In this document: positions 1-64,000 of the stretch, piece after piece
How the letters are laid out: the number at the start of each line of letters is the position of its first letter
Position numbering within the stretch: position 1 is the first letter of the stretch
Assembly: GCA_964461905.1 (NCBI GenBank)
Contig: CAYWVI010000002.1
Location: 661-64,660, forward strand
DNA from: an uncultured Rhizobium sp.
GTDB lineage: Bacteria > Pseudomonadota > Alphaproteobacteria > Rickettsiales > UBA1997
Direction of reading: 5' to 3'
DNA length: 64,000 bases
Translations under genes and position numbers: made by a program
The notes under the pieces: generated by a model
Seen by the model: the letters and a program-made list of their open reading frames with translations, nothing else
The model's database searches: none
Told to the model about the DNA's origin: nothing

Positions 1-1
1 T

Positions 2-448
2 AAACATTCCCAGTCTTATAATGAGCCTATAGAAGCCGGACTTAAAAAAGTCTCCCATCTAAGGGGTGCGAACTATCTTTTTCCAGCGATTGCTTTTGTA
101 GCTATCATAATCCTTGTTTGCGTTAAGGGTAGCATTGATAAATCTTTTATTCCAGTTGCAGCCTTATACTCCATAGGAATGTCTTTGGTTTTTTATCATT
201 TAAAATCAGAGACAAGGGATCTAAATATTCTGAAAAATGCTAAAGAATCTTACGAACATAGGGCAAAAGTTGCTGAAACTTTTGTCGCATTTCTGGCTTC
301 TGAAACAAAAGATGAAATCACAAAATCCGAAATGGCAAAACAGGCGGCAATCGCTATGTTCCAAAGGGTTCCCAATGGGTATTTAACTAAAGATCAGATC
401 GAGCCAATTAACCATCCGTTGGCAGAAATTTTAATAAAAAGGAAATAA
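2..448 (+). CDS. hypothetical membrane protein, 5' end outside the window
   Basis: Frame 2 is open from the window edge (KHSQSYNEPIEAGLKK...FPAIAFVAIIILVC...) into the listed 89-aa ORF. It has one hydrophobic segment and no recognisable family. Confidence 0.4.
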   Translation, partial: KHSQSYNEPIEAGLKKVSHLRGANYLFPAIAFVAIIILVCVKGSIDKSFIPVAALYSIGMSLVFYHLKSETRDLNILKNAKESYEHRAKVAETFVAFLASETKDEITKSEMAKQAAIAMFQRVPNGYLTKDQIEPINHPLAEILIKRK

Positions 449-449
449 C

Positions 450-1700
450 ATGTTCTCAAAACTCGAATTTCTCATTGCTTGGCGTTACCTCAAATCAAAA
501 CGCAAAGAGGGTTTTATTTCGGTCATCGCGATTTTTTCTTTTGTGGGAATTATGATTGGCGTGGCGACGTTGATTGTGGTGATGTCGGTGATGAATGGGT
601 TTCGGCATGAGTTGGTGAATCGAATTTTGGGAATTAATTCGCATTTAACGGTTTCAAGCCGTGCGCATCAAATTGCTGATTACGAAAAACTTTTGGGCGA
701 AATAAAGCAAATTGAAGGGGTGAAATTTGCCAATCCGATGGTTGAAAGTCAGGCGATGTTTTCGGTTGCTGGCAAGAATTCTGGCGGGTTGGTGAAGGCG
801 GTGAAATTGGAAGATTTAAAAAATAAAAAACTAATTTCAGAAAATATTCGTGATGGAAATTTGGAAAGTTTACAAAATAAAAATTCAGTAATTGTTGGTG
901 CGGCAGTTGCGCAGAATTTGAATTTAAAAATTGGCGATCCGCTAAAAATAATTTCTGCCGAAACTGCCGAAACCATAATTGGAGCGATTCCGCGCATTAA
1001 AACTTATGAAGTTGGTGGCGTTTTTGAAAGCGGTCTTTACGAATATGATTCAACAACTGTATTTACAAATTTTGAAATGGCGCAAATTCATTTTCGCTTT
1101 CCAGATTCTGTTTCGGCGATTGAAATTTTTGTTGAAGATCCAACCAGAATTGAAGAAATAAAATTTCGTCTTTTTGAAGTTTTGGCAAATTATCCAAACC
1201 TTTATGCAACCGATTGGCAGCAAGCTAATGCAAGCTTTATTGATGCTTTAAAAGTTGAAAGAACGGTGATGTTTTTTATTCTAACTTTAATCATTATTGT
1301 TGCCGCTTTTAACATAATTTCGAGCATGATTATGTTGGTGAATGACAAAAATAAAAACATCGCATTGCTTCGCACTTTAGGCATGAGCAAAACTTCAGTA
1401 ATGAAAATTTTTCTAATTTGTGGATCTTCAATTGGAGTGGTTGGAACATTTTTAGGTTTAACAATTGGCGTTCTTTTTTCTGCCAATATAAACTCTATCA
1501 AGCGTTTTCTTGAATCAATGACCGACACAACTTTGTTTAATCCTGCAATTTATTTTCTTTCAACTTTACCTTCAAAAATTTTTATTTCGGATGTAATTTT
1601 GATTACGGGAATAGCTTTAGCAGTGTCGTTTTTGGCGACGATTTATCCAGCTTACAAAGCTAGTAAATCAAACCCTGCAGAAGTTTTGAGATATGAATAA
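450..1700 (+). CDS. lipoprotein-releasing system permease, LolC/LolE family (FtsX/MacB-type)
   Basis: 416 aa. It shows N-terminal FLIAWRYLKSKRKEGFIS followed by a TM segment, a long periplasmic domain, and a C-terminal 3-TM FtsX bundle ending PAYKASKSNPAEVLRYE. Confidence 0.88.
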   Translation: MFSKLEFLIAWRYLKSKRKEGFISVIAIFSFVGIMIGVATLIVVMSVMNGFRHELVNRILGINSHLTVSSRAHQIADYEKLLGEIKQIEGVKFANPMVESQAMFSVAGKNSGGLVKAVKLEDLKNKKLISENIRDGNLESLQNKNSVIVGAAVAQNLNLKIGDPLKIISAETAETIIGAIPRIKTYEVGGVFESGLYEYDSTTVFTNFEMAQIHFRFPDSVSAIEIFVEDPTRIEEIKFRLFEVLANYPNLYATDWQQANASFIDALKVERTVMFFILTLIIIVAAFNIISSMIMLVNDKNKNIALLRTLGMSKTSVMKIFLICGSSIGVVGTFLGLTIGVLFSANINSIKRFLESMTDTTLFNPAIYFLSTLPSKIFISDVILITGIALAVSFLATIYPAYKASKSNPAEVLRYE

Positions 1701-1719
1701 TTAAATTAAATTTTAAAAT

Positions 1720-2265
1720 ATGAAAAATAACACTGCCCTACAAAAAGAGATCGAACAAATCAAAAATAAGCTTTCCTCACAGGAATTTAATAATTCTGAT
1801 AAAAAAGCTCTGGAAAATGATCTTGCTAAACTTGAAAAATCGGTTGCAGAAAGTGTTGACGTTTATGAACCAAATGAAGATGCACAAAATAAAAATCCTC
1901 AGGAAGAATATTCAGAGGATAATCTAAAAAACTTTGAACTTAAAGATGGCGATAGCGAAAAACTAGAAAAGCTTTGCGCAGAAATTGGAATCAAACATAC
2001 AAGAAATGACGCTGGAGAAATCGCAATTATTATTTTGCCAAAAGGTTGCTCTTCAGATACTTTACACAAAGCTTTAGATGGCGATCAAGCTGCAATAAGA
2101 GAACTAGAAGAAGCCTGCAAACAAGAAGAATATATGAATAAAGCCGATCGTTTTATTGAAAATCTTGCTAACAAAAAACGAGGCCCACAAACAGAAGAAA
2201 ATTCTTGGGTTTCAAAAATAAAAGATCGCGAATCTCAAGAAAATAATAAGGATAAGTCTCTTTAA
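1720..2265 (+). CDS. hypothetical acidic, coiled-coil-rich protein
   Basis: 181-aa ORF rich in E/K/N, with no TM segment or recognisable motif. An intact ORF of this length is unlikely by chance in AT-rich DNA. Confidence 0.5.
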   Translation: MKNNTALQKEIEQIKNKLSSQEFNNSDKKALENDLAKLEKSVAESVDVYEPNEDAQNKNPQEEYSEDNLKNFELKDGDSEKLEKLCAEIGIKHTRNDAGEIAIIILPKGCSSDTLHKALDGDQAAIRELEEACKQEEYMNKADRFIENLANKKRGPQTEENSWVSKIKDRESQENNKDKSL

Positions 2266-2328
2266 GATTTAGATTTTTGTAAAATTATTACTTCCAGCAA
2301 TCGTTTTGTTTATTGACCTTTTTACGAG

Positions 2329-3297
2329 TTATATTTTCAAAATAATTGATCCTGTTGTTTTTCTATTTTCCAAATCTTGATGGGCTTTTTTCACATCTTT
2401 AAAATCATAACTTGTGATTTGTGGTTTTAGAATGCCTTTTTGAGTAGCCGCAAAAACTTCAGCAGCTGAAAGTTTTAACTCGATTTGATTAGATTTATAA
2501 AGTGCCATTGTTGGTCTGGTAAGATATAAAGAATTAGCAACTAAGCGATTTAAATCGAGCTTTTCCACACCACCAGAAGATTCACCATGACTCACGCACA
2601 TTCCCATTGGCCATAGGCAATCAAGAGATTTTTCTAAAGTATTTTTGCCAACACCATCATAAACTACACCAACACCACCGTGATCAGTAATTCTCGCTAT
2701 TTCTTCAACGAAATTTTGTTTTGTGTAGTTAATTACATGATCGCAGCCCGCTGATTTTGCAGCTGGAATTTTTTCGTCACTCCCAACAGTTCCAAAAACT
2801 TCTAAACCTAAAAATTTTGCCCATTGGCAAGCAAGATGACCAACGCCACCAGCAACAGCATGAATTAGAATTTTTTTAGCACGCTTAGCAATATAAACTC
2901 TGTGCATTAAGGCATGAGCCATTAAACCTTTGTGCAAAACAGCAGCAACTTGTTCATCAGATAATGCTGTTGGCGGCACAACTAAATAACGTTGATTAAT
3001 GGCGCGTTTTTCAGCATAAGCTCCTAAACCTCCAGTTGCGTAGGCAACGCGTTCGCCGACTTTAAAATCAGTTACGTTCGATCCAACGCTTTCGATAATT
3101 CCGCAAGCTTCAAGCCCTAAAATTGCTGGCATTTCTGAGATTTTATATTGTCCGCGACGAAAAGAAACATCAAAGAAATTAACGCCAATTGCGGTTTGCT
3201 TAATTAAAACTTCGTCTTTTTTTGGCTTTGGATCGTCAATTTTTTCTAATTTTAAATGTCCAGCATCACCAACTTTATGTAGAACAATAGCTTGCAT
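2329..3297 (-). CDS. qor: NADPH:quinone oxidoreductase (zeta-crystallin-type MDR)
   Basis: 322 aa with GVNFFDV, a GLEACG-type N-terminal domain, the Rossmann motif HAVAGGVGH, and a C-terminal TTGSIILKI typical of Qor. Confidence 0.85.
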   Translation of the reverse strand: MQAIVLHKVGDAGHLKLEKIDDPKPKKDEVLIKQTAIGVNFFDVSFRRGQYKISEMPAILGLEACGIIESVGSNVTDFKVGERVAYATGGLGAYAEKRAINQRYLVVPPTALSDEQVAAVLHKGLMAHALMHRVYIAKRAKKILIHAVAGGVGHLACQWAKFLGLEVFGTVGSDEKIPAAKSAGCDHVINYTKQNFVEEIARITDHGGVGVVYDGVGKNTLEKSLDCLWPMGMCVSHGESSGGVEKLDLNRLVANSLYLTRPTMALYKSNQIELKLSAAEVFAATQKGILKPQITSYDFKDVKKAHQDLENRKTTGSIILKI

Positions 3298-3365
3298 TTT
3301 TGATAAGTGTTTTGAAGTTTTGAGAAAAAAATTTACAACAAAATTCCAATTAAAATTAAACTAAC

Positions 3366-4175
3366 ATGCAACACCAAAATCTCTTTGTTTTTGATATTGA
3401 AACTATTCCAGATATTTCAGCCGCAAAAAATTTGCTTGATATGCCAAAAGGCTCGAAAGACGAGCTAAGACAAGGCCTAACGAAATATCATCTCGACATT
3501 ACTGACGGCAAAAATTCTTTTTTGCGCCAACCATTTCATCAAATTGTAGCGATTAGTTTTTTAGAAGCCGAAATTGTTCGTGATTTCAATGGAAGTGAAT
3601 TTTACAAAATAATTGATATTCGCTCAGGAGGCGACCTAGTTGCAACAGAAGCTGATTTAGTACGTGGTTTTTTTGCTCATCTAAAGAAAAATTTTTCACG
3701 TCTAGTAAGTTTTAACGGCAAAAATTTTGACATGCCTGTCTTAAAATATGCAGCAATGAAACATGAAGTTGAAGCAGCTTGGCTTTATAAATTGGGTGAT
3801 AAATGGAATAATTATAATCAACGATACAGCCTTGATTGGCATTGCGATTTGGCAGAAGCATTTTCTGATTTTGGAGCTTCAGCAAAAGTAAAAATGAATG
3901 AACTTTGTGCCGCTTTTAATCTTCCTGGAAAAATTGGTGTTGATGGATCACAAGTAATGCAAATGTTTGATGATGACAAGCTAGAAGAAATCAGAAATTA
4001 CTGCGAAACTGACGTGATTAATACCTATTTGCTTTACTTAGTTTATCAGCATCACAACGGCTCAATTTCTAAAGATTCTTTTGTGAAATGTAAAAAAAAT
4101 TTGCACGAATTTTTAGAAATAAAATCGCAGTCAAAAACACATTTTGCTGAGTTTTTAAAAGAGTGGAAAATCTAG
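3366..4175 (+). CDS. predicted 3'-5' exonuclease, PolB-exonuclease-like (RNase H fold, COG3298-type)
   Basis: 269 aa. It starts with the LFVFDIETIPD ExoI-like motif, followed by SFNGKNFDMPVL and YCETDVINTYLLYL, matching the stand-alone PolB-exo-like family. Confidence 0.65.
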   Translation: MQHQNLFVFDIETIPDISAAKNLLDMPKGSKDELRQGLTKYHLDITDGKNSFLRQPFHQIVAISFLEAEIVRDFNGSEFYKIIDIRSGGDLVATEADLVRGFFAHLKKNFSRLVSFNGKNFDMPVLKYAAMKHEVEAAWLYKLGDKWNNYNQRYSLDWHCDLAEAFSDFGASAKVKMNELCAAFNLPGKIGVDGSQVMQMFDDDKLEEIRNYCETDVINTYLLYLVYQHHNGSISKDSFVKCKKNLHEFLEIKSQSKTHFAEFLKEWKI

Positions 4176-5099
4176 CTATTTCATTGCCCAAAGCAAAATT
4201 GCTTTTTGAGCGTGAAGGCGATTTTCGGCTTCGTCAAAAACTACCGATTGCTTTGAATCAATTACTCCAGCAGTTACTTCAAAACCACGATAAGCAGGCA
4301 AACAATGAGTAAAAATCGCCGATTTTTTTGCTAATTTCATTAGATTTGCATTCACCTGAAATGGACTCAAAAGATTAATTTTTCTTTGCTTGGCAGCGTC
4401 ATTTTTTTCAGCTTCATCGCCCATTGAAAACCAAGTATCAGTTATAATCACATCGGCGTTTTTTGCGGCTTTTTTGGCATCAGAAAAATGCGAGATTTTT
4501 GCGCCAGATTTTACAGCTTTTTTGATTTCTAAATTACAAAAATCAAATTCTTTAGGAGTGGCAATCGCTAACTCAAAATTAAATGCTTTTGCTGCGTGGA
4601 TGTAGGAGTTTAAAACATTATTTGCATCACCAAACCAAGCTAATTTTTTGCCTGAAATTTTGCCTAAATGCTCCTCAATCGTTAAGATACTGGCAATAAT
4701 TTGGCACGGATGAGAAAAATCCGACAAAGCATTAATAACCGAAACGGAAGAATTTTGTTCTAATTCCAAAATTGTTTGATGAGAGTTTGAGCGAATCATA
4801 ATAGCATCCACAAAACGTGATAAAACTTTTGCAGTATCAGCAACAGTTTCGCCCTTTCCAAGTTGCATATCACTTTTATTCATCACAATTGCGTGACCAC
4901 CAAGTTGATTAATTCCAGCTTCAAAAGAAACACGAGTGCGAGTAGAGGTTTTTTCAAAAATCATTGCCAAATTTTTATGCGGCAAAAGTTTTGCTTGTTT
5001 AGCAGCGTTTTTCTCTTTTTTTAATTTTTTTGCCAAAGCAACAATTGCGAGCAATTCTTTTGCTGGGATTTTATCTAAATCGATGAAGTGTTTTGTCAT
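4176..5099 (-). CDS. argF: ornithine carbamoyltransferase
   Basis: Carries the STRTRVSFE carbamoyl-phosphate motif plus HPCQ and HCLPA motifs. The start was moved to MTKHFIDL (ATG at 5099); the 32-aa upstream extension of the ORF is not OTCase-like. Confidence 0.88.
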   Translation of the reverse strand: MTKHFIDLDKIPAKELLAIVALAKKLKKEKNAAKQAKLLPHKNLAMIFEKTSTRTRVSFEAGINQLGGHAIVMNKSDMQLGKGETVADTAKVLSRFVDAIMIRSNSHQTILELEQNSSVSVINALSDFSHPCQIIASILTIEEHLGKISGKKLAWFGDANNVLNSYIHAAKAFNFELAIATPKEFDFCNLEIKKAVKSGAKISHFSDAKKAAKNADVIITDTWFSMGDEAEKNDAAKQRKINLLSPFQVNANLMKLAKKSAIFTHCLPAYRGFEVTAGVIDSKQSVVFDEAENRLHAQKAILLWAMK

Positions 5100-5215
5100 T
5101 TTAACTTTAAACCTCAGTTGATGAGAAGAACTTAAAATATGTTTTGAAAATTTTAAGAAAGTTGTCGAAGGTAGAAACCAACTTCCATTTGTCAAGTTAT
5201 CAAGATTTTAAATAA

Positions 5216-6376
5216 ATGTCTCAAAAAATTTTTATTGTTAGCGGCGGCACAGGCGGACACATTATTCCAGCGCGCTGTTTAGCACAATATTTCGCTAAAA
5301 ATGGCCATGAAATTTTGTTTCTTGGTGATGAAAAATATCGTAGCTACATCAAAACCGATGATCTTTTTAAATCAAAGATTATCAGCTCTTCTCAAATAAA
5401 AAAATCACCGATTTTTTTGTTAAAAGCTTCTTACAAAATTTTGCTTGGAATTTTGCAATCAACTTATCTTTTTTTAAAAATTAGACCAAAATGTATTTTT
5501 GCTTTTGGTGGCTATTCAACCTTTCCAGCACTTATTGCAGCGATTATAACTCGAACTGAAATAATTCTTCATGAGCAAAATGCTCACTTAGGAAAAGTTA
5601 ATAGAATTTTTATTAACTACGCCAAAAAAATCGGACTTTCATTTCAAACAACATCAGGACTTTCTGAAAAAAATTTGTCCAAAAGTTTTTTTGTAGGAAA
5701 TCCAGTAAGAGACGAAATCTTACTTTTAAACAACATACCTTATGAAATTCCAACCTCTAAAGATCCAGATCTTAACCCAGAGAAAAAAATGGGTTATGAT
5801 TTGCTTTTAGCATCTGATTTTTACGAAGTTTCTCCATCAAAAGCGGTATTTAATATTTTGGTAATTGGAGGCTCAGGAGGTGCAAAAATATTTAGCGAAA
5901 TATTGCCTAAAGCTTTTTTTAATCTTAGCGAAAATTTAAAAGAAGAAATTCACGTAACTCAACAATGTCGTACTGAGTTATTACAACAAACTTTTGAAGC
6001 TTATCGTTCATTTAATGTGAACATAGTTATTGATACATTTTTTGAAGATATGCCTAGTTTAATTAAAGATTCTCACTTAATAATCGCGCGCTCTGGCTCT
6101 TCATCAATTTTTGAATTTTGCGCTGCAAAAAAACCAATGATTTTAGTGCCTTTTGCTTTGGCGGCAGATAATCATCAAGAAAAAAACGCCCGATATTTAG
6201 AAGAAAATGGTGCGGCTATTGTTGTAGAAGAAAAGGATTTCACGATTAATAAAATTAACGAATTACTAAAAAGTTTGATTAGTGATAAATCAACTCTAAG
6301 AAAAATGTCTGAAAATGCTGGCTCTTTAGCAATTTTAGATGCAACTCAAAATCTTGCAAAACTTGCAAATGACTGA
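5216..6376 (+). CDS. murG: UDP-N-acetylglucosamine--N-acetylmuramyl-(pentapeptide) pyrophosphoryl-undecaprenol GlcNAc transferase
   Basis: 386 aa with N-terminal GGTGGHIIPA, GGSGGA and ARSGSSSIFE, plus HQEKNA near the C-terminus. This is the MurG GT28 signature. Confidence 0.92.
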   Translation: MSQKIFIVSGGTGGHIIPARCLAQYFAKNGHEILFLGDEKYRSYIKTDDLFKSKIISSSQIKKSPIFLLKASYKILLGILQSTYLFLKIRPKCIFAFGGYSTFPALIAAIITRTEIILHEQNAHLGKVNRIFINYAKKIGLSFQTTSGLSEKNLSKSFFVGNPVRDEILLLNNIPYEIPTSKDPDLNPEKKMGYDLLLASDFYEVSPSKAVFNILVIGGSGGAKIFSEILPKAFFNLSENLKEEIHVTQQCRTELLQQTFEAYRSFNVNIVIDTFFEDMPSLIKDSHLIIARSGSSSIFEFCAAKKPMILVPFALAADNHQEKNARYLEENGAAIVVEEKDFTINKINELLKSLISDKSTLRKMSENAGSLAILDATQNLAKLAND

Positions 6377-6845
6377 TTTAGAAACAACAAATTACGACCC
6401 CTCAATTGGTCAAATTTTAAAAGAAAAAAGACAGCAATCCGAAATTTCTATCGCTGATGCTTGCACTTATTTAAAAGTAAAAAAAATTGATATTGAAGCA
6501 GTTGAAAGCGATGACTTTGAAAGACTTTCTAGCCATATTTATGCTTTAGGATTTATTCGCTCTTACGCAAAATTATTAAAATTAGATACCCAAATTATTG
6601 AAGAAAAAATCAAGAAACTGCCTATAAAATCTAACGTTGAGAATAAAAAACATCTTTTGGTGAATATTGGCGAAGAAGAAAAATTTAGCCCTAATAAAGA
6701 AATTTTTTTTAACGCTTTAATAATCTCAATTCTGCTGTTTTTAATAACGCTTTCTATTTACAATTCCGTTGAAAAAAACAGCGATTTAATAACCAGCGAA
6801 ACTCTTGTTCGTGAATTAGAAAATACCAATAAAACGCATGAGTGA
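6369..6845 (+). CDS. RodZ-like helix-turn-helix membrane protein
   Basis: Contains IGQILKEKRQQSEISIADACTYLKVKKIDIEAVES (HTH_25/XRE type), YALGFIRSYAKLL and a single TM segment. The start chosen is ATG 6369, overlapping the murG stop (ATGACTGA). Confidence 0.6.
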   Translation: MTDLETTNYDPSIGQILKEKRQQSEISIADACTYLKVKKIDIEAVESDDFERLSSHIYALGFIRSYAKLLKLDTQIIEEKIKKLPIKSNVENKKHLLVNIGEEEKFSPNKEIFFNALIISILLFLITLSIYNSVEKNSDLITSETLVRELENTNKTHE

Positions 6846-9800
6846 TTCCGAAAAAAGCTTTCTAGAAAAACTTAATGAAATCAAAACTAAAATTTTGAAA
6901 TCAGAATTTGTGCGCATTGGATTTCCTATATTTTTTGGCATTTTGCTAATTTTATTTTTGCTGCCATTTTTCTTCAATAATTCTGCTTTAAAATTTCAAA
7001 TTTCACAAAAAGTTAGCCAAACTTTAGGAGCTGATCTTACAATATTAGGAGATGTTGATGTGGCTTTTTTGCCGAGCCCTTCAATCACTTTAAATGAAGT
7101 TTTATTGCGCAATTATTCTGCTAATAAAACACCAGATCGCGACAATAAAATACAAAATATTTACGCTAAAAAAATTCACATCAAATTGGCTTTATTTAAA
7201 GCCTCACAAGGATTAGCCATTAAGAAAATTATTTTTTCAGATGCTATTTTGCAGTCTTATCATGCAAATAATCAAACCACAATTCGCAGTGATAAATTTA
7301 GCGAGCTAACAGCGCAAATTTTGGAAAATCCTCCAAAAAACGAAACAAAAACCACTTCTGGAATTACCACAAAATTATTTTCTATAGGCGAAATTAGCCC
7401 CAATTTAAATGTAGAAAATCTACCTATAATTGTAATAAAAAATGGTTTGGGATTTTTTTATGATAAATTCAATAAACGCAATGAAACCAGCTCTTTAAGC
7501 GCGGAATTAAAATTTAGCAGTAAAAAAATTATTGCTTCTGGAAGCTTTATCTCAGGTGGTGTTGTAAGTAATTTTAAATCACAAATTCGTTTTAATTCTA
7601 ATTCAAAAAAACCAGATTCTTTTTTTGAATTAGTTTCTCCATCCACTGAAATGCGGATCACAGGAAATTTTCTTTCAGAAAATAAAGGAATTTTAGACAG
7701 TATTTTTAAAGGCAAAATTGAGGGAGAAATTTTAGAATTTAAATCTTTTTACAAAAGTTATGTAAGCAATAACGGAGGCTTCGCAGATAAGCTTAAACTA
7801 AATTCTAAACCTATAAAAATTAGTGCTAATATTAGCAGCAATGATGGTTTGATTGAGATTGATGATTTAGTGATAAATTCAAGTTTGGTCAATGGAGAAG
7901 GAGAAATTGATCTAGATTTAAGCAATGATATTCCAGCAATTGATACGCATTTAGATCTTTCTACACTTGATCTAAATAGCTTTTTATCTGACGAAGTTTT
8001 GGCAATTTCTTACAATGAATCGACGTTGGATGATAAATTTAAATCTCTAGGAAATGACGTTGCAGAATCTTTGCCCGCCACAAAAACAGATGAAGTTTTA
8101 GATGGGCAAAAATCACAAATTGTTACAGAAGAAAAAACTCCCAAACTAGAACTAGTAAAAAACCTTCGTGACTTTGATTTAAACGCCGAAATTAAGATTA
8201 ATAACATCGCCTTATTTTCTGGCGAAATCAAAGATGCCAGCTTGTATTTAACAATTTCAAAAGAAGGAGAAATTTTAGTTGCTCCTGCTCTTTTTACAAT
8301 TCCTGGAAATGGAGCGTTTAGAGCTTGGGGAGTTGTTGATAATAGCGGATCTTTGCCAAAATTTATTGGTAAATTTGATCTAACTGGCAAAAGCTTAGAA
8401 GATGTATTTCGTTGGTTAAAAATTGAATCTCAAAGTTTAAAATTTGGTAATCTAAAGGAATATAAAGTTTATTCTGACATACTTCTTACGCCAAATCTTA
8501 GCAAACTAGGTAATTTTTATTTGAGCTTAAATAGCGATAGTAGTGAGTTCTTAGGCGAAATAACAATTGATAATAGCGATAAAATTCCAAACATTAAAAG
8601 CCGTTTTCGTGGCAATAGATTTGATGTTGATGACTATTTTTTTACTTCAAATAACAGCGTTTATTTTTCTCCGGGGCTTTTGGTTAAAAAGCTTTTATGG
8701 CTTAACGACATTACTTCTAGTGCTGATTTAGACTTAACTTTTGATAAAATGATTTATGGCGGAGAAGAATTTTCTAACCAAAAACTACGTTTAAAATTTG
8801 GTCGCGGATACATTCAAATTGATAACCTTGAATTACAATCACCACTTACAGAATTAAAAGCTGATATGCTTGTTGATATTAGCGAAAAAAGCCCGCAATT
8901 CACTTTAAATGTTAACGCAAATAATTTTCATTACGAAGAGGTTAAAGAAAGTGAGGAATATCTTTCTAAATCTTCTAGCCCAGACATAATTGATCGTTTT
9001 TTTGACCTACCTTCTTTGGATAGTTTTAATGGCAACATCAATTTAAATTTTGCTAATTTTAACCTTAATAACCGACCAATTAAAAATTTAAAATTTCAAG
9101 GTCGCTTAATTTCAGGAAACATCAAAAATTCTGTTTTATCAAGCGAGGTTTACGGCGGAACTTTTGATTACACTGGAGTAATTGGACTTGGTTTAAACAA
9201 AATTATCAGCGGCAACATCACAATCAAACAAGCCTTGTTACAAGATTTATTATCTGATTTTTTAGGCGTTAACAATCTTTCTGGAATTGCGAATATTTCA
9301 GCTAGCATAAATTCTTCTGCAGCAAAAAAGGGTGCTTTTAAAGAAAATCTAAACAGCGAAATAAAGTTTAATGTAAATACACCGTCAATCAAAGGTTATG
9401 GTTTAGATAACTTGGTTAAAAAAATGTTTGCCCCACAACAAAATACCAATGATTTGCGTGAACCAGAAAAAGTTATTCTTGATTCGGAAGCTGTAACTTT
9501 GTTTAAAAAATCCGCAGGATCAGTAAAAATTACCAATGGCGTTGGAAAATTAAGCGCGAATATCTCTGGCTCTTTAGTAAATGCTGTTTTGACTGGTTCT
9601 GTTGATATTCCTAAAAATAATACCAACCTTTTGTTTAACGCTATTTTCTTAACTGGAACCAGAAAAAAACCAGTTCCCATCAACATTGCTAGCAATATTG
9701 GCGGCAATTTTAACTCTTTAAATCAAAGCTTAAATATTGATCAGGTTAGACAATATTTTGGATTAGAAAAACTAATCACACCAAAAAATACTAGCAAAGA

Positions 9801-9867
9801 TCCATCTGAGTTACCAATGCCTGACGATCTTAAATCACAAATAATTCAACCAAATTTTGATCAATAA
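6838..9867 (+). CDS. AsmA-family outer-membrane biogenesis protein
   Basis: 1009 aa with an N-terminal TM anchor, a long beta-rich repetitive body and an AsmA-like C-terminal region. The assignment rests on architecture only. Confidence 0.55.
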   Translation: MSDSEKSFLEKLNEIKTKILKSEFVRIGFPIFFGILLILFLLPFFFNNSALKFQISQKVSQTLGADLTILGDVDVAFLPSPSITLNEVLLRNYSANKTPDRDNKIQNIYAKKIHIKLALFKASQGLAIKKIIFSDAILQSYHANNQTTIRSDKFSELTAQILENPPKNETKTTSGITTKLFSIGEISPNLNVENLPIIVIKNGLGFFYDKFNKRNETSSLSAELKFSSKKIIASGSFISGGVVSNFKSQIRFNSNSKKPDSFFELVSPSTEMRITGNFLSENKGILDSIFKGKIEGEILEFKSFYKSYVSNNGGFADKLKLNSKPIKISANISSNDGLIEIDDLVINSSLVNGEGEIDLDLSNDIPAIDTHLDLSTLDLNSFLSDEVLAISYNESTLDDKFKSLGNDVAESLPATKTDEVLDGQKSQIVTEEKTPKLELVKNLRDFDLNAEIKINNIALFSGEIKDASLYLTISKEGEILVAPALFTIPGNGAFRAWGVVDNSGSLPKFIGKFDLTGKSLEDVFRWLKIESQSLKFGNLKEYKVYSDILLTPNLSKLGNFYLSLNSDSSEFLGEITIDNSDKIPNIKSRFRGNRFDVDDYFFTSNNSVYFSPGLLVKKLLWLNDITSSADLDLTFDKMIYGGEEFSNQKLRLKFGRGYIQIDNLELQSPLTELKADMLVDISEKSPQFTLNVNANNFHYEEVKESEEYLSKSSSPDIIDRFFDLPSLDSFNGNINLNFANFNLNNRPIKNLKFQGRLISGNIKNSVLSSEVYGGTFDYTGVIGLGLNKIISGNITIKQALLQDLLSDFLGVNNLSGIANISASINSSAAKKGAFKENLNSEIKFNVNTPSIKGYGLDNLVKKMFAPQQNTNDLREPEKVILDSEAVTLFKKSAGSVKITNGVGKLSANISGSLVNAVLTGSVDIPKNNTNLLFNAIFLTGTRKKPVPINIASNIGGNFNSLNQSLNIDQVRQYFGLEKLITPKNTSKDPSELPMPDDLKSQIIQPNFDQ

Positions 9868-10656
9868 ATGTTAGATTCTGTAAATAAAATTCTGCAAAAA
9901 AAGAATCGTGAAAAAATCACTTGCCTTACAGCCTACAGTTTTGCGATGGCAAAAATTTTAGATGATTTTTGCGACATAATTTTAGTTGGAGATTCTGTTG
10001 GAATGACAATTTATGGTTTTTCAGATACCGTAGATGTTACCTTGGAAATGATGATTAATCATGGAAAAGCCGTGATGCGTGCTACAAAAAAATCTTTTGT
10101 AGTAGTTGATTTGCCTTTTGGAACTTATGAAAACTCAAAAGAACAAGCTTTAGAATCTGCCAAAAAAGTTATTCAAGAAACTGGTTGTCATGCTATTAAA
10201 ATTGAGACTTCTCGCAACTTAGTTTCAACGGTACAATTTCTTGTCGAAAATAAAATTAACGTTATGGCACATGTTGGTTTAATGCCGCAAAGCGTTAGAA
10301 AAATAGGCGGTTACAAATATCAAGGACGTGATGAAAAATCTGCTATTGAAATTTTAGAAACTTCTAAATTGCTAGAACAAGCTGGAGCTTTTGCGATTGT
10401 GATTGAAGCGGTACCTGAAAAATTAGCGGCTGAAATTTCTGCTCAATTAAAAATTCCAACTATTGGAATTGGAGCTTCTTTAGAATGCGACGGACAGGTT
10501 TTAGTAATTGATGATTTATTAGGATTAAACCAAGAATTTAAACCAAAATTTGTAAAACATTATGCCAATTTAGCAGAAGAAATTTCTGCGGCGGTTGCGA
10601 AATTTTGCTCTGATGTAAAAACAAAAAAATTTCCTACTAAAGAAAATTTACTTTAA
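9868..10656 (+). CDS. panB: 3-methyl-2-oxobutanoate hydroxymethyltransferase
   Basis: 262 aa with LTAYSF, ILVGDSVGM, VVVDLPFGTY, IKIE and GHVGLMPQS motifs. Confidence 0.92.
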   Translation: MLDSVNKILQKKNREKITCLTAYSFAMAKILDDFCDIILVGDSVGMTIYGFSDTVDVTLEMMINHGKAVMRATKKSFVVVDLPFGTYENSKEQALESAKKVIQETGCHAIKIETSRNLVSTVQFLVENKINVMAHVGLMPQSVRKIGGYKYQGRDEKSAIEILETSKLLEQAGAFAIVIEAVPEKLAAEISAQLKIPTIGIGASLECDGQVLVIDDLLGLNQEFKPKFVKHYANLAEEISAAVAKFCSDVKTKKFPTKENLL

Positions 10657-10711
10657 TTTTTGGGCTAATTGCACTGAAGAAAATTTTTAGTTGTCTGCTC
10701 TCATCCTATGC

Positions 10712-10750
10712 TGGTCTGGGTTTTTAGCCCAGACCATATTTTTTTATTTT
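10712..10750. terminator. putative bidirectional intrinsic terminator between panB and dnaK
   Basis: TGGTCTGGG (10712-10720) pairs with CCCAGACCA (10728-10736) across a 7-nt loop, followed by a T-rich run on the plus strand. It lies between convergent genes. Confidence 0.6.
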
Positions 10751-12780
10751 TTGTCTTCTTTTACTTCTTCATATTCTGCATCCATAACTTTTTCTGAAGA
10801 AGCAGATTCTTGAGAGTTTTCTTGCTCAGAAGAATTTTCAGATCCAGCAGCAGCTCCATTTGATGCTTGAGAAGCTTTGTAAATTGCCTCACCTAATTTC
10901 ATTGAAGCTTGGATTAATGAATCAGTTGCTGCTTTTAATTCAGCAGCAGAAGCATCCGACTTAGCTGACAAATCTTTTACTTTTTGCACTTCAGCTTCAA
11001 TTGCCAATTTAGTTTCAGAATCAACTTTATCGCCATGTTCTTTCAATGATTTTTCAGTTTCATAAACTGCTGAATCAGCATGGTTTTTGGCTTCAACCAA
11101 TTCTTTCTTAGCTTTGTCAGCCGCAGCATTTTCTTCTGCATCTTTTACCATTTTTTGAATTTCTGCATCCGACAAACCACCAGAAGACTGAATTCTAATT
11201 TGTTGCTCTTTGTTGGTTGCCTTGTCTTTTGCCGAAACTTTTACCACGCCGTTAGAATCGATGTCGAAAATAACTTCGATTTGTGGCAAGCCACGTGGAG
11301 CTGGAGCAATTCCTTCAAGATTAAATTCTCCAAGCAATTTATTGTGAATAGCAATATCGCGCTCGCCTTGGAAAACTTTAATTGTCACTGCAGTTTGATT
11401 ATCAGCAGCAGTTGAAAATACTTGGCTTTTGTTAGTTGGAATCGTGGTATTGCGATCAATCAAACGCGTAAATACACCGCCAGCAGTTTCAATTCCAAGT
11501 GAAAGTGGAGTAACGTCTAAAAGCACAACATCTTTTACATCGCCTTGAAGAACCGCACCTTGAATTGCCGCACCAATTGCCACAACTTCATCAGGATTTA
11601 CACCTTTATTTGGCTCTTTACCAAAGAGTTTTTTTACCGCTTCAATAACTTTTGGCATACGAGTCATACCACCAACCAAGATCACTTCATCAATTTTAGA
11701 AGCATCTAAACCAGCGTCTTGTAAAGCATTTTCACAAGGTTTGATGGTACGCTGAACTAAATCATCAACTAGCTGTTCTAGTTTTGAACGAGTTAATTTA
11801 ACGTTTAAGTGCTTAGGTCCAGTTGCATCCGCTGTAATGTAAGGCAGATTAATCTCGGTTTCTGAAAGGCTTGAAAGTTCAATTTTAGCTTTTTCTGCAG
11901 CTTCTTTTAAACGTTGTAAAGCCATTCTTTTCGCTATCACTCGTTCTTCTTCTTCACGCTTCTTGGCTTCAAGCTTTTCTTCCTCTTCTTTTTTCTTTTG
12001 AGCTTTTTCCTCTTTTTTACGCTGTTTTTCCTCTTCTTCTTTCCGTTTTTGCTCTTTTTTAAATTCTTCGGTTAAGAATTTTAAAATGCGCATATCAAAA
12101 TCTTCACCACCCAAGAAAGTGTCACCATTGGTTGATTTTACTTCAAAAACACCATCGCCGATTTCAAGAATTGAAACGTCGAATGTACCGCCGCCCAAAT
12201 CGTAAACTGCGATTGTTTTATTGCCTTTTTTGTCAAAACCATAAGCAAGTGCGGCTGCTGTTGGCTCGTTGATAATACGCAAAACTTCAAGACCAGCGAT
12301 TTTTCCAGCGTCTTTTGTTGCTTGGCGTTGAGAATCATTAAAATAAGCAGGAACTGTAATTACAGCTTTATCAATTTTTTCACCCAAATAGCTTTCTGCG
12401 GTTTCTTTCATTTTCATCAAAATAAATGCAGAAATTTGGCTTGGAGAAAATTTTTCACCCTTAACTTCAACCCAAGCATCGCCATTGGCTGAAGAAGTAA
12501 TTTTGAATGGAACAAGCTCTTGATCTTTTTTAGTTGTTGGGTCGTCAAATCTACGACCAATTAATCTTTTAATCCCAAAAATTGTATTTTCTGGATTAGT
12601 AACTGCCTGTCTTTTGGCTGACGCACCAACTGCTTTTTCACCGCTTGCCAAAAAGCCAATGATTGAAGGAGTTGTGCGCACACCTTCAGAATTTTCGATT
12701 ACTTTAATATTTCCACCTTCCATGATTGCCACGCAAGAATTGGTGGTTCCAAGGTCAATGCCGATTACTTTATTGCTCAT
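10744..12780 (-). CDS. dnaK: molecular chaperone DnaK (Hsp70) with a K/E-rich insertion
   Basis: Carries [27 protein letters not shown] and [13 protein letters not shown]. At 678 aa it is longer than usual because of a charged insert at aa 245-286. Confidence 0.97.
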
Positions 12781-12866
12781 GTTTTTGATTTGTTGAAGTT
12801 TGAAAAGAAGTTTGGAAACACCAAACAGAAATTAACTGCTCGCTGATTTAGGAAGGGGTTTTTCAA

Positions 12867-13649
12867 TTACAAGGTTTGCAAGAAATTAAAATGTTCTTTA
12901 ACGTCGTGAACCCTCAGAAAATCTATGTTTTTCTCAATTAAATATTTTGAAATCACCAACGTTTTAGAAGCACGATCGCCGTCAATTTTTATTGCATCTA
13001 AAAAACTTTTTTTTGAATGACCAACATAAAGCGGCAAACCAAATTTTTTAAATTCTTGGATATTTTTTAAGACTCTAATTGATTGTAGCGCGTCTTTACC
13101 AAAGCCAATTCCTACATCGAAAATTAGTTGCGATTTTTTGACATTTTTTTTCTCAAGATGCGCAATTTTTTTTTCGCCCCAATTTAACATTTCACCAATC
13201 AAATTAATGTTACGATTTATCACAGAGCCTTCAACTGCAGGGATTTTTTCGTGATGCATTAAAATTGTTTCAACATTTTTTGCGGCAATAAAATCAACAA
13301 TTCTTTCATCGTCTAAACCTTTAACATCATTAATAATATCAACGCCCATTTCATGTGCCTTTACTAGGTTTTCAAAGTGATAAGAATCGATGCTGGTTTT
13401 TATTTTTTTTGGCGATTTTTTTACTGCTAAAACCACTGCTGACAAAATTTTCTCTAACCTTTGCCATTCTTCTTGTGACGTAATTGGTGTTGCCTGTGGA
13501 CGAGTTGACTCAGCTCCAATATCAATTATTTCTGCACCATCAACAATCATTTTTTGAGTTTGAATAATTGCATTTTCTAAAGAATTAAATTTTCCACCAT
13601 CAGAAAATGAATCGGGCGTAAGATTTAGAATTCCAACAATTTTGGTCAT
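12867..13649 (-). CDS. folP: dihydropteroate synthase
   Basis: 260 aa with GILNLTPDSFSDGG, IIDIGAESTRP, SIDS and GHSKKSF motifs. Confidence 0.9.
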   Translation of the reverse strand: MTKIVGILNLTPDSFSDGGKFNSLENAIIQTQKMIVDGAEIIDIGAESTRPQATPITSQEEWQRLEKILSAVVLAVKKSPKKIKTSIDSYHFENLVKAHEMGVDIINDVKGLDDERIVDFIAAKNVETILMHHEKIPAVEGSVINRNINLIGEMLNWGEKKIAHLEKKNVKKSQLIFDVGIGFGKDALQSIRVLKNIQEFKKFGLPLYVGHSKKSFLDAIKIDGDRASKTLVISKYLIEKNIDFLRVHDVKEHFNFLQTL

Positions 13650-13678
13650 TTAATTTAAAGTAAGTTTTTAAATTTCTC

Positions 13679-13946
13679 TGAATTGTTCCTTGCGGCAATG
13701 AAGATGGGGGAAAGTTCAAATTTAAACTTTTGCATTTCCCTGAATTGTTCCTTGCCGAAAACGCACGTTTGGGTGCGACAACGAAGATGGGGGAAAGTTC
13801 AAATTTAAACTTTGCATTTCCCTGAATTGTTCCTTGCCGAAAACGCACGTTTGGGTGCGACAACGAAGATGGGGGAAAGTTCAAATTTAAACTTTGCATT
13901 TCCCTGAATTGTTCCTTGCCGAAAACGCACGTTTGGGTGCGTTTTC
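13679..13946. repeat. 82-bp tandem repeat array, ~3.5 copies, each full unit carrying a hairpin module
   Basis: Two identical 82-bp units lie at 13741-13822 and 13823-13904. A 62-bp short copy (13679-13740) has the 27-bp module CGAAAACGCACGTTTGGGTGCGACAAC replaced by GGCAAT. A partial copy (13905-13946) ends in the perfect hairpin GAAAACGCAC-GTTTGG-GTGCGTTTTC, which abuts the pstA stop. Confidence 0.95.
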
Positions 13947-15164
13947 TCACCATTTTCTTTCGAATTTTTTGCGGAGGATCACAGCAATTAAATTGAAAAT
14001 AATCAAAAACCCTAAAAGCACTAAAATAGCTGCCGCTGTTTTTTCAGCAAAACCCATTTCTGGAGAATCTGACCACAAATAAATTTGCACTGGCAAAACT
14101 GTTGTTGGATCAGAAAAATTTTGTGGAATATCTGCAATAAAAGCCACCATGCCAATCATCAAAAGCGGCGCGGTTTCACCAAGTGCGCGCGACACAGCAA
14201 GAATTGTTCCCGTCATAATCCCCGGAATTGAAAGTGGAAAAAGATGATGCAAAGTAATTTGCATTTTTGATGCACCAAGTGCTGCCGCACCATCACGAAT
14301 TGAACTTGGAATTGTGCGAATTGTGTTGCGCGTAGCAATAATAATTACTGGCAAAACTAACATGAACAGCGTTGCTCCGCCAACTAAACTTGATGAGCGT
14401 GGTAAATTCATTATTTGTAGATACACAGTTAATCCAAGCAATCCGTAGATAATTGAAGGAATTGCCGCCAAGTTATTAATGCTAATTTCAATGATGTCGG
14501 TAACACGATTTTTTGGTGCAAATTCTTCTAAATAAAAAGCGCACATTACACCAATTGGAAAGGCAAAACTTAAGAATATTAACATAACCAAAATTGAACC
14601 AGCCAAACCAGCACCAATTCCAGCAATTTCTGGCTCGCGAGAATCGGCAAATTGAAAAAATTTCCAATTAAAAACTGTGCGTAATTGTTTTTGCGACTGC
14701 AAATTTTCTAACCAAGAAACTTGTTTTTCATTAAGCGAAGAGTTGTCTTTATATTTAAAAAACATGTCTGCTTTTGACGAAGCACTGAGCCAAATAAGAG
14801 ATTTTTCTCCCAATAATTCTGGTTTTTTTTCAACCTGTTTTTTCAAATCCAAGTTGGCAACTTTGCTAATAATTTGGTAAAGAGAGTTAATTTCGGCAAC
14901 CTCAACAACCTCTGGAAACTGCGCCTTTAAAGCTGATTTAACTGCTTGACGAAAATCAACTTCTTGCAAATTTTTTTCCGCGCTTAAATCAACTTCTAAA
15001 GCAATTTCTGTGCGCAAAAACGCACCACTACTTTTGTTTAAAATCATTCCAAAAAGCATCACTAAAAAAAACAAAGCAAAGGCAATTGAAGACTTTCCTA
15101 ATAACCTAAACCTAGTTTCAGCAGAATGTCTTTGTTTTAAATTTTTAATTTTTGTTTTTTGCAT
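13947..15164 (-). CDS. pstA: phosphate ABC transporter permease PstA (long form)
   Basis: 405 aa. It has an N-terminal TM segment plus an extracytoplasmic insert, and a C-terminal BPD-transporter core with the EAA-type loop ALGASKMQ... Confidence 0.88.
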   Translation of the reverse strand: MQKTKIKNLKQRHSAETRFRLLGKSSIAFALFFLVMLFGMILNKSSGAFLRTEIALEVDLSAEKNLQEVDFRQAVKSALKAQFPEVVEVAEINSLYQIISKVANLDLKKQVEKKPELLGEKSLIWLSASSKADMFFKYKDNSSLNEKQVSWLENLQSQKQLRTVFNWKFFQFADSREPEIAGIGAGLAGSILVMLIFLSFAFPIGVMCAFYLEEFAPKNRVTDIIEISINNLAAIPSIIYGLLGLTVYLQIMNLPRSSSLVGGATLFMLVLPVIIIATRNTIRTIPSSIRDGAAALGASKMQITLHHLFPLSIPGIMTGTILAVSRALGETAPLLMIGMVAFIADIPQNFSDPTTVLPVQIYLWSDSPEMGFAEKTAAAILVLLGFLIIFNLIAVILRKKFERKW

Positions 15165-15179
15165 TTTTTAAAAAAAAAT

Positions 15180-16379
15180 TTACCCATATTTCTTCTTGTA
15201 ATTTTTAATCACTACCAAAGCCACAACGTTGAAAATAAAGGTGAAAACGAAGAGGGTTAAAGCTAGGGCAAAAGCTGCCAAAGTTTTTGGGCTATTAAAT
15301 TCTTGGTCGCCAACAAGCAAAGTAACAATTTGCGCTGTTGCAGTTGTTACAGAATCTAAAGGATTAAAAGACAGTTTTGCTACCAAACCCGCCGCCATTA
15401 CAACAATCATGGTTTCACCAATCGCGCGTGATACAGCCAAAATTATTGCACCAATAATTGAAGGCATTGCCGAAGGTAAAACCACTTTTTTTATTGTTTC
15501 AGATTTAGTGCTACCAAGTGCTAAAGCACCGTCTTTTAACGCTTGCGGCACGCTGTTTAAAGCATCATCGGTTAAAGATAAAATAAATGGAATAATCATC
15601 ACGCCCATTACAAAGCCAGCTGCTAAAGCACTTTCTGAGGCAATTTCAAAACCCATTGATGAAAAAATAGTTTTGAAAAACGGTGCGATTGTAATCACCG
15701 CAAAATAGCCGTAAACAACGGTTGGAACTCCAGCTAAAATTTCTAAAATTGGCTTTAAATAATCGCGGGTTTTTGCTTTCGCATAAAGGCATAAATAAAT
15801 TGCCGCCATTATTCCAATTGGTACTGCAACTGACATGGCGATTAAAGTAATCAACAAAGTTCCCAAAAAAACTGGAACAATTCCAAAAGCACTTTGACCA
15901 ACTTCTTGTTCTGCCGTTGTTGCAGTTTGCGGATTCCAAACTGTGCCGAACAAAAATTCAAAAGGAGAAATAATGTTAAAAAAACGCAATGCTTCAAATA
16001 AAATTGAAGCCGTAATTGCAATAGTAATTAAAATTCCAATTCCTGCGGTGATTGACAAAACAAAAGTTCCCGCTTTTTCAATATGTTTTTTGGAATTAAA
16101 ATTTTTAAGATAAAGAAAGCGTGCAAAGAAAAAACTCCCCAAAGACAAAACAGCTATTAATAAACCTTTAGAAAAAGAAGAAAAAGAAGAAGAAATAATT
16201 ACAATTAAACAAATCAAAGACCACAAAACAAAACAATAAACGTAATGGATTGGCAAAGATGTTAAACGTAATTTTTTGTTACTTTTAATTTGCGCCTCGC
16301 GATACAAAGAACTAATATTCTTTTGCAAAAAAAGTGACAAAACCGCAATTAGAACTAAGCAGAAAATTATAAAATTCAT
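15180..16379 (-). CDS. pstC: phosphate ABC transporter permease PstC
   Basis: 399 aa, multi-TM, with GALALGSTKSETIKKVVLP (EAA loop) and FGIVPVFLGTL typical of PstC. It lies directly upstream of pstA. Confidence 0.88.
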   Translation of the reverse strand: MNFIIFCLVLIAVLSLFLQKNISSLYREAQIKSNKKLRLTSLPIHYVYCFVLWSLICLIVIISSSFSSFSKGLLIAVLSLGSFFFARFLYLKNFNSKKHIEKAGTFVLSITAGIGILITIAITASILFEALRFFNIISPFEFLFGTVWNPQTATTAEQEVGQSAFGIVPVFLGTLLITLIAMSVAVPIGIMAAIYLCLYAKAKTRDYLKPILEILAGVPTVVYGYFAVITIAPFFKTIFSSMGFEIASESALAAGFVMGVMIIPFILSLTDDALNSVPQALKDGALALGSTKSETIKKVVLPSAMPSIIGAIILAVSRAIGETMIVVMAAGLVAKLSFNPLDSVTTATAQIVTLLVGDQEFNSPKTLAAFALALTLFVFTFIFNVVALVVIKNYKKKYG

Positions 16380-17124
16380 GAATCAAATTATGAAAAAAAT
16401 TAGACTCTTCGTCGAAGAAAATAAAATAGAAATTGGTTCAAAAATAAAAATCGCCGACAGCGATTTTGAATATTTAACAAAAGTAATGCGCCAAAAAATT
16501 GGCGGAGAAATTTTTTTATTTAACGGCTTAGATGGCGAATTTAAGGCTAGTATCACTCAAATTGAAAGAAAATTTTTAGTTGCCGAAATTTTACAAAAAA
16601 CTTCTGATCTTAAAAAAATCGCCAACATCACTCTAGCTTTTGCGCCAGTAAAAAATGTGCGCATTGATTTTGTAGCCGCAAAAGCAACGGAACTTGGAAT
16701 TGCAAGATTTCAACCAATTTTAACTCAACATACAATTGTTGATAAAATTAATATTGAACGCTTCAAAGCCAATATCAAAGAAGCTTGCGAACAATGCGAA
16801 AGAAACGATTTTCCTCAAGTTTTAGAAATCAAAAAATTAGATAAATTTTTAACTGAAAATCAAAACTCTCAAAAAATTTTTATACTTTGTGATGAATCAG
16901 GGCAGGCAAAAAAAGCCAGCGAGGTTTTAAGCAAAATTCAAAAATCAAACTTAGAAATTGTGATTTTAGTTGGGCCAGAAGGTGGATTTTCTGCAAATGA
17001 ATTTGCCAAAATGCGTTCTTTAAAAAATCTTTTTGCAATTTCTTTGGGCCCAAGAATTTTGCGTGCCGACACAGCAATTGTTTCAGCAATAACTTTAGTT
17101 CAAGAATTTTTAGGAGATTTTTAG
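16378..17124 (+). CDS. rsmE: 16S rRNA (uracil1498-N3)-methyltransferase
   Basis: Carries an IRLFVEE start region, RVMR-like KVMRQKIGGEIFLFNG, and VGPEGGFSANE plus LGPRILRADTA (SPOUT knot). The start could be 16378 or 16390; the longer ORF start at 16276 lies inside pstC. Confidence 0.85.
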   Translation: MNQIMKKIRLFVEENKIEIGSKIKIADSDFEYLTKVMRQKIGGEIFLFNGLDGEFKASITQIERKFLVAEILQKTSDLKKIANITLAFAPVKNVRIDFVAAKATELGIARFQPILTQHTIVDKINIERFKANIKEACEQCERNDFPQVLEIKKLDKFLTENQNSQKIFILCDESGQAKKASEVLSKIQKSNLEIVILVGPEGGFSANEFAKMRSLKNLFAISLGPRILRADTAIVSAITLVQEFLGDF

Positions 17125-17613
17125 ATGAAAAAATTAGTATTTACACTTTGCCTATTTTTAACATTTTTTTCTGCTAACGCCGAAGAAAAAAATATTTATC
17201 CAAAACTTGCTGGCAAAGCTTTAGATGGAAAGAATTTTGATTTAGCAGATTTTCGTAACAAAGTTATTATCGTAAATTTTTGGGCAAGTTGGTGCATTGA
17301 TTGTCGCAAAGAATTGCCAATTTTGGATGAAATTTATGAAGAATATAAAACACGCGGCATTGAAATTATTGGCGTTAGCACTGATCACAAAAGAAGTCGC
17401 TCAAAAGTTTTTGAAATTGCAGCAAAAATTAAATATCCCAATTTGCTTTCGGATGATTTGAAAGAAAATTCTTTTCCAGAAATTGAATTTTTGCCAACCG
17501 CTTACTTGCTGGATAAAAATGGAAAATTAATTGGTGAAATTGGTAACGATGCCAACTTAGCCAAAAAACAAATTTTTGAAGATGCTTTAAATGCAGCCTT
17601 AAAAGGAAATTAA
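17125..17613 (+). CDS. TlpA-like periplasmic thiol:disulfide oxidoreductase
   Basis: Signal peptide MKKLVFTLCLFLTFFSANA, redox motif FWASWCIDC (CxxC), and a thioredoxin fold of the right length (162 aa). Confidence 0.8.
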   Translation: MKKLVFTLCLFLTFFSANAEEKNIYPKLAGKALDGKNFDLADFRNKVIIVNFWASWCIDCRKELPILDEIYEEYKTRGIEIIGVSTDHKRSRSKVFEIAAKIKYPNLLSDDLKENSFPEIEFLPTAYLLDKNGKLIGEIGNDANLAKKQIFEDALNAALKGN

Positions 17614-18392
17614 TTTGCCGAGATTGCCTGAACTGCCACCAAAGTTCTTGAATCCGATTTAATATTTTTAGTGCTTTGAACTATGATTTCTTTTAGTCTT
17701 TCGTCAATATCTACAAGGTTTTCTAAAATTTGTTTCGGATCATAAATTTCTTCATTTACAACAGAAAAACCGGCCTTTTCAACTTTCTCTAAATTAATAA
17801 CTTCAAAATCCATTTTGCTAATATCTGCCAATAAATCTGCTGTTTCTAAATGCTTTGTAACCATATCTATTCCGCCTTGTGGAAAATTTGCACCTTGTTT
17901 TGTTAAATAGAGAGTTTCGATATTTTTTCTAATTTCTAACAATTGTTTGGTTTTGTTGTAAGCCTCTCTATTTCTTTTGCGACAAAGTGTTATCTGCTCT
18001 TTTATTTGATGATGCAAATTTAATCTTTGTTTTATTTCTAAACGCTTGGCAGCAATTTTATTCTTCACCTCTTTGTGTAAACTTATGTCAGCTTCCAGCT
18101 CTTCTTTTTCATAAAAACTAAAATTTTTTATTGGTTTTAAAAAACTTTTAGAAATCTGCTCCGCTTCAGAAATTTCATCTTTTTGCTTAACGCTTGACCA
18201 TTTTTCAACTCGACTAAGATTTCTAATATCGCTTACCAAAAACCAAGCTTCACTTTTGGTAGTAATTACATCTTTTCTAAAAAGCAGATATTGAGTGAAT
18301 GATTTTTTTTCAGTTTCCGATAAATCTTGTGAATAAACTGCCTGAGACATCAAAACCAAAAATAAAAAGCTACGAAATATTAGTGAGGTCAT
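17610..18392 (-). CDS. hypothetical secreted coiled-coil protein
   Basis: 260 aa with signal peptide MTSLIFRSFLFLVLMSQAVYS. The remainder is charged and helical, with no recognisable family. Confidence 0.5.
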   Translation of the reverse strand: MTSLIFRSFLFLVLMSQAVYSQDLSETEKKSFTQYLLFRKDVITTKSEAWFLVSDIRNLSRVEKWSSVKQKDEISEAEQISKSFLKPIKNFSFYEKEELEADISLHKEVKNKIAAKRLEIKQRLNLHHQIKEQITLCRKRNREAYNKTKQLLEIRKNIETLYLTKQGANFPQGGIDMVTKHLETADLLADISKMDFEVINLEKVEKAGFSVVNEEIYDPKQILENLVDIDERLKEIIVQSTKNIKSDSRTLVAVQAISAN

Positions 18393-18476
18393 TTTTTTGT
18401 TAAAAATTTTAGTTTTATTTTTTCAAAATAACTTTAAGCAGAATTTTTATTTTCCTAACAAATTAAAATCCATTTT

Positions 18477-19667
18477 ATGCTAGAATCTTACCCTTTAGTC
18501 ACCACCGTTGTCATAAGTATTGTTTTAGCTTTTTTATTTGGCTTGATAGCAAATCGCTTAAAACTACCCACGATTTTAGGATATTTAATTGCTGGCATAA
18601 TAATTGGACCAAATACGCCGGGCTTTGTTGCAAATATTAATATAGCTGAACAACTTGCTGAAATTGGCGTTATTTTATTGATGTTTGGTGTTGGGTTGCA
18701 CTTTTCTATTAAAGATCTTCAATCAGTTAAAAAAATTGCTATTCCGGGTGCCATAGTTCAAATGCTGGTCACCTGCTTTTTATGCTTAGTTGTTGCTATG
18801 TCTCTAAATCATGGCTTTATCGAAAGTTTAGTTTTTGGTGTTACGCTTTCTGTTGCCAGCACCGTTGTTTTGCTCCGAACTTTAGAGCAATATAAATTAA
18901 CCGATAGTCACATTGGTAAAGTTGCAATTGGCTGGTTGATTATTGAAGACATTGCAATGGTCGTAATATTGGTTTTATTACCAGTAATATATAGCATGAT
19001 GGCAGATAAAGCCTCCTTAGATTTTTACAAAATCTTTAAATTGATTATCCTAGTGGTTTTCAAGGTTATAGCTTTCTTGATGTTGATGGTAATATTTGGT
19101 AAAAAGCTATTGCCACGCTTGCTTGTAACAATCTCTAAAACCGAATCTCATGAGTTAATGGTTTTGGGAACAATTGCTATTTCTTCAGGATTTGCATTTT
19201 TGGCCTACACAGTTTTTGGCACTTCTTTTGCTCTTGGAGCCTTCATGGCTGGGTTTGTTTTAAATGAAAGTAGCATTGGCCGAAAATATGCTGACAAATC
19301 TTTAGCCTTACGTGACTTATTCGCAGTCTTATTTTTTGTTGCTACAGGAATGTTGTTTAATCCAAAAATCTTATTGCAAGAACCAGTACTAATTCTTGTC
19401 GCTTTTTTATTAGTAACTCTTGGAAAGTTGTTAATTACTTATTTCATCATGAAACTCTTTCGCCAAGAACAACGCAATTCCTTGTTGTTAGCAGCAAGCT
19501 TAGCACAAATTGGAGAATTCTCCTTCATCTTAGCAGCTCTTTCTTTAAAATTAGGAATTTTCTCAACAATTATTTACGACATGGTAATCGCCAGTGCCAT
19601 CATCTCAATTGCCCTAAATCCATTTTTGTTTAAAATGGCAAAACTTATGCGCACTAAAAAGTCTTAG
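18477..19667 (+). CDS. cation:proton antiporter (CPA2/Kef-type membrane domain, no KTN domain)
   Basis: 396 aa with ~12 TM segments. LPTILGYLIAGIIIGP and LLMFGVGLHFS are typical of the Na_H_Exchanger family. Confidence 0.8.
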   Translation: MLESYPLVTTVVISIVLAFLFGLIANRLKLPTILGYLIAGIIIGPNTPGFVANINIAEQLAEIGVILLMFGVGLHFSIKDLQSVKKIAIPGAIVQMLVTCFLCLVVAMSLNHGFIESLVFGVTLSVASTVVLLRTLEQYKLTDSHIGKVAIGWLIIEDIAMVVILVLLPVIYSMMADKASLDFYKIFKLIILVVFKVIAFLMLMVIFGKKLLPRLLVTISKTESHELMVLGTIAISSGFAFLAYTVFGTSFALGAFMAGFVLNESSIGRKYADKSLALRDLFAVLFFVATGMLFNPKILLQEPVLILVAFLLVTLGKLLITYFIMKLFRQEQRNSLLLAASLAQIGEFSFILAALSLKLGIFSTIIYDMVIASAIISIALNPFLFKMAKLMRTKKS

Positions 19668-19847
19668 GTTTTTATCTTCATTTATGTCGTCCATATTCAC
19701 CAAAAATTTAGCTTTTAAAAGCGGTTATTCATACAAGCCCTTTGCTAACCAGATCTTTTTTTTAGGTTAGAGTTGCTTTTTAAGAAAAGTTCAAAAAATG
19801 CAGTGCGTTCTCATTCGGGTGATATTTTTTGCGAACTTTTAAAAATT

Positions 19848-20741
19848 TTACTTCTGTTGAAGCAGATCGTTTGTTATCCAATTGGTAAAATCTCTTATCT
19901 TCACCATGTGGGATTGTTGTTTCTGGCTAATTAAATAATAGCTATAACCGCTTTTAAATTCTTCATTTATAACCTGTTTTAGCTGACCATTTTGCAACTC
20001 ATTTATCACTAAAAATTTTGGCACCAAAGCAATTCCTAACCCATTTTTTGCGGCATTAATTAACATAAAAAAATGCTGATATCCATCACTAAAATCGATT
20101 TCGGGTTTTTGGATTTTATGATGTTTGAAAAAATCTTGCCAAAGATTGGTGCGATTGTTGTGTAGTAGCAAATCATGGTTCAATAACTCTTTTACATTTT
20201 GCAAGGGTGATTCGATGAATTTTGGTGAAGCAATACAGATCAACTCTTCTTTGATCAAAAGTTTAACCACAAAATTTTTCCAAGAATTTTTTTTAGCAAT
20301 ACGAATTGAAAAATCGATGTTGTCACGCTTGTCAAAATCAAGATGGCTGTCACCAATAAAAATATTAATTTTGTATTCTGGATTTTGGGCTTTGAACTCT
20401 TTGATTTTGGAGATTAACCATTGATTGCTGAGTGAAGGCAACACACTGATATTGATCACTTCTTTTTCACTTTTATTTGCCAATTTAGCACTTGATTTCT
20501 CGATAATCTGCAATGCCGCATCAATCGATTTCAAATATTGCTTTGCAGGTTTTGTTAGCAGCAAACTCTGATGTTTTCTCTCAAATAAATTAATTCCTAA
20601 ATAATCTTCTAAAACGGCAATTTGTCTGCTAACAGCACCTTGAGTAACATTAAGTTCAACCGCAGCTTTGGTAAAACTTTGATGCTTTGCTGCAGCTGAA
20701 AATGCTTTAATTGAGTTTAGCGGAGGAAGTTTTTTTGTCAT
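19848..20741 (-). CDS. LysR-family transcriptional regulator (GcvA-like)
   Basis: N-terminal LPPLNSIKAFSAAAKHQSFTKAAVELNVTQGAVSRQIAVLE wHTH plus a LysR substrate-binding domain. It is divergent from a DUF2798/phzF pair. Confidence 0.9.
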   Translation of the reverse strand: MTKKLPPLNSIKAFSAAAKHQSFTKAAVELNVTQGAVSRQIAVLEDYLGINLFERKHQSLLLTKPAKQYLKSIDAALQIIEKSSAKLANKSEKEVINISVLPSLSNQWLISKIKEFKAQNPEYKINIFIGDSHLDFDKRDNIDFSIRIAKKNSWKNFVVKLLIKEELICIASPKFIESPLQNVKELLNHDLLLHNNRTNLWQDFFKHHKIQKPEIDFSDGYQHFFMLINAAKNGLGIALVPKFLVINELQNGQLKQVINEEFKSGYSYYLISQKQQSHMVKIRDFTNWITNDLLQQK

Positions 20742-20749
20742 AAATACGC

Positions 20750-20764
20750 ATGAGTTTTTCTCAT
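20750..20764. promoter_or_regulatory. candidate LysR box (T-N11-A inverted repeat ATGAG-N5-CTCAT)
   Basis: ATGAGTTTTTCTCAT lies 9 bp upstream of the lysR-family start codon, in the divergent intergenic region. It fits the generic T-N11-A LTTR pattern. Confidence 0.4.
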
Positions 20765-20850
20765 TTGTAGATTAGTTTTATTAGTTTGTCAAAATTTTAG
20801 ACTGTTGTGCAATAAGCAAAAATAAAAACCAATTTAGAGGTGAGTTTCTT

Positions 20851-21066
20851 ATGAAGAAAAATCAAAAAATTATCTTCGCATTTTTTATGTCTTTAACCAT
20901 GACTCTGATTATTTCTGGAGTTTTGTCTCTTATCAATATTGGCCTCAAAATAGATTTTTTTTCAAGTTGGTTAAAATCTTTTTCAATTGTTTTTCCAATC
21001 GCTTTTCCTTCCGCAATTTTCGTAGCACCTTTAGCAAGAAAACTCACCGAAAAAATTTGTAAATAA
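20851..21066 (+). CDS. DUF2798-like small membrane protein
   Basis: 71 aa with two TM segments: FAFFMSLTMTLIISGVLSLIN...FFSSWLKSFSIVFPIAFPSAIFVAPLARKL. This matches my recollection of the DUF2798 pattern. Confidence 0.6.
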   Translation: MKKNQKIIFAFFMSLTMTLIISGVLSLINIGLKIDFFSSWLKSFSIVFPIAFPSAIFVAPLARKLTEKICK

Positions 21067-21068
21067 TT

Positions 21069-21968
21069 ATGAAAAATTATCGCCTTTACCAAATTGATTC
21101 CTTTACCAAAGAAAAGTTCAGCGGTAATCCAGCATCAGTTGTAACTAATGCCGACGGCTTAACTGAAAAACAAATGCAACAGATTGCCCGCGAGCTAAAT
21201 AACTCAGAAACAGCATTTGTTTTTTCAGCAACAAATTCTGACCATGATGTTTGGGTAAGATTTTTTACTCCCACTTGTGAAGTGCCAATTTGCGGACATG
21301 CAACAATTGCAGCACACTACGCCAGAGCGATTGAACTTAATCTTGATAGTTGCAAATTAGTGCAAAAAACTGGTGCCGGTAATTTAGCTGTTGAGTTGGT
21401 CAAAGAAGGTGATGATTACCAAATTATTATGACGCAGGGAAATTACACTTCGCAGCCAATTGATAAATTTTTTCAACTCAAAATTCTGCAAGCTCTGGGA
21501 ATTTTAGAAGATGATTATGACCAAAAATGCCCAATTGAAATTGCTTCAACCGGACATTCAAAAGTGATGATTGCAATTAAATCGAAAAAACTTTTAAACA
21601 ATCTAAAGCCAGATTTGCCAGCTCTTAGCGAGTTAAGTAAAAAAATTGGCTGCAATGGTTATTATGTTTTTACCTTTGATTCCAAAGATCCGACCATTCT
21701 GGTTTGTGGTAGAATGTTTGCTCCTGCAATTGGCATAAATGAAGATCCTGTAACTGGAAATGCAAACGGTCCGCTTGGTGCTTATTTAATCGATCATTCG
21801 CTTGTAAAGCATGATGGACAATATTTTTCTTTTAAAGCTGAGCAAGGAGAGGCAATAGATCGCAAAGGTGTTGTAGAAGTGATGGTTGATATCGAAAATA
21901 ACAAGCCACAAAAAGTAAGAATAAAAGGAGACGCGGTGATTGTTTTTAGGTCAGAAATTCACTTATAA
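21069..21968 (+). CDS. PhzF-family isomerase/epimerase-like protein
   Basis: 299 aa with an FTKEKFSGNPASVV start, SETAFV, the CGHATIAA catalytic-region pattern and EDPVTGNANGPLGAYL. Confidence 0.85.
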   Translation: MKNYRLYQIDSFTKEKFSGNPASVVTNADGLTEKQMQQIARELNNSETAFVFSATNSDHDVWVRFFTPTCEVPICGHATIAAHYARAIELNLDSCKLVQKTGAGNLAVELVKEGDDYQIIMTQGNYTSQPIDKFFQLKILQALGILEDDYDQKCPIEIASTGHSKVMIAIKSKKLLNNLKPDLPALSELSKKIGCNGYYVFTFDSKDPTILVCGRMFAPAIGINEDPVTGNANGPLGAYLIDHSLVKHDGQYFSFKAEQGEAIDRKGVVEVMVDIENNKPQKVRIKGDAVIVFRSEIHL

Positions 21969-22011
21969 TTTGCTGAGATTTTTAGTGATTTTTTGAGTTA
22001 GAAATTAACAA

Positions 22012-22213
22012 AAAAACCGCGGTAAACATGACGCGCGCTTGTGGGGAAGATGTGCACCTTGGAGAAAAAAGTTTGCAGTGAGAAATGGCGGTTCATAACC
22101 CCCAACTTGCTAAATTTTCTCCAATAGGTCGTCGAATCACTATTTGAGAGGTGTCACCATGTACACCGAAAATTTTGCAGTTGTATAAATGCTTGTTCAC
22201 ATCCTCCCTTTTG
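22012..22213 (-). ncRNA. candidate structured RNA / structured 3' UTR of the three-gene operon
   Basis: Visibly GC-richer than its surroundings, with no ORF. There is a perfect 10-bp helix (TTGGAGAAAA 22059-22068 with TTTTCTCCAA 22116-22125) stacked on an imperfect ~16-bp helix (22041-22058 with 22151-22168). On the minus strand it ends with CGCG-N10-CGCG-G-T7 (~22012-22040). Confidence 0.3.
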
Positions 22214-22891
22214 CTAACTATTTTTTTGTACGTCGGAATAATCATACTTTTTTCTAATCATTAGTAAAATTTCTTCCCAAGCTAGCATATTAATTTTTGC
22301 CTCTTCGTATAAAAATTTACGCCTCAAAGCTGAGGTTGTTTCATATTCAGCATCATCGTCTTGATCATCTTCATATCTTTTGCCGATTATTATTCCGCCG
22401 ATCTTTACGCAACATCCCGAGTAAGATAAATCATTCATTTGTTGTTTAAAAAGATCTCCACAACTAGTTAAATAGTGCACATATTCTATCATTTGCGTTT
22501 CTGCCTCAATTAAATCATAGCTAGGAAGGTATCTTGATGAGTTTTTAGGCTTAATAAAGATTGGTAATTTAGGAGATTTGCATTCGTAAACTACTACATA
22601 CTTTTGAGATGCTGATAGGTTTGTTCCTGTTATCGGTTTTAGTGAATTCTTAAAATTATCGGATTTTTTTGAACCACACAAAATAATGTCAGCTCTTTTA
22701 CCATCTAAACTAGTTGTGACCTCAAATAAGACAGCATTTAGTTCTAAATTATGAAGATCCGCCAAAACTTCTGCAAAATCGAGAAACTGATCGCGACAAT
22801 TATTCTCGTTACCAGTGTCCACTAATTTTTTAAGTTCTAGAAATTTTTCTTTAGATGGTCGTAGATCTTTTAATATTTTTTTACTCATCAC
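22214..22891 (-). CDS. stand-alone Shedu-type (DUF4263-like) PD-(D/E)xK nuclease domain protein
   Basis: 225 aa with the ordered motifs KRAD68IILCG, YVVVYE103CK105SP, EAETQ133MIEY, GGIIIGKR and LAWEEILLMI. The start overlaps the upstream ORF by 4 nt (ATGA). Confidence 0.6.
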   Translation of the reverse strand: MMSKKILKDLRPSKEKFLELKKLVDTGNENNCRDQFLDFAEVLADLHNLELNAVLFEVTTSLDGKRADIILCGSKKSDNFKNSLKPITGTNLSASQKYVVVYECKSPKLPIFIKPKNSSRYLPSYDLIEAETQMIEYVHYLTSCGDLFKQQMNDLSYSGCCVKIGGIIIGKRYEDDQDDDAEYETTSALRRKFLYEEAKINMLAWEEILLMIRKKYDYSDVQKNS

Positions 22892-23478
22892 TCTGCACCT
22901 ATATATTTTGGTTGCAGATCAGGATTTAGCTGAATGAGGTTTCCGCTATTTAAATCTTTGAATAAAAAGCTGTTACCATCAAAGTATATATAACGAGAAA
23001 GATTTTTTTGAGAGAAATAATTGTTAAGTTGCTTTATTTGATCAGCGGTCAAAATCTGCTGGTATGCCATGGTCTCATATAGAAAAAAACGACCAAAGCT
23101 TTTATGTTCAAAATTTGCACCAATTTTGTAAAGTGAGTGGAAATAGTTACTACTGGGTTCTACATTAGTTAGTTTTTCCGCTACTTTATTATCCCCTAAC
23201 CATATCTCTAGCTTCACAGTTCTTTCATAAGAACACAGGAAGTAGATCGGTATATTTTTATCATTCGGAACCTCTATCGATATAAAATCAACAAGCTCAT
23301 TGTTGTTAATAAGTCCAAGATCATCTGCTTTTGGTATTCCAAAAAATACCGAACCATTTTTAACGAATGCCGACAATAAAAGGCCATCTTCTCCATAAGA
23401 AAAAATATACTCTTCGTCTTTATAAGATGATTGTATGTTTAAGTGAAAAACTAATGTAATTTCTTTTACTTTTTCCAT
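22888..23478 (-). CDS. LamG/ConA-like beta-sandwich protein (putative sensor or partner subunit)
   Basis: 196 aa with a beta-rich pattern (ITLVFHLNI, YIFSYGEDGLLLSAFVKNGSVFFGI). The core ends in GRFFLYETMAYQQILTADQIKQLNNYF, resembling the Laminin_G_3 terminal signature IDEVRIYNRALSxxEIxxLY. Confidence 0.45.
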   Translation of the reverse strand: MEKVKEITLVFHLNIQSSYKDEEYIFSYGEDGLLLSAFVKNGSVFFGIPKADDLGLINNNELVDFISIEVPNDKNIPIYFLCSYERTVKLEIWLGDNKVAEKLTNVEPSSNYFHSLYKIGANFEHKSFGRFFLYETMAYQQILTADQIKQLNNYFSQKNLSRYIYFDGNSFLFKDLNSGNLIQLNPDLQPKYIGAE

Positions 23479-23507
23479 TCTAAATTTTTTTCTAATGTTT
23501 TTATTAT

Positions 23508-24377
23508 CTAACTTATTTTTCCCTCACAAACTCTCTTTGTAATTTCCAACAGCTTCTTTACATCCTTTTCCAAGATCTCTAAAGCTTCTTTGGAAATTAT
23601 ATATTTTGGATCATACCTACCACCGATGTAAGCATATTCTAAAAGTTTAAAGCGTTCTTTTTCTTCTTCAGTTTCTCGTATAAACAAGCTTCGTAATTCA
23701 GGAAAATATTCTTCGCACTCCTTGCCAAGAATTGCTAAAAAATGCTCGTTAGGATTATAAAGAGTAAAAACTAAAAGGATCGTTTTGTAGGCTGCTTCTG
23801 CTGATTGGTGAAGATTAAAGGCTGCGATTGATAGATATTTAGGATTCTCTAAGTGTTTGTTTTTGTTAATTTCGTAGTTTTCAAAGAATGCTTTTGCATC
23901 AAAGAACCAATGTTCAAAATATTCTTTTTGAAATTTTTTAATTTCTTCATCACTTAAATTTCTACGATCAGCGAAGCTAAAATTGCCAGCATCAAAAATA
24001 GTAATCCCTTCTTCAGTAATGTCAGAGTAAAAATATTGGCCAACTGAAAGCTTATTGTTTAGCTCCTCAATATCATGCGTTAAAATTCTTGGATCAGCGC
24101 TCAGTTTTAAGTTTCGACATTTTTCACCAATATCATGCCAAAGATTTGTATCAAGTGCGGTGATGGCATCGCGGGTTACAACCAAAACATCATAGTCAGA
24201 AACATGACCAGATTTTCTGTCTTCAGCTAAATCTTTCTTTTCTTTGTAATCTCCGCGAGCGTAAGAACCAAATAGGATAATCTTTTCAACATCTTTGCAG
24301 TTATCACGAATTGTGGCGATGATTTTTGTTATCTCATCTTGTTTAAGTTGAGGCAGGTGTTTTAAGGATTTTTTCAT
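23508..24377 (-). CDS. fused minimal nucleotidyltransferase (MNT) - HEPN domain protein
   Basis: 289 aa. The N-terminus has the Pol-beta NTase motif ILFGSYARGD...SDYDVLVV. The C-terminal helical domain carries LEYAYIGGRYDPKY (PF05168-type HEPN signature), and no Rx4-6H motif was seen. Confidence 0.75.
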   Translation of the reverse strand: MKKSLKHLPQLKQDEITKIIATIRDNCKDVEKIILFGSYARGDYKEKKDLAEDRKSGHVSDYDVLVVTRDAITALDTNLWHDIGEKCRNLKLSADPRILTHDIEELNNKLSVGQYFYSDITEEGITIFDAGNFSFADRRNLSDEEIKKFQKEYFEHWFFDAKAFFENYEINKNKHLENPKYLSIAAFNLHQSAEAAYKTILLVFTLYNPNEHFLAILGKECEEYFPELRSLFIRETEEEKERFKLLEYAYIGGRYDPKYIISKEALEILEKDVKKLLEITKRVCEGKIS

Positions 24378-24756
24378 TCATCTTTTTTGTAATTAATAAT
24401 CTGAAAAAAATTATCAGAAACGATCAAAAAAACAACTTTTCATAACAAAGAAACAAATTTTGGTTGAGTTATCGGCAAAAAAAGAAGCAGATTCAGCGAT
24501 TAAAATTTTTAGATCTCCAAATCTCCATTTCACGTTCACCGAATTTTGATCACCAATATCAAGCATCTTCAGAGATCACTTACAAAAACTATCTCTTATT
24601 TTCTCCATTTTCTTACCACAAACAGCAAATTTCTGAAAATTAAAAGCGGTAAAAAAGTTAGTAAAAGGGGGTGTTTCCTGCTGCGAATAGTGCGAATTTT
24701 ATTTTTGCTTCAATTTTTTTTCGGTGCACATCGTGCTAGAGCGGTGCGGATGATCC

Positions 24757-24786
24757 ATACCGAGAGTTCGAATCTCAGATGGTGAT
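24757..24786 (+). pseudogene. tRNA-Ser-derived fragment (variable-arm end plus T-arm), inverted relative to the intact tRNA-Ser
   Basis: CGAGAGTTCGAATCTC (24761-24776) is identical to 16 nt of the neighbouring tRNA-Ser T-arm, and the preceding ATAC also matches with a 1-nt indel. The distal T-stem, acceptor stem and CCA are missing. Confidence 0.5.
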
Positions 24787-24834
24787 ATTTTGAAAAGCGG
24801 TCTGAAGCCTTTCTGAGGTAAGACTAAGGCAGTT

Positions 24835-24924
24835 TGGCGGAAGGAGAGAGATTCGAACTCTCGTATAGTTTTACCCATAACACGCTTTCCAAGCGTGCGC
24901 CTTAAGCCACTCGGCCATCCTTCC
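24835..24924 (-). tRNA. tRNA-Ser (anticodon GGA), CCA encoded
   Basis: The sense strand GGAAGGATGGCCGAGTGGCTTAAGGCGCACGCTTGGAAAGCGTGTTATGGGTAAAACTATACGAGAGTTCGAATCTCTCTCCTTCCGCCA folds by hand. It gives a 7-bp acceptor stem, anticodon loop TTGGAAA, a long variable arm and a GAGAG/CTCTC T-stem. Confidence 0.93.
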
Positions 24925-24988
24925 AAATAAGCTCTTTTTTTTCTCCTTAAACTCCAAACCAAAACTCCTAAAATCCTATCTTGCAAAT

Positions 24989-25069
24989 TTCTGGATCCCC
25001 GCCTGCGCGGGGATGACGTTGTAAGTGTGATGTTTAAGCGGTCATCCCCGCGCAGGCGGGGATCCAGAA
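24989..25069. repeat. perfect 29-bp inverted repeat (23-nt spacer); each arm contains its own GC hairpin and resembles a type I-E CRISPR repeat
   Basis: Left arm TTCTGGATCCCCGCCTGCGCGGGGATGAC (24989-25017) is the exact reverse complement of right arm GTCATCCCCGCGCAGGCGGGGATCCAGAA (25041-25069). Each arm contains the internal palindrome ATCCCCGC-NNNN-GCGGGGAT. Confidence 0.95.
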
Positions 25070-25108
25070 GATTGCACAAAACAGAGATGCTATGCACCAA
25101 AACACAAA

Positions 25109-26857
25109 CTAAGCCTTAACCTCTTTCTCCAATTTTCTTGTAATAACCCATTGTTGCAAAATTGATAAGCTATTGCTCCAAGTCCAGTAAATTAATAGCC
25201 CTGCGGGGAAAGCAGCTAGAACAAAAGTTAAAACATAAGGCATCCATTTCATAACTTTTGCTTGAACTGGGTCGCCGCTTGCTGGGCTTAATTTTTGCTG
25301 AATAACCATGGTTGCACCCATTAAAATTGGCCATAGGCCTATTGTGAATGTTGAGCTAACTTCAAATGGCAACAATCCAAACAAGTTGAAAATTGAAGTT
25401 GGATCTGGCGCAGAAAGATCGTGAATCCAGCCATAAAACGGCGCTTGGCGCATGTCCAAAGTGACAAACAAAACTTTGTAAAGAGAAAAGAAAATTGGAA
25501 TTTGAATTAAAATTGGCAAACAGCCTGATGCTGGATTAATTTTTTCTTTTTTATAAAGCTCCATCATCTCACGATTCATGGCGATTTTATCGTCTTTTAA
25601 ACGCTCACGCAAAGCCATTATTTTTGGCTGCAATTGCTTCATTTTGCCAATTGCGGCGTAAGATTTATTCGCCATTGGGAACAATGCTAGCTTCACTAAA
25701 ACCGTCATTGCTAAAATTGCTAAACCAAAATTTCCTAAAAAGTTCGATAGATATTCAATAACAAAAAAGAACGGTTTGGTTAAAAAATAAAACCAACCAA
25801 AATCAACAGCTCGATCAAAAAGTTTGGCATCATATTCTTTCGCATATTGATCAAGAAGCCTTACTTTTTTTGCTCCTGCAAAAAGATGATGATCAAAATT
25901 TAAAGATTCTCCTGCAGCAATTCGATATTCTTGACCAATAAATTCAGAGTTAAAAAAGCTATTTTGATTAGAAAAATCGTGTTTGAAATTTGCTTTAAAT
26001 TTCAAACTTTTATCCGGAAGAATTGAAGATAACCAATATTTATCAGTAATTCCAAGCCATCCGCCAGTTTCTGAAGAATATTCAAAACGACGTTCTTCAA
26101 TCAAATTTTTGTAGGTTTCTTCTTGCAAAACATTGTTGAAAACGCCAATTGCACCTTCATGCAAAATAAAATTTGGCTTTTGAACGCCATTTAACACACG
26201 ATTAACACGCCCGTAACTTGCAACTGAAATTTCTTTACCAGAGCTATTTTTTACCAATTGAGTTACGCTAAACATGTAATTTTCATCAAGTGCGATCTTA
26301 ATTAAAAACTCAATATTTTGAGGATTTTTCCAAGAAAGAGTAACGGGATTTTCTGGAGTTAGCTCTTTGCCATCGCTTTTCCACAAAGTTTCTGGATTTG
26401 GCAAAGCAAGATCACGAGATGAACTTACCCAACCAAAATCAGCAAAATATCTTTCTTTGCTTTCTGAAGGAGCAAATAAAACAACCTCATCTTTTTTATC
26501 ACTTTTCACAAAATATTTTGCCAAAGTTAGATCATCAAAACGCGCACCTTTTAAAGAAATAGAACCATGCAAACTGTCGCTTTTGATTTTCACACGATTT
26601 TCTTGGCTTTGACTCAAAATGCTTTTGCGATCTTTTAAAGTTAGAATTGCTTCAGATCCTTTTTCTGCTGCCGAAGCAAGTATAGAAGAATCTTGTGATA
26701 ATTGTTCCTCTATTAATTTTTCTTTGTTTTGTTCGGCGATTAATTTTTTTTGCGTTTCAATTTTTTCCATTCTTGGGGCTTCATAAAGCCATGTCCAAGA
26801 TAATAAAATCATAGCAGAAAGTATGGTGGCTATTAAGATATTTTTGTTATTTTGCAT
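25109..26857 (-). CDS. yidC: membrane protein insertase YidC
   Basis: 582 aa with an N-terminal TM segment, a large periplasmic P1 domain, and a C-terminal 60-kDa IMP core (GCLPILIQIPIFFSLY, WIHDLSAPDP). Confidence 0.93.
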   Translation of the reverse strand: MQNNKNILIATILSAMILLSWTWLYEAPRMEKIETQKKLIAEQNKEKLIEEQLSQDSSILASAAEKGSEAILTLKDRKSILSQSQENRVKIKSDSLHGSISLKGARFDDLTLAKYFVKSDKKDEVVLFAPSESKERYFADFGWVSSSRDLALPNPETLWKSDGKELTPENPVTLSWKNPQNIEFLIKIALDENYMFSVTQLVKNSSGKEISVASYGRVNRVLNGVQKPNFILHEGAIGVFNNVLQEETYKNLIEERRFEYSSETGGWLGITDKYWLSSILPDKSLKFKANFKHDFSNQNSFFNSEFIGQEYRIAAGESLNFDHHLFAGAKKVRLLDQYAKEYDAKLFDRAVDFGWFYFLTKPFFFVIEYLSNFLGNFGLAILAMTVLVKLALFPMANKSYAAIGKMKQLQPKIMALRERLKDDKIAMNREMMELYKKEKINPASGCLPILIQIPIFFSLYKVLFVTLDMRQAPFYGWIHDLSAPDPTSIFNLFGLLPFEVSSTFTIGLWPILMGATMVIQQKLSPASGDPVQAKVMKWMPYVLTFVLAAFPAGLLIYWTWSNSLSILQQWVITRKLEKEVKA

Positions 26858-26862
26858 GTGAT

Positions 26863-27237
26863 TTAAGCGATGAAGAATTTAGTTTCTAGGTCGTGATGAA
26901 GGTCGTTCATCCAAGATTTATTTTTGGTTTTGTAAGTTTTTAGTTTTGCTGATTTTTTATGAACTAAAATAATATTCTTAATAGTTGATTTGCTATTTTT
27001 AGAAGAATCTTTAAGCAAACAAAAATCTGATTTTTTCATTCCAAATTTTTTTAGCTCTTGTTCAAAAGATTTTAGTTCACTTTCACAAATCATTTCTAAT
27101 TTTTTGATCTTTCCATCAATTGCCCATGCAGGCGCAATTCCTTTTTCTTCTAAATCTCGCACTAACTCTCGGATAAGAATTTTATTACTTTCTTTAATGC
27201 CTTCTGCGGTTTTTTTCAGAATCTCTTCATTACGCAT
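26863..27237 (-). CDS. hypothetical protein, possible partner of the upstream zeta-like ATPase
   Basis: 124-aa charged, helical ORF. Its ATG overlaps the upstream stop (ATGCGTAA), and its stop lies 5 nt before yidC. No recognisable family. Confidence 0.45.
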   Translation of the reverse strand: MRNEEILKKTAEGIKESNKILIRELVRDLEEKGIAPAWAIDGKIKKLEMICESELKSFEQELKKFGMKKSDFCLLKDSSKNSKSTIKNIILVHKKSAKLKTYKTKNKSWMNDLHHDLETKFFIA

Positions 27238-27802
27238 AGATTTTTTTCCAAAGATTTTGGTTAATAACCGTTAGTTTAGTTTTGTTTTTTTTAGCAATCT
27301 CAATTAGTTCTAAGCCGCTTGCCTCATAGATAGAGGCTGTATCTACAACTTGCAGATAATCTTTTAAATTTTTCAGACCGCTTTCAAACCTTCTGCTAAT
27401 AACATTTTCTTCAATGTTATGCCCGCCTTTGCTAACTCTATTTTTAACCCTTATTTTTGCAAGCTCGCTGCTTTGCAATACTAAAAATATTAAATTTACT
27501 TTGTAACCTTGCGCTTTTGCTTTTGCAATTAAACTTAAGTAACTCCTAGCTGAAAGCGTTGTTTCAAAAGCAAAATTTATTTTTTCTTTAAGCAAAAAAT
27601 CCATTCTTTTTAACATTAAACGACCCGCCTGAATTGCAGATTTTTCAGGACTTTCTGGCGAAAGAATTTTAGCAATCTCATCAGCATTTACAAATTCATT
27701 ACTGCTAAGAAAACTTGGCAAAAGCATAATTCGTGCAAGCGAGCTTTTTCCAGCTCCGTTTGGACCTGCAATAATATGAATTTGCCTTTTATTAGATGCC
27801 AT
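27230..27802 (-). CDS. zeta-toxin-like P-loop kinase/ATPase (COG4185-type)
   Basis: 190 aa with Walker A GPNGAGKSS, NADEIA, FAFETTLSARSY, a YKVNLIFLVL Walker-B-like strand and RVSKGGHNIEENVISRRF. This matches my recollection of the zeta/COG4185 family pattern. Confidence 0.65.
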   Translation of the reverse strand: MASNKRQIHIIAGPNGAGKSSLARIMLLPSFLSSNEFVNADEIAKILSPESPEKSAIQAGRLMLKRMDFLLKEKINFAFETTLSARSYLSLIAKAKAQGYKVNLIFLVLQSSELAKIRVKNRVSKGGHNIEENVISRRFESGLKNLKDYLQVVDTASIYEASGLELIEIAKKNKTKLTVINQNLWKKIYA

Positions 27803-30131
27803 TTTTGCGCTTTGTTTTAACCAAACACTCTTTCAAGGCCTCTTCAATTTTTTCAATCGGCTTGATTGTTAGATTGTCCAAAACTTCTTTTGGCATGTCT
27901 TGCAAATCTTTTTTATTTGCCATTGGAATTAGCACCGTTTTTATTCCGCCGCGCAAAGCCGCCAAAAGTTTTTCTTTTAATCCGCCAATTTCCAAAACAC
28001 GCCCTGTTAGCGTTACTTCGCCTGTCATGGCGATGTCTTTTTTGATTGGAATATTGGTTAAAGTTGAAACTAGCGCAACGCACAAAGCAACGCGGGCGGA
28101 AGGTCCATCTTTTGGAGTTGCGCCTTCTGGAACGTGAATGTGAAAATCAAATTTGTTGAATTTTTTAGCGTCAATTTTCAGATCTTTAGAAATTGCTCTA
28201 GCGTGACTTAAGGCAATATGCGCCGACTCTTTCATCACATCGCCCAAAGTTCCTGTTGCTTGAATTTTTCCAACGCCTTCAAATTTTAGCACTTCAATAT
28301 CAAGCAAATCTCCACCATATTCGGTGTAAGCTAAACCAGTTACAACACCAACTAAATCTTGAGTTCTTGCCATGCCAAAATGACGTTTTTCAACGCCTGC
28401 ATATTTGCTGAGATTTTTGTTGGTAATGTGCAAAGACGTAGCTTTTTTAGTGACAATTTCTTTTGCTGCTTTGCGCGCCAAATTAGAAATCTCGCGATTC
28501 AAATTTCGCACTCCTGCCTCAAAAGTGTAACGACGAATCAAGGTTAAAATTGCATCATCGCTAACGCTAAATTCGCTCTTGGTTAAGCCATTTTCTTTGC
28601 GTTGCTTGTCGAGCAAATGCTCTTTGGCAATGTGCAGTTTTTCATTTTCGGTGTAGCCCGAAAGTTTGATAATTTCCATTCTGTCGCGAAGCGGCACCGG
28701 AATTGTGCTTAAGCTATTTGCCGTTGCCACAAACATCACTTTTGACAAGTCGTAATCAACTTCTAAATAATGATCAGAAAAAGCTGAATTTTGCTCAGGA
28801 TCTAAAACTTCAAGAAGTGCCGCCGCTGGATCGCCACGAAAATCATGCGCCATTTTATCAACCTCATCAAGCAACATTAGCGGATTGCTACTTTGCACTT
28901 TACGCATTGATTGAATAATTCTTCCCGGCATTGAGCCAATGTAGGTTCTGCGATGTCCACGAATTTCAGATTCATCGCGAACTCCGCCCAAAGCAACTTT
29001 AACATATTTTCTGCCCACGCTTTCAGCTATTGATTTGGCAAGCGAAGTTTTGCCAACACCTGGTGCGCCAACCAAACATAAAATTGGACCTTTTGCATCT
29101 TTGGTTTTCATTTGCACGGCAATAAACTCAATGATGCGCTCTTTAACTTTTTCTAAACCGTAATGATGTTTGTCTAAAATTTTTATTGATTTGGCGATAT
29201 TATTTGAGGCTTTGGTTTCAGAACTCCAAGGCAAAGAGCAAATCCAATCTAAATAATTGCGCACAACTCCAGATTCTGAAGAATAAGGATTCATTTTTTC
29301 TAATTTTGCTAATTCACTTTCGCATTTTTTTCTAACTTCTTTGGGAAGTTTTAGCTTTGCCAATTTCTCTTTAATTTCTTTAACTTCTCCTTCTTCATCT
29401 TGCCCGAGTTCTTTTTTGATATTTTTGAGCTGCTCGTTTAAATAAAATTCTTTTTGATGTTTGGTGAATTTTTCTTGAATTGATTTGGTAATTCTAGCTT
29501 CAGCTTGACCAATTTCGACTTCGCTTTTTAAAAGCTCCAAAACTTTGTAAAGTTTTTTAAGCAAATTACTTTCTTCTAAGATTGTTTGCTTATTGGCAAT
29601 TCCTGAATTTAGGCAAGTAGTGATTGAATAAGCTATTTCATAAGGAGAGCGCAACTTAGTTAAGGCCGCAATAATTTCTGGCGTAATTCTTTTATTATAT
29701 TCTGCATATTGAACAAATGTATCTACACAAGCTTTAAGCAAGCCAAGAAGCTCTTTGTTATTTTCAATATCAACTTGCTCATTTAAAAGTTCAGTTTCGC
29801 AAACAAAACTTTTTTCATTTGAAATAATTTTAGTTAATTTCGCGCGCGCAATTCCTTGTAATATAACTTTTAGAGTTCCGTCTTGTGTTCGAATTGATTC
29901 TACTATTTGGCAAATAGTTCCAACTTCATAAAGATTTTTTTGATCAAAAGCATCTAAATCTGGATTTGTTTGAGTAATTGCTAAAATTGGCAAATTAGAT
30001 TTTTTAGATTCTTCAACACCATTTAAAGATTTTTCACGACCAACTAAAACGGTTGTGGTCATGCGCGGAAAAATCACAACATCGCGTAAAGGTAGGGCAT
30101 AAAAAACTTGTGGCTTAATTTGTTCAGTCAT
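27792..30131 (-). CDS. lon: ATP-dependent protease Lon
   Basis: 779 aa with an N-terminal LON domain (LPLRDVVIFP), Walker A GAPGVGKTS, and a proteolytic domain with PKDGPSA (catalytic Ser) and ...AMTGEVTLTGRVLEIGGLKEK. Confidence 0.97.
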   Translation of the reverse strand: MTEQIKPQVFYALPLRDVVIFPRMTTTVLVGREKSLNGVEESKKSNLPILAITQTNPDLDAFDQKNLYEVGTICQIVESIRTQDGTLKVILQGIARAKLTKIISNEKSFVCETELLNEQVDIENNKELLGLLKACVDTFVQYAEYNKRITPEIIAALTKLRSPYEIAYSITTCLNSGIANKQTILEESNLLKKLYKVLELLKSEVEIGQAEARITKSIQEKFTKHQKEFYLNEQLKNIKKELGQDEEGEVKEIKEKLAKLKLPKEVRKKCESELAKLEKMNPYSSESGVVRNYLDWICSLPWSSETKASNNIAKSIKILDKHHYGLEKVKERIIEFIAVQMKTKDAKGPILCLVGAPGVGKTSLAKSIAESVGRKYVKVALGGVRDESEIRGHRRTYIGSMPGRIIQSMRKVQSSNPLMLLDEVDKMAHDFRGDPAAALLEVLDPEQNSAFSDHYLEVDYDLSKVMFVATANSLSTIPVPLRDRMEIIKLSGYTENEKLHIAKEHLLDKQRKENGLTKSEFSVSDDAILTLIRRYTFEAGVRNLNREISNLARKAAKEIVTKKATSLHITNKNLSKYAGVEKRHFGMARTQDLVGVVTGLAYTEYGGDLLDIEVLKFEGVGKIQATGTLGDVMKESAHIALSHARAISKDLKIDAKKFNKFDFHIHVPEGATPKDGPSARVALCVALVSTLTNIPIKKDIAMTGEVTLTGRVLEIGGLKEKLLAALRGGIKTVLIPMANKKDLQDMPKEVLDNLTIKPIEKIEEALKECLVKTKRKNGI

Positions 30132-30213
30132 GATTTTAAATTATTTGAAAAAAGATCGATTAGATTTTGAAAAAATAACGTAACAAAAATTAGTAATCAT
30201 TTTAGAAATTACA

Positions 30214-31479
30214 ATGGCAATAGCTTTAGTATTTACAATTATTCTTGGCTTTTGTGCCAGCGGATTTTTTTATATTTTTGCAAAGTTAAAAGCGGCTCAA
30301 AATGAGTCTTTGCAACTGCGAGAAGAAAAACAAAATCTGGAGAAAGCTAATCAAATTTTTCAGCAAAAAAATCTCGACCTTGAAAAGCAAAATGATTTCT
30401 TAAAACAAGAGCAAAATCACCTCGAAAAACAAAGGCAAGAATGGACAAAAGACAAAGAAACCATGCTTTTTCAACTCGCTAACGACTTGATGAAAAAAAA
30501 CCAAGAACAACAAAATCAACTCAATCTTCAGCAGCAAGAAAATATTAAAAAAGTTACCGAAAATTTGTTCAAAAGTTTTGAAAGCGTAACAACAAAAATG
30601 GCTTCGCTAAATGACGATGTAAAAAAATCTTCCGAACTAACCAACCTAACAAGACAAGCTTTGCTTAGTCCGGGAGCGGCTGGAAGAACGGCAGAAATTA
30701 CTTTGGAAAATATTTTAAAAAACTCGGGCTTGCGCGAAAAAGCAAATTTGAATTCGGTGGGAGATTACATTTTGCAGTCGCATTTTTCTGGCGTTAATAA
30801 CTCTTCAGAGCAGGAATCTAAAAGACCCGACGCCATTATATTTTTTCCAAATGATCAACTTTCAATTATCGACAGCAAATCGTCGCCGCATTTTTTAGAC
30901 TTAGAAGTTGCTCGTCAAAATGAAGATTTAGAACAAGAAAAAATCATTTTAGGAAAAATTAAAGAATCTTTCAGAAAACACCTCGAAAGCTTGAAACGCA
31001 AAGACTACGCTAAATTTCTTTTTGAAGAAATGCGCAATAAAAATGCCAATGATTATCGCATTATGATTATCATGTTTTTACAAACCGAAAAAATGATGGA
31101 AATTATACGCCAAACCGATCCAAACTTTGAACAAAAAGCTTTGGAAGCTGGCGTGGTTGTTGCCTCACCAATTGGTCTTATCAACTTTTTATCTCAAGCA
31201 AAAGTTGTGATTGATCGCTCAAAACAAGAAAAAAATATCGAAGATTTAAAAATTGAAGTGCGCAAATTATTGGATAATGTCGCGGTGATTTTCAAAGAAT
31301 CTCAAGAGCTGGGAAAGTCTTTAAACAAAGCTCTGACAATGCATAACAAAATGACCAAAACTTTAAATCGCGGAGTTCATGCGGCGGTAAGAAATATTTC
31401 TGATCTTGGAATTACTGGCAAAAAATCTGCCGAAATTAAAATTTTGGAAGAATATGAGCTAAAAGACGAAGACTCTTAA
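30214..31479 (+). CDS. rmuC: DNA recombination protein RmuC
   Basis: 421 aa with an N-terminal TM segment, a long Q/E/K coiled coil, and the RmuC nuclease-like core KRPDAIIFFPNDQLSIIDSK. Confidence 0.82.
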   Translation: MAIALVFTIILGFCASGFFYIFAKLKAAQNESLQLREEKQNLEKANQIFQQKNLDLEKQNDFLKQEQNHLEKQRQEWTKDKETMLFQLANDLMKKNQEQQNQLNLQQQENIKKVTENLFKSFESVTTKMASLNDDVKKSSELTNLTRQALLSPGAAGRTAEITLENILKNSGLREKANLNSVGDYILQSHFSGVNNSSEQESKRPDAIIFFPNDQLSIIDSKSSPHFLDLEVARQNEDLEQEKIILGKIKESFRKHLESLKRKDYAKFLFEEMRNKNANDYRIMIIMFLQTEKMMEIIRQTDPNFEQKALEAGVVVASPIGLINFLSQAKVVIDRSKQEKNIEDLKIEVRKLLDNVAVIFKESQELGKSLNKALTMHNKMTKTLNRGVHAAVRNISDLGITGKKSAEIKILEEYELKDEDS

Positions 31480-32603
31480 CGCGCCCTAGGATCGGCGTTT
31501 TTATTAAGATCAACATTTAGCACCAAACCAAAGCCAATCATCATTGATGCCATAATTGTTCCGCCGTAAGAAATAAAAGGCAAAGGCGCACCAACAACGG
31601 GAATTAATCCCATCACCATCGCCATATTGATAAACATATGAATAAAGAAAATATTCACCACGCCCATCACCAGTAACCTGCCAAATTGGTGTTTGGTGTT
31701 GTTAGCAATTGAGATTCCAATGGCAATGATTGCGCAATAAATGGCAATCACAAAAAAGCTGCCAATAAAACCCATTTCTTCCGACAACATCGTAAAAATA
31801 AAATCGGTTTGTTTTTCTGGTAAAAAATTCAACTGACCTTGAGTTCCATTTAAATAACCTTTGCCAAAAAAGCCTCCCGAGCCAATAGCAATTTTTGATT
31901 GAATAATGTTGTAACCGCTTCCAAGAGGATCGTTATTTGGATTTAGAAATGTTAATACGCGCTGCCTTTGGTAATCATAAAGCAAGAATTGCCAAGCAAA
32001 TGGAATGGCAACTAACAAGGCAACTCCCGCAGAAATAAATTTCCACATTTTAACCCCAGCAAGAAATAAGATCGACACTCCTGCCAAAACAAGAATGGTG
32101 CCAGTTCCGAGATCTGGTTGATAAAAAATTAAGCAGGCTGGAATGGCAATTAAAGCAAGAGGAATAATGGTAAATCTGATTTTGCCAATTTCCTCCGCTT
32201 CGATACTATAAAAATAGCGCGCCAACGCAAAAACCGTGCATATTTTCATAATTTCTGAAGGTTGAATTGTTATTGGCCCAAGTCGAAACCAGCGCGTAGC
32301 ACCCATCGCATTGTGACCCATAATATCAACCACAATCAATAATCCCAAGGCTGCAGCGTAAAATAAATAAGAAGCTTTAAACCAAATTCTAATATCAGAA
32401 ACAGCTATAAAAATCATCAAAGGAAAAAACACGCAGAAAAATCCAAGCTGCCTTATAAGCCAAGGTCTGAAGCTTCCACCACCAGCAGAATAAAGCATCA
32501 AAAAACCCATGGAAGCTAAAACCACAATCAGTGAAATTAACAACCAATTTAGCTGTTCTAACTTTTGTGATACTGGAATTTTTTTCTGTTCAAGAAGAGA
32601 CAT
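31476..32603 (-). CDS. rodA: SEDS-family peptidoglycan polymerase, RodA-like
   Basis: 375 aa with 10 TM segments, motifs QPSEIMK and PEKQTDFIFTMLSEEMGFIG, and a PFISYGGT C-terminus. Confidence 0.85.
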   Translation of the reverse strand: MSLLEQKKIPVSQKLEQLNWLLISLIVVLASMGFLMLYSAGGGSFRPWLIRQLGFFCVFFPLMIFIAVSDIRIWFKASYLFYAAALGLLIVVDIMGHNAMGATRWFRLGPITIQPSEIMKICTVFALARYFYSIEAEEIGKIRFTIIPLALIAIPACLIFYQPDLGTGTILVLAGVSILFLAGVKMWKFISAGVALLVAIPFAWQFLLYDYQRQRVLTFLNPNNDPLGSGYNIIQSKIAIGSGGFFGKGYLNGTQGQLNFLPEKQTDFIFTMLSEEMGFIGSFFVIAIYCAIIAIGISIANNTKHQFGRLLVMGVVNIFFIHMFINMAMVMGLIPVVGAPLPFISYGGTIMASMMIGFGLVLNVDLNKNADPRAR

Positions 32604-32692
32604 TTTGCGTTTTTTTGAGAAGTAAAATTAGTTAGTTTTTCTGGCGAATTAAGACGGCTTGAAATATTAATCAAGCTTCCTTACTTTCGGCG

Positions 32693-33409
32693 ATGAAAAA
32701 AATTCATAACTTTTCTAAATCGTGTCCCAGCCTTTATTTTCGCATGCCAGAAACTGAAAAACAAAATAAAAAAGCCAAACTCAAGGTTAAGAATTGGTAT
32801 TCAAATCGCTACCAGATCGTTGTTGTGCAACGCAATATTCTTTTGTTATTCACTTTAGTTTCAATGTTCTCGGTTGCTGTTGCTGTAATTTTTGTAAAAA
32901 ACGTTACTTCTTCAAAATCACTAGAACCCTACGTTATCGAAGTTGAACAAAAAACTGGAGTTGCTACTGTTGTTGACCAATTAACATCGCAAACATTTAC
33001 TGGCGACCAAATTATCCGCAAATATTTTATTAATGAGTTCGTGCATTCTGCGAGCGGTTATGATCCAAAAACCTATAAAAAAGATGTAGATAAAGTTAGA
33101 TTATTATCAACTTCATCAATTTTTTCTGACTTTAGAAATAGAATTAATGCAAGACAGCTAGGAACTAGATTTCAAATTGATGTCAGAATAAAATCTATTC
33201 AATTTACCGATCCAAACACAGCACAAATTAGAGTTACCGAAGTATCGACTTCTGAAGATGATTATAAATCTCAAACAAAAGATAAGGTGATTACTATGGG
33301 ATTTTACTTTGCTCCGCAAATGAACTTGAGCATGGAAGAAAGGCTCATTAATCCTCTTGGTTTTCAGGTTAATAAATACCTAATCGCAGAAGAATTATTT
33401 ACAAATTAA
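32693..33409 (+). CDS. virB8: type IV secretion system protein VirB8
   Basis: 238 aa. It has NWYSNRYQIVVVQRN followed by a single TM segment and an NTF2-like periplasmic domain (YVIEVEQKTG...). The start may instead be MPETEK at 32744. Confidence 0.8.
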   Translation: MKKIHNFSKSCPSLYFRMPETEKQNKKAKLKVKNWYSNRYQIVVVQRNILLLFTLVSMFSVAVAVIFVKNVTSSKSLEPYVIEVEQKTGVATVVDQLTSQTFTGDQIIRKYFINEFVHSASGYDPKTYKKDVDKVRLLSTSSIFSDFRNRINARQLGTRFQIDVRIKSIQFTDPNTAQIRVTEVSTSEDDYKSQTKDKVITMGFYFAPQMNLSMEERLINPLGFQVNKYLIAEELFTN

Positions 33410-33421
33410 CTTATCTAAGAA

Positions 33422-34294
33422 ATGCGGAATTTATTAAAAACTCCAGCAATAAAAAAATCGGTTCAACTTTTAGTTGTATCGTTTTTTCTTGCTGCAAGCT
33501 TTTTATCGTCTGCAAATGCTCAAACACCAATAACCACTGATTCACGCATTAGAACATTGGTTTACAATCCAAATGAAGTTTACGAAATCAAATTCTACTA
33601 CAATTATCAATCCTTCATTGAATTTTCAGAAGATGAAGAAATTGAGATGATTTCAATCGGCGAAGCTTTTGCTTGGAGACTAACCCCTGCAGGAAAAAGA
33701 TTATTTATTAGACCTTTGGAAATTGCCGCTCATACAAATATGACCATAATCACTAATAAAAGAACTTATCATTTCGACATAAGATCTGATGAGTTTAATG
33801 GAAAAGCAGACGAAGATTTGGTATATACGATAAGATTTTTCTATCCGCAAATTGGACAACCTTTGCCAATTCCACCACAACTTGCAGTTCCAAATGTTGC
33901 TCCAAAAATCATACCTCCAAAAGCTGCTCCTGAACGCATTATAGAAAAAACTCCTGTTCCACTTGCTGACGTAACAGAATCAATTCCGGGTCTTATTTCT
34001 CGTAACCCAGATTCTGCGCAATTAAACTTTGATTATAGTTTGGCAGGAAAATCTGATAATATTGTTCCTCTTAAAGTTTATGATGATGGAAAACAAACAT
34101 ACTTTCAATTTGCTAACGATAATTTGGTGATTCCTTCAATTAACTCTGTTGATCCAAGTGGAAATGAGCAGGTATTAAACTATAGCATACGCGATAATTT
34201 TGTGGTAGTTCCTGTAACAACTAGACAATTTACTTTACGTCTTTCTGACAGCTTGCTGTGCATCTATAATAACAAAATGTTTCAGCTAAAATAG
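33422..34294 (+). CDS. virB9: type IV secretion system protein VirB9 (CagX/TrbG family)
   Basis: 290 aa with a signal peptide, DSRIRTLVYNPNEVYEI, GEAFAWRL, a proline-rich linker and a C-terminal beta domain. Confidence 0.82.
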   Translation: MRNLLKTPAIKKSVQLLVVSFFLAASFLSSANAQTPITTDSRIRTLVYNPNEVYEIKFYYNYQSFIEFSEDEEIEMISIGEAFAWRLTPAGKRLFIRPLEIAAHTNMTIITNKRTYHFDIRSDEFNGKADEDLVYTIRFFYPQIGQPLPIPPQLAVPNVAPKIIPPKAAPERIIEKTPVPLADVTESIPGLISRNPDSAQLNFDYSLAGKSDNIVPLKVYDDGKQTYFQFANDNLVIPSINSVDPSGNEQVLNYSIRDNFVVVPVTTRQFTLRLSDSLLCIYNNKMFQLK

Positions 34295-34318
34295 ATTAAG
34301 TTGAAAATCACAGCTTAT

Positions 34319-34936
34319 TTAAAACTCCAAAATCAGGCGATCTTGGTAGAATTCATATCTTTTAAACTTACGCAAAAAACTCATTCCCAAAAGCGAAGTT
34401 CCCATATCAGCATTATTTACAGAAGCATTAACCTCTAAAAAAACCGCTGTTCCCACTTCTAATTTATCAAGCTTAATTCCAGCTCCCCAAGAAGTTCCAT
34501 TGGCAGTTTGATAAGGTTTGTTAAAGGATAATTTTTTTGGATCAATTCCAATTCTTTTTGCCTCTTTTACACTAAGAACAATATCGCTAGCCCCAGTATC
34601 TATCATGAATCTTACTGGAACATTGTTGATTTTTACATCAATATAAAAATGTCCATCTTGAGCAAGTTTTACTTCTATTTTTCCATCATTTTTGGTTTGC
34701 ACCCGAGACGGATTTATTTCTCCCAAAATACGATTTTTAAAATCAGAAAATTCAAAACGGTATGAATAAAAAATAATCACTACCAAACCAAGTAAAGACC
34801 AAATCCCAAGATATTTAAAAACTTTCGACCAAGGTAAATCGCGACGTGAAAATAAATTTCCCAGCAAAACCACCAATAACAACAATAAATAGATAAAACT
34901 CTGCCATTCACTATCACCAAAGTTATTAAAACCCAT
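34319..34936 (-). CDS. membrane-anchored retropepsin-like aspartic protease (TIGR02281 / APRc-like)
   Basis: 205 aa with N-terminal TM segments and the catalytic motif FMIDTGASDIVL. GMSFLRKF lies near the C-terminus. Confidence 0.8.
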   Translation of the reverse strand: MGFNNFGDSEWQSFIYLLLLLVVLLGNLFSRRDLPWSKVFKYLGIWSLLGLVVIIFYSYRFEFSDFKNRILGEINPSRVQTKNDGKIEVKLAQDGHFYIDVKINNVPVRFMIDTGASDIVLSVKEAKRIGIDPKKLSFNKPYQTANGTSWGAGIKLDKLEVGTAVFLEVNASVNNADMGTSLLGMSFLRKFKRYEFYQDRLILEF

Positions 34937-36024
34937 TATTTTATACTCCTTAAGATTTCTAATATTTCTTTATTTTCTTGATCTGTTCCTAGGGTCATTC
35001 GTAAACAATTCGACAAGCCATAGGATGTCATCTCACGTAAAATAAATCCTTTTTCTAATAAAATATTATTAGCTTTTTGGCAAAATTCTAAAGTTTGAAA
35101 ATCTAATAAAATAAAATTGGCCACCGAAGGGTGAGCCTTAATTTGAGGGATTTTGGCAAGTTCTGCAAAAAATATTTCCAACCATTTTTTATTATGAGCT
35201 TTGGATTTGGCAAAAAAATCTTCATCTTGCAAAGCCGCCACGGCTGCAACTTGAGCTGGACCACCAACATTAAATGGCCCACGAATTTTATTAAGAATTT
35301 CAGCAATATAAATTGAAGAATAACTCCAACCAATTCTTAAACTAGCCAAACCATAAATTTTTGAAAAGGTGCGAGTCACAACAACATTTTCAAACTCATT
35401 AACCAAAGAAATTGCATTTGGATAGTCGGGTTCTTCAACAAATTCTTCATAGGCGTGATCCAAAACAATCAAAACATTTTTTGGGACAAAATTTATTAAT
35501 TTACGAACTTCTGATTCACTAATATAAGATCCTGTAGGATTGTTTGGATTAGCAATAAAAATTATTTTTGTTTTTGGCGTAATAGCAGAAATTATTGCAT
35601 CAACATCTGTTCTTAAGTTTTTTTCTTTAACTTTTATAGCTTTTGCTCCAACTCTTTTGGCAGAAATTGGATACATTAAAAATCCATGTTCACTATAGAT
35701 AACTTCATCACCAACTCCCGCAAAGGCAGAAGTTAAAAAAGCTAAAATTTCATCCGATCCAGCACCGCAAACTATTCTATCTGCAGAAATATTGTTTTTT
35801 GCCCCAATCGCTTCACGAAGCAAACTACATGAACCATCAGCATAACGCATAACTTCTTCGCTATGGTTTTTATAAACTTCAATTGCTCTTAAGCTCGAAC
35901 CCAAAGCATTTTCATTTGAAGAAAGCTTTATTGCTTTTTTTCCATTACCAATTTTTGCTTTTCCTGGAACATAATTGGCAATTTCTGATATATAATTGTG
36001 AGCTAATAATTTCATGTGAAACAT
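34936..36024 (-). CDS. hisC: histidinol-phosphate aminotransferase
   Basis: 362 aa of the class-II aminotransferase pattern: LSSNENALG, IANPNNPTG and RTFSKIYGLASLRIGW (PLP lysine). Confidence 0.88.
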   Translation of the reverse strand: MFHMKLLAHNYISEIANYVPGKAKIGNGKKAIKLSSNENALGSSLRAIEVYKNHSEEVMRYADGSCSLLREAIGAKNNISADRIVCGAGSDEILAFLTSAFAGVGDEVIYSEHGFLMYPISAKRVGAKAIKVKEKNLRTDVDAIISAITPKTKIIFIANPNNPTGSYISESEVRKLINFVPKNVLIVLDHAYEEFVEEPDYPNAISLVNEFENVVVTRTFSKIYGLASLRIGWSYSSIYIAEILNKIRGPFNVGGPAQVAAVAALQDEDFFAKSKAHNKKWLEIFFAELAKIPQIKAHPSVANFILLDFQTLEFCQKANNILLEKGFILREMTSYGLSNCLRMTLGTDQENKEILEILRSIK

Positions 36025-36045
36025 TTATAAGTTGATATACTAAAT

Positions 36046-36948
36046 TTATGATAACTTATCAATTAACTGCTGAACTTTTTCAAACTCATTAAATTTAATT
36101 GAAATTCTTCCGCTGTTTTTAAAAGAATTATAAGAAATTTTCGCCTCCATTCCACTAACTTCTGAAAGCTTAGCTTCTAAAACCGCTAAATGTTCACTAT
36201 TAACAAATTTAATTTTTGTTTCCGTTCTAACCAAAAGAGGGATATTTTTAACTTTTTCAATTTTTTCATCACGCACTAAATCTTCAGCATCACGCACTGT
36301 CAAAGATTCATCAATAATTTTTTTAGCTAATTTTTCGGGATTATTTGAATTAATAATCGCACGAGCGTGACCCATTGAAATTAATTTTTTATCCAGCATT
36401 TCACGAACAGAAGTGGGTAAATCTAATAAACGCAAAAGATTGGCTATATGACTGCGACTTTTTCCGACTCTTTTTGCCACTTGGTCTTGAGAATAAGAAA
36501 ATTCCTTGATTAACCTTTTATAACCTTCTGACTCTTCAATCAAACTTAGATCAGATCTTTGAACATTTTCAATTATCGCTAATTCTAGGGCTTCATGATT
36601 ATTAATTTTTCTAACAATCGCCGATATTTTTGATAGTCCAGCAAGAATTGTTGCGCGAAATCTACGTTCTCCCGCGATTATTTCATAATGATCTTCATCA
36701 CCGACTTTGCGCAAAACTATTGGCTGTATTAAACCTTTTTCTTTAATTGAATCTGAAAGTTCTTGTAATTCATTTTGATCAAAATTTTTACGCGGTTGAT
36801 AAACTCCAGCTTTAATTTTACCAACGTCTATTAACTCAACAGATTCTAAATCTTTTTTTGATAAAATTTGATCTTTCTTTGAACTACTTTCTCCAAGTAA
36901 AGCTGAAAGACCACGACCTAATTTTTTATCTGAGTGATTTTCTAACAT
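36046..36948 (-). CDS. parB: chromosome partitioning protein ParB
   Basis: 300 aa with LGRGLSALLG, QPRKNFDQNELQELSDSIKEKGLIQPIVLR, IIAGERRFRA and the HTH QDQVAKRVGKSRSHIANLLRLL. Confidence 0.95.
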   Translation of the reverse strand: MLENHSDKKLGRGLSALLGESSSKKDQILSKKDLESVELIDVGKIKAGVYQPRKNFDQNELQELSDSIKEKGLIQPIVLRKVGDEDHYEIIAGERRFRATILAGLSKISAIVRKINNHEALELAIIENVQRSDLSLIEESEGYKRLIKEFSYSQDQVAKRVGKSRSHIANLLRLLDLPTSVREMLDKKLISMGHARAIINSNNPEKLAKKIIDESLTVRDAEDLVRDEKIEKVKNIPLLVRTETKIKFVNSEHLAVLEAKLSEVSGMEAKISYNSFKNSGRISIKFNEFEKVQQLIDKLS

Positions 36949-36972
36949 ATTTTTTACCTAAAATTATTATTT

Positions 36973-37776
36973 TTATTGCGAATCAGCATTCTCCAATTCT
37001 CTTTGCAGAATTTCTCTTGCTAACTTTATATAAGATTGCGATCCAAGACATTTAGAATCATAAATTATTCCCGGAATTCCATGCGAAGGAGCCTCGGATA
37101 ACTTAACATTCCTTGGAATACTATGTTTAAAAACTTTATCTTTTAAGAAATCACGCACATCATTTTCAACTTGTTCTGTCAATTTATTTCTACGATCACG
37201 CATTGTAAGAACAATACCACCGATCGTTAAATCATGGTTTAAATTATCCTTTACCAACTCTAAGCTAGTTAATAAGTGGCTTAATCCTTCCAAAGAAAAG
37301 AATTCACATTGCATTGGAATTAAAATTGAATCTGAAGCACTTAAAGCATTCACTGTTAACAAGCCAAGTGATGGAGGACAATCGATAAAAATATAATCAT
37401 AATTTCTAACTATTGTTTTTAACGCTTCGCGCAAAATAAATTCTCTTTTAGAAGCTCCAACTAATTCAACTTCGCAGGCTGCCAAATCTACAGTTGAAGT
37501 GATTATGCTTAAATTTTTAATATGAGTTGGGATTATTGAATCATTAGCTTCACACTCTCCAATCATTATTTCATAAATTGTTTTTTGTCTTTGTGATTGA
37601 CTAATGCCAAAACCCGTACTGGCATTTCCTTGCGGATCCATATCAATAAACAAAACTTTCTTATTCATTAATGCAAAAGCCGCTGCAAGATTCACAGCCG
37701 TGGTAGTTTTTCCTACGCCACCTTTCTGATTTACTATAGAAAATATTTTAGCCTTTTTGATTTGATGGTGAGTCAT
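36973..37776 (-). CDS. parA: chromosome partitioning ATPase ParA/Soj
   Basis: 267 aa with the deviant Walker A NQKGGVGKTTTAVNLA, plus DMDPQGNAS and IFIDCPPSLG. Confidence 0.95.
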   Translation of the reverse strand: MTHHQIKKAKIFSIVNQKGGVGKTTTAVNLAAAFALMNKKVLFIDMDPQGNASTGFGISQSQRQKTIYEIMIGECEANDSIIPTHIKNLSIITSTVDLAACEVELVGASKREFILREALKTIVRNYDYIFIDCPPSLGLLTVNALSASDSILIPMQCEFFSLEGLSHLLTSLELVKDNLNHDLTIGGIVLTMRDRRNKLTEQVENDVRDFLKDKVFKHSIPRNVKLSEAPSHGIPGIIYDSKCLGSQSYIKLAREILQRELENADSQ

Positions 37777-37862
37777 ATTTTTGAAGTTTTAAGAAGAAAT
37801 TTTAAGAACCGCATCTTAGATCTAAACAAAACTTAAAATCAAAATAATTTCTGTCAAATAAT

Positions 37863-37878
37863 TGTTTCACGTGAAAAA
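37863..37878. promoter_or_regulatory. parS-like centromere site
   Basis: TGTTTCACGTGAAAAA matches the parS consensus TGTTNCACGTGAAACA at 15 of its 16 positions, counting N as a match. It lies 87 bp upstream of the parA start. Confidence 0.7.
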
Positions 37879-37905
37879 GATAATTATCCAAAGTGATAAT
37901 TTTAT

Positions 37906-38358
37906 TTATACTTTTGAACGCTTCATCTTAAAAAAATCTTGCAATAATTTTCTCGATTCTTCTTCTGAAATTCCCGAATAAACTTCAGGACGATGAAAAC
38001 ATGAGGAACTAGAAAAAAATCTAACACCATTTTCAACCGCACCAAATTTTTTATCTGATGCAGCATAGTAAACTCGACGAATTCTAGCTAAAGAAATGGC
38101 GGCAGCGCACATAGCGCAAGGCTCAAGCGTTACATAAAGGTCGCAATTATCGAGTCTAGAAGTGCCTTTAATTTCCGCAGCTTTACGCAATGCTAAAATT
38201 TCTGCATGGGCAGTTGGATCTTTTTTTGTTAAATTGCCATTATACGCGCTAGAAATGATTTTTTGATCTTCAACAATAATTGCACCAACTGGAACTTCGT
38301 TATTTTTAAAAGCAATTTCAGCCTGTTCTAAAGCTGCTCTCATAAAATTATTCTTCAT
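37906..38358 (-). CDS. tadA: tRNA adenosine(34) deaminase
   Basis: Carries HAEILALR and TLEPCAMCAAAI (the CDA zinc motifs). The start is set at MKNNFMRAALEQA (38358); 38343 is also possible, and the longer ORF start overlaps tatD heavily. Confidence 0.88.
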   Translation of the reverse strand: MKNNFMRAALEQAEIAFKNNEVPVGAIIVEDQKIISSAYNGNLTKKDPTAHAEILALRKAAEIKGTSRLDNCDLYVTLEPCAMCAAAISLARIRRVYYAASDKKFGAVENGVRFFSSSSCFHRPEVYSGISEEESRKLLQDFFKMKRSKV

Positions 38359-39145
38359 ATTTTTGAGCGCGTTTAAAAATCTTAAAAAAATTCTCAGTCG
38401 TTTGTTTTGCAACTTCTTCTGCTTTTAAACCTTTAAGATCAGCAATAAATTCAACAACATGTTTAGTAAAAGCTGGTTGATTAGTTTTTCCACGATATGG
38501 AACTGGTGCCAAATAAGGAGAATCAGTTTCAACCAATAAAGATTCCATCGGTAAAAATTTAACTATTTCTTGCAATTCTGTGGCATTTTTAAAAGTTACA
38601 ATTCCTGCGATAGAAATAAAAATTCCTAGATCCAAAGCTTTTTTTGACAATTCTTTGGAACTAGAAAAACAATGCAACAAGGCAGGAAAATTTTTGTTTT
38701 TCTGCTCACTTTCTAAAATTTCAATCATATCCAAATCAGCATTTCGACTATGGATTATAACCGGCAAATCATTTTGTTGCGAAGCTTTTATATGCTCTAA
38801 AAAACTAAACTTCTGCAAATCAATTGCTGAAAGATCATGATAATAATCCAAACCAGTTTCACCAATTCCAATAACTTTTTTGTGAATTTGGCAAAGTTTA
38901 AGAATTTCGTCAGCGAAGATTTTTGGCTGTTCTAAAACATTACATGGATGGATTCCAACAGAAGCATAAATAAAATCATAAAGAGTTGTATAGCGTAGGA
39001 TGTGATCAATTTCCGTTACCCGAGTGCAAATTGTCTGCAAAATTTTAACATTATTTTGCACGGAGTTTTGGATAACCTCTTCTAAATTTAATCCCTGCTT
39101 TTCGATAAGATCGAGATGGCAATGGCTATCAACTATGTAATTCAT
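38348..39145 (-). CDS. tatD: TatD-family metal-dependent hydrolase
   Basis: 265 aa with an IVDSHCHLD start, GETGLDYY, VIIHSR, LHCFSS and LVETDSPYLAPVPYRGK. Confidence 0.9.
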   Translation of the reverse strand: MNYIVDSHCHLDLIEKQGLNLEEVIQNSVQNNVKILQTICTRVTEIDHILRYTTLYDFIYASVGIHPCNVLEQPKIFADEILKLCQIHKKVIGIGETGLDYYHDLSAIDLQKFSFLEHIKASQQNDLPVIIHSRNADLDMIEILESEQKNKNFPALLHCFSSSKELSKKALDLGIFISIAGIVTFKNATELQEIVKFLPMESLLVETDSPYLAPVPYRGKTNQPAFTKHVVEFIADLKGLKAEEVAKQTTENFFKIFKRAQKYEE

Positions 39146-39647
39146 TTTTTTTATTTCTAATTGCCGTTGAAGAAATATCTAAATTTTTGCTATAAAAAAT
39201 TTTATATTTTGATTGGGAAACCAATTTCCAAACTTTCGTTTGGCGAATATTTCGTAATTTTTTTTCACGTGAAAAAATCATTAGCGGAATTTTTTTTATG
39301 ATTTTTCTAAAACCATCCCATTGATGAAACTTCTCTAAATTATCTGCTCCCATCAACCAGAAAAATTCAATATCCTTATAGCGATTCTTTAGCTTAGTTA
39401 CTAAAATTTCAGTGTAAATTTCATCAAATTTTTTAATATAAATTTTTGGATGATGAGCCGTAATTATTTCGCATTTTTTAGCGCGCAAAAAATAATCCTC
39501 ATAAATTGCCATATCTTTTAAAGGGTTATGTGCAGTTGGAATCCACCAAACTTGATTTAACCCAAGTTTTTTTATTGCCAATTCGCTAATATAAACATGT
39601 CCTTTATGAGGAGGATTAAAACTTCCTCCAAGTAAACCAACTCTCAT
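39129..39647 (-). CDS. nadD: nicotinate-nucleotide adenylyltransferase
   Basis: The start is set at MRVGLLGGSFNPPHKGH (ATG 39647, overlapping the ubiA stop as ATGA). ISSTAIR lies near the C-terminus. Confidence 0.85.
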   Translation of the reverse strand: MRVGLLGGSFNPPHKGHVYISELAIKKLGLNQVWWIPTAHNPLKDMAIYEDYFLRAKKCEIITAHHPKIYIKKFDEIYTEILVTKLKNRYKDIEFFWLMGADNLEKFHQWDGFRKIIKKIPLMIFSREKKLRNIRQTKVWKLVSQSKYKIFYSKNLDISSTAIRNKKNELHS

Positions 39648-40504
39648 CCTAAAATAATTGCGATTAAAATTAGTAAACCCACCCAAATGTTGGCTTTAAA
39701 AACTTTCAGACATTTTTGTGGATCTGCAAAATCGCAACTTTTTATTTTATGATTCAAAAATAAGTCAGCGACAAGTATGCCTAAAAAAAATCCAGACTCA
39801 AACTCAGCTTTCCAACCCAAATAAACTAATGTCAAAAACATGGCAAAATTTAGATATGTTAGAATTGCTTTGGGATTCTTACTAAATTTTATTGCCGTTG
39901 ATTTTACACCAATTTTAACGTCATCTTCTATGTCTTGATAGGCATAAATACTGTCGTAAATTACCGTCCAAATAATACAGGAAAAATAAAGAATCATTAT
40001 TTTAGAATTTAAAGACCCAAGTAACGCCAAGCCCGCCATCAAGATTCCAAAATTAAAAGTTAGTCCTAAAAAAATTTGTGGATAGTAAGTAATGCGTTTC
40101 ATCAAAGGATATGCTATTACCAACAGCATCGCCGCAAACCCACTCATGATTGTGGCAAGATTAAATTGTAGCAAAATTATCAATCCAAAAAACAGCAACG
40201 TAGCCAAAAAGTAAAAAGCTGATTTTCTTGAAATTTTCTTTGACGCCAATGGTCGATTTCTCGTACGCTCAACTTGTTCATCAAACTTCTGATCACTTAA
40301 ATCGTTAATTATACATCCAGCAGAGCGCATTATAATTGAGCCAATAAAAAATAAGAAAATTATTTTTGTTAACTCCAAACCATCAAAACTTGGTAGAAAT
40401 TTTAAAGCTAACGCAATTCCCATCACACAAGGAAGAAATAATAATAAAATTCCTGTTGGCTGATTTAAACGAGCAAGTTCAATATAATTTCTGATAACTA
40501 TCAT
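39644..40504 (-). CDS. ubiA: 4-hydroxybenzoate polyprenyltransferase
   Basis: 286 aa, multi-TM, with the first Asp-rich motif NDLSDQKFDEQVERTRNRPLAS and the second motif YAYQDIEDD. Confidence 0.88.
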   Translation of the reverse strand: MIVIRNYIELARLNQPTGILLLFLPCVMGIALALKFLPSFDGLELTKIIFLFFIGSIIMRSAGCIINDLSDQKFDEQVERTRNRPLASKKISRKSAFYFLATLLFFGLIILLQFNLATIMSGFAAMLLVIAYPLMKRITYYPQIFLGLTFNFGILMAGLALLGSLNSKIMILYFSCIIWTVIYDSIYAYQDIEDDVKIGVKSTAIKFSKNPKAILTYLNFAMFLTLVYLGWKAEFESGFFLGILVADLFLNHKIKSCDFADPQKCLKVFKANIWVGLLILIAIILG

Positions 40505-40578
40505 TTTATTTGATTTTTTGATCTTAGTTTTTAGCTTCCGCGACCCTTAATAAATTATTCTCTTCAAAATAAATAATC

Positions 40579-42585
40579 ATGCACAAATTATTAATAGCTA
40601 ACCGCGGAGAAATTGCTTGCCGCATTATTAAAACTTGCCGCAAATTAGGCATCAAAACCGTTGCCGTTTATTCTGACGCTGACACCAACTCTTTGTTTGT
40701 ACAAATGGCCGATGAAGCCGTGAATATTGGACATTCGCCATCTTCTCAAAGCTATCTCAATGTCGATAAAATCTTAGCCGCCGTTAAAAAAACTGGCGCG
40801 ACAATGGTTCACCCTGGATATGGATTTTTGTCAGAAAACCGTGCCTTTGCCAATGCTTTAGAAAAAGCTGGCGTAATTTTTGTAGGACCTTCAGTTCATT
40901 CAATTGAAATGATGGGAGATAAAATTGAATCAAAAAAATTAGCAATTGATGCTGGTGTTAGCACAGTTCCCGGACATATGGGCATTATTAAAGATAACAT
41001 TGAAGCAGCAAGCATCGCTGAAAAAATTGGTTTTCCAGTAATGGTAAAAGCCTCAGCTGGCGGCGGTGGAAAAGGCATGAGAATTGTATGGAATAAAGAT
41101 GATGTTGCCGAAGCTTTTCTTTCAGCATCAAATGAAGCGCGTAATAGCTTTTCTGACGATCGCATTTTTATTGAAAAATTCATTGAAAATCCTCGTCACA
41201 TTGAAATTCAAGTAATTGCCGACAAACAAGGAAACACTGTTTGTTTGGGCGAAAGAGAATGTTCAATTCAACGCAATAACCAAAAAGTAATTGAAGAAGC
41301 ACCAAGTCCTTTTTTAGATGAAGAAACTCGCGCCAAAATGTATGAGCAATCAAAAGCTTTGGCAAAGAAGGTTGGATATTTTTCGGCTGGAACCATCGAA
41401 TATATCATGGATAAGAATAAAAACTTCTATTTCCTTGAGATGAACACGCGCCTGCAAGTTGAACATCCTGTTACCGAGTTAATCACTGGTTTAGATATTG
41501 TTGAATTAATGATTAAAATTGCTTTGGGCGAAAAACTTCCATTCAAGCAAGAAGACATTAAGTTAAATGGTTGGGCAATGGAATCACGTATTTACGCCGA
41601 AGATCCTTCTCGTGGGTTTTTACCATCTTCTGGACGCATTAACCTCTACATTGAACCAGAAGCTAACGAAAATGTTCGAGTTGACACTGGAGTTTACGAA
41701 GGCGGCGAAGTCAGTATGTTTTATGATGCCATGATTGCAAAACTTTGCTCTTATGGCAAAGATCGTTTGGAAGCAATCTCCCATATGCAATCGGCTCTCG
41801 GCAGTTTTGCAATTGGCGGCGTTTCCCATAATATCAGCTTTCTTGAAACCATCATGAAAAATGAGCGTTTCATTAAAGGAAATTTAACTACTAGCTTTAT
41901 TAAAGAAGAATTTCCCGAAGGATTTTCTGGCAGTGAATTAGATTCAAGAACAGAAGAAGTTTTAATCGCCAGCTCAATGCATATTTTCTTAAAAAACTAC
42001 GAAAGAAACGGTCATATGACTGGTCAATTAAGAAATCGCGAAAAACAAATTTCTGAACGCTGGGTGGTGATGATCGACAATAAATCATACTTGGTAAATC
42101 TTTTAGAAAGATCTCAAGAATTTTTAAAATTAGAGTGTGATCGTAGAGAAATTACTATTTCAACCTCATGGAATAATGGTGAAAAACTTTTCCGCGGAAA
42201 AGTTAACGAAGTTGAAGTTGGCGTAAGAATACGTGAAAACAACAATACTGGCAGCTATTTAATGCAATATTCTGGCTTTGACGCTTTTGTTAGCGTTTAT
42301 TCGCCACGCATTGCTGAACTTTCAAAATTCATGCCAAAAATTGTTAAAAATCCAAAACCAGTAAATTTAACTTCACCAATCACTGGAAAAATTGTTCGTT
42401 TTAAAGTTAAAGAAGGCGATGAAATCAAAGCTGGACAAGAGCTGGTATTGATTGAAGCCATGAAAATGGAAAACTCAATTCGCACTGATCACGACGTTAA
42501 AATTGGTAAAATCAAATTTAATGAAGGCGAAACAGTTGGTATCGGACAGGTAGTAATTGAGTTCATCAATGAACCAACTTCTTAG
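40579..42585 (+). CDS. pccA: biotin-dependent acyl-CoA carboxylase alpha subunit (propionyl-CoA carboxylase-like; BC plus BCCP)
   Basis: 668 aa with a KLLIANRGEIACR start, an ATP-grasp domain (GGGGKGMR), EMNTRLQVEHPVTE and the C-terminal biotinylation motif EAMKMEN. Confidence 0.9.
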   Translation: MHKLLIANRGEIACRIIKTCRKLGIKTVAVYSDADTNSLFVQMADEAVNIGHSPSSQSYLNVDKILAAVKKTGATMVHPGYGFLSENRAFANALEKAGVIFVGPSVHSIEMMGDKIESKKLAIDAGVSTVPGHMGIIKDNIEAASIAEKIGFPVMVKASAGGGGKGMRIVWNKDDVAEAFLSASNEARNSFSDDRIFIEKFIENPRHIEIQVIADKQGNTVCLGERECSIQRNNQKVIEEAPSPFLDEETRAKMYEQSKALAKKVGYFSAGTIEYIMDKNKNFYFLEMNTRLQVEHPVTELITGLDIVELMIKIALGEKLPFKQEDIKLNGWAMESRIYAEDPSRGFLPSSGRINLYIEPEANENVRVDTGVYEGGEVSMFYDAMIAKLCSYGKDRLEAISHMQSALGSFAIGGVSHNISFLETIMKNERFIKGNLTTSFIKEEFPEGFSGSELDSRTEEVLIASSMHIFLKNYERNGHMTGQLRNREKQISERWVVMIDNKSYLVNLLERSQEFLKLECDRREITISTSWNNGEKLFRGKVNEVEVGVRIRENNNTGSYLMQYSGFDAFVSVYSPRIAELSKFMPKIVKNPKPVNLTSPITGKIVRFKVKEGDEIKAGQELVLIEAMKMENSIRTDHDVKIGKIKFNEGETVGIGQVVIEFINEPTS

Positions 42586-42592
42586 TTAAGTT

Positions 42593-43246
42593 TTATTCTG
42601 CAGCGATTTTAACAATTTTTGCTGCAGAAAAAACTGAAATAGCTCCAACAAAAAAACACATTCCAAAAAGCATTTTAATATTTGCACTCAAATCAGAATT
42701 TAAACCTCCAAAAGCAAGCAAAATCACAGGAACAATTAAAGGCAAAGCAACTACAGCAATCATTGGTGCCGAATTTCCTAAAACTGATAAACTGCCACAA
42801 AAACTACAAATAAAACTTATCACTAAACTGGCAAGAAAGGCTAATATTAAAAAATCAAAAGATTGATTTGAGTTAAGACCAATTAAAGCACCCATTGGCA
42901 TAATTAAAATTATAATCGGCAAAGAATTAACCAACCAATTTGCCAGCATTTTAGCAAAAATAAAAACTTCGAAATTATCGCAAGAATTTAAGATTTGCTC
43001 AATTGTCCCATCATCAAAATCTTTTTTTAAAAAATCAGTTGATGAAAAAATCAAAACAGAAAGCAAAGAAAACCAAATTATTGTGATAGAATAAAAAAGT
43101 GCGGATCCCTGATTTTCTTGACCTTGCGCAAGAAACAGAAAAATTGTTACTGAAATTAGAAAAAACAAAAAATTAGCAAAAACCCTGCCTATATTTCTTG
43201 AAGACAGCAAAATTTCTTGAAAAAAAATTATAAAAAAAACCTGCAT
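42593..43246 (-). CDS. ccmB: heme exporter protein CcmB-like
   Basis: 217 aa with 6 TM segments. Size and hydrophobic pattern are consistent with CcmB. No ccmA or ccmC is adjacent. Confidence 0.55.
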   Translation of the reverse strand: MQVFFIIFFQEILLSSRNIGRVFANFLFFLISVTIFLFLAQGQENQGSALFYSITIIWFSLLSVLIFSSTDFLKKDFDDGTIEQILNSCDNFEVFIFAKMLANWLVNSLPIIILIMPMGALIGLNSNQSFDFLILAFLASLVISFICSFCGSLSVLGNSAPMIAVVALPLIVPVILLAFGGLNSDLSANIKMLFGMCFFVGAISVFSAAKIVKIAAE

Positions 43247-43248
43247 TT

Positions 43249-44664
43249 TTATCTTCCGTAAATGTCTTGAAATCTAATTATATCATCTTCTCCAAGATAA
43301 TTTCCTGTTTGAACTTCAATTAATTCTAACATTGTTTCTTCCTTATTTTCTAAACGATGTTTTTGCCCAATTGGAATATAGGTTGATTGATCTTCTTCCA
43401 TCACAAACTCTTTATCGCCACAAGTAACGTGAGCTTTTCCTTTAACCACAACCCAATGCTCAGCTCGCTTATTATGCATTTGCAAAGACAAAGCTGATTT
43501 TGGTTTTACGCTGATTTTTTTTACTTTGAAACGCGCTCCCAAATCAATAGTTTCAAAACTTCCCCACGGACGCAAAACTTTTGTATGCGAATTACATTCT
43601 TCACGATTCTGCTTTTTTAATATTTCAAACATTTCTTTTACTGCCTGTGAGTCACTTTTATTTGCAACCAACACAACATCTTTAAGTGCAATAATAATTA
43701 AATTTTCAACACCAATTGCAGCAGTTAAAATATTACGTGAGTTGATATAACAACCCGTGGTGCGAATTGTAGAAACATCACCAATTAAACTATTTTCATC
43801 AGCATTTTTTGGCGAAATTTCAGAAACTGCTTGCCACGATCCAACATCAGACCAACCAACAGAAATTGGTGCTACAGCAACTTTGTCTGATTTTTCCATT
43901 ACTGCATAATCCACCGAAATATTAGCACAATTAGCAAAGGATTTTTCATCAAGGCGAATAAAATCAAGATCGCGCGAAGCATTACTGTAAGCTTCTTGGC
44001 AATTAATAAAAATATCATTTTGCAATTTTTGCAAAGCTTGCAAATAAGTTGAGGCTTTGAACAAAAATATTCCGCTGTTCCACAAATATTCACCACTTTC
44101 TAAAAATTTTTGTGCGGTTAGAAAATCTGGCTTTTCAACAAATTTTTCTACTGAAAAAACTTCCAAGAAATTTTCTAATTCAGCATTTTTTTTGATATAA
44201 CCATAACCAGTTTCTGGCTTATTTGGAACAACGCCAAAAGTGACAAGATACCCTTCATTTGCAGCTTTTGCAGCATTTTTAACATTCGAAATAAATGTTT
44301 TTTCATCATCAATAATATGATCTGAAGGCATCACTAAAATTAAAGTGTCAGAGTTATTTTTAACAGCGTCGAATGCAGCAATTGCAATTGCTGGAGCGGT
44401 GTTGCGACCAATTGGTTCAAGAATAATTGACTGAGCTTTTAAACTAATTTTCTGCAATTCTTCAGCCGCTGTAAAACGATGCTCATTATTACAAATCACA
44501 ATTGCTTTAGAAAAATCAGCCGAATTTCTAACCCGCAAAGCAGCTTTTTGAAACAAAGAATTTTCACCAAAAAAATCTAAAAATTGTTTTGGATTTAAAC
44601 TGCGCGAAACTGGCCAAAGTCTTGTTCCAGAGCCACCAGAAAGAATTACAGGGGTAATTGTCAT
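43249..44664 (-). CDS. manC: mannose-1-phosphate guanylyltransferase / mannose-6-phosphate isomerase (type II PMI-GMP)
   Basis: 471 aa with ILSGGSGTRLWPVSR, a NTP-transferase domain, and a C-terminal cupin with LSLQMHNKRAEHWVVVKG and YIPIGQKHRLEN. Confidence 0.92.
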   Translation of the reverse strand: MTITPVILSGGSGTRLWPVSRSLNPKQFLDFFGENSLFQKAALRVRNSADFSKAIVICNNEHRFTAAEELQKISLKAQSIILEPIGRNTAPAIAIAAFDAVKNNSDTLILVMPSDHIIDDEKTFISNVKNAAKAANEGYLVTFGVVPNKPETGYGYIKKNAELENFLEVFSVEKFVEKPDFLTAQKFLESGEYLWNSGIFLFKASTYLQALQKLQNDIFINCQEAYSNASRDLDFIRLDEKSFANCANISVDYAVMEKSDKVAVAPISVGWSDVGSWQAVSEISPKNADENSLIGDVSTIRTTGCYINSRNILTAAIGVENLIIIALKDVVLVANKSDSQAVKEMFEILKKQNREECNSHTKVLRPWGSFETIDLGARFKVKKISVKPKSALSLQMHNKRAEHWVVVKGKAHVTCGDKEFVMEEDQSTYIPIGQKHRLENKEETMLELIEVQTGNYLGEDDIIRFQDIYGR

Positions 44665-45251
44665 AAGAAAAAATCAATTGCGCCAAAACCTTTGATTGGC
44701 AATTTTTTTAGCGATTTTATATTGTTAGAATTAACGCCTCCAAGAGCATAAATATTGGTTCTAAAGTAGGATTGTTTTTTGGTTTTAAAAGCAATTTTTG
44801 CTAAAGTTTTTAATCCAAGATTTGGTGTTTTTTCATGACTTGTAGTTGGAAAAATTGGTGCAACAAAAAGCATATTTGGTCTCAATTTCTGTAATCGTAA
44901 TACTGATTTAAAATTATGAGCAGAAAGGCTAAAAATAAAATCTTTTGGCCAAAGTTTTTTTTGACGAAATTGAATTGGAATTTGGCTATAATCTGAAAAA
45001 TGCAATCCGTCGCATTTCAGTTTTTTTGCTAAAGAAAAATCTTTTCCTATTAAAATTTTAAAAGCTTTTGGTTTTGCCAAAGCAATAATTTTTCTGGCAA
45101 AATCTTCACGTGATTTTTGATCTAAATCATATTCACGAATGATTATTGTAGAATTTTTTGGCAGATTTTTAATTGTTTTTTCAAAATTCTTAACCTTCTT
45201 GCGATCAGTAAAAAAGACAGACGCAAATGTAAATTTAATTTCTTGATTCAT
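44661..45251 (-). CDS. thiamine-phosphate synthase (ThiE/TenI)-like protein
   Basis: TIM-barrel-like pattern: IIIREYDL, GLHFSD, LSAHN, FVAPIFPTTSH and YALGGVNSNNI. The start is taken at MNQEIKF (45251). Confidence 0.55.
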   Translation of the reverse strand: MNQEIKFTFASVFFTDRKKVKNFEKTIKNLPKNSTIIIREYDLDQKSREDFARKIIALAKPKAFKILIGKDFSLAKKLKCDGLHFSDYSQIPIQFRQKKLWPKDFIFSLSAHNFKSVLRLQKLRPNMLFVAPIFPTTSHEKTPNLGLKTLAKIAFKTKKQSYFRTNIYALGGVNSNNIKSLKKLPIKGFGAIDFFL

Positions 45252-45918
45252 GAAAAACCAAATTGAGCGCAATTTATTTTTATTAAAAGAGCGCGTTAAA
45301 AAAGCCTGTAAACTTTATCAAAAAAAACCGGAAAGAGTCAATTTAATTGCGGTTTCCAAAACAATTTCCAAAGAAAAAATTTGTGAAGCAATTGCATTAA
45401 ATTGCAAAATCTTTGGCGAAAATTATGTAAAAGAAGCGCAAGAAAAATGGTCACAAATTAAAAAAGAATTTCCAGAAATTGAGTTGCATTTTATTGGACA
45501 TTTGCAAAGCAATAAAGCCGACGAAGCTGTTGATTTATTTGATGCTATTCAAACTTTAGATAGTGAAAAATTGGCTTTAGCTTTGAAGAAAGCAACTTTA
45601 AAAAAAGATAAAAATCCTAAGATTTTTATTCAGGTAAATATTGGTGAAGAAGAGCAAAAAGGCGGAATCGCACCACAAGAAATAAAAAACTTTGTAAAAT
45701 TTGTACGCGAAGAATGTGGCTTAAATTTAGTTGGTTTAATGTGTATTCCACCAGCTAACGAAAATCCTTCTCCTTATTTTGCGTTATTGTCAAAAATGGC
45801 ACGTGAAAATAATCTAAAAGAAATTTCAATGGGTATGAGTGCTGATTTTGAAGATGCAATTGCGCTTGGCGCAACTTACATTCGCCTTGGAACGGCAATT
45901 TTTGGAGAAAGAGTTTAA
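45250..45918 (+). CDS. yggS: YggS-family pyridoxal-phosphate homeostasis protein
   Basis: 222 aa with LIAVSKT (PLP lysine), FGENYVKEA, HFIGHLQSNK, SMGMSADFEDAI and IRLGTAIFG. Confidence 0.9.
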   Translation: MKNQIERNLFLLKERVKKACKLYQKKPERVNLIAVSKTISKEKICEAIALNCKIFGENYVKEAQEKWSQIKKEFPEIELHFIGHLQSNKADEAVDLFDAIQTLDSEKLALALKKATLKKDKNPKIFIQVNIGEEEQKGGIAPQEIKNFVKFVREECGLNLVGLMCIPPANENPSPYFALLSKMARENNLKEISMGMSADFEDAIALGATYIRLGTAIFGERV

Positions 45919-45995
45919 AAAATAGCTAATTTTTCAAAACAACAAACTTGCTTCTTTTAAGTTTAGACTTAAAACGCGCGCCTCTTCTTATTTAA

Positions 45996-46072
45996 GAGCC
46001 CGTAGCTCAGCTGGATAGAGCAACAGCCTTCTAAGCTGTGGGTCGGACGTTCGAATCGTCTCGGGCTCACCA
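45996..46072 (+). tRNA. tRNA-Arg (anticodon TCT), CCA encoded
   Basis: GAGCCCGTAGCTCAGCTGGATAGAGCAACAGCCTTCTAAGCTGTGGGTCGGACGTTCGAATCGTCTCGGGCTCACCA folds by hand into a cloverleaf. The acceptor stem is GAGCCCG/CGGGCTC and the anticodon loop is CTTCTAA. Confidence 0.92.
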
Positions 46073-46233
46073 AAATAACTTTCTCATCACTAAAAACATT
46101 TCAAAATATTTCGTTAAAAACCCCCTATACTTTTGAAACTACTGGGGCTAAAAAGTTGTTCCCATCTTGTGATTTGCATTTCTTAGCATCACAAACCAAT
46201 TCCTCCCTTAAAAAAATAAATAGCACAAAACTC

Positions 46234-47655
46234 ATGTCCAGCAAAGCATCCGGCGTTTCTGCCATTTTTGAAATGATCAAAAATAATAATATTAAATTCA
46301 TCGATTTTCGTTTTTCTGATTATGCAGGAAAATGGTTGCACATTTCTTACTGCGCTGATCAGGTTGGCGAAGAAGAATTAGTAAAAGGCGTTGCTTTTGA
46401 TGGCTCTTCAGTTCCAGCTTGGAAAGAAATTAACGAATCAGACATGTTGATGATTCCTCAACTTGATTCAGCTTTTATTGATCCTTTTGCAACTAACCCA
46501 ACTTTGGTTCTAATTTGTGATGTAATTGAACCAACAACGGGCGAGGGTTATGATCGCGATCCTCGCAATACCGCTAAAAAAGCTGAAGAATATTTGAAAA
46601 AAAGTGGAATTGGTGATGTTGCTTATTTTGGTCCAGAACCAGAATTTTTTATTTTTGATGATGTGCGTTTTGAAAATAGAGCTTACGGAAATTCTTACGC
46701 AATTGATTCAGAAGAAGCCCCTCATAATACAAATAAAATTGTTGAAGGTGGAAATTTAGGACGTCGCTCTCAACTTAAAGGTGCTTATTTTGATACCATG
46801 CCACTTGACACCGCACAAGATCTACGCTGTGAAATGTCAGAAGTTTTGCGCCAAGTTGGAATTACTCCCGTTTTACACCATCACGAAGTTGCAAACTCAC
46901 AATCTGAAATTGGCTTTAAATATAGCACGCTTACTCACACAGGAGATAATGTGCAAAAAGCTAAATATGTTATTCACAATGTTTGCCAAGCTTACGGCAA
47001 AACTGCTACTTTCATGCCAAAACCAATTTATGGTGATAACGGCTCAGGAATGCACGTTCACCAATCAATTTGGAAAGCAGGAAAAAACCTTTTCGTTGGT
47101 AAAGATCATGCAGGTTTGTCTGAATTGGCTTTGTATTACATCGGCGGAATCATCAAACACGCAAAAGCTATAAACGCATTCTCAAATGCAACAACTAACA
47201 GCTATAAACGCTTAGTTCCGGGTTTTGAAGCTCCAGTTCTTTTAGCTTATTCTCCAAAAAATCGTTCGGCTTCAATTCGTATTCCAAATGTAACTAACGA
47301 AAATGCTCGTCGTATTGAAACTCGTTTTCCAGATCCAGCGTCAAATCCTTATCTAACTTTTGCAGCTTTATTAATGGCTGGTCTTGATGGTATTAAAAAC
47401 AAAATCCATCCGGGAGAACCAAAAAACAAAGATCTTTATCACTTACCTGAAAAAGAATTGAAAAAAATCCCAACTGTTTCTCGCTCTCTTCGCGATGCTC
47501 TTAACGCTTTGGATAAAGATCGTGAGTTCTTACTTGCTGGCGGCGTTTTCACTAACGAACAAATCGACGCTTATATTGCTCTAAAATTAAAAGAAGTCGA
47601 TCGCTACGAGCAAATGCCTCACCCAGTTGAGTTTGAAATGTATTATAATAACTAG
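46234..47655 (+). CDS. glnA: glutamine synthetase, type I
   Basis: The start is set at MSSKASG (46234). Motifs seen: FDGSS, a GPEPEFFIFD-type beta-grasp, HHHEVA, KPIYGDNGSGMHVHQS, NSYKRLVPGFEAP and the adenylylation-loop region NKDLYHLPEKE. Confidence 0.95.
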   Translation: MSSKASGVSAIFEMIKNNNIKFIDFRFSDYAGKWLHISYCADQVGEEELVKGVAFDGSSVPAWKEINESDMLMIPQLDSAFIDPFATNPTLVLICDVIEPTTGEGYDRDPRNTAKKAEEYLKKSGIGDVAYFGPEPEFFIFDDVRFENRAYGNSYAIDSEEAPHNTNKIVEGGNLGRRSQLKGAYFDTMPLDTAQDLRCEMSEVLRQVGITPVLHHHEVANSQSEIGFKYSTLTHTGDNVQKAKYVIHNVCQAYGKTATFMPKPIYGDNGSGMHVHQSIWKAGKNLFVGKDHAGLSELALYYIGGIIKHAKAINAFSNATTNSYKRLVPGFEAPVLLAYSPKNRSASIRIPNVTNENARRIETRFPDPASNPYLTFAALLMAGLDGIKNKIHPGEPKNKDLYHLPEKELKKIPTVSRSLRDALNALDKDREFLLAGGVFTNEQIDAYIALKLKEVDRYEQMPHPVEFEMYYNN

Positions 47656-47670
47656 AAATTTATTACGACC

Positions 47671-47699
47671 GTAAACCCCGTCACACAGATGGGGTTTAC
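47671..47699 (+). terminator. stem-loop downstream of glnA (possible terminator, no clear T-tract)
   Basis: GTAAACCCC (47671-47679) pairs with GGGGTTTAC (47691-47699) across an 11-nt loop, 16 nt after the glnA stop. Confidence 0.35.
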
Positions 47700-47750
47700 A
47701 GCAATTAAGTTCTCATATTTTCACTTAAAATAATTAAACCCAAAAACACC

Positions 47751-49265
47751 ATGGTTGCCAAAGTTAAAACCTTTTCCTTTGTTGGAATTGATGTTGCTGT
47801 TGTTGATGTTCAAGTAAAAATCTCTCCCGGAATGTCGAGCTTTACAATTGTTGGCTTGCCCGATAAAGCAGTTGGCGAGTCAAAAGAACGTGTGCGAGCT
47901 GCCATTTCTTCAACTGGTCTTTCTTGGCCTTACAAAAAAATTACCGTTAATCTTGCGCCAGCTGATTTGCAAAAAGAAGGAAGTCATTTTGATTTGGCAA
48001 TTGCTCTTGGCATTATGATTGAAATCGGTGTTTTAGAACAAAAATTAGTTGATGATTTTTTTGTGCTAGGCGAGTTATCTCTTGATGGATCGATCAATCC
48101 AATTGGCGGCATTATTTCGGCATCAATTGGTGCTAATCAAAGAAATTCAGGCATAATTTGCCCAATTTTAAATGGTCGCGAAGCTGCTTGGGCAGGAGAT
48201 TTACCAATTATTGCCGCACCTGATTTAATAACTTTGGTTAATCATTTAAAGGGCGAGCAAATTTTAGAACGCCCTGAAACTAGCACAATCTTTGCTGATA
48301 AAAAATATGGCGATTTGTCAGAAGTTAAAGGGCAAGAAATTCCAAAACGCGCTTTAGAAATTGCCGCTGCTGGTGGACATAATTTATTGATGGTTGGACC
48401 TCCCGGAACTGGAAAATCAATGTTGGCATCTCGCCTACCATCTATTTTGCCGCCTTGTGAATTAGAAGAAATTCTTGAAATCAACATGATTCATAGCATT
48501 AGCGGCAAAATTCTTGATGGTAAATTAATTACCTCAAGACCTTATCGCGAAGTTCATCACTCTTGCTCAATGCCAGCAATGGTTGGTGGCGGAACCAAAG
48601 CCAAGCCGGGCGAAGTTTCATTAGCTCATAACGGAGTTTTATTTTTAGATGAATTAGCAGAATTTCCACGTCAAGTTTTGGACTCTTTGCGTCAACCTTT
48701 AGAAACTGGCGACATTAGCATTTCTCGCGTTAATTCGCACATAACTTATCCTGCAAATTTTCAGTTAGTTTCAGCAATGAATCCTTGTCGTTGTGGTTTT
48801 CTTGGAGATGTAAAACGAGAATGTAAAAAAGCTCCAGATTGTGCAGTTGATTATCAAAACAAAATTTCTGGACCACTTTTGGATCGTATCGACATTGTGG
48901 TAAATGTTGGCGCAATTGATATTTTTTCAGCCACAACTTTACCAAAAGGCGAAAGCTCAGAAATAATTTTAGATAGAGTTTTAAAGGCCAGAAACTTACA
49001 AAAAGAAAGATATAGTAATGAAGAAGAGATGACTAATTTGCCAAAAATCAACGCTAAAATTAGTGGCAAAATTCTCGAAAAGTTTTGTGAACTCGATTCA
49101 GAATGTCAGAAAATTTTACAAACTTCTGTTGAAAAAATGCAAAGCTCCATGCGTGGAATCACTAGAATATTAAGAGTTGCACGAACAATTGCCGATTTAG
49201 AAAGAAGTGAAAAAATTCAACAAAATCACTTACTTGAAGCAATTTCTTATCGTAGGAAAATTTAG
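47751..49265 (+). CDS. comM: YifB/ComM-family Mg-chelatase-like AAA+ ATPase
   Basis: 504 aa with an N-terminal Lon-like ChlI domain (VDVQV...GLPDKAV.ESKERV), Walker A GPPGTGKSM, Walker B VLFLDEL and C-terminal RVARTIADLE. Confidence 0.92.
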   Translation: MVAKVKTFSFVGIDVAVVDVQVKISPGMSSFTIVGLPDKAVGESKERVRAAISSTGLSWPYKKITVNLAPADLQKEGSHFDLAIALGIMIEIGVLEQKLVDDFFVLGELSLDGSINPIGGIISASIGANQRNSGIICPILNGREAAWAGDLPIIAAPDLITLVNHLKGEQILERPETSTIFADKKYGDLSEVKGQEIPKRALEIAAAGGHNLLMVGPPGTGKSMLASRLPSILPPCELEEILEINMIHSISGKILDGKLITSRPYREVHHSCSMPAMVGGGTKAKPGEVSLAHNGVLFLDELAEFPRQVLDSLRQPLETGDISISRVNSHITYPANFQLVSAMNPCRCGFLGDVKRECKKAPDCAVDYQNKISGPLLDRIDIVVNVGAIDIFSATTLPKGESSEIILDRVLKARNLQKERYSNEEEMTNLPKINAKISGKILEKFCELDSECQKILQTSVEKMQSSMRGITRILRVARTIADLERSEKIQQNHLLEAISYRRKI

Positions 49266-49969
49266 TTCAGATTTTCAATTTCTTCCAAAATTATTTTTTG
49301 AAGACGTGATAAATCACTTAAATGTGGCGCGTGACCGCAGTTTTTAAATATTTCTAAGCGAAAATCTTTAATTCTTTCTAAAAAATAATTTGCCTGACTG
49401 GCGTGAACAATCATGTCTCCAGCTCCCTGAATAAAAACGGTTCGCGGCATTTGTGAAAAATCAACATCAAAACAAGAAAATCTGCTTAACTCTTGCAACC
49501 AAAACTGAAGTTGAGAAAAGTTTTTATCATTAATATCTAGGGTTTTAGCAATGTCTTTAGCATTGCGATCATTCATTGCAGTTAAGATTGAGAATTGCTT
49601 TAAAGTTTGCGTTGGTGCTAAAGAGAAATTTTTATAAAACTCATCAAAAGTTGTTTTGGACATACCAGCAAAAATCTTTTCGTCTTTTATCATCTGAAAA
49701 GGCGGAGCTAATAAAACCAAGAGCTTTGGTGTAACTATTTTTTGTTCTATTAAACGGACTGCTAATTGTCCTCCTAAACTCCAGCCAATTAAAATTTCTG
49801 GATCAAATTTTTGAGATTTAAATAAATCAAAAAAATCTGAAACTTTGCTAAGAACCGAGTAGTCAAAAGAAGACACAAAAAAAGGGTCAAAATCAAGTTC
49901 TTTAAAAATTATTTCTAAAGAATCTGATTTTTGACCCCAGCCAGAAAGGCAAAGAATTTTTTTAGGCAA
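49262..49969 (-). CDS. alpha/beta hydrolase, BioH-like carboxylesterase
   Basis: 235 aa with the nucleophile elbow GWSLGG, an Asp region GAGDMIV and the catalytic His in CGHAPHLS. Confidence 0.55.
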   Translation of the reverse strand: MPKKILCLSGWGQKSDSLEIIFKELDFDPFFVSSFDYSVLSKVSDFFDLFKSQKFDPEILIGWSLGGQLAVRLIEQKIVTPKLLVLLAPPFQMIKDEKIFAGMSKTTFDEFYKNFSLAPTQTLKQFSILTAMNDRNAKDIAKTLDINDKNFSQLQFWLQELSRFSCFDVDFSQMPRTVFIQGAGDMIVHASQANYFLERIKDFRLEIFKNCGHAPHLSDLSRLQKIILEEIENLN

Positions 49970-49971
49970 AG

Positions 49972-50235
49972 TTACGCAGCAAAATCAAAATTGCCGAATT
50001 TTTTCTTGAACTTAGTAAGTCTTTCGTTGTTAGCATTAACGAAGTTTTTAGCGGCACCATCTTGCCAAGCTGAGTGATTCTTTGGATCAGCATCCAAAAT
50101 TAATGTATCACCTTCTTTACCCCATGTAGTCATGATTTGGAAGGTTGATTTATCGGTCATAACAACATTAACGATATGCTGTTTTGGATCGATTCCAGTA
50201 ATGGTATTTTTTGTAATTTTTGCTTGAGCAGACAT
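49972..50235 (-). CDS. rpmE: 50S ribosomal protein L31 (alpha-proteobacterial non-zinc form)
   Basis: VVMTDKSTFQIMTTWGKEGDTLILDADPKNHSAWQ....RLTKFKKKFG parallels the alpha-type L31 pattern VMTDG..y.t.STwG.eg..m.LDIDPksHPAWTG. It has a ~12-aa N-terminal extension. Confidence 0.8.
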   Translation of the reverse strand: MSAQAKITKNTITGIDPKQHIVNVVMTDKSTFQIMTTWGKEGDTLILDADPKNHSAWQDGAAKNFVNANNERLTKFKKKFGNFDFAA

Positions 50236-50432
50236 TTTTAATTACTTTATTATTTTAAATAATCTTTGAAAAGGCGGGGCAACCTATTTATCACTTTTGC
50301 CAAAGTCAATAGATTTAAAACTTGACATTGCATGTAATAATATAAGAAAATGTTCCCCCTAAAAATTTAGTTCATAAAATTTATCAGAAAAACCCGCTAC
50401 CCACATAAAATTCGTAATCAAAGAATTTTTTA

Positions 50433-51668
50433 ATGAGCAGAAATAACTTAAGAAACATAAAAAGATCAAATAACCGAGGCCTTGGCATTTCTTTGCTTAG
50501 AGTTATGGTACGTTTGTATAAGTTGCTTTTTGCAAAAAGGACCATCCTTTTTGTTACCAACAAAAAAATCCGCACCCTAACTTTAGGACCCGCAGTGCAA
50601 GCTCTTATGCTTATAGCTTTGGTTTTTATTGGTGATCTCTTTGTACAAACTCTACGTTATGACCAAGTAGTTTCTGAAAAATCTGACCAAATTAGTCACC
50701 TACAATCAGCTAACGAATATTTCCAAGATGAGGTTGGAGACCTTAATGAAAAACTAGCTAAAATCACAGAATATTTGCATGCTGTTACAGGCTCTTCTCA
50801 AGAAGTTAAAGGAGAAGAATTCAAGTTTAATCAACCAAAAAGCTTTAAGGAACAAGACCTTTCTGGTCAAGATAGCCATACGTTTAAGCAGCTAAAAGAT
50901 GCTAATCAGAAACTTGCTCACATTCAAACAATTGCACAAGGTCGAATTAAGAAAATTGAAAATATCATTTCAATTACTGGGCTCAATCTAAACAAAATGC
51001 CTCAAAAAATCTTACATGAAAAATCATCAGATTTAGAAAGAGAAATATCTTTAAATGAAAAAAAACACTTAGTTAAAGGGCAAGGCGGGCCAGAATCTGA
51101 TATAAATTCTCTTGAAGAAATAATGAACGCTAAATCGCAAGAGCAAGAAGATTTAGAAAAGCATCTAGAAAAAATGAAATTTACCAATGCAATTGACTAT
51201 CTAATTGCACTAGAAAAGGTTGCAACTGCCTTACCTCTAGCACGTCCAATGAAAAACTACTACATTTCAAGCGGCTTTGGATCAAGAGTTGACCCAATAA
51301 CTGGAAGATCTGCAAGACATCAAGGTCTTGATTTTGTTGGAATGTCTCAAGAAAAAATCATCAGCCCTTCTGTTGGCAAAGTAATATTAGCTGGCAAGTA
51401 TAGCGATTACGGCAACGCCGTGGTGATTGATCATGGATTTGGAATCACAACTCGCTATGGCCACTTATCTGCTGTAAAAGTAAAAAACGGACAAATGGTT
51501 AAAAAAGGTGAAGTTATCGCTCTTCAGGGCAATACTGGACGAAGCACAGGTCAACATCTTCACTATGAAGTACGTTATAAAAATATACCTCTAAATCCAA
51601 GAAAGTTCCTAGAAGCTGGAGAGGCATTAATTAACGAAGAAAAAAATATTAAACATGCCAATAGCTAG
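50433..51668 (+). CDS. M23-family metallopeptidase with N-terminal TM segment and coiled coil
   Basis: The C-terminal LytM domain shows SSGFGSRVDPITGRSARHQGLDF, VIDHGFGITTRYGHLS and GNTGRSTGQHLHYEV. The exact start is uncertain. Confidence 0.85.
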   Translation: MSRNNLRNIKRSNNRGLGISLLRVMVRLYKLLFAKRTILFVTNKKIRTLTLGPAVQALMLIALVFIGDLFVQTLRYDQVVSEKSDQISHLQSANEYFQDEVGDLNEKLAKITEYLHAVTGSSQEVKGEEFKFNQPKSFKEQDLSGQDSHTFKQLKDANQKLAHIQTIAQGRIKKIENIISITGLNLNKMPQKILHEKSSDLEREISLNEKKHLVKGQGGPESDINSLEEIMNAKSQEQEDLEKHLEKMKFTNAIDYLIALEKVATALPLARPMKNYYISSGFGSRVDPITGRSARHQGLDFVGMSQEKIISPSVGKVILAGKYSDYGNAVVIDHGFGITTRYGHLSAVKVKNGQMVKKGEVIALQGNTGRSTGQHLHYEVRYKNIPLNPRKFLEAGEALINEEKNIKHANS

Positions 51669-52077
51669 CCTTAAAGCAAAAGTAGCAGCAATCGCTAATG
51701 ATTTAGAAGAAGAAAACAGCTCAAGGAAAAATAAAATAGAAGTAATCAGCAAGTCACATTCTAGAAGCACTCCAACTATTCTTTCTCAAGATCTTGTAGT
51801 GATTGGCGAGATTGTAAGCAGCGGAATCGTAGAAATAGAAGGAAGAATTAAAGGAACAATCAAAGGAAATACGGTGATTGTTAGAGAAAATGGTTTTATT
51901 GAAGGTAAAATCTATGCTGAATCTTTAAGTCTTAGAGGCAATTTTGAAGGCAATATTTATGCCCAAAATATTGACATTTCTAGCAAAGCAAATGTTTCTG
52001 GAGATATAGAGTACCAAAGTTTGTCAGTAGAAGATGGAGCCTGCATCGACGCTCGCTTTAAGAAATTATCTAACTAA
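51655..52077 (+). CDS. bactofilin (polymer-forming cytoskeletal protein, DUF583)
   Basis: 140 aa with repetitive beta-helix windings: VVIGEIVSSGIVEIEGRIKGTIKGNTVIVRENGFIEGKIYAESLSLRGNFEGNIYAQNIDISSKANVSGDIEYQSLSVEDGA. It overlaps the M23 gene by 14 nt. Confidence 0.85.
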   Translation: MPIASLKAKVAAIANDLEEENSSRKNKIEVISKSHSRSTPTILSQDLVVIGEIVSSGIVEIEGRIKGTIKGNTVIVRENGFIEGKIYAESLSLRGNFEGNIYAQNIDISSKANVSGDIEYQSLSVEDGACIDARFKKLSN

Positions 52078-52286
52078 ATCTGCACCGATTTTTTTAACTT
52101 ATCTAAGCTCTTTTCTATTTTTCTTAATGAATCACTAACTTCTTTATGAATTTTTGGATCAATCGCAGCCACCTTAATTTTTGCAAAATTTCTTAGTTTG
52201 GCTTTTGGATTAATTTTTGTTCCAGCCACAATTTGCAAATCATCCGCTATAAAATCATCTAATTCAAAATTATTTTTTGCCGACAT
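52074..52286 (-). CDS. small hypothetical protein
   Basis: 70-aa ORF starting 3 nt after the stop of the upstream transporter gene on the same strand. No recognisable motif. Confidence 0.4.
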   Translation of the reverse strand: MSAKNNFELDDFIADDLQIVAGTKINPKAKLRNFAKIKVAAIDPKIHKEVSDSLRKIEKSLDKLKKSVQI

Positions 52287-52289
52287 TAT

Positions 52290-53345
52290 TTAGGTAAATC
52301 TTTTTTTATATTCTAAGGCAAAATGCTTAATTATTACTCCAAAAACTGCAGTTAGAGGAACAGCCACTAAAACACCAATAAAACCAAACAAAGCACCACA
52401 AACAAATAAACCAAAAATTAACCAAACTGGATGCAATCCTATTTTTTCTCCGATCAATTTTGGAGTTAAAAAGTTTGATTCAACAATCTGACCAAAAATA
52501 AAGACTAAAGAAACAATCAAAATATGTCCCACATCAAATCCCCATTGAAATAATGCTACAAAAATTGCAGAAGTGACTCCAACTAACATCCCAACATAAG
52601 GAATAAACGAGAATAAACCAGTTAAAAAACCAATTAAAAAACCAAAGTTAAGACCAGTGAAACTCAATAAGCAGGAATAAATAATACCTAAAATTAAACA
52701 TACATTAAACTGACCACGAACATATCCAGAAAGAGTTTTATCTATATCAATGGCAATTTTTTTAACCGTTGCCGCAACAGTTTTGGGCAAATAATTACTC
52801 GTTTTACTGACCAAAATATCCCAATCTTTAAGAAGATAAAATACCAAAATTGGCGTGATAAAAATTAGAGAAATAATGTTTATAAAAAATGCTGATGAGC
52901 TAATGGCATTATGAAATAAATCTTGCGATAAATTAACAAACTTACTTGTGACTTCCTGATTCGCCAAAATATGAGAAAAATCGTTATCCAACTTAAATCC
53001 AAATTTATTTAAACTATCAGCTATTTTTGGATAAAAGTCATTTACAAGAGTTTGGCAATAATCTGGAATTGTTGCTATCAAAGACACAAATTGGGCATAA
53101 ATTACTGGCAATAAAAACGAACTTACACCTACCAGAACAATTAGAAACAAGCTCAAAATAAGAGAAGTTGCTGCAACCCTAGAAAGCTTACATTTGTGAC
53201 ACAAGCGATCAACCAAAGGATCAAGAAAATAAGCTATTACCAAAGAAAATATAAATGGCGTTAACACTGATTTTACCAAATAAATCAACCAAATAACCAC
53301 TGCTAAAATTAACAAAATAGAGAGAATTTTATCTTTGGTTTTCAT
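52290..53345 (-). CDS. AI-2E family transporter (PerM/YhhT-like)
   Basis: 351 aa with ~8 TM segments. IPYVGMLVG and the SNFLTPKLIGEKIGLHPVWLIFGL pattern are typical of this family. Confidence 0.82.
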   Translation of the reverse strand: MKTKDKILSILLILAVVIWLIYLVKSVLTPFIFSLVIAYFLDPLVDRLCHKCKLSRVAATSLILSLFLIVLVGVSSFLLPVIYAQFVSLIATIPDYCQTLVNDFYPKIADSLNKFGFKLDNDFSHILANQEVTSKFVNLSQDLFHNAISSSAFFINIISLIFITPILVFYLLKDWDILVSKTSNYLPKTVAATVKKIAIDIDKTLSGYVRGQFNVCLILGIIYSCLLSFTGLNFGFLIGFLTGLFSFIPYVGMLVGVTSAIFVALFQWGFDVGHILIVSLVFIFGQIVESNFLTPKLIGEKIGLHPVWLIFGLFVCGALFGFIGVLVAVPLTAVFGVIIKHFALEYKKRFT

Positions 53346-53346
53346 G

Positions 53347-54432
53347 CTATTTTGCTGTAAAAATTATATAAGAATTTTCTGAGGTTTTGTTGAGCAAAAT
53401 TCCTATACTTAAGAAAGCTTCCGCAATATCAATTTCGTTATTTAGATAATTAACCGAAATTATTATTCTGTCACTTGCCAAAGATTCGACATTTAATTGG
53501 CTCACAAGATTGCTGTTTTCAATCTTATTTTTAATTGCCAACCAATTTGATAAACTTGTGACAGGAATTTGGATTCGCACAATATTCGAAGATACAGCCT
53601 GATTTTGTAAAAATTGTGGTGAGTTAATGTAATCAATAACTTTATCCGCAACTTTTTGCATCAAAGATTCTGCATTTAAGCGATTTATATTAACAAAACT
53701 TAATTTGATCTGCTTTTTTTGCGCTTTACGAATATAATAAACATTGATGTTCACCTTATTTTCAATTTCATCAAAAGTATAAAACATGTTAAAAACTGCC
53801 CCTGCCAAATAACGCGAAATCATTGGTTCTAACTCAGAATAACCAACAAACATCACATTATCACGACCTAATAAAGATAAGTTGTTAATATCAGCTTCAG
53901 GAACAATATATTTTTTGCTTAGGTTCTTTTTATTGATAGCATTGTTCACAGCCGATCTCCAATCATTTTGATCTTCCCAAACTATTGGCTGTTTATTTTC
54001 AATTTTGATTGGGATAATCAAATATTTCTCTTCATCTTTTTTAGATAATCCTGAAAAAAACGATGCCCCAGCAGTTGATTTTTTCTGGCTTAAAATATGT
54101 TCAACAAAATCTTGGGCAAAAACTATATTAAAAGTTGCGAAATAGCTGTTTCCTGCAATTTTTTCACCATCAGTTTGTTCAAGACGAACCATATCAGAAA
54201 TTTCATCATTTGAAACGCTGTCAGCAACATTTACATCTATATCCAAACGAGTCAGTAAAATTAAAAAAGCATCACGCCTTGCAGTTGCAACTGCTAAGTT
54301 TCTAGCATCACTTGGCGATTTTCCAACTACACTCACCTCAACATTTTCAACAGAATAAATATTTTCATCTGCGCAAAAGGCAGGATTAGAAAAAAATATT
54401 AGACAATATAAAAGTAAAAAAATTCTCGACAT
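53347..54432 (-). CDS. secreted hypothetical protein, possibly DUF2066-like
   Basis: 361 aa with signal peptide MSRIFLLLYCLIFFSNPAFC. The N-terminal YSVENVEVSVVGKSPSDARNLAVATARRDAFLILLTRL resembles my recollection of the DUF2066 opening. Confidence 0.45.
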   Translation of the reverse strand: MSRIFLLLYCLIFFSNPAFCADENIYSVENVEVSVVGKSPSDARNLAVATARRDAFLILLTRLDIDVNVADSVSNDEISDMVRLEQTDGEKIAGNSYFATFNIVFAQDFVEHILSQKKSTAGASFFSGLSKKDEEKYLIIPIKIENKQPIVWEDQNDWRSAVNNAINKKNLSKKYIVPEADINNLSLLGRDNVMFVGYSELEPMISRYLAGAVFNMFYTFDEIENKVNINVYYIRKAQKKQIKLSFVNINRLNAESLMQKVADKVIDYINSPQFLQNQAVSSNIVRIQIPVTSLSNWLAIKNKIENSNLVSQLNVESLASDRIIISVNYLNNEIDIAEAFLSIGILLNKTSENSYIIFTAK

Positions 54433-54512
54433 TTTGAATCAGATACAAAAAATTACTTCTTGTGAAGCCATAGATTTCAAGCTTTGCGCCCCCTTCTTAA
54501 ATCGCAAGAAAA

Positions 54513-55505
54513 ATGTCTTTAAATTATAAACAAGCTGGCGTTGATATTGACGCTGGAAACGAATTGGTTAATCGTATTAAACCTTTAGCCAAAGCAACAT
54601 CTCGAATTGGATCCGCTTCAGATCTTGGAGGATTTGGTGCCCTTTTTGATTTGAAAAAATGCAACTTTCGTGACCCTGTTTTAGTCTCTTCAACTGATGG
54701 AGTTGGAACTAAACTTAAAGTTGCAATTGAAGTTGGAAAACACGATACAATCGGAATTGATTTAGTCGCAATGTCGGTAAATGACCTTGTAGTTCAAGGA
54801 GCGGAGCCGCTTTTCTTTCTTGATTATTTTGCTTGCTCAAAACTTGAAGTTGAAGTTGCAACACAAGTAATTTCAGGAATTGCTGCGGGTTGCAAACTTG
54901 CTGGATGCGCATTAATTGGTGGAGAAACTGCAGAAATGCCGGGAATGTATCAGGATGGAGATTACGATTTAGCTGGATTTGCTGTTGGCGCAGTTGAACG
55001 CGATCAAATTTTGCCAAAAGAAACTAAAGCTGGCGATGTTTTAATAGGTTTAAAATCAAGTGGCGTTCATTCAAACGGATATTCCTTAGCCCGTTTTATT
55101 CTATCACAAAATTCGGTGAAATTCTCTGATAAATTTTCTGATAGCCAAACTGTTGGCGAAACCTTGCTAACTCCAACAAAAATCTACGTAAAATCTTGTT
55201 TGTCAGCGATTAAAACTGGCAAAGTGAAAGCTTTGTCACACATTACTGGTGGCGGATTAGTAGAAAATTTACCACGAGTTTTATCAAAAAATGTAACGCC
55301 AAAAATTGATTATAAATCTTGGAATAGACCTGAAATTTTTAACTATTTACAAAGCCTCGGAAAAGTTACTGATGAAGAAATGCATCGTACTTTTAACTGC
55401 GGAATTGGCATGGTTTTAGTTGTTGATAAATCTGATGCTGAAGAAATTAAAGAAATTCTAAACATAGCTGGAGAAGAAGCCTTTGTAATTGGAGAGTTAA
55501 AATAA
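54513..55505 (+). CDS. purM: phosphoribosylformylglycinamidine cyclo-ligase (AIR synthetase)
   Basis: 330 aa with YKQAGVDIDAGN, GGFGALF, STDGVGTKL, DLVAMSVNDLVVQGAEPLFFLDY, GGETAEMPG and HITGGG. Confidence 0.95.
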   Translation: MSLNYKQAGVDIDAGNELVNRIKPLAKATSRIGSASDLGGFGALFDLKKCNFRDPVLVSSTDGVGTKLKVAIEVGKHDTIGIDLVAMSVNDLVVQGAEPLFFLDYFACSKLEVEVATQVISGIAAGCKLAGCALIGGETAEMPGMYQDGDYDLAGFAVGAVERDQILPKETKAGDVLIGLKSSGVHSNGYSLARFILSQNSVKFSDKFSDSQTVGETLLTPTKIYVKSCLSAIKTGKVKALSHITGGGLVENLPRVLSKNVTPKIDYKSWNRPEIFNYLQSLGKVTDEEMHRTFNCGIGMVLVVDKSDAEEIKEILNIAGEEAFVIGELK

Positions 55506-56315
55506 ATGATTGATCGCAAAATTTCGGTTCACTTACAAGATTTTCCTAATCTTTCTTTTTTAGAAAATGAGGCTGACTTAGTAGCCAACATGGATTTAGT
55601 CCGCAGCATTTGTTCTGTTGCGCTTGCAATTCGTGACAATAAAAATCTACGAGTTCGTTTACCTTTAGCTAAATTGATAGTAATTGGTAAAAATTCTGCC
55701 CGAATTTTGCCTTTTTTTGAAATTATTGCTGATGAAGTAAACGTAAAATCAATCGAAATTAAAGAAGAAATTTCTGATTTTGCCGAATTAAAATTGCAGA
55801 TAAATTTTAAAAAAATCGGCGCGAAATTTGGCTCAAAAATCAAAGAAATCACAACATCTGCAAAAACTGGTGAATGGAAAAAAATCTCCGAAAAACAAAT
55901 AGAAATTGCTGGGGTTATTTTAGAAGGAGATGATTTTGAAATTAAATTAGCCACCAAAAATAGTGACGAAAAAAAGTTTGCAACTCTGCCACTTCCAACC
56001 AATGATTACCTAGTTCAACTAAACATTGAAATGACCAAAGAATTAGAAGATGAAGGAATTGCTCGCGATATAATTCGTGCCATTCAGCAAAACAGAAAAG
56101 ATGCCGATCTCAATATTTCCAATCACATAAACTTAAAAATATTTTCCGATAATTCGCGCATTTTAGAAGCCGCAAAAATTCATGAAAATTATATCAAAGA
56201 ACAAGTTTTGTGCGATTCTCTTTCTTACGTTAACAGCGCATCTGATTTGAAAAATTCTACAAAATTTTCTTACGAAACAACTTTGGATGAAGGGGTTTTG
56301 GTTACTGGTTTTTAA
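55506..56315 (+). CDS. orphan ORF encoding only the C-terminal ~270 aa of a type-2 isoleucyl-tRNA synthetase
   Basis: SVHLQDFP, MDLVRSICSVALAIRDNKNLRVRLPL, IIADEVNVKSIE and ELEDEGIARDIIRAIQQNRKDADLNISNHINL follow the order of the C-terminal extension of eukaryote-like IleRS. There is no catalytic or editing domain. The ATG directly follows the purM stop (TAAATG). Confidence 0.7.
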   Translation: MIDRKISVHLQDFPNLSFLENEADLVANMDLVRSICSVALAIRDNKNLRVRLPLAKLIVIGKNSARILPFFEIIADEVNVKSIEIKEEISDFAELKLQINFKKIGAKFGSKIKEITTSAKTGEWKKISEKQIEIAGVILEGDDFEIKLATKNSDEKKFATLPLPTNDYLVQLNIEMTKELEDEGIARDIIRAIQQNRKDADLNISNHINLKIFSDNSRILEAAKIHENYIKEQVLCDSLSYVNSASDLKNSTKFSYETTLDEGVLVTGF

Positions 56316-56387
56316 ATCCTAAAAGCCTTTTGTTAAAACCTTGTCACCCCATCTTTTACGACAAGGTGACACGGGAACCCATTGAAA

Positions 56388-57455
56388 CTAATCTTCCTGC
56401 GACATCTTCTTGGCCTGATCATCCGCAATCAAACCTTCAATAAACTCATCCAAATCTCCAAGCATTACGGCGTCAATTTGAAAGCTGGTTAAATTAATTC
56501 TGTGATCCGTCACGCGACTTTGTGGAAAATTGTAAGTTCTAATTCTTTCAGATCTGTCGCCACTTCCAACTTGTTCTTTACGATTTGCGGCGCGCTCTTT
56601 GTCAACTCTTGCGCGCTCGGCATCGTAAATTCTAGAACGCAAAACTTTCATCGCTTTTTCGCGGTTTTTAATTTGCGATTTTTCATCTTGCATTGAAACC
56701 ACAACGCCAGTTGGAATGTGCGTGATTCTAACTGCCGAGTCAGTTGTATTTACAGATTGTCCGCCCGGGCCACTTGAGCGAAAAACGTCAATTCGTAAAT
56801 CTTTTTCTTCAATTTTAATGTCCACTTCTTCAGCTTCTGGAAGCACGGCAACTGTTGCGGCAGAAGTGTGAACTCGCCCTTGATTTTCAGTTTCTGGAAC
56901 GCGCTGAACACGATGCACACCAGATTCAAATTTTAAACGCGCGAAAACTCCACGCCCAGAAATTGAAGCAGAAGCGTCTTTGTAGCCGCCAAGACCCGTG
57001 TCGTTAATTGCCAAAATTTCAAATTTCCATTTTCTTCTTTCGGCATATTTTTGATACATGGCAAAAAGCTTGTAAGCAAAAAGTGCCGCTTCTTCGCCAC
57101 CAGTTCCAGCGCGCACCTCGAGAATTGCGTTTTTTTCATCCGCTGCATCTTTTGGCAAAAGAGAAATTTTAATTTGTTGCTCAAGCTCAGGAATTTTTTT
57201 AGATAAATCGAAACGCTCTTGTTCCAACATGTTGCGCATGTCTTGATCGGTTGTAAGCGGCAAAATTTCATCAATTTCTTCCGCTTCTTTTTGCGCTTTG
57301 CGATATTCGCCAATCAGCTCCACAACAGGCACCATGTCGGAATGTTCTTTTGAAACTTTAGCAAAAGTTTGACCCAAACTAGAAGGATCCAACAATTTTT
57401 TTTCAAGCTCGGCAAATTTGGTAACAATGCCGTTTAGTTTTGGCGTGAATGACAT
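56388..57455 (-). CDS. prfA: peptide chain release factor 1
   Basis: The start is set at MSFTPKL (57455). Motifs seen: [14 protein letters not shown] (the RF1 PxT region) and [19 protein letters not shown] (GGQ). Confidence 0.95.
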
Positions 57456-57547
57456 TAATTTTGAAATTGATTTATTTTTGGATGTTTTAGAGAGTGCAAT
57501 TTTATACTCTAAAACCAAGGGTTTTCAAAAATTACAAAACAAAATCA

Positions 57548-59119
57548 ATGGATTCAAAGAATTTCTACGTCACTTCACCAATTTATTACGTGAATGACGT
57601 TCCGCATATTGGTCACGCTTACACTTCCATTGCTTGCGACACTTTGGCAAGATTTAAAAGATTGTCTGGTAACAATGTTTATTTTCTAACCGGAACTGAC
57701 GAACACGGGCAAAAAGTTGAAAAATCGGCTTTGGCGCGAGGCAAAAATCCGCAAGAATTTTGTGATGAAGTTTCAGAAAAATTTCGTGAATTAGCAAAAA
57801 CTCTGCAGCTTTCAAATGATGATTTTATTCGCACCACGCAAGAACGTCATAAAATTTCTGCGCAGAAATTTTGGGAAATTTTAGAAAAAAACGGCGCGAT
57901 TTACAAAGGAACTTACGAAGGTTGGTACGCAGTTCGTGACGAAGCTTTTTACGCAGAAGATGAATTGATAAATGGCAAAGCTCCAACTGGCGCGGAAGTT
58001 GAATGGCACAAAGAAGAAAGCTATTTTTTCAAACTTTCAGCTTTTCAAGAAAAATTACTAACGCTTTACGAAGCTGTGCCTGATTTTATTCAACCGAAAT
58101 CGCGCTACAATGAAGTGGTTTCTTTTGTGAAAGGCGGGTTGAAAGATTTGTCAATTTCGCGCACTTCTTTTTCTTGGGGCGTAAAAGTTCCAAGCTCTGA
58201 AAAACATGTGATGTATGTTTGGCTGGATGCTCTTGCTAACTATTTGTCGGCACTTGGATTTCCTGACGAAAACGCCAAACTTTACCAAGATTTTTGGGTT
58301 AATGGCGCAGATTCTCCAATTCATATTGTTGGTAAAGACATTGTGCGTTTTCACGCTGTTTATTGGCCGGCTTTTTTGATGGCTGCAAATTTGAATATTC
58401 CTCACACCATTTACGCTCACGGCTGGTGGACAAATGAAGGGCAAAAAATTTCTAAATCGGTTGGCAATGTTATTTCGCCAATTGGCGAACTTGAATGGCT
58501 AGAATCTTTTGGAATTTCTCGCGAAGTGGCGATTGATTATTTCCGCTATTTTTTATTACGCGAAGTGCCTTTTGGCAATGATGGCGACTATTCTCGCACC
58601 AGTTTTCTTACGCGCATAAATTCGGAATTAGCGAATAATATTGGCAATTTGGCGCAACGCAGCTTGTCGATGATTTTCAAAAATTCTGACGGAAAAATTG
58701 TTGATTTTAGCGCTTACGAAGAAGCAAAAACCTTGTTAAAATCGGCGTATTTGTTGCAAGAAAATGTACAAAATAAAATGGCGAGTTTTGCTTTTGATCA
58801 AGCAATTAACGAAATCATTTCTCACGCTTCAAAATGCAACGAATGGCTGAATTTAAAAGCTCCGTGGAATTTGAAAAAAGAAAATAAAATTGCAGAAATG
58901 AATTTGGTTTTAAGCGTAATTGCTGAAAATTTGCGCGTAATTGCCATCGCTTTGCAGCCATTTTGTATCAACCTTGCGCCAAAAATTCTTGATATTTTAC
59001 AAATCGAAAAAAATCAGCGCGGCTTTGATTTTATTGATGAAAAATATTCGCTAAAACCAGATCACAAAATTAACGAGCCAAAAGCAATTTTTCCAAGGCT
59101 TGAAAATAAAACTTCTTAA
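57548..59119 (+). CDS. metG: methionyl-tRNA synthetase
   Basis: The start is set at MDSKNFYVTSPIYYVNDVPHIGH (the HIGH motif). KISKSVGN provides the KMSKS motif, with an anticodon-binding helical domain. Confidence 0.95.
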   Translation: MDSKNFYVTSPIYYVNDVPHIGHAYTSIACDTLARFKRLSGNNVYFLTGTDEHGQKVEKSALARGKNPQEFCDEVSEKFRELAKTLQLSNDDFIRTTQERHKISAQKFWEILEKNGAIYKGTYEGWYAVRDEAFYAEDELINGKAPTGAEVEWHKEESYFFKLSAFQEKLLTLYEAVPDFIQPKSRYNEVVSFVKGGLKDLSISRTSFSWGVKVPSSEKHVMYVWLDALANYLSALGFPDENAKLYQDFWVNGADSPIHIVGKDIVRFHAVYWPAFLMAANLNIPHTIYAHGWWTNEGQKISKSVGNVISPIGELEWLESFGISREVAIDYFRYFLLREVPFGNDGDYSRTSFLTRINSELANNIGNLAQRSLSMIFKNSDGKIVDFSAYEEAKTLLKSAYLLQENVQNKMASFAFDQAINEIISHASKCNEWLNLKAPWNLKKENKIAEMNLVLSVIAENLRVIAIALQPFCINLAPKILDILQIEKNQRGFDFIDEKYSLKPDHKINEPKAIFPRLENKTS

Positions 59120-59124
59120 AATTT

Positions 59125-59850
59125 ATGAAAAAAATTTCTTCAGTAATCATAATTTGTTTGCTTTCGGCTTGTAGCCTGATTCCGCAAAATCGTGTAAATA
59201 CAATAAGCTTTTCTGGCAAAGCTGAAATTAATACAGCTCCCGATGTTGCAACCTTTACTCTCGCTGCAAGAGTTGAAGATAAAGATTTAGTTTCTGCTCA
59301 ACAAAAAATGACTAAACAAAGCAATAAAGCTCTGGAACTATTGGCTAAAAAGGGCATTAATAAAAACGACATCACAACAGAAAATTACAACACCAGTCCA
59401 AGATATTATTACCAACCAGCCATTTGTGAAAAAGAAATTTGCAGAGCCGGAAAAAGAATTTTAACGGGTTTTGAAACCAGCCAAACAATTTCATTTAAAG
59501 TTAGAAATATTTCTCAAGCTGGCGAAATATTGAGCGAGTTAGCGCAGCTTGAAATTGCTGAGGTGAATGGGCCAAATTTTATTGTTGAAAATTCAGAAAA
59601 ACTAAAATCAGAAGCGCAAGCACAAGCAATTGCACAAGCCAAATCTGAAGCAGAAACAACAGCAAAAAATTTGGGAATTACTCTAAAGAAAATCGTTGGT
59701 TTTTCAGAAAATAATTCGTCATTTCAGTATAAAGCAATGGCATTTCGTGGTGCTGCAATGAGCGCGGACGAGTCAGCTTCTGCTCCGCAATTAGAAACTG
59801 GACAGCAAAAAATTAGCTCTTTTGTTACAATTACTTACGAAATTGAGTAA
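59125..59850 (+). CDS. SIMPL/DUF541-domain lipoprotein
   Basis: Lipobox LLSAC, followed by GKAEINTAPDVATFTL, an alanine/glutamine-rich helix AQAQAIAQAKSEAE, and C-terminal VTITYEI as in SIMPL (26-kDa periplasmic immunogenic protein) family members. Confidence 0.75.
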   Translation: MKKISSVIIICLLSACSLIPQNRVNTISFSGKAEINTAPDVATFTLAARVEDKDLVSAQQKMTKQSNKALELLAKKGINKNDITTENYNTSPRYYYQPAICEKEICRAGKRILTGFETSQTISFKVRNISQAGEILSELAQLEIAEVNGPNFIVENSEKLKSEAQAQAIAQAKSEAETTAKNLGITLKKIVGFSENNSSFQYKAMAFRGAAMSADESASAPQLETGQQKISSFVTITYEIE

Positions 59851-60625
59851 CATTTTTTTCTGCAAGATTTTGTACAAAATTCATTCTTTCTTCGGCTTTC
59901 TTTGTTAGCTCAGAAACCTCAATTTCGCTCGCATCTTTTGGCACATAAATTGCTTGATCGTCGCAAATAAAACATATTGTTGAAAAGGGCAGCGGAACTA
60001 AGAATTTATCCCAAGTTTTTAATCTGATAAAACGAGATGCGGCGTAAGAAATTGGCAAAATTCCCGCTCCAGAAATGCGAGCAATATTTAACATTTCGCC
60101 GTTAATTTTTTGGCTCGGGCCCCTTGGTCCATCTGGAGTTATTGCAATTGCGCCACCATTTTTTAAGCTGGTAAAAATTTTTCTAAAATTAGCAATATCA
60201 ATGCCTCGCGATGCTTTGCGAGAATCTCGAGTAGAACCAAGAATCGGCTCTGAACCAAACCTAGCCATAATTTTGCTGATAAACTGCCCATCTCCGTGGC
60301 GCGATGCCAGAGCAAAAGTTTGACGGTTTTTATTAGCCTTTTTTATCATCAACACAAAAAACGGAGCCAGCATTAAACGATTGTGCCAAATGGCTGCAAA
60401 CAAAGGCTTGGGGCTTTTTGCCAACTTCTCTAAAACCTCTTTATTCACAAAAACTTTTCTGCTGCTGAAAAAAACCAGCTTCATGTAAGAAATAAAAATG
60501 AAGCAGATTAGTGCTTGAAAAGCTTCTGTGTAAAAGAGTTTTCTTAGTAATTGCTTGAATTTCGTCTTAACATCATACCATTCAATTTTGGTTTGAATGC
60601 CAAGAATATTTAGTTTTTTTGCCAT
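59831..60625 (-). CDS. DUF374-type lysophospholipid acyltransferase-like protein
   Basis: 264 aa with a TM segment, WHNRL, RHGDGQFI and the signature ITPDGPRGP. Confidence 0.75.
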   Translation of the reverse strand: MAKKLNILGIQTKIEWYDVKTKFKQLLRKLFYTEAFQALICFIFISYMKLVFFSSRKVFVNKEVLEKLAKSPKPLFAAIWHNRLMLAPFFVLMIKKANKNRQTFALASRHGDGQFISKIMARFGSEPILGSTRDSRKASRGIDIANFRKIFTSLKNGGAIAITPDGPRGPSQKINGEMLNIARISGAGILPISYAASRFIRLKTWDKFLVPLPFSTICFICDDQAIYVPKDASEIEVSELTKKAEERMNFVQNLAEKNVTQFRK

Positions 60626-60700
60626 TAAATTTTGTGATTTTGACTAAAGTTTAAATAATTTTAAGAATGTGAGCTCCTTATTCATAAGGCTTGTCGTGGT

Positions 60701-60744
60701 TAGTTTACCTAAAGTTTACCTAAAGTTTACCTAAAGTTTACCTA
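60701..60744. repeat. 11-bp tandem repeat AGTTTACCTAA x4
   Basis: Four perfect head-to-tail copies are followed by a partial AGTTT. The last copy contains the TAG stop of the 552-aa gene. The array lies 76-119 bp upstream of the DUF374 gene start. Confidence 0.95.
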
Positions 60745-62400
60745 AAGTTTTATCCATCTTGGATTTCTATTATTTCCTATATTTTGGATAGTCCCATCTT
60801 TTTTTGACATCTCCTGCAGAAGATTTTCTATTTTTTTCTTTTTTGCCTCAGTGTTCAAAATTTCTGATAATTTTTTAATTAAAAGATTGTCAATTTCTTT
60901 TCTTGAAGCTTCTTTATATCGACCAAGAAATTGCAAAATCACGTCTTTATAATAAGACTTATCAAAAGCCTTATTCTTTATAAACTCAGCCTTTTGATCT
61001 ACAATTTCTGCAACTTCCGCAGAGATAAAATAGTTAGGCTTTCTGCCATCAACTAATTTTTGTTTTTTTAAAAGCCTGATCCCATCATCGCTGAGCGGTA
61101 TTTTTTTCTGAACATAATCTAGCAAAATAATTGTGGTCAACTCTAGCTCTCTTTCCATCAAAATTTGAGAGAATTTTTCGTCAATCACGCGCCCGTAAAT
61201 TTCTAATCTAACATTTTTTGAATCGCTTTTACTGTAGTCTGGCATCGGGAAAAATCTTTTTTTCTGCCCAAGAAACATCTTGTTAATTCCGTATCCTCTT
61301 TTGTCGATCATGCCAAGATTCACCATCGCATTTACCAAAAAATCATTCCGATAATTCTGGGCAATTTTTTCACCAGTAGCATATTCCTCAGCTCTTCCTT
61401 CAAAAAAACTTCCAGCATTTACAAAAATTAATCGATCCGCTTTTTCAGTTAGAATTATACGAGAATTCAGAAAGTAATCTTGATGAGCTATGCAGTTGTA
61501 AAGAGCTTCTAGAATAACCTCTTCATCATATTTATTTACTTCGCGTGCCAACAATTCATGTGATGGAAAAAATTTATATTTGGTATTGCGAATTCTTTTC
61601 CAAATCTCGGAGGTGCAAAGCAGGAACGGCGGATAAAAATGCTCGTAAGATTTCTCCTCAATGGTTTCTAATCCCCAAGTAATTTCGGCAACATTAAGAT
61701 TTTTTAGGTGATGTCTCGACTCTCTCTTTCCAAGCAACAACAACGCGGCGTTGGTTATTTTACCCCCGATTAAAACTTCTGCTTTGTTTAAAAAAGTTGC
61801 AACATCCCAATTATCAATTTCCTTAAGGTAGCGCGCATTTTCTCTACGCTCTTTAAATTTCTCTTTAGCCTTTAACAAAGCTTGTTCATCAAGATCTTCA
61901 ATGGTTGCTAATTCTGCAATTTGCGCCGACCAATCGACCCCAGAATTACAAATTTTTCTCAAAAGGTCCGAATATTTCGTCTCATTTAAATTAACATTGT
62001 GACTATCCACCCGCCCCCAAGCAATTTTATTGTAAATTGTTGGACAGCCCTTTGCAGCTAGAAATTTAAACAAAACAACAGGCTTTTCTTTGTAAGAAAA
62101 ATGATGAATTTCAAATTTAATTTGCGGACTAACAAAATTTCTAAAATGCAGATTTAGCGACTTTTGATTATTGTCATTTTTAAAATTTCTAACCGTGCCC
62201 ACAACCTTACAAGTCTTGTCATCAACACCAAAAACCAAAAACCCGAAATCTTCATTTTTCAGACAAGCTCCGTTGGAAAGGGCGGAAAAATATTTTCCCA
62301 TCTCTTCAACGCTGTAATCATTTTTTTTAAACTCAATAAACTCACATTCGCCCCTTTTGAGCAGCTCTTCCAAAAGTTTCTGTAATTCGATTTCGGTCAT
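60742..62400 (-). CDS. AlbA_2/Schlafen-type putative DNA-binding protein with C-terminal ATPase-like and wHTH regions (often mis-annotated as RecG-like)
   Basis: 552 aa. The N-terminal GECEFIEFKKN...ALSNG...GFLVFGVDD is the AlbA_2 signature. The middle contains AHQDY and GYGINKM (HATPase_c_4-like). Confidence 0.65.
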   Translation of the reverse strand: MTEIELQKLLEELLKRGECEFIEFKKNDYSVEEMGKYFSALSNGACLKNEDFGFLVFGVDDKTCKVVGTVRNFKNDNNQKSLNLHFRNFVSPQIKFEIHHFSYKEKPVVLFKFLAAKGCPTIYNKIAWGRVDSHNVNLNETKYSDLLRKICNSGVDWSAQIAELATIEDLDEQALLKAKEKFKERRENARYLKEIDNWDVATFLNKAEVLIGGKITNAALLLLGKRESRHHLKNLNVAEITWGLETIEEKSYEHFYPPFLLCTSEIWKRIRNTKYKFFPSHELLAREVNKYDEEVILEALYNCIAHQDYFLNSRIILTEKADRLIFVNAGSFFEGRAEEYATGEKIAQNYRNDFLVNAMVNLGMIDKRGYGINKMFLGQKKRFFPMPDYSKSDSKNVRLEIYGRVIDEKFSQILMERELELTTIILLDYVQKKIPLSDDGIRLLKKQKLVDGRKPNYFISAEVAEIVDQKAEFIKNKAFDKSYYKDVILQFLGRYKEASRKEIDNLLIKKLSEILNTEAKKKKIENLLQEMSKKDGTIQNIGNNRNPRWIKL

Positions 62401-62421
62401 TTGGTGAAATGATTTAGTTGC

Positions 62422-63075
62422 CTAAATTTTCTGTCCAGTGCTTGCCCAATCTTTAACAAAAACTTCTAAACCTTTGTCGGTTAGCGGGTGAGAAATTAAT
62501 TGTTTTAAAACTTTGGCAGGAATTGTTGCAACGTCTGCGCCCATTCTGGCGGCGGCTGTGATGTGAATTGGGTTTCTAATTGAAGCAACTAAAACTTCAG
62601 TTTTAAATTCAGGATAGTTGGCGTAAATGTCGCAAATTTCTTCGATTAAAGTCATGCCGTCTTGACCGATATCGTCAAGTCTGCCAACGAATGGAGAAAC
62701 AAAAGTTGCGCCAGCTTTTGCAGCTAAAATTGCTTGTGCGGCAGAAAAGCAAAGTGTCACGTTGGTTTGAATTCCTTTGTCAGAAAAATATTTACAGGCT
62801 TTTAATCCATCTAAAGTCATCGGCAATTTGATGCAGACATTTTTAGCAATTTTGCTTAAAATTTCACCTTCGCGAACCATGTTTTCATAGTCGGTTGCAG
62901 CCACTTCTGCGCTCACTGGACCAGAAACAATCGCGCAAATTTCAGCGATTACTTCTTTAAAATCGCGGCCTGATTTGGCGATTAAACTTGGGTTGGTAGT
63001 TACGCCGTCAAGCAATCCATAAGAAGCGATTTCTTTGATTTCGGAAATTTCGGCAGAATCAACAAAGAATTTCAT
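62422..63075 (-). CDS. tal: transaldolase type 3B / fructose-6-phosphate aldolase
   Basis: 217 aa with [21 protein letters not shown], the Schiff-base lysine in CIKLP and [10 protein letters not shown]. Confidence 0.92.
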
Positions 63076-63161
63076 AAAAGTTGTTTTGTTTGAAGTTTAA
63101 AGGGAGGAATATTTTGCACAGATCAAAATAACTTTTTTAAAGAATCTTTTCAACCTCTTAA

Positions 63162-64000
63162 ATGTCTAAATTTTTTGCTCAGGTTTTATTACCTTTAGCA
63201 CTTGATGAAACTTTTAGCTACCTTGCTGAATCGCAAATAAAGCGTGGCGATGTTGTGTGCGTTGAATTTGGTCGGAAAAAAATTTGGGGAGTGGTTTTTG
63301 CAATTAGCAATGAAGCTCCAGCGGGAATTTCGCAAGCAAAAATCAAACCTATTTTAGAAATTAATTCACGTTTAAAATTAAGCGAAAATCATCTAAAGTT
63401 TATTTCAACAATTGCCTCTTATAACCTTTGCAGTCGTGGCTTGGTGTTGCGCGCTTTTATTGGAATTTTAAATTCTGACAAAACAAAAAAAGCTTCCAAA
63501 AATTTAACTCAAAATGTCGCGCCAGAAAATTTTAATTTAAAAACTTTGCTTCCCAAACAGCAGGAAATTTTTGACGAGTTACAACAAAAAAAACCGCCGG
63601 TAACTCTTTTGGACGGCGTTACTGGATCAGGAAAAACCGAAATTTATTTTGCGTTAATTGCCGAAATTTTAACCAAAAATCAAGATTCTCAGATTTTAAT
63701 TTTATTGCCCGAAATCGCTTTAACCAGCCAACTACTTTTGCGCTTTGAAACCCAATTTGGTTTTGCGCCAGCTTTATGGCATTCAAAAATTTCTCAAAAA
63801 AATAAGCGCGAAATTTTTTATGGCATCGCCGCAGGAAGTGTTCGAGTTTTAATTGGCGCGCGCTCGTCTCTGCTTTTACCTTTTAAAAATCTGCAATTAA
63901 TTATTGTGGATGAAGAGCATGATTCATCTTTTAAACAAGAAGATGTTTTCAATTTTAACGCTCGCGACATGGCAATTGCCAAAGCAAAGTTAGAAGAATT
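63162..64000 (+). CDS. priA: primosomal protein N' (PriA), 3' end outside the window
   Basis: Hand translation from ATG 63162 stays open to the window edge. It gives FAQVLLPLALDETFSYL, LLDGVTGSGKTEIYF (Walker A) and IIVDEEHDSSFKQ (DExH). Confidence 0.88.
   Translation, partial: MSKFFAQVLLPLALDETFSYLAESQIKRGDVVCVEFGRKKIWGVVFAISNEAPAGISQAKIKPILEINSRLKLSENHLKFISTIASYNLCSRGLVLRAFIGILNSDKTKKASKNLTQNVAPENFNLKTLLPKQQEIFDELQQKKPPVTLLDGVTGSGKTEIYFALIAEILTKNQDSQILILLPEIALTSQLLLRFETQFGFAPALWHSKISQKNKREIFYGIAAGSVRVLIGARSSLLLPFKNLQLIIVDEEHDSSFKQEDVFNFNARDMAIAKAKLEE

Follow-up and report, generated by a model that had tools for sequence, protein, structure and literature searches.

The window analysed here, a stretch of 64,000 nucleotides, carries three co-directional minus-strand ORFs between a tRNA-Ser gene and a phzF-like gene. 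ORF1 (24377..23508) encodes a 289-residue protein with a nucleotidyltransferase (NTase) and a PF05168 HEPN domain, ORF2 (23478..22888) a mostly beta partner protein of 196 residues, and ORF3 (22891..22214) the nuclease that it accompanies, of 225 residues with a GTG start, or 224 residues with the ATG of the next codon at 22888. An earlier note on this DNA had placed three ORFs of these sizes here, and all of them, as well as each motif it quoted, were found at the positions it gave. The tRNA-Ser(GGA) gene (24835-24924, minus strand; ARAGORN, Rfam tRNA score of 58 bits) lies directly upstream of the cassette in the same orientation, with the small islet on its 3' side, and related modules are likewise located 3' of tRNA-Gln (L018) and tRNA-Lys (L013). 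The 457-nt non-coding spacer between the tRNA and ORF1 (24378..24834, minus strand) is presumed to hold the promoter region of the cassette; within it, positions 24761-24776 repeat 16 nt of the tRNA-Ser T-arm perfectly, in inverted orientation. ORF1 and ORF2 are separated by 29 nt. At the other end, a 35-nt 3' tail past the ORF3 stop codon (22179..22213, minus strand) is conserved with the cassette of loci L001-L003, and the shared block ends on its right-hand side with this tail; the phzF-like gene (21069-21968, plus strand) converges on ORF3.

The G+C content of the cassette (~0.31-0.34) was the same as that of its surroundings, and promoter and terminator matches at the locus did not exceed the expectation from shuffled sequences. 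Searches by tblastn with AbiEi and AbiEii showed no AbiE remnant in the 457-nt spacer or elsewhere in the window. The flanking genes of the window (yidC, phzF, lysR) had no synteny with the related loci, and no near-identical plasmid DNA was found for the 8-kb region. An att-like 18-nt inverted repeat (22155-22172 and 24718-24735, 16 of 18 positions matching) brackets the cassette; it was rejected as a chance occurrence, because ~0.9 such pairs are expected from shuffles of the region.

ORF1 contains the motifs LFGSYARGD at position 35, SDYDVLVV at 60 and LEYAYIGGRYDPKY at 246. Pfam searches gave scores of 41 bits for HEPN PF05168 (cut-off of 22), 29.7 for Polbeta (cut-off of 26.9) and 26.2 for NTP_transf_2 (cut-off of 21). 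The N-terminal half is a Pol-beta-type nucleotidyltransferase (G37-S38 ... D61-x-D63, D102), in which G37, S38, D61 and D63 are invariant in the family alignment and the distance from GS to DxD exceeds that of minimal MNTs. The C-terminal half is a PF05168-type HEPN domain (H190, Q191, E194, Y197, K198, E211, H212 and R254-Y255-D256), and it matched the PDB entry 4nqf with an E-value of 3e-11. No Rx4-6H RNase motif was found anywhere in ORF1 or in the alignment of its family, whose invariant motif is GGR254-Y-D instead. The NCBIfam MntA equivalog model scored 15.1 bits, below its cut-off of 60. The Pfam scores, the alignment and the motif scan all agree with the earlier description of ORF1 as an NTase fused to a PF05168-type HEPN domain without an RNase motif. 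Since ORF1 retains the catalytic GS...DxD residues and has no HEPN RNase motif, it appears more likely to be a nucleotidyltransferase whose HEPN-derived domain binds a substrate or nucleotide than a toxin and antitoxin in one chain; its enzymology is putative. FhepTA (PMC13000451) and type VII HepT/MntA have the same order of MNT-type NTase and HEPN and the same GS...DxD. However, the Rx4-6H RNase motif present in FhepTA and HepT (PMC13000451) is lacking from ORF1 and its whole family. A 2013 paper (PMC3710099) is also cited beside this comparison of ORF1 with fused MNT-HEPN proteins.

ORF3, judged by its sequence, is a nuclease-only member of the Shedu family with all four catalytic motifs intact. 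The Pfam model SduA_C (PF14082) matched residues 29-207 with 29.3 bits (cut-off of 27) and was covered from position 4 to 157 of 159; as the Pfam scores of both ORF1 and ORF3 exceed their cut-offs, these domain calls are beyond chance. Among the relatives of ORF3, the SduA_C score was 28.6 bits for L007 and 20.9-21.5 bits for L010 and L016, and L008 gave no match. The scores straddle the threshold, indicating that the family lies at the edge of the SduA_C model. The PADLOC SduA model (PDLC00385) matched weakly (16.9 bits, E-value of 7.6e-4) and over residues 96-142 only. The PD-(D/E)xK residues are E29 in motif I, D68 in motif II, E103-x-K105 in motif III and Q133 (with Y137) in motif IV, and E29, D68, E103, K105 and Q133 were invariant in an alignment of 10 ORF3 homologues; IIIGKR at 167 and LAWEEIL at 203 follow. 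In the Shedu protein of Bacillus cereus, motifs I-IV comprise E204, D249, E264/K266 and Q295 (Gu et al., bioRxiv 10.1101/2023.08.10.552793), and the spacing from the lysine to the glutamine is 29 residues, compared to 28 in ORF3. Sequence searches of the PDB with ORF3 profiles returned nothing. The AF2 model of ORF3 had low confidence (pLDDT of 55), and the top seven PDB matches of this model in Foldseek were all Shedu structures (8ti9 and 8ti8 from B. cereus, 8ps5 and 8ps4 of E. coli SduA), with an E-value of 7e-5 and a TM of 0.52/0.61 for 8ti9. Only ~28 residues precede the Pfam domain, and there is no fused N-terminal regulatory or sensor domain. The assignment of ORF3 as a Shedu/DUF4263 PD-(D/E)xK nuclease without an N-terminal sensor was thus borne out by the SduA_C score, the invariant motifs and the Foldseek matches. 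A scan of one genome per species yielded two distant ORF3 relatives.

ORF2, which carries the motif GRFFLYETMAYQQILTADQIKQLNNYF at position 129, is mostly beta with a single helix at about residues 145-157. It had no match in Pfam, PADLOC, NCBIfam or PHROGs, and a profile search of the PDB gave nothing relevant, with one chance match to Schlafen at an E-value of 0.24. An exhaustive phmmer search of 1.84 billion representative proteins found ~10 relatives, all stand-alone and of 196-232 residues, and one-genome-per-species scans found none. Two longer proteins, P0019 (832 residues) and P0020 (789 residues), were rejected as relatives, being matched via internal repeats only (Big_6 and others). 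None of the 10 family members matched the Pfam LamG/ConA-like families even at E-values up to 10, so the Laminin_G_3 signature that had been read in ORF2 did not hold up at the sequence level. ORF2 was also considered as a circularly permuted LamG_3 domain with its C-terminal 'FDGN' segment moved to the front, and Pfam remained blank for eight permuted members; the idea was dropped as untestable by this Pfam approach. By its sequence, ORF2 lies outside every catalogued family. The AF2 model of ORF2 was built from two sequences only and had low confidence (pLDDT of 57.8, pTM of 0.62). Foldseek matched this low-confidence model to the BoNT Hc domain and CBM40 in the PDB library (E-value of 2e-5, TM of 0.45) and repeatedly to 'ConA-like' or 'LamG-like jellyroll' entries in BFVD (E-values of 5e-5 to 1e-2). 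The fold matches of both ORF2 and ORF3 (TM of 0.35-0.6) are suggestive only, because the AF2 models have low confidence (pLDDT of 55-58). The all-beta, LamG-like character noted earlier for ORF2 is partly retained, in that the protein is mostly beta and both structure libraries gave matches of its low-confidence model to ConA/LamG-like jelly rolls, and ORF2 is probably a jelly roll of this kind.

The ORF2/ORF3 junction reads GAG TGA TG, and the stop and start codons overlap within GTGATG (22886..22891, minus strand). If translation of ORF3 begins at the GTG, the genes share 4 nt (GTGA); if it begins at the ATG, they share 1 nt (TGATG). The 4-nt overlap described earlier therefore stands with the GTG start, and its sequence is GTGA rather than the literal ATGA; a true ATGA overlap was found at six homologous junctions (L007, L008, L016, L004, L017 and L018). 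Such stop-start overlaps imply translational coupling. An ORF3 homologue of 202-225 residues lies directly 3' of every ORF2 relative with enough downstream DNA, namely in the window, L001-L003, L006, L007, L008, L010, L011/L012 and L016 (phmmer E-values of 1e-10 to 1e-41). The two genes overlap by 1-4 nt at these loci, with the exception of L010, which has a 2-nt gap. The pairwise identities of ORF2 and ORF3 co-varied across the loci (Pearson of 0.92, Spearman of 0.75). The linkage of ORF2 and ORF3 is strict and the two are co-divergent, so the neighbourhood comparison turns the link suggested earlier into a conserved, translationally coupled pair. A sister nuclease clade in L004, L005, L017 and L018 shows the same layout with a different upstream partner of 173-182 residues, for which no homology to the ORF2 family was detectable (hhalign probability of 0.3%). 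As this clade keeps the layout with a different partner, the nuclease clade as a whole seems to require an upstream partner. The pair is found in a defence-island context: AbiEi/AbiEii lie beside it in L001, HicAB in L004 and a relaxase in L010, and the slot that it fills is also that of known defence systems. The pair had no match in viral contigs or PLSDB plasmids with either ORF2 or ORF3. From its sequence relationships, ORF2-ORF3 is a rare, conserved two-gene Shedu variant, with ~10 relatives in the ORF2 family.

ORF1 is distributed independently of this pair. Its family comprises 1,693 homologous clusters, >100 times more than that of the ORF2-ORF3 pair. ORF1 homologues with ~80% identity precede Zorya I (ZorABC), Dsr1-like, GmrSD_C, AbiU2-like and other cargo, and homologues with 32-35% identity stand alone on 365 plasmids. 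In most loci the ORF1 homologue lies 0-30 nt 5' of its cargo in an operon-like arrangement, and no conserved DNA motif was found 3' of its stop codon across the loci. ORF1 is missing 5' of the pair or module at at least five independent loci (L007, L010, L016, L013 and L004), and a tally of independent loci that have the ORF2-ORF3 pair but no ORF1 came to seven. Most related loci are short metagenomic contigs, and the upstream stretch on which this absence is judged spans 110-1,100 bp. L001-L003 have all three genes in a single block, with 83% nucleotide identity by blastn over exactly 24377..22179 of the window, from the ORF1 ATG to 35 nt beyond the ORF3 stop, and none beyond. ORF1 accompanies the pair only in near-identical copies (78-86% amino acid identity), and these close relatives amount to one evolutionary observation.

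We consider it reasonably probable that the locus is a defence islet in which a two-gene split Shedu pair lies behind an independent NTase-HEPN gene. The islet downstream of tRNA-Ser would then be built from two separable units, the first being ORF2-ORF3, a two-gene 'split Shedu' module, and the second ORF1, an autonomous and very widespread NTase + PF05168-HEPN protein. [quoted passage not shown] ORF3 would form a homotetramer by analogy with the solved Shedu enzymes, and ORF2, presumably produced in a fixed ratio with ORF3, may bind to it in a physical complex. ORF2 would serve as a sensor, regulator or inhibitor that takes in trans the part of the fused N-terminal sensor domains in Type 1 Shedu and keeps the nuclease inactive until an infection cue frees or reorients it. 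Once released, ORF3 would cut DNA, and the pair is accordingly a candidate anti-phage system. None of the 1.84e9 representatives showed a member of the ORF2 family fused to a nuclease, and hence nothing directly equates ORF2 with the N-terminal domain of Shedu. In this bacterial lineage, ORF1 would always hold the first position of a slot and be followed by varying cargo, with the split Shedu pair as one cargo among several.

The earlier note had treated the three genes as one system; in such a system the NTase-HEPN protein would modify, regulate or signal by nucleotides to an ORF2-ORF3 nuclease complex. The genes indeed run in one direction, nothing resembling a terminator lies in the 29 nt between ORF1 and ORF2, the whole block is common to L001-L003, and ORF1 homologues are close to their cargo in most loci. 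Yet the pair occurs without ORF1 at the five loci named above, the ORF1 family is far larger, and closely similar ORF1 proteins precede unrelated defence systems, so that any link of ORF1 is generic rather than specific to the nuclease; the copies of the block, moreover, count as a single observation. We regard a three-component system as quite unlikely on these grounds. ORF1 may nevertheless be co-transcribed with the pair and have some functional link to it, considering the common direction, the short gap and the single 83%-identity block in L001-L003.

The pair could instead be an addiction module resembling a toxin-antitoxin (TA) system, with ORF3 as a constitutively active DNase toxin and ORF2 as its proteinaceous antitoxin, which stabilises the islet or a mobile element without sensing phage. 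A small upstream gene overlapping that of a toxic enzyme, the toxicity of the Shedu nuclease core alone, and the TA systems HicAB and AbiE plus the relaxase among the neighbours are consistent with such a role. However, with ~200 residues and a predicted folded beta-sandwich, ORF2 exceeds the usual size of antitoxins and has no DNA-binding domain, and the Shedu-family nucleases tested to date are anti-phage, which makes a pure addiction module unlikely. Addiction and defence are compatible roles, because many abortive-infection systems are TA-like. ORF3 might also act alone as a restriction-like Type 2 Shedu, with ORF2 being unrelated or accessory (e.g., a specificity or localisation factor) and unneeded for control of the nuclease. 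Gu et al. proposed that DUF4263-only Shedu is constitutively active and may distinguish DNA by sequence or modification, like a restriction enzyme (bioRxiv 10.1101/2023.08.10.552793), and a Type 2 Shedu of Salmonella is protective by itself; if a nuclease-only Shedu may act unaided, ORF2 might do something else. The overlap or 2-nt gap at every locus with enough sequence, the co-divergence of the two proteins, and the same layout with a different 173-182-residue partner in the sister clade argue against this reading, which we find very improbable.

The split Shedu pair that we favour was compared with the known Shedu systems. The claim that nothing like the locus had been described was too strong, given the existence of Type 2 Shedu and of the two-component KELShedu. 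Nuclease-only Type 2 proteins account for 2,286 of the 7,687 catalogued Shedu proteins (bioRxiv 10.1101/2023.08.10.552793; Gu et al., Mol Cell 2025), and ORF3 resembles them in being essentially the SduA_C/DUF4263 domain alone (residues 29-207 of 225) with motifs I-IV intact. However, published descriptions of Type 2 Shedu have one gene, whereas in the ORF3 clade a translationally coupled partner gene always precedes that of the nuclease, and ORF3 is barely above the Pfam threshold and weak on the PADLOC SduA model. KELShedu of E. coli consists of KELA and KELB, both genes of which are needed and whose proteins form a complex (PMC12577705). It is likewise bicistronic, with a small upstream gene nearly abutting the DUF4263 nuclease gene, and the junction is a 3-bp spacer in KELAB (PMC12577705), as opposed to an overlap of 1-4 nt or a 2-nt gap in the ORF2-ORF3 loci. 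Compared by description (PMC12577705), KELA (110 residues) is an SH3/WYL-like beta-barrel whereas ORF2 (196 residues) has a jelly-roll-like model, and KELB (361 residues) has a KELA-binding N-terminal domain, which ORF3 lacks. Type 1 Shedu (8ti8 and 8ti9 of B. cereus, 8ps4 and 8ps5 of E. coli) shares the catalytic motifs with ORF3 and provides the best structural matches to its low-confidence model, which suggests a common nuclease fold. In Type 1 Shedu a tetrameric nuclease is proposed to be held in check by a regulatory module, and the same logic is suggested here for ORF2/ORF3, with the difference that the Type 1 sensor is fused in cis while the candidate regulator ORF2 is a separate polypeptide.

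Shedu is usually regarded as a one-protein system in which infection is sensed by the fused N-terminal domain. If the proposal is right, a clade with a separate, interchangeable partner shows that sensing may be provided by a protein acting in trans, and it offers a simple two-protein system for dissecting the restraint and release of the Shedu core. The module would escape current defence finders, since none of Pfam, PADLOC, NCBIfam and PHROGs includes the ORF2 family. The ~80% identical NTase-HEPN gene before Zorya, Dsr1-like, GmrSD-like, AbiU2-like and Shedu-like cargo marks a defence hotspot; the ORF1-type gene is possibly a shared defence component, and the site could be mined for new systems. 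A broader version, in which the short Shedu nucleases of the clade are obligate two-subunit enzymes with swapped in-trans partners and the ORF1-type protein is a shared upstream defence component, seems to us rather unlikely to hold in full.

One conserved gene followed by many unrelated defence cargos is a pattern that ORF1 has in common with regulators of the BrxR/CapW type. Regulators of this type, which are conserved and precede various defence systems, are named in PMC12577705. They are WYL/HTH transcription factors, whereas ORF1 is an NTase-HEPN enzyme-like protein. A shared ORF1-type component might serve to regulate, as a priming enzyme or as an anchor for cassette capture. Partner exchange in the short Shedu nucleases, if real, would amount to a 'sensor-swapping' split architecture, the partner families so far being the jelly-roll family of ORF2 here and the 173-182-residue family in L004, L005, L017 and L018.

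The three ORFs lie on the minus strand where the earlier note had placed them, and all the motifs quoted there were found at the quoted residues. The NTase-HEPN gene ORF1 (24377..23508, 289 aa) is followed after 29 nt by ORF2 (23478..22888, minus strand, 196 aa), which encodes a probable beta-sandwich partner protein, and by ORF3 (22891..22214, minus strand, 225 aa, GTG start), which encodes a Shedu-type nuclease. The overlap between ORF2 and ORF3 had been described as ATGA; the overlap is present, but the junction reads GTGATG, i.e., GTGA or TGATG. A true ATGA junction is present in six related loci. The ORFs are flanked by tRNA-Ser(GGA) (24835-24924) on one side and a convergent phzF-like gene (21069-21968) on the other. 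The base composition of the cassette was indistinguishable from that of its surroundings, and the G+C content of the source organism is ~32%.

ORF2 and ORF3 were shown to form an obligate gene pair. Every frame of the relatives' contigs was scored against the three window proteins, and only loci with enough downstream DNA were counted for adjacency. The next gene after the ORF2 homologue was an ORF3 homologue of 202 to 225 aa in L001 to L003, L006, L007, L008, L010, L011/12 and L016. The two genes overlapped by 1 to 4 nt at all judged loci, with the exception of a 2-nt gap in L010, and their divergence ran in step (Pearson 0.92, Spearman 0.75). ORF1, on the other hand, is outside this conserved unit. 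Among the pair loci besides the window, ORF1 was found only in L001 to L003. These loci show 83% nucleotide identity to the window over a block that begins exactly at the ORF1 ATG and extends 35 nt beyond the stop codon of ORF3, and because of this shared block, they and the window amount to one evolutionary observation. ORF1 was absent upstream in L007, L010, L016, L013 and L004, the related loci being mostly short metagenomic contigs. The reading of the three ORFs as one defence system is not supported, given the occurrence of the pair without ORF1 and of ORF1 at the head of other cargos elsewhere. The pair occupies sites of known defence systems, with AbiE, HicAB and a relaxase nearby. In L010 (1527-2804), the pair adjoins the relaxase gene, so the module is also carried on a conjugative or mobilisable element.

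The assignment of ORF3 to the Shedu type was borne out. ORF3 matched the Pfam family SduA_C with 29.3 bits (cut-off of 27) over nearly its full length. E29, D68, E103, K105, Q133 and Y137 were invariant in a 10-member alignment of the family, and the invariant residues match motifs I to IV of Bacillus cereus Shedu (E204, D249, E264/K266 and Q295). The AF2 model was poor (pLDDT 55), and its seven best PDB matches were all Shedu structures (8ti9, 8ti8, 8ps5, 8ps4). The profile score, the invariant motifs and the structural matches therefore identify ORF3 as a nuclease-only Shedu-family protein, and the alignment showed that its predicted Shedu-type catalytic centre is intact. This architecture is that of the "Type 2" Shedu proteins of Gu et al. 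(bioRxiv 10.1101/2023.08.10.552793), which account for 2,286 of the 7,687 catalogued Shedu proteins.

ORF2 had no match in Pfam, PADLOC, NCBIfam or PHROGs. Its AF2 model, built from two input sequences only, was of low confidence (pLDDT 57.8, pTM 0.62) and consisted almost entirely of beta structure with one helix. Foldseek searches with this model retrieved the botulinum-toxin Hc domain and CBM40 from the PDB library, and the BFVD matches were repeatedly named "Concanavalin A-like lectin/glucanase" or "LamG-like jellyroll". The LamG/ConA-like fold proposed earlier for ORF2 is plausible in light of these matches of a weak model, although no sequence profile agreed with it. An exhaustive phmmer search of 1.84 billion representatives yielded about ten true relatives, all of 196 to 232 aa, and none was fused to any other protein. 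Two repeat proteins among the matches were artefacts. The family around ORF2 is very rare and has no catalogue entry. The homologue in L015, at 232 aa the longest, has a 35-aa N-terminal extension. Behind it lie two short ORFs (75 and 65+ aa) in place of a full nuclease gene, and this stretch of L015 (459-1600) may represent a pair that has decayed.

The same two-gene layout was observed in distant ORF3 relatives, namely, P0006, P0007, a Rubrivivax MAG (L017) and a Patescibacteria MAG (L018). The modules of this sister clade are located at L004 442-1643, L005 1-1111, L017 1366-2519 and L018 7040-8274. Their Shedu-like nucleases are likewise short (202 to 236 aa), with an ATGA overlap with the upstream partner gene. 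The partner is a different protein of 173 to 182 aa without family assignment, and a comparison with ORF2 by hhalign detected no similarity (probability of 0.3%).

The Shedu nuclease core by itself is constitutively active and toxic (Gu et al., bioRxiv 10.1101/2023.08.10.552793), and the two-component KELShedu (KELA and KELB) is an example of a partner from a separate gene that is required and that binds the nuclease (PMC12577705). We infer that ORF2 acts as an in-trans regulator or sensor of ORF3: it would bind an ORF3 oligomer, and an infection cue would lead to release and DNA cleavage. KELShedu provides a precedent for the two-gene organisation of ORF2-ORF3. However, ORF2 is unrelated to the KELShedu partner in size and predicted fold, and KELB has a docking N-terminal domain, whereas ORF3 has none. 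No link between Shedu and LamG or ConA-like partners was found in the searched literature. Given the Type 2 nuclease, the KELShedu precedent, the unrelated partner and the rare, uncatalogued ORF2, we class the pair as a variant of known Shedu rather than a new three-gene system. The observation behind the earlier note holds and its interpretation holds in part, the reading as a novel three-gene system not being supported. The main weight falls on a split-Shedu pair with interchangeable partners, and also on the position of ORF1 ahead of many different defence cargos.

The ORF1 homologues comprised 1,693 clusters at 90% identity, more than 70 of which were 72 to 85% identical to ORF1; its relatives carry the labels uncultured Alphaproteobacteria/Pseudomonadota. 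At 25 loci (L019 to L043), ~80%-identical homologues were followed by differing co-directional genes. The cargos included a Dsr1-like protein of 1,152 to 1,164 aa (PADLOC E value of 2.5e-44), ZorA-ZorB-ZorC with a fourth gene (type I Zorya), proteins of 847 aa and 333 aa with a GmrSD_C nuclease, an AbiU2-like HEPN protein, an HTH-containing protein of 1,358 aa, proteins without assignment, and the ORF2-ORF3 pair. The distance from the ORF1 stop to the start of the cargo was usually 0 to 30 nt. Between loci, nucleotide similarity faded within the final ~ten codons of ORF1, and no conserved DNA site followed its stop across the compared loci. AbiEi-AbiEii preceded the ORF1 homologue, with a spacing of 10 nt, at no fewer than 11 loci, e.g., L019 (3372-4990) and the cassette's closest relative, L001 (1582-3200); in the window, AbiEi-AbiEii is absent upstream of ORF1, and a 457-nt spacer and tRNA-Ser are found there instead. 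The outer flanks showed no synteny between ORF1-related loci, and full-length homologues with 32 to 35% identity occurred on 365 plasmids in unrelated contexts. Taken together, the clusters, varied cargo, unsyntenic flanks and plasmid homologues indicate that ORF1 is an autonomous, widespread gene. In this lineage, it appears to stand invariably at the head of a defence slot whose further content changes. The 1,164-aa cargo protein of L019 (5870-9364) aligns with the PADLOC Dsr1 model over the C-terminal two-thirds of the model (E value of 2.5e-44), and its first ~330 residues have no assignment. As no Pfam match is on record, it is taken to have no SIR2 domain, and it may represent a form of Dsr1 whose effector differs.

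In Pfam, ORF1 passed the thresholds of Polbeta and NTP_transf_2 (residues 18-92) as well as that of HEPN PF05168 (residues 155-282, 41 bits against a cut-off of 22), and its HEPN half matched PDB 4nqf (E value of 3e-11). In an alignment of 14 homologues, G37-S38, S60-D61-Y62-D63 and D102 were invariant on the NTase side, and the NTase centre is accordingly considered intact. H190-Q191, E194, Y197-K198, E211-H212 and R254-Y255-D256 were invariant on the HEPN side. A motif check confirmed the absence of Rx4-6H, and the HEPN part carries a conserved site other than this RNase motif. According to Anantharaman et al. (PMC3710099), MNT-fused HEPN domains usually lack RNase residues and serve the transferase. 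ORF1 agrees with this description but differs from the recently described fused toxin-antitoxin FhepTA (PMC13000451). Judging from its residues, ORF1 is most likely an active nucleotidyltransferase.

The two-gene module lies directly downstream of a co-oriented tRNA in three independent copies: tRNA-Ser in the window (24835-24924), tRNA-Gln in L018 (6828-6898) and tRNA-Lys in L013 (125-199). No integrase was seen at these three copies. Insertion of the two-gene modules as small islets at tRNA loci is suggested. In the window, the T-arm of tRNA-Ser recurs ~60 nt downstream of the tRNA as a perfect inverted copy of 16 nt (24761-24776 versus 24848-24863). The stretch around this copy resembles a degenerate piece of a tRNA lying on the other strand and was not called by ARAGORN or Rfam. 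A large G+C-rich palindrome between yidC and tRNA-Ser (24982-25076) has 36-nt arms with 94% complementarity and a 23-nt loop. Its core, CCCCGCCTGCGCGGGGATGAC, has no second occurrence within the window, and the palindrome could serve as a terminator or represent a REP-like element.
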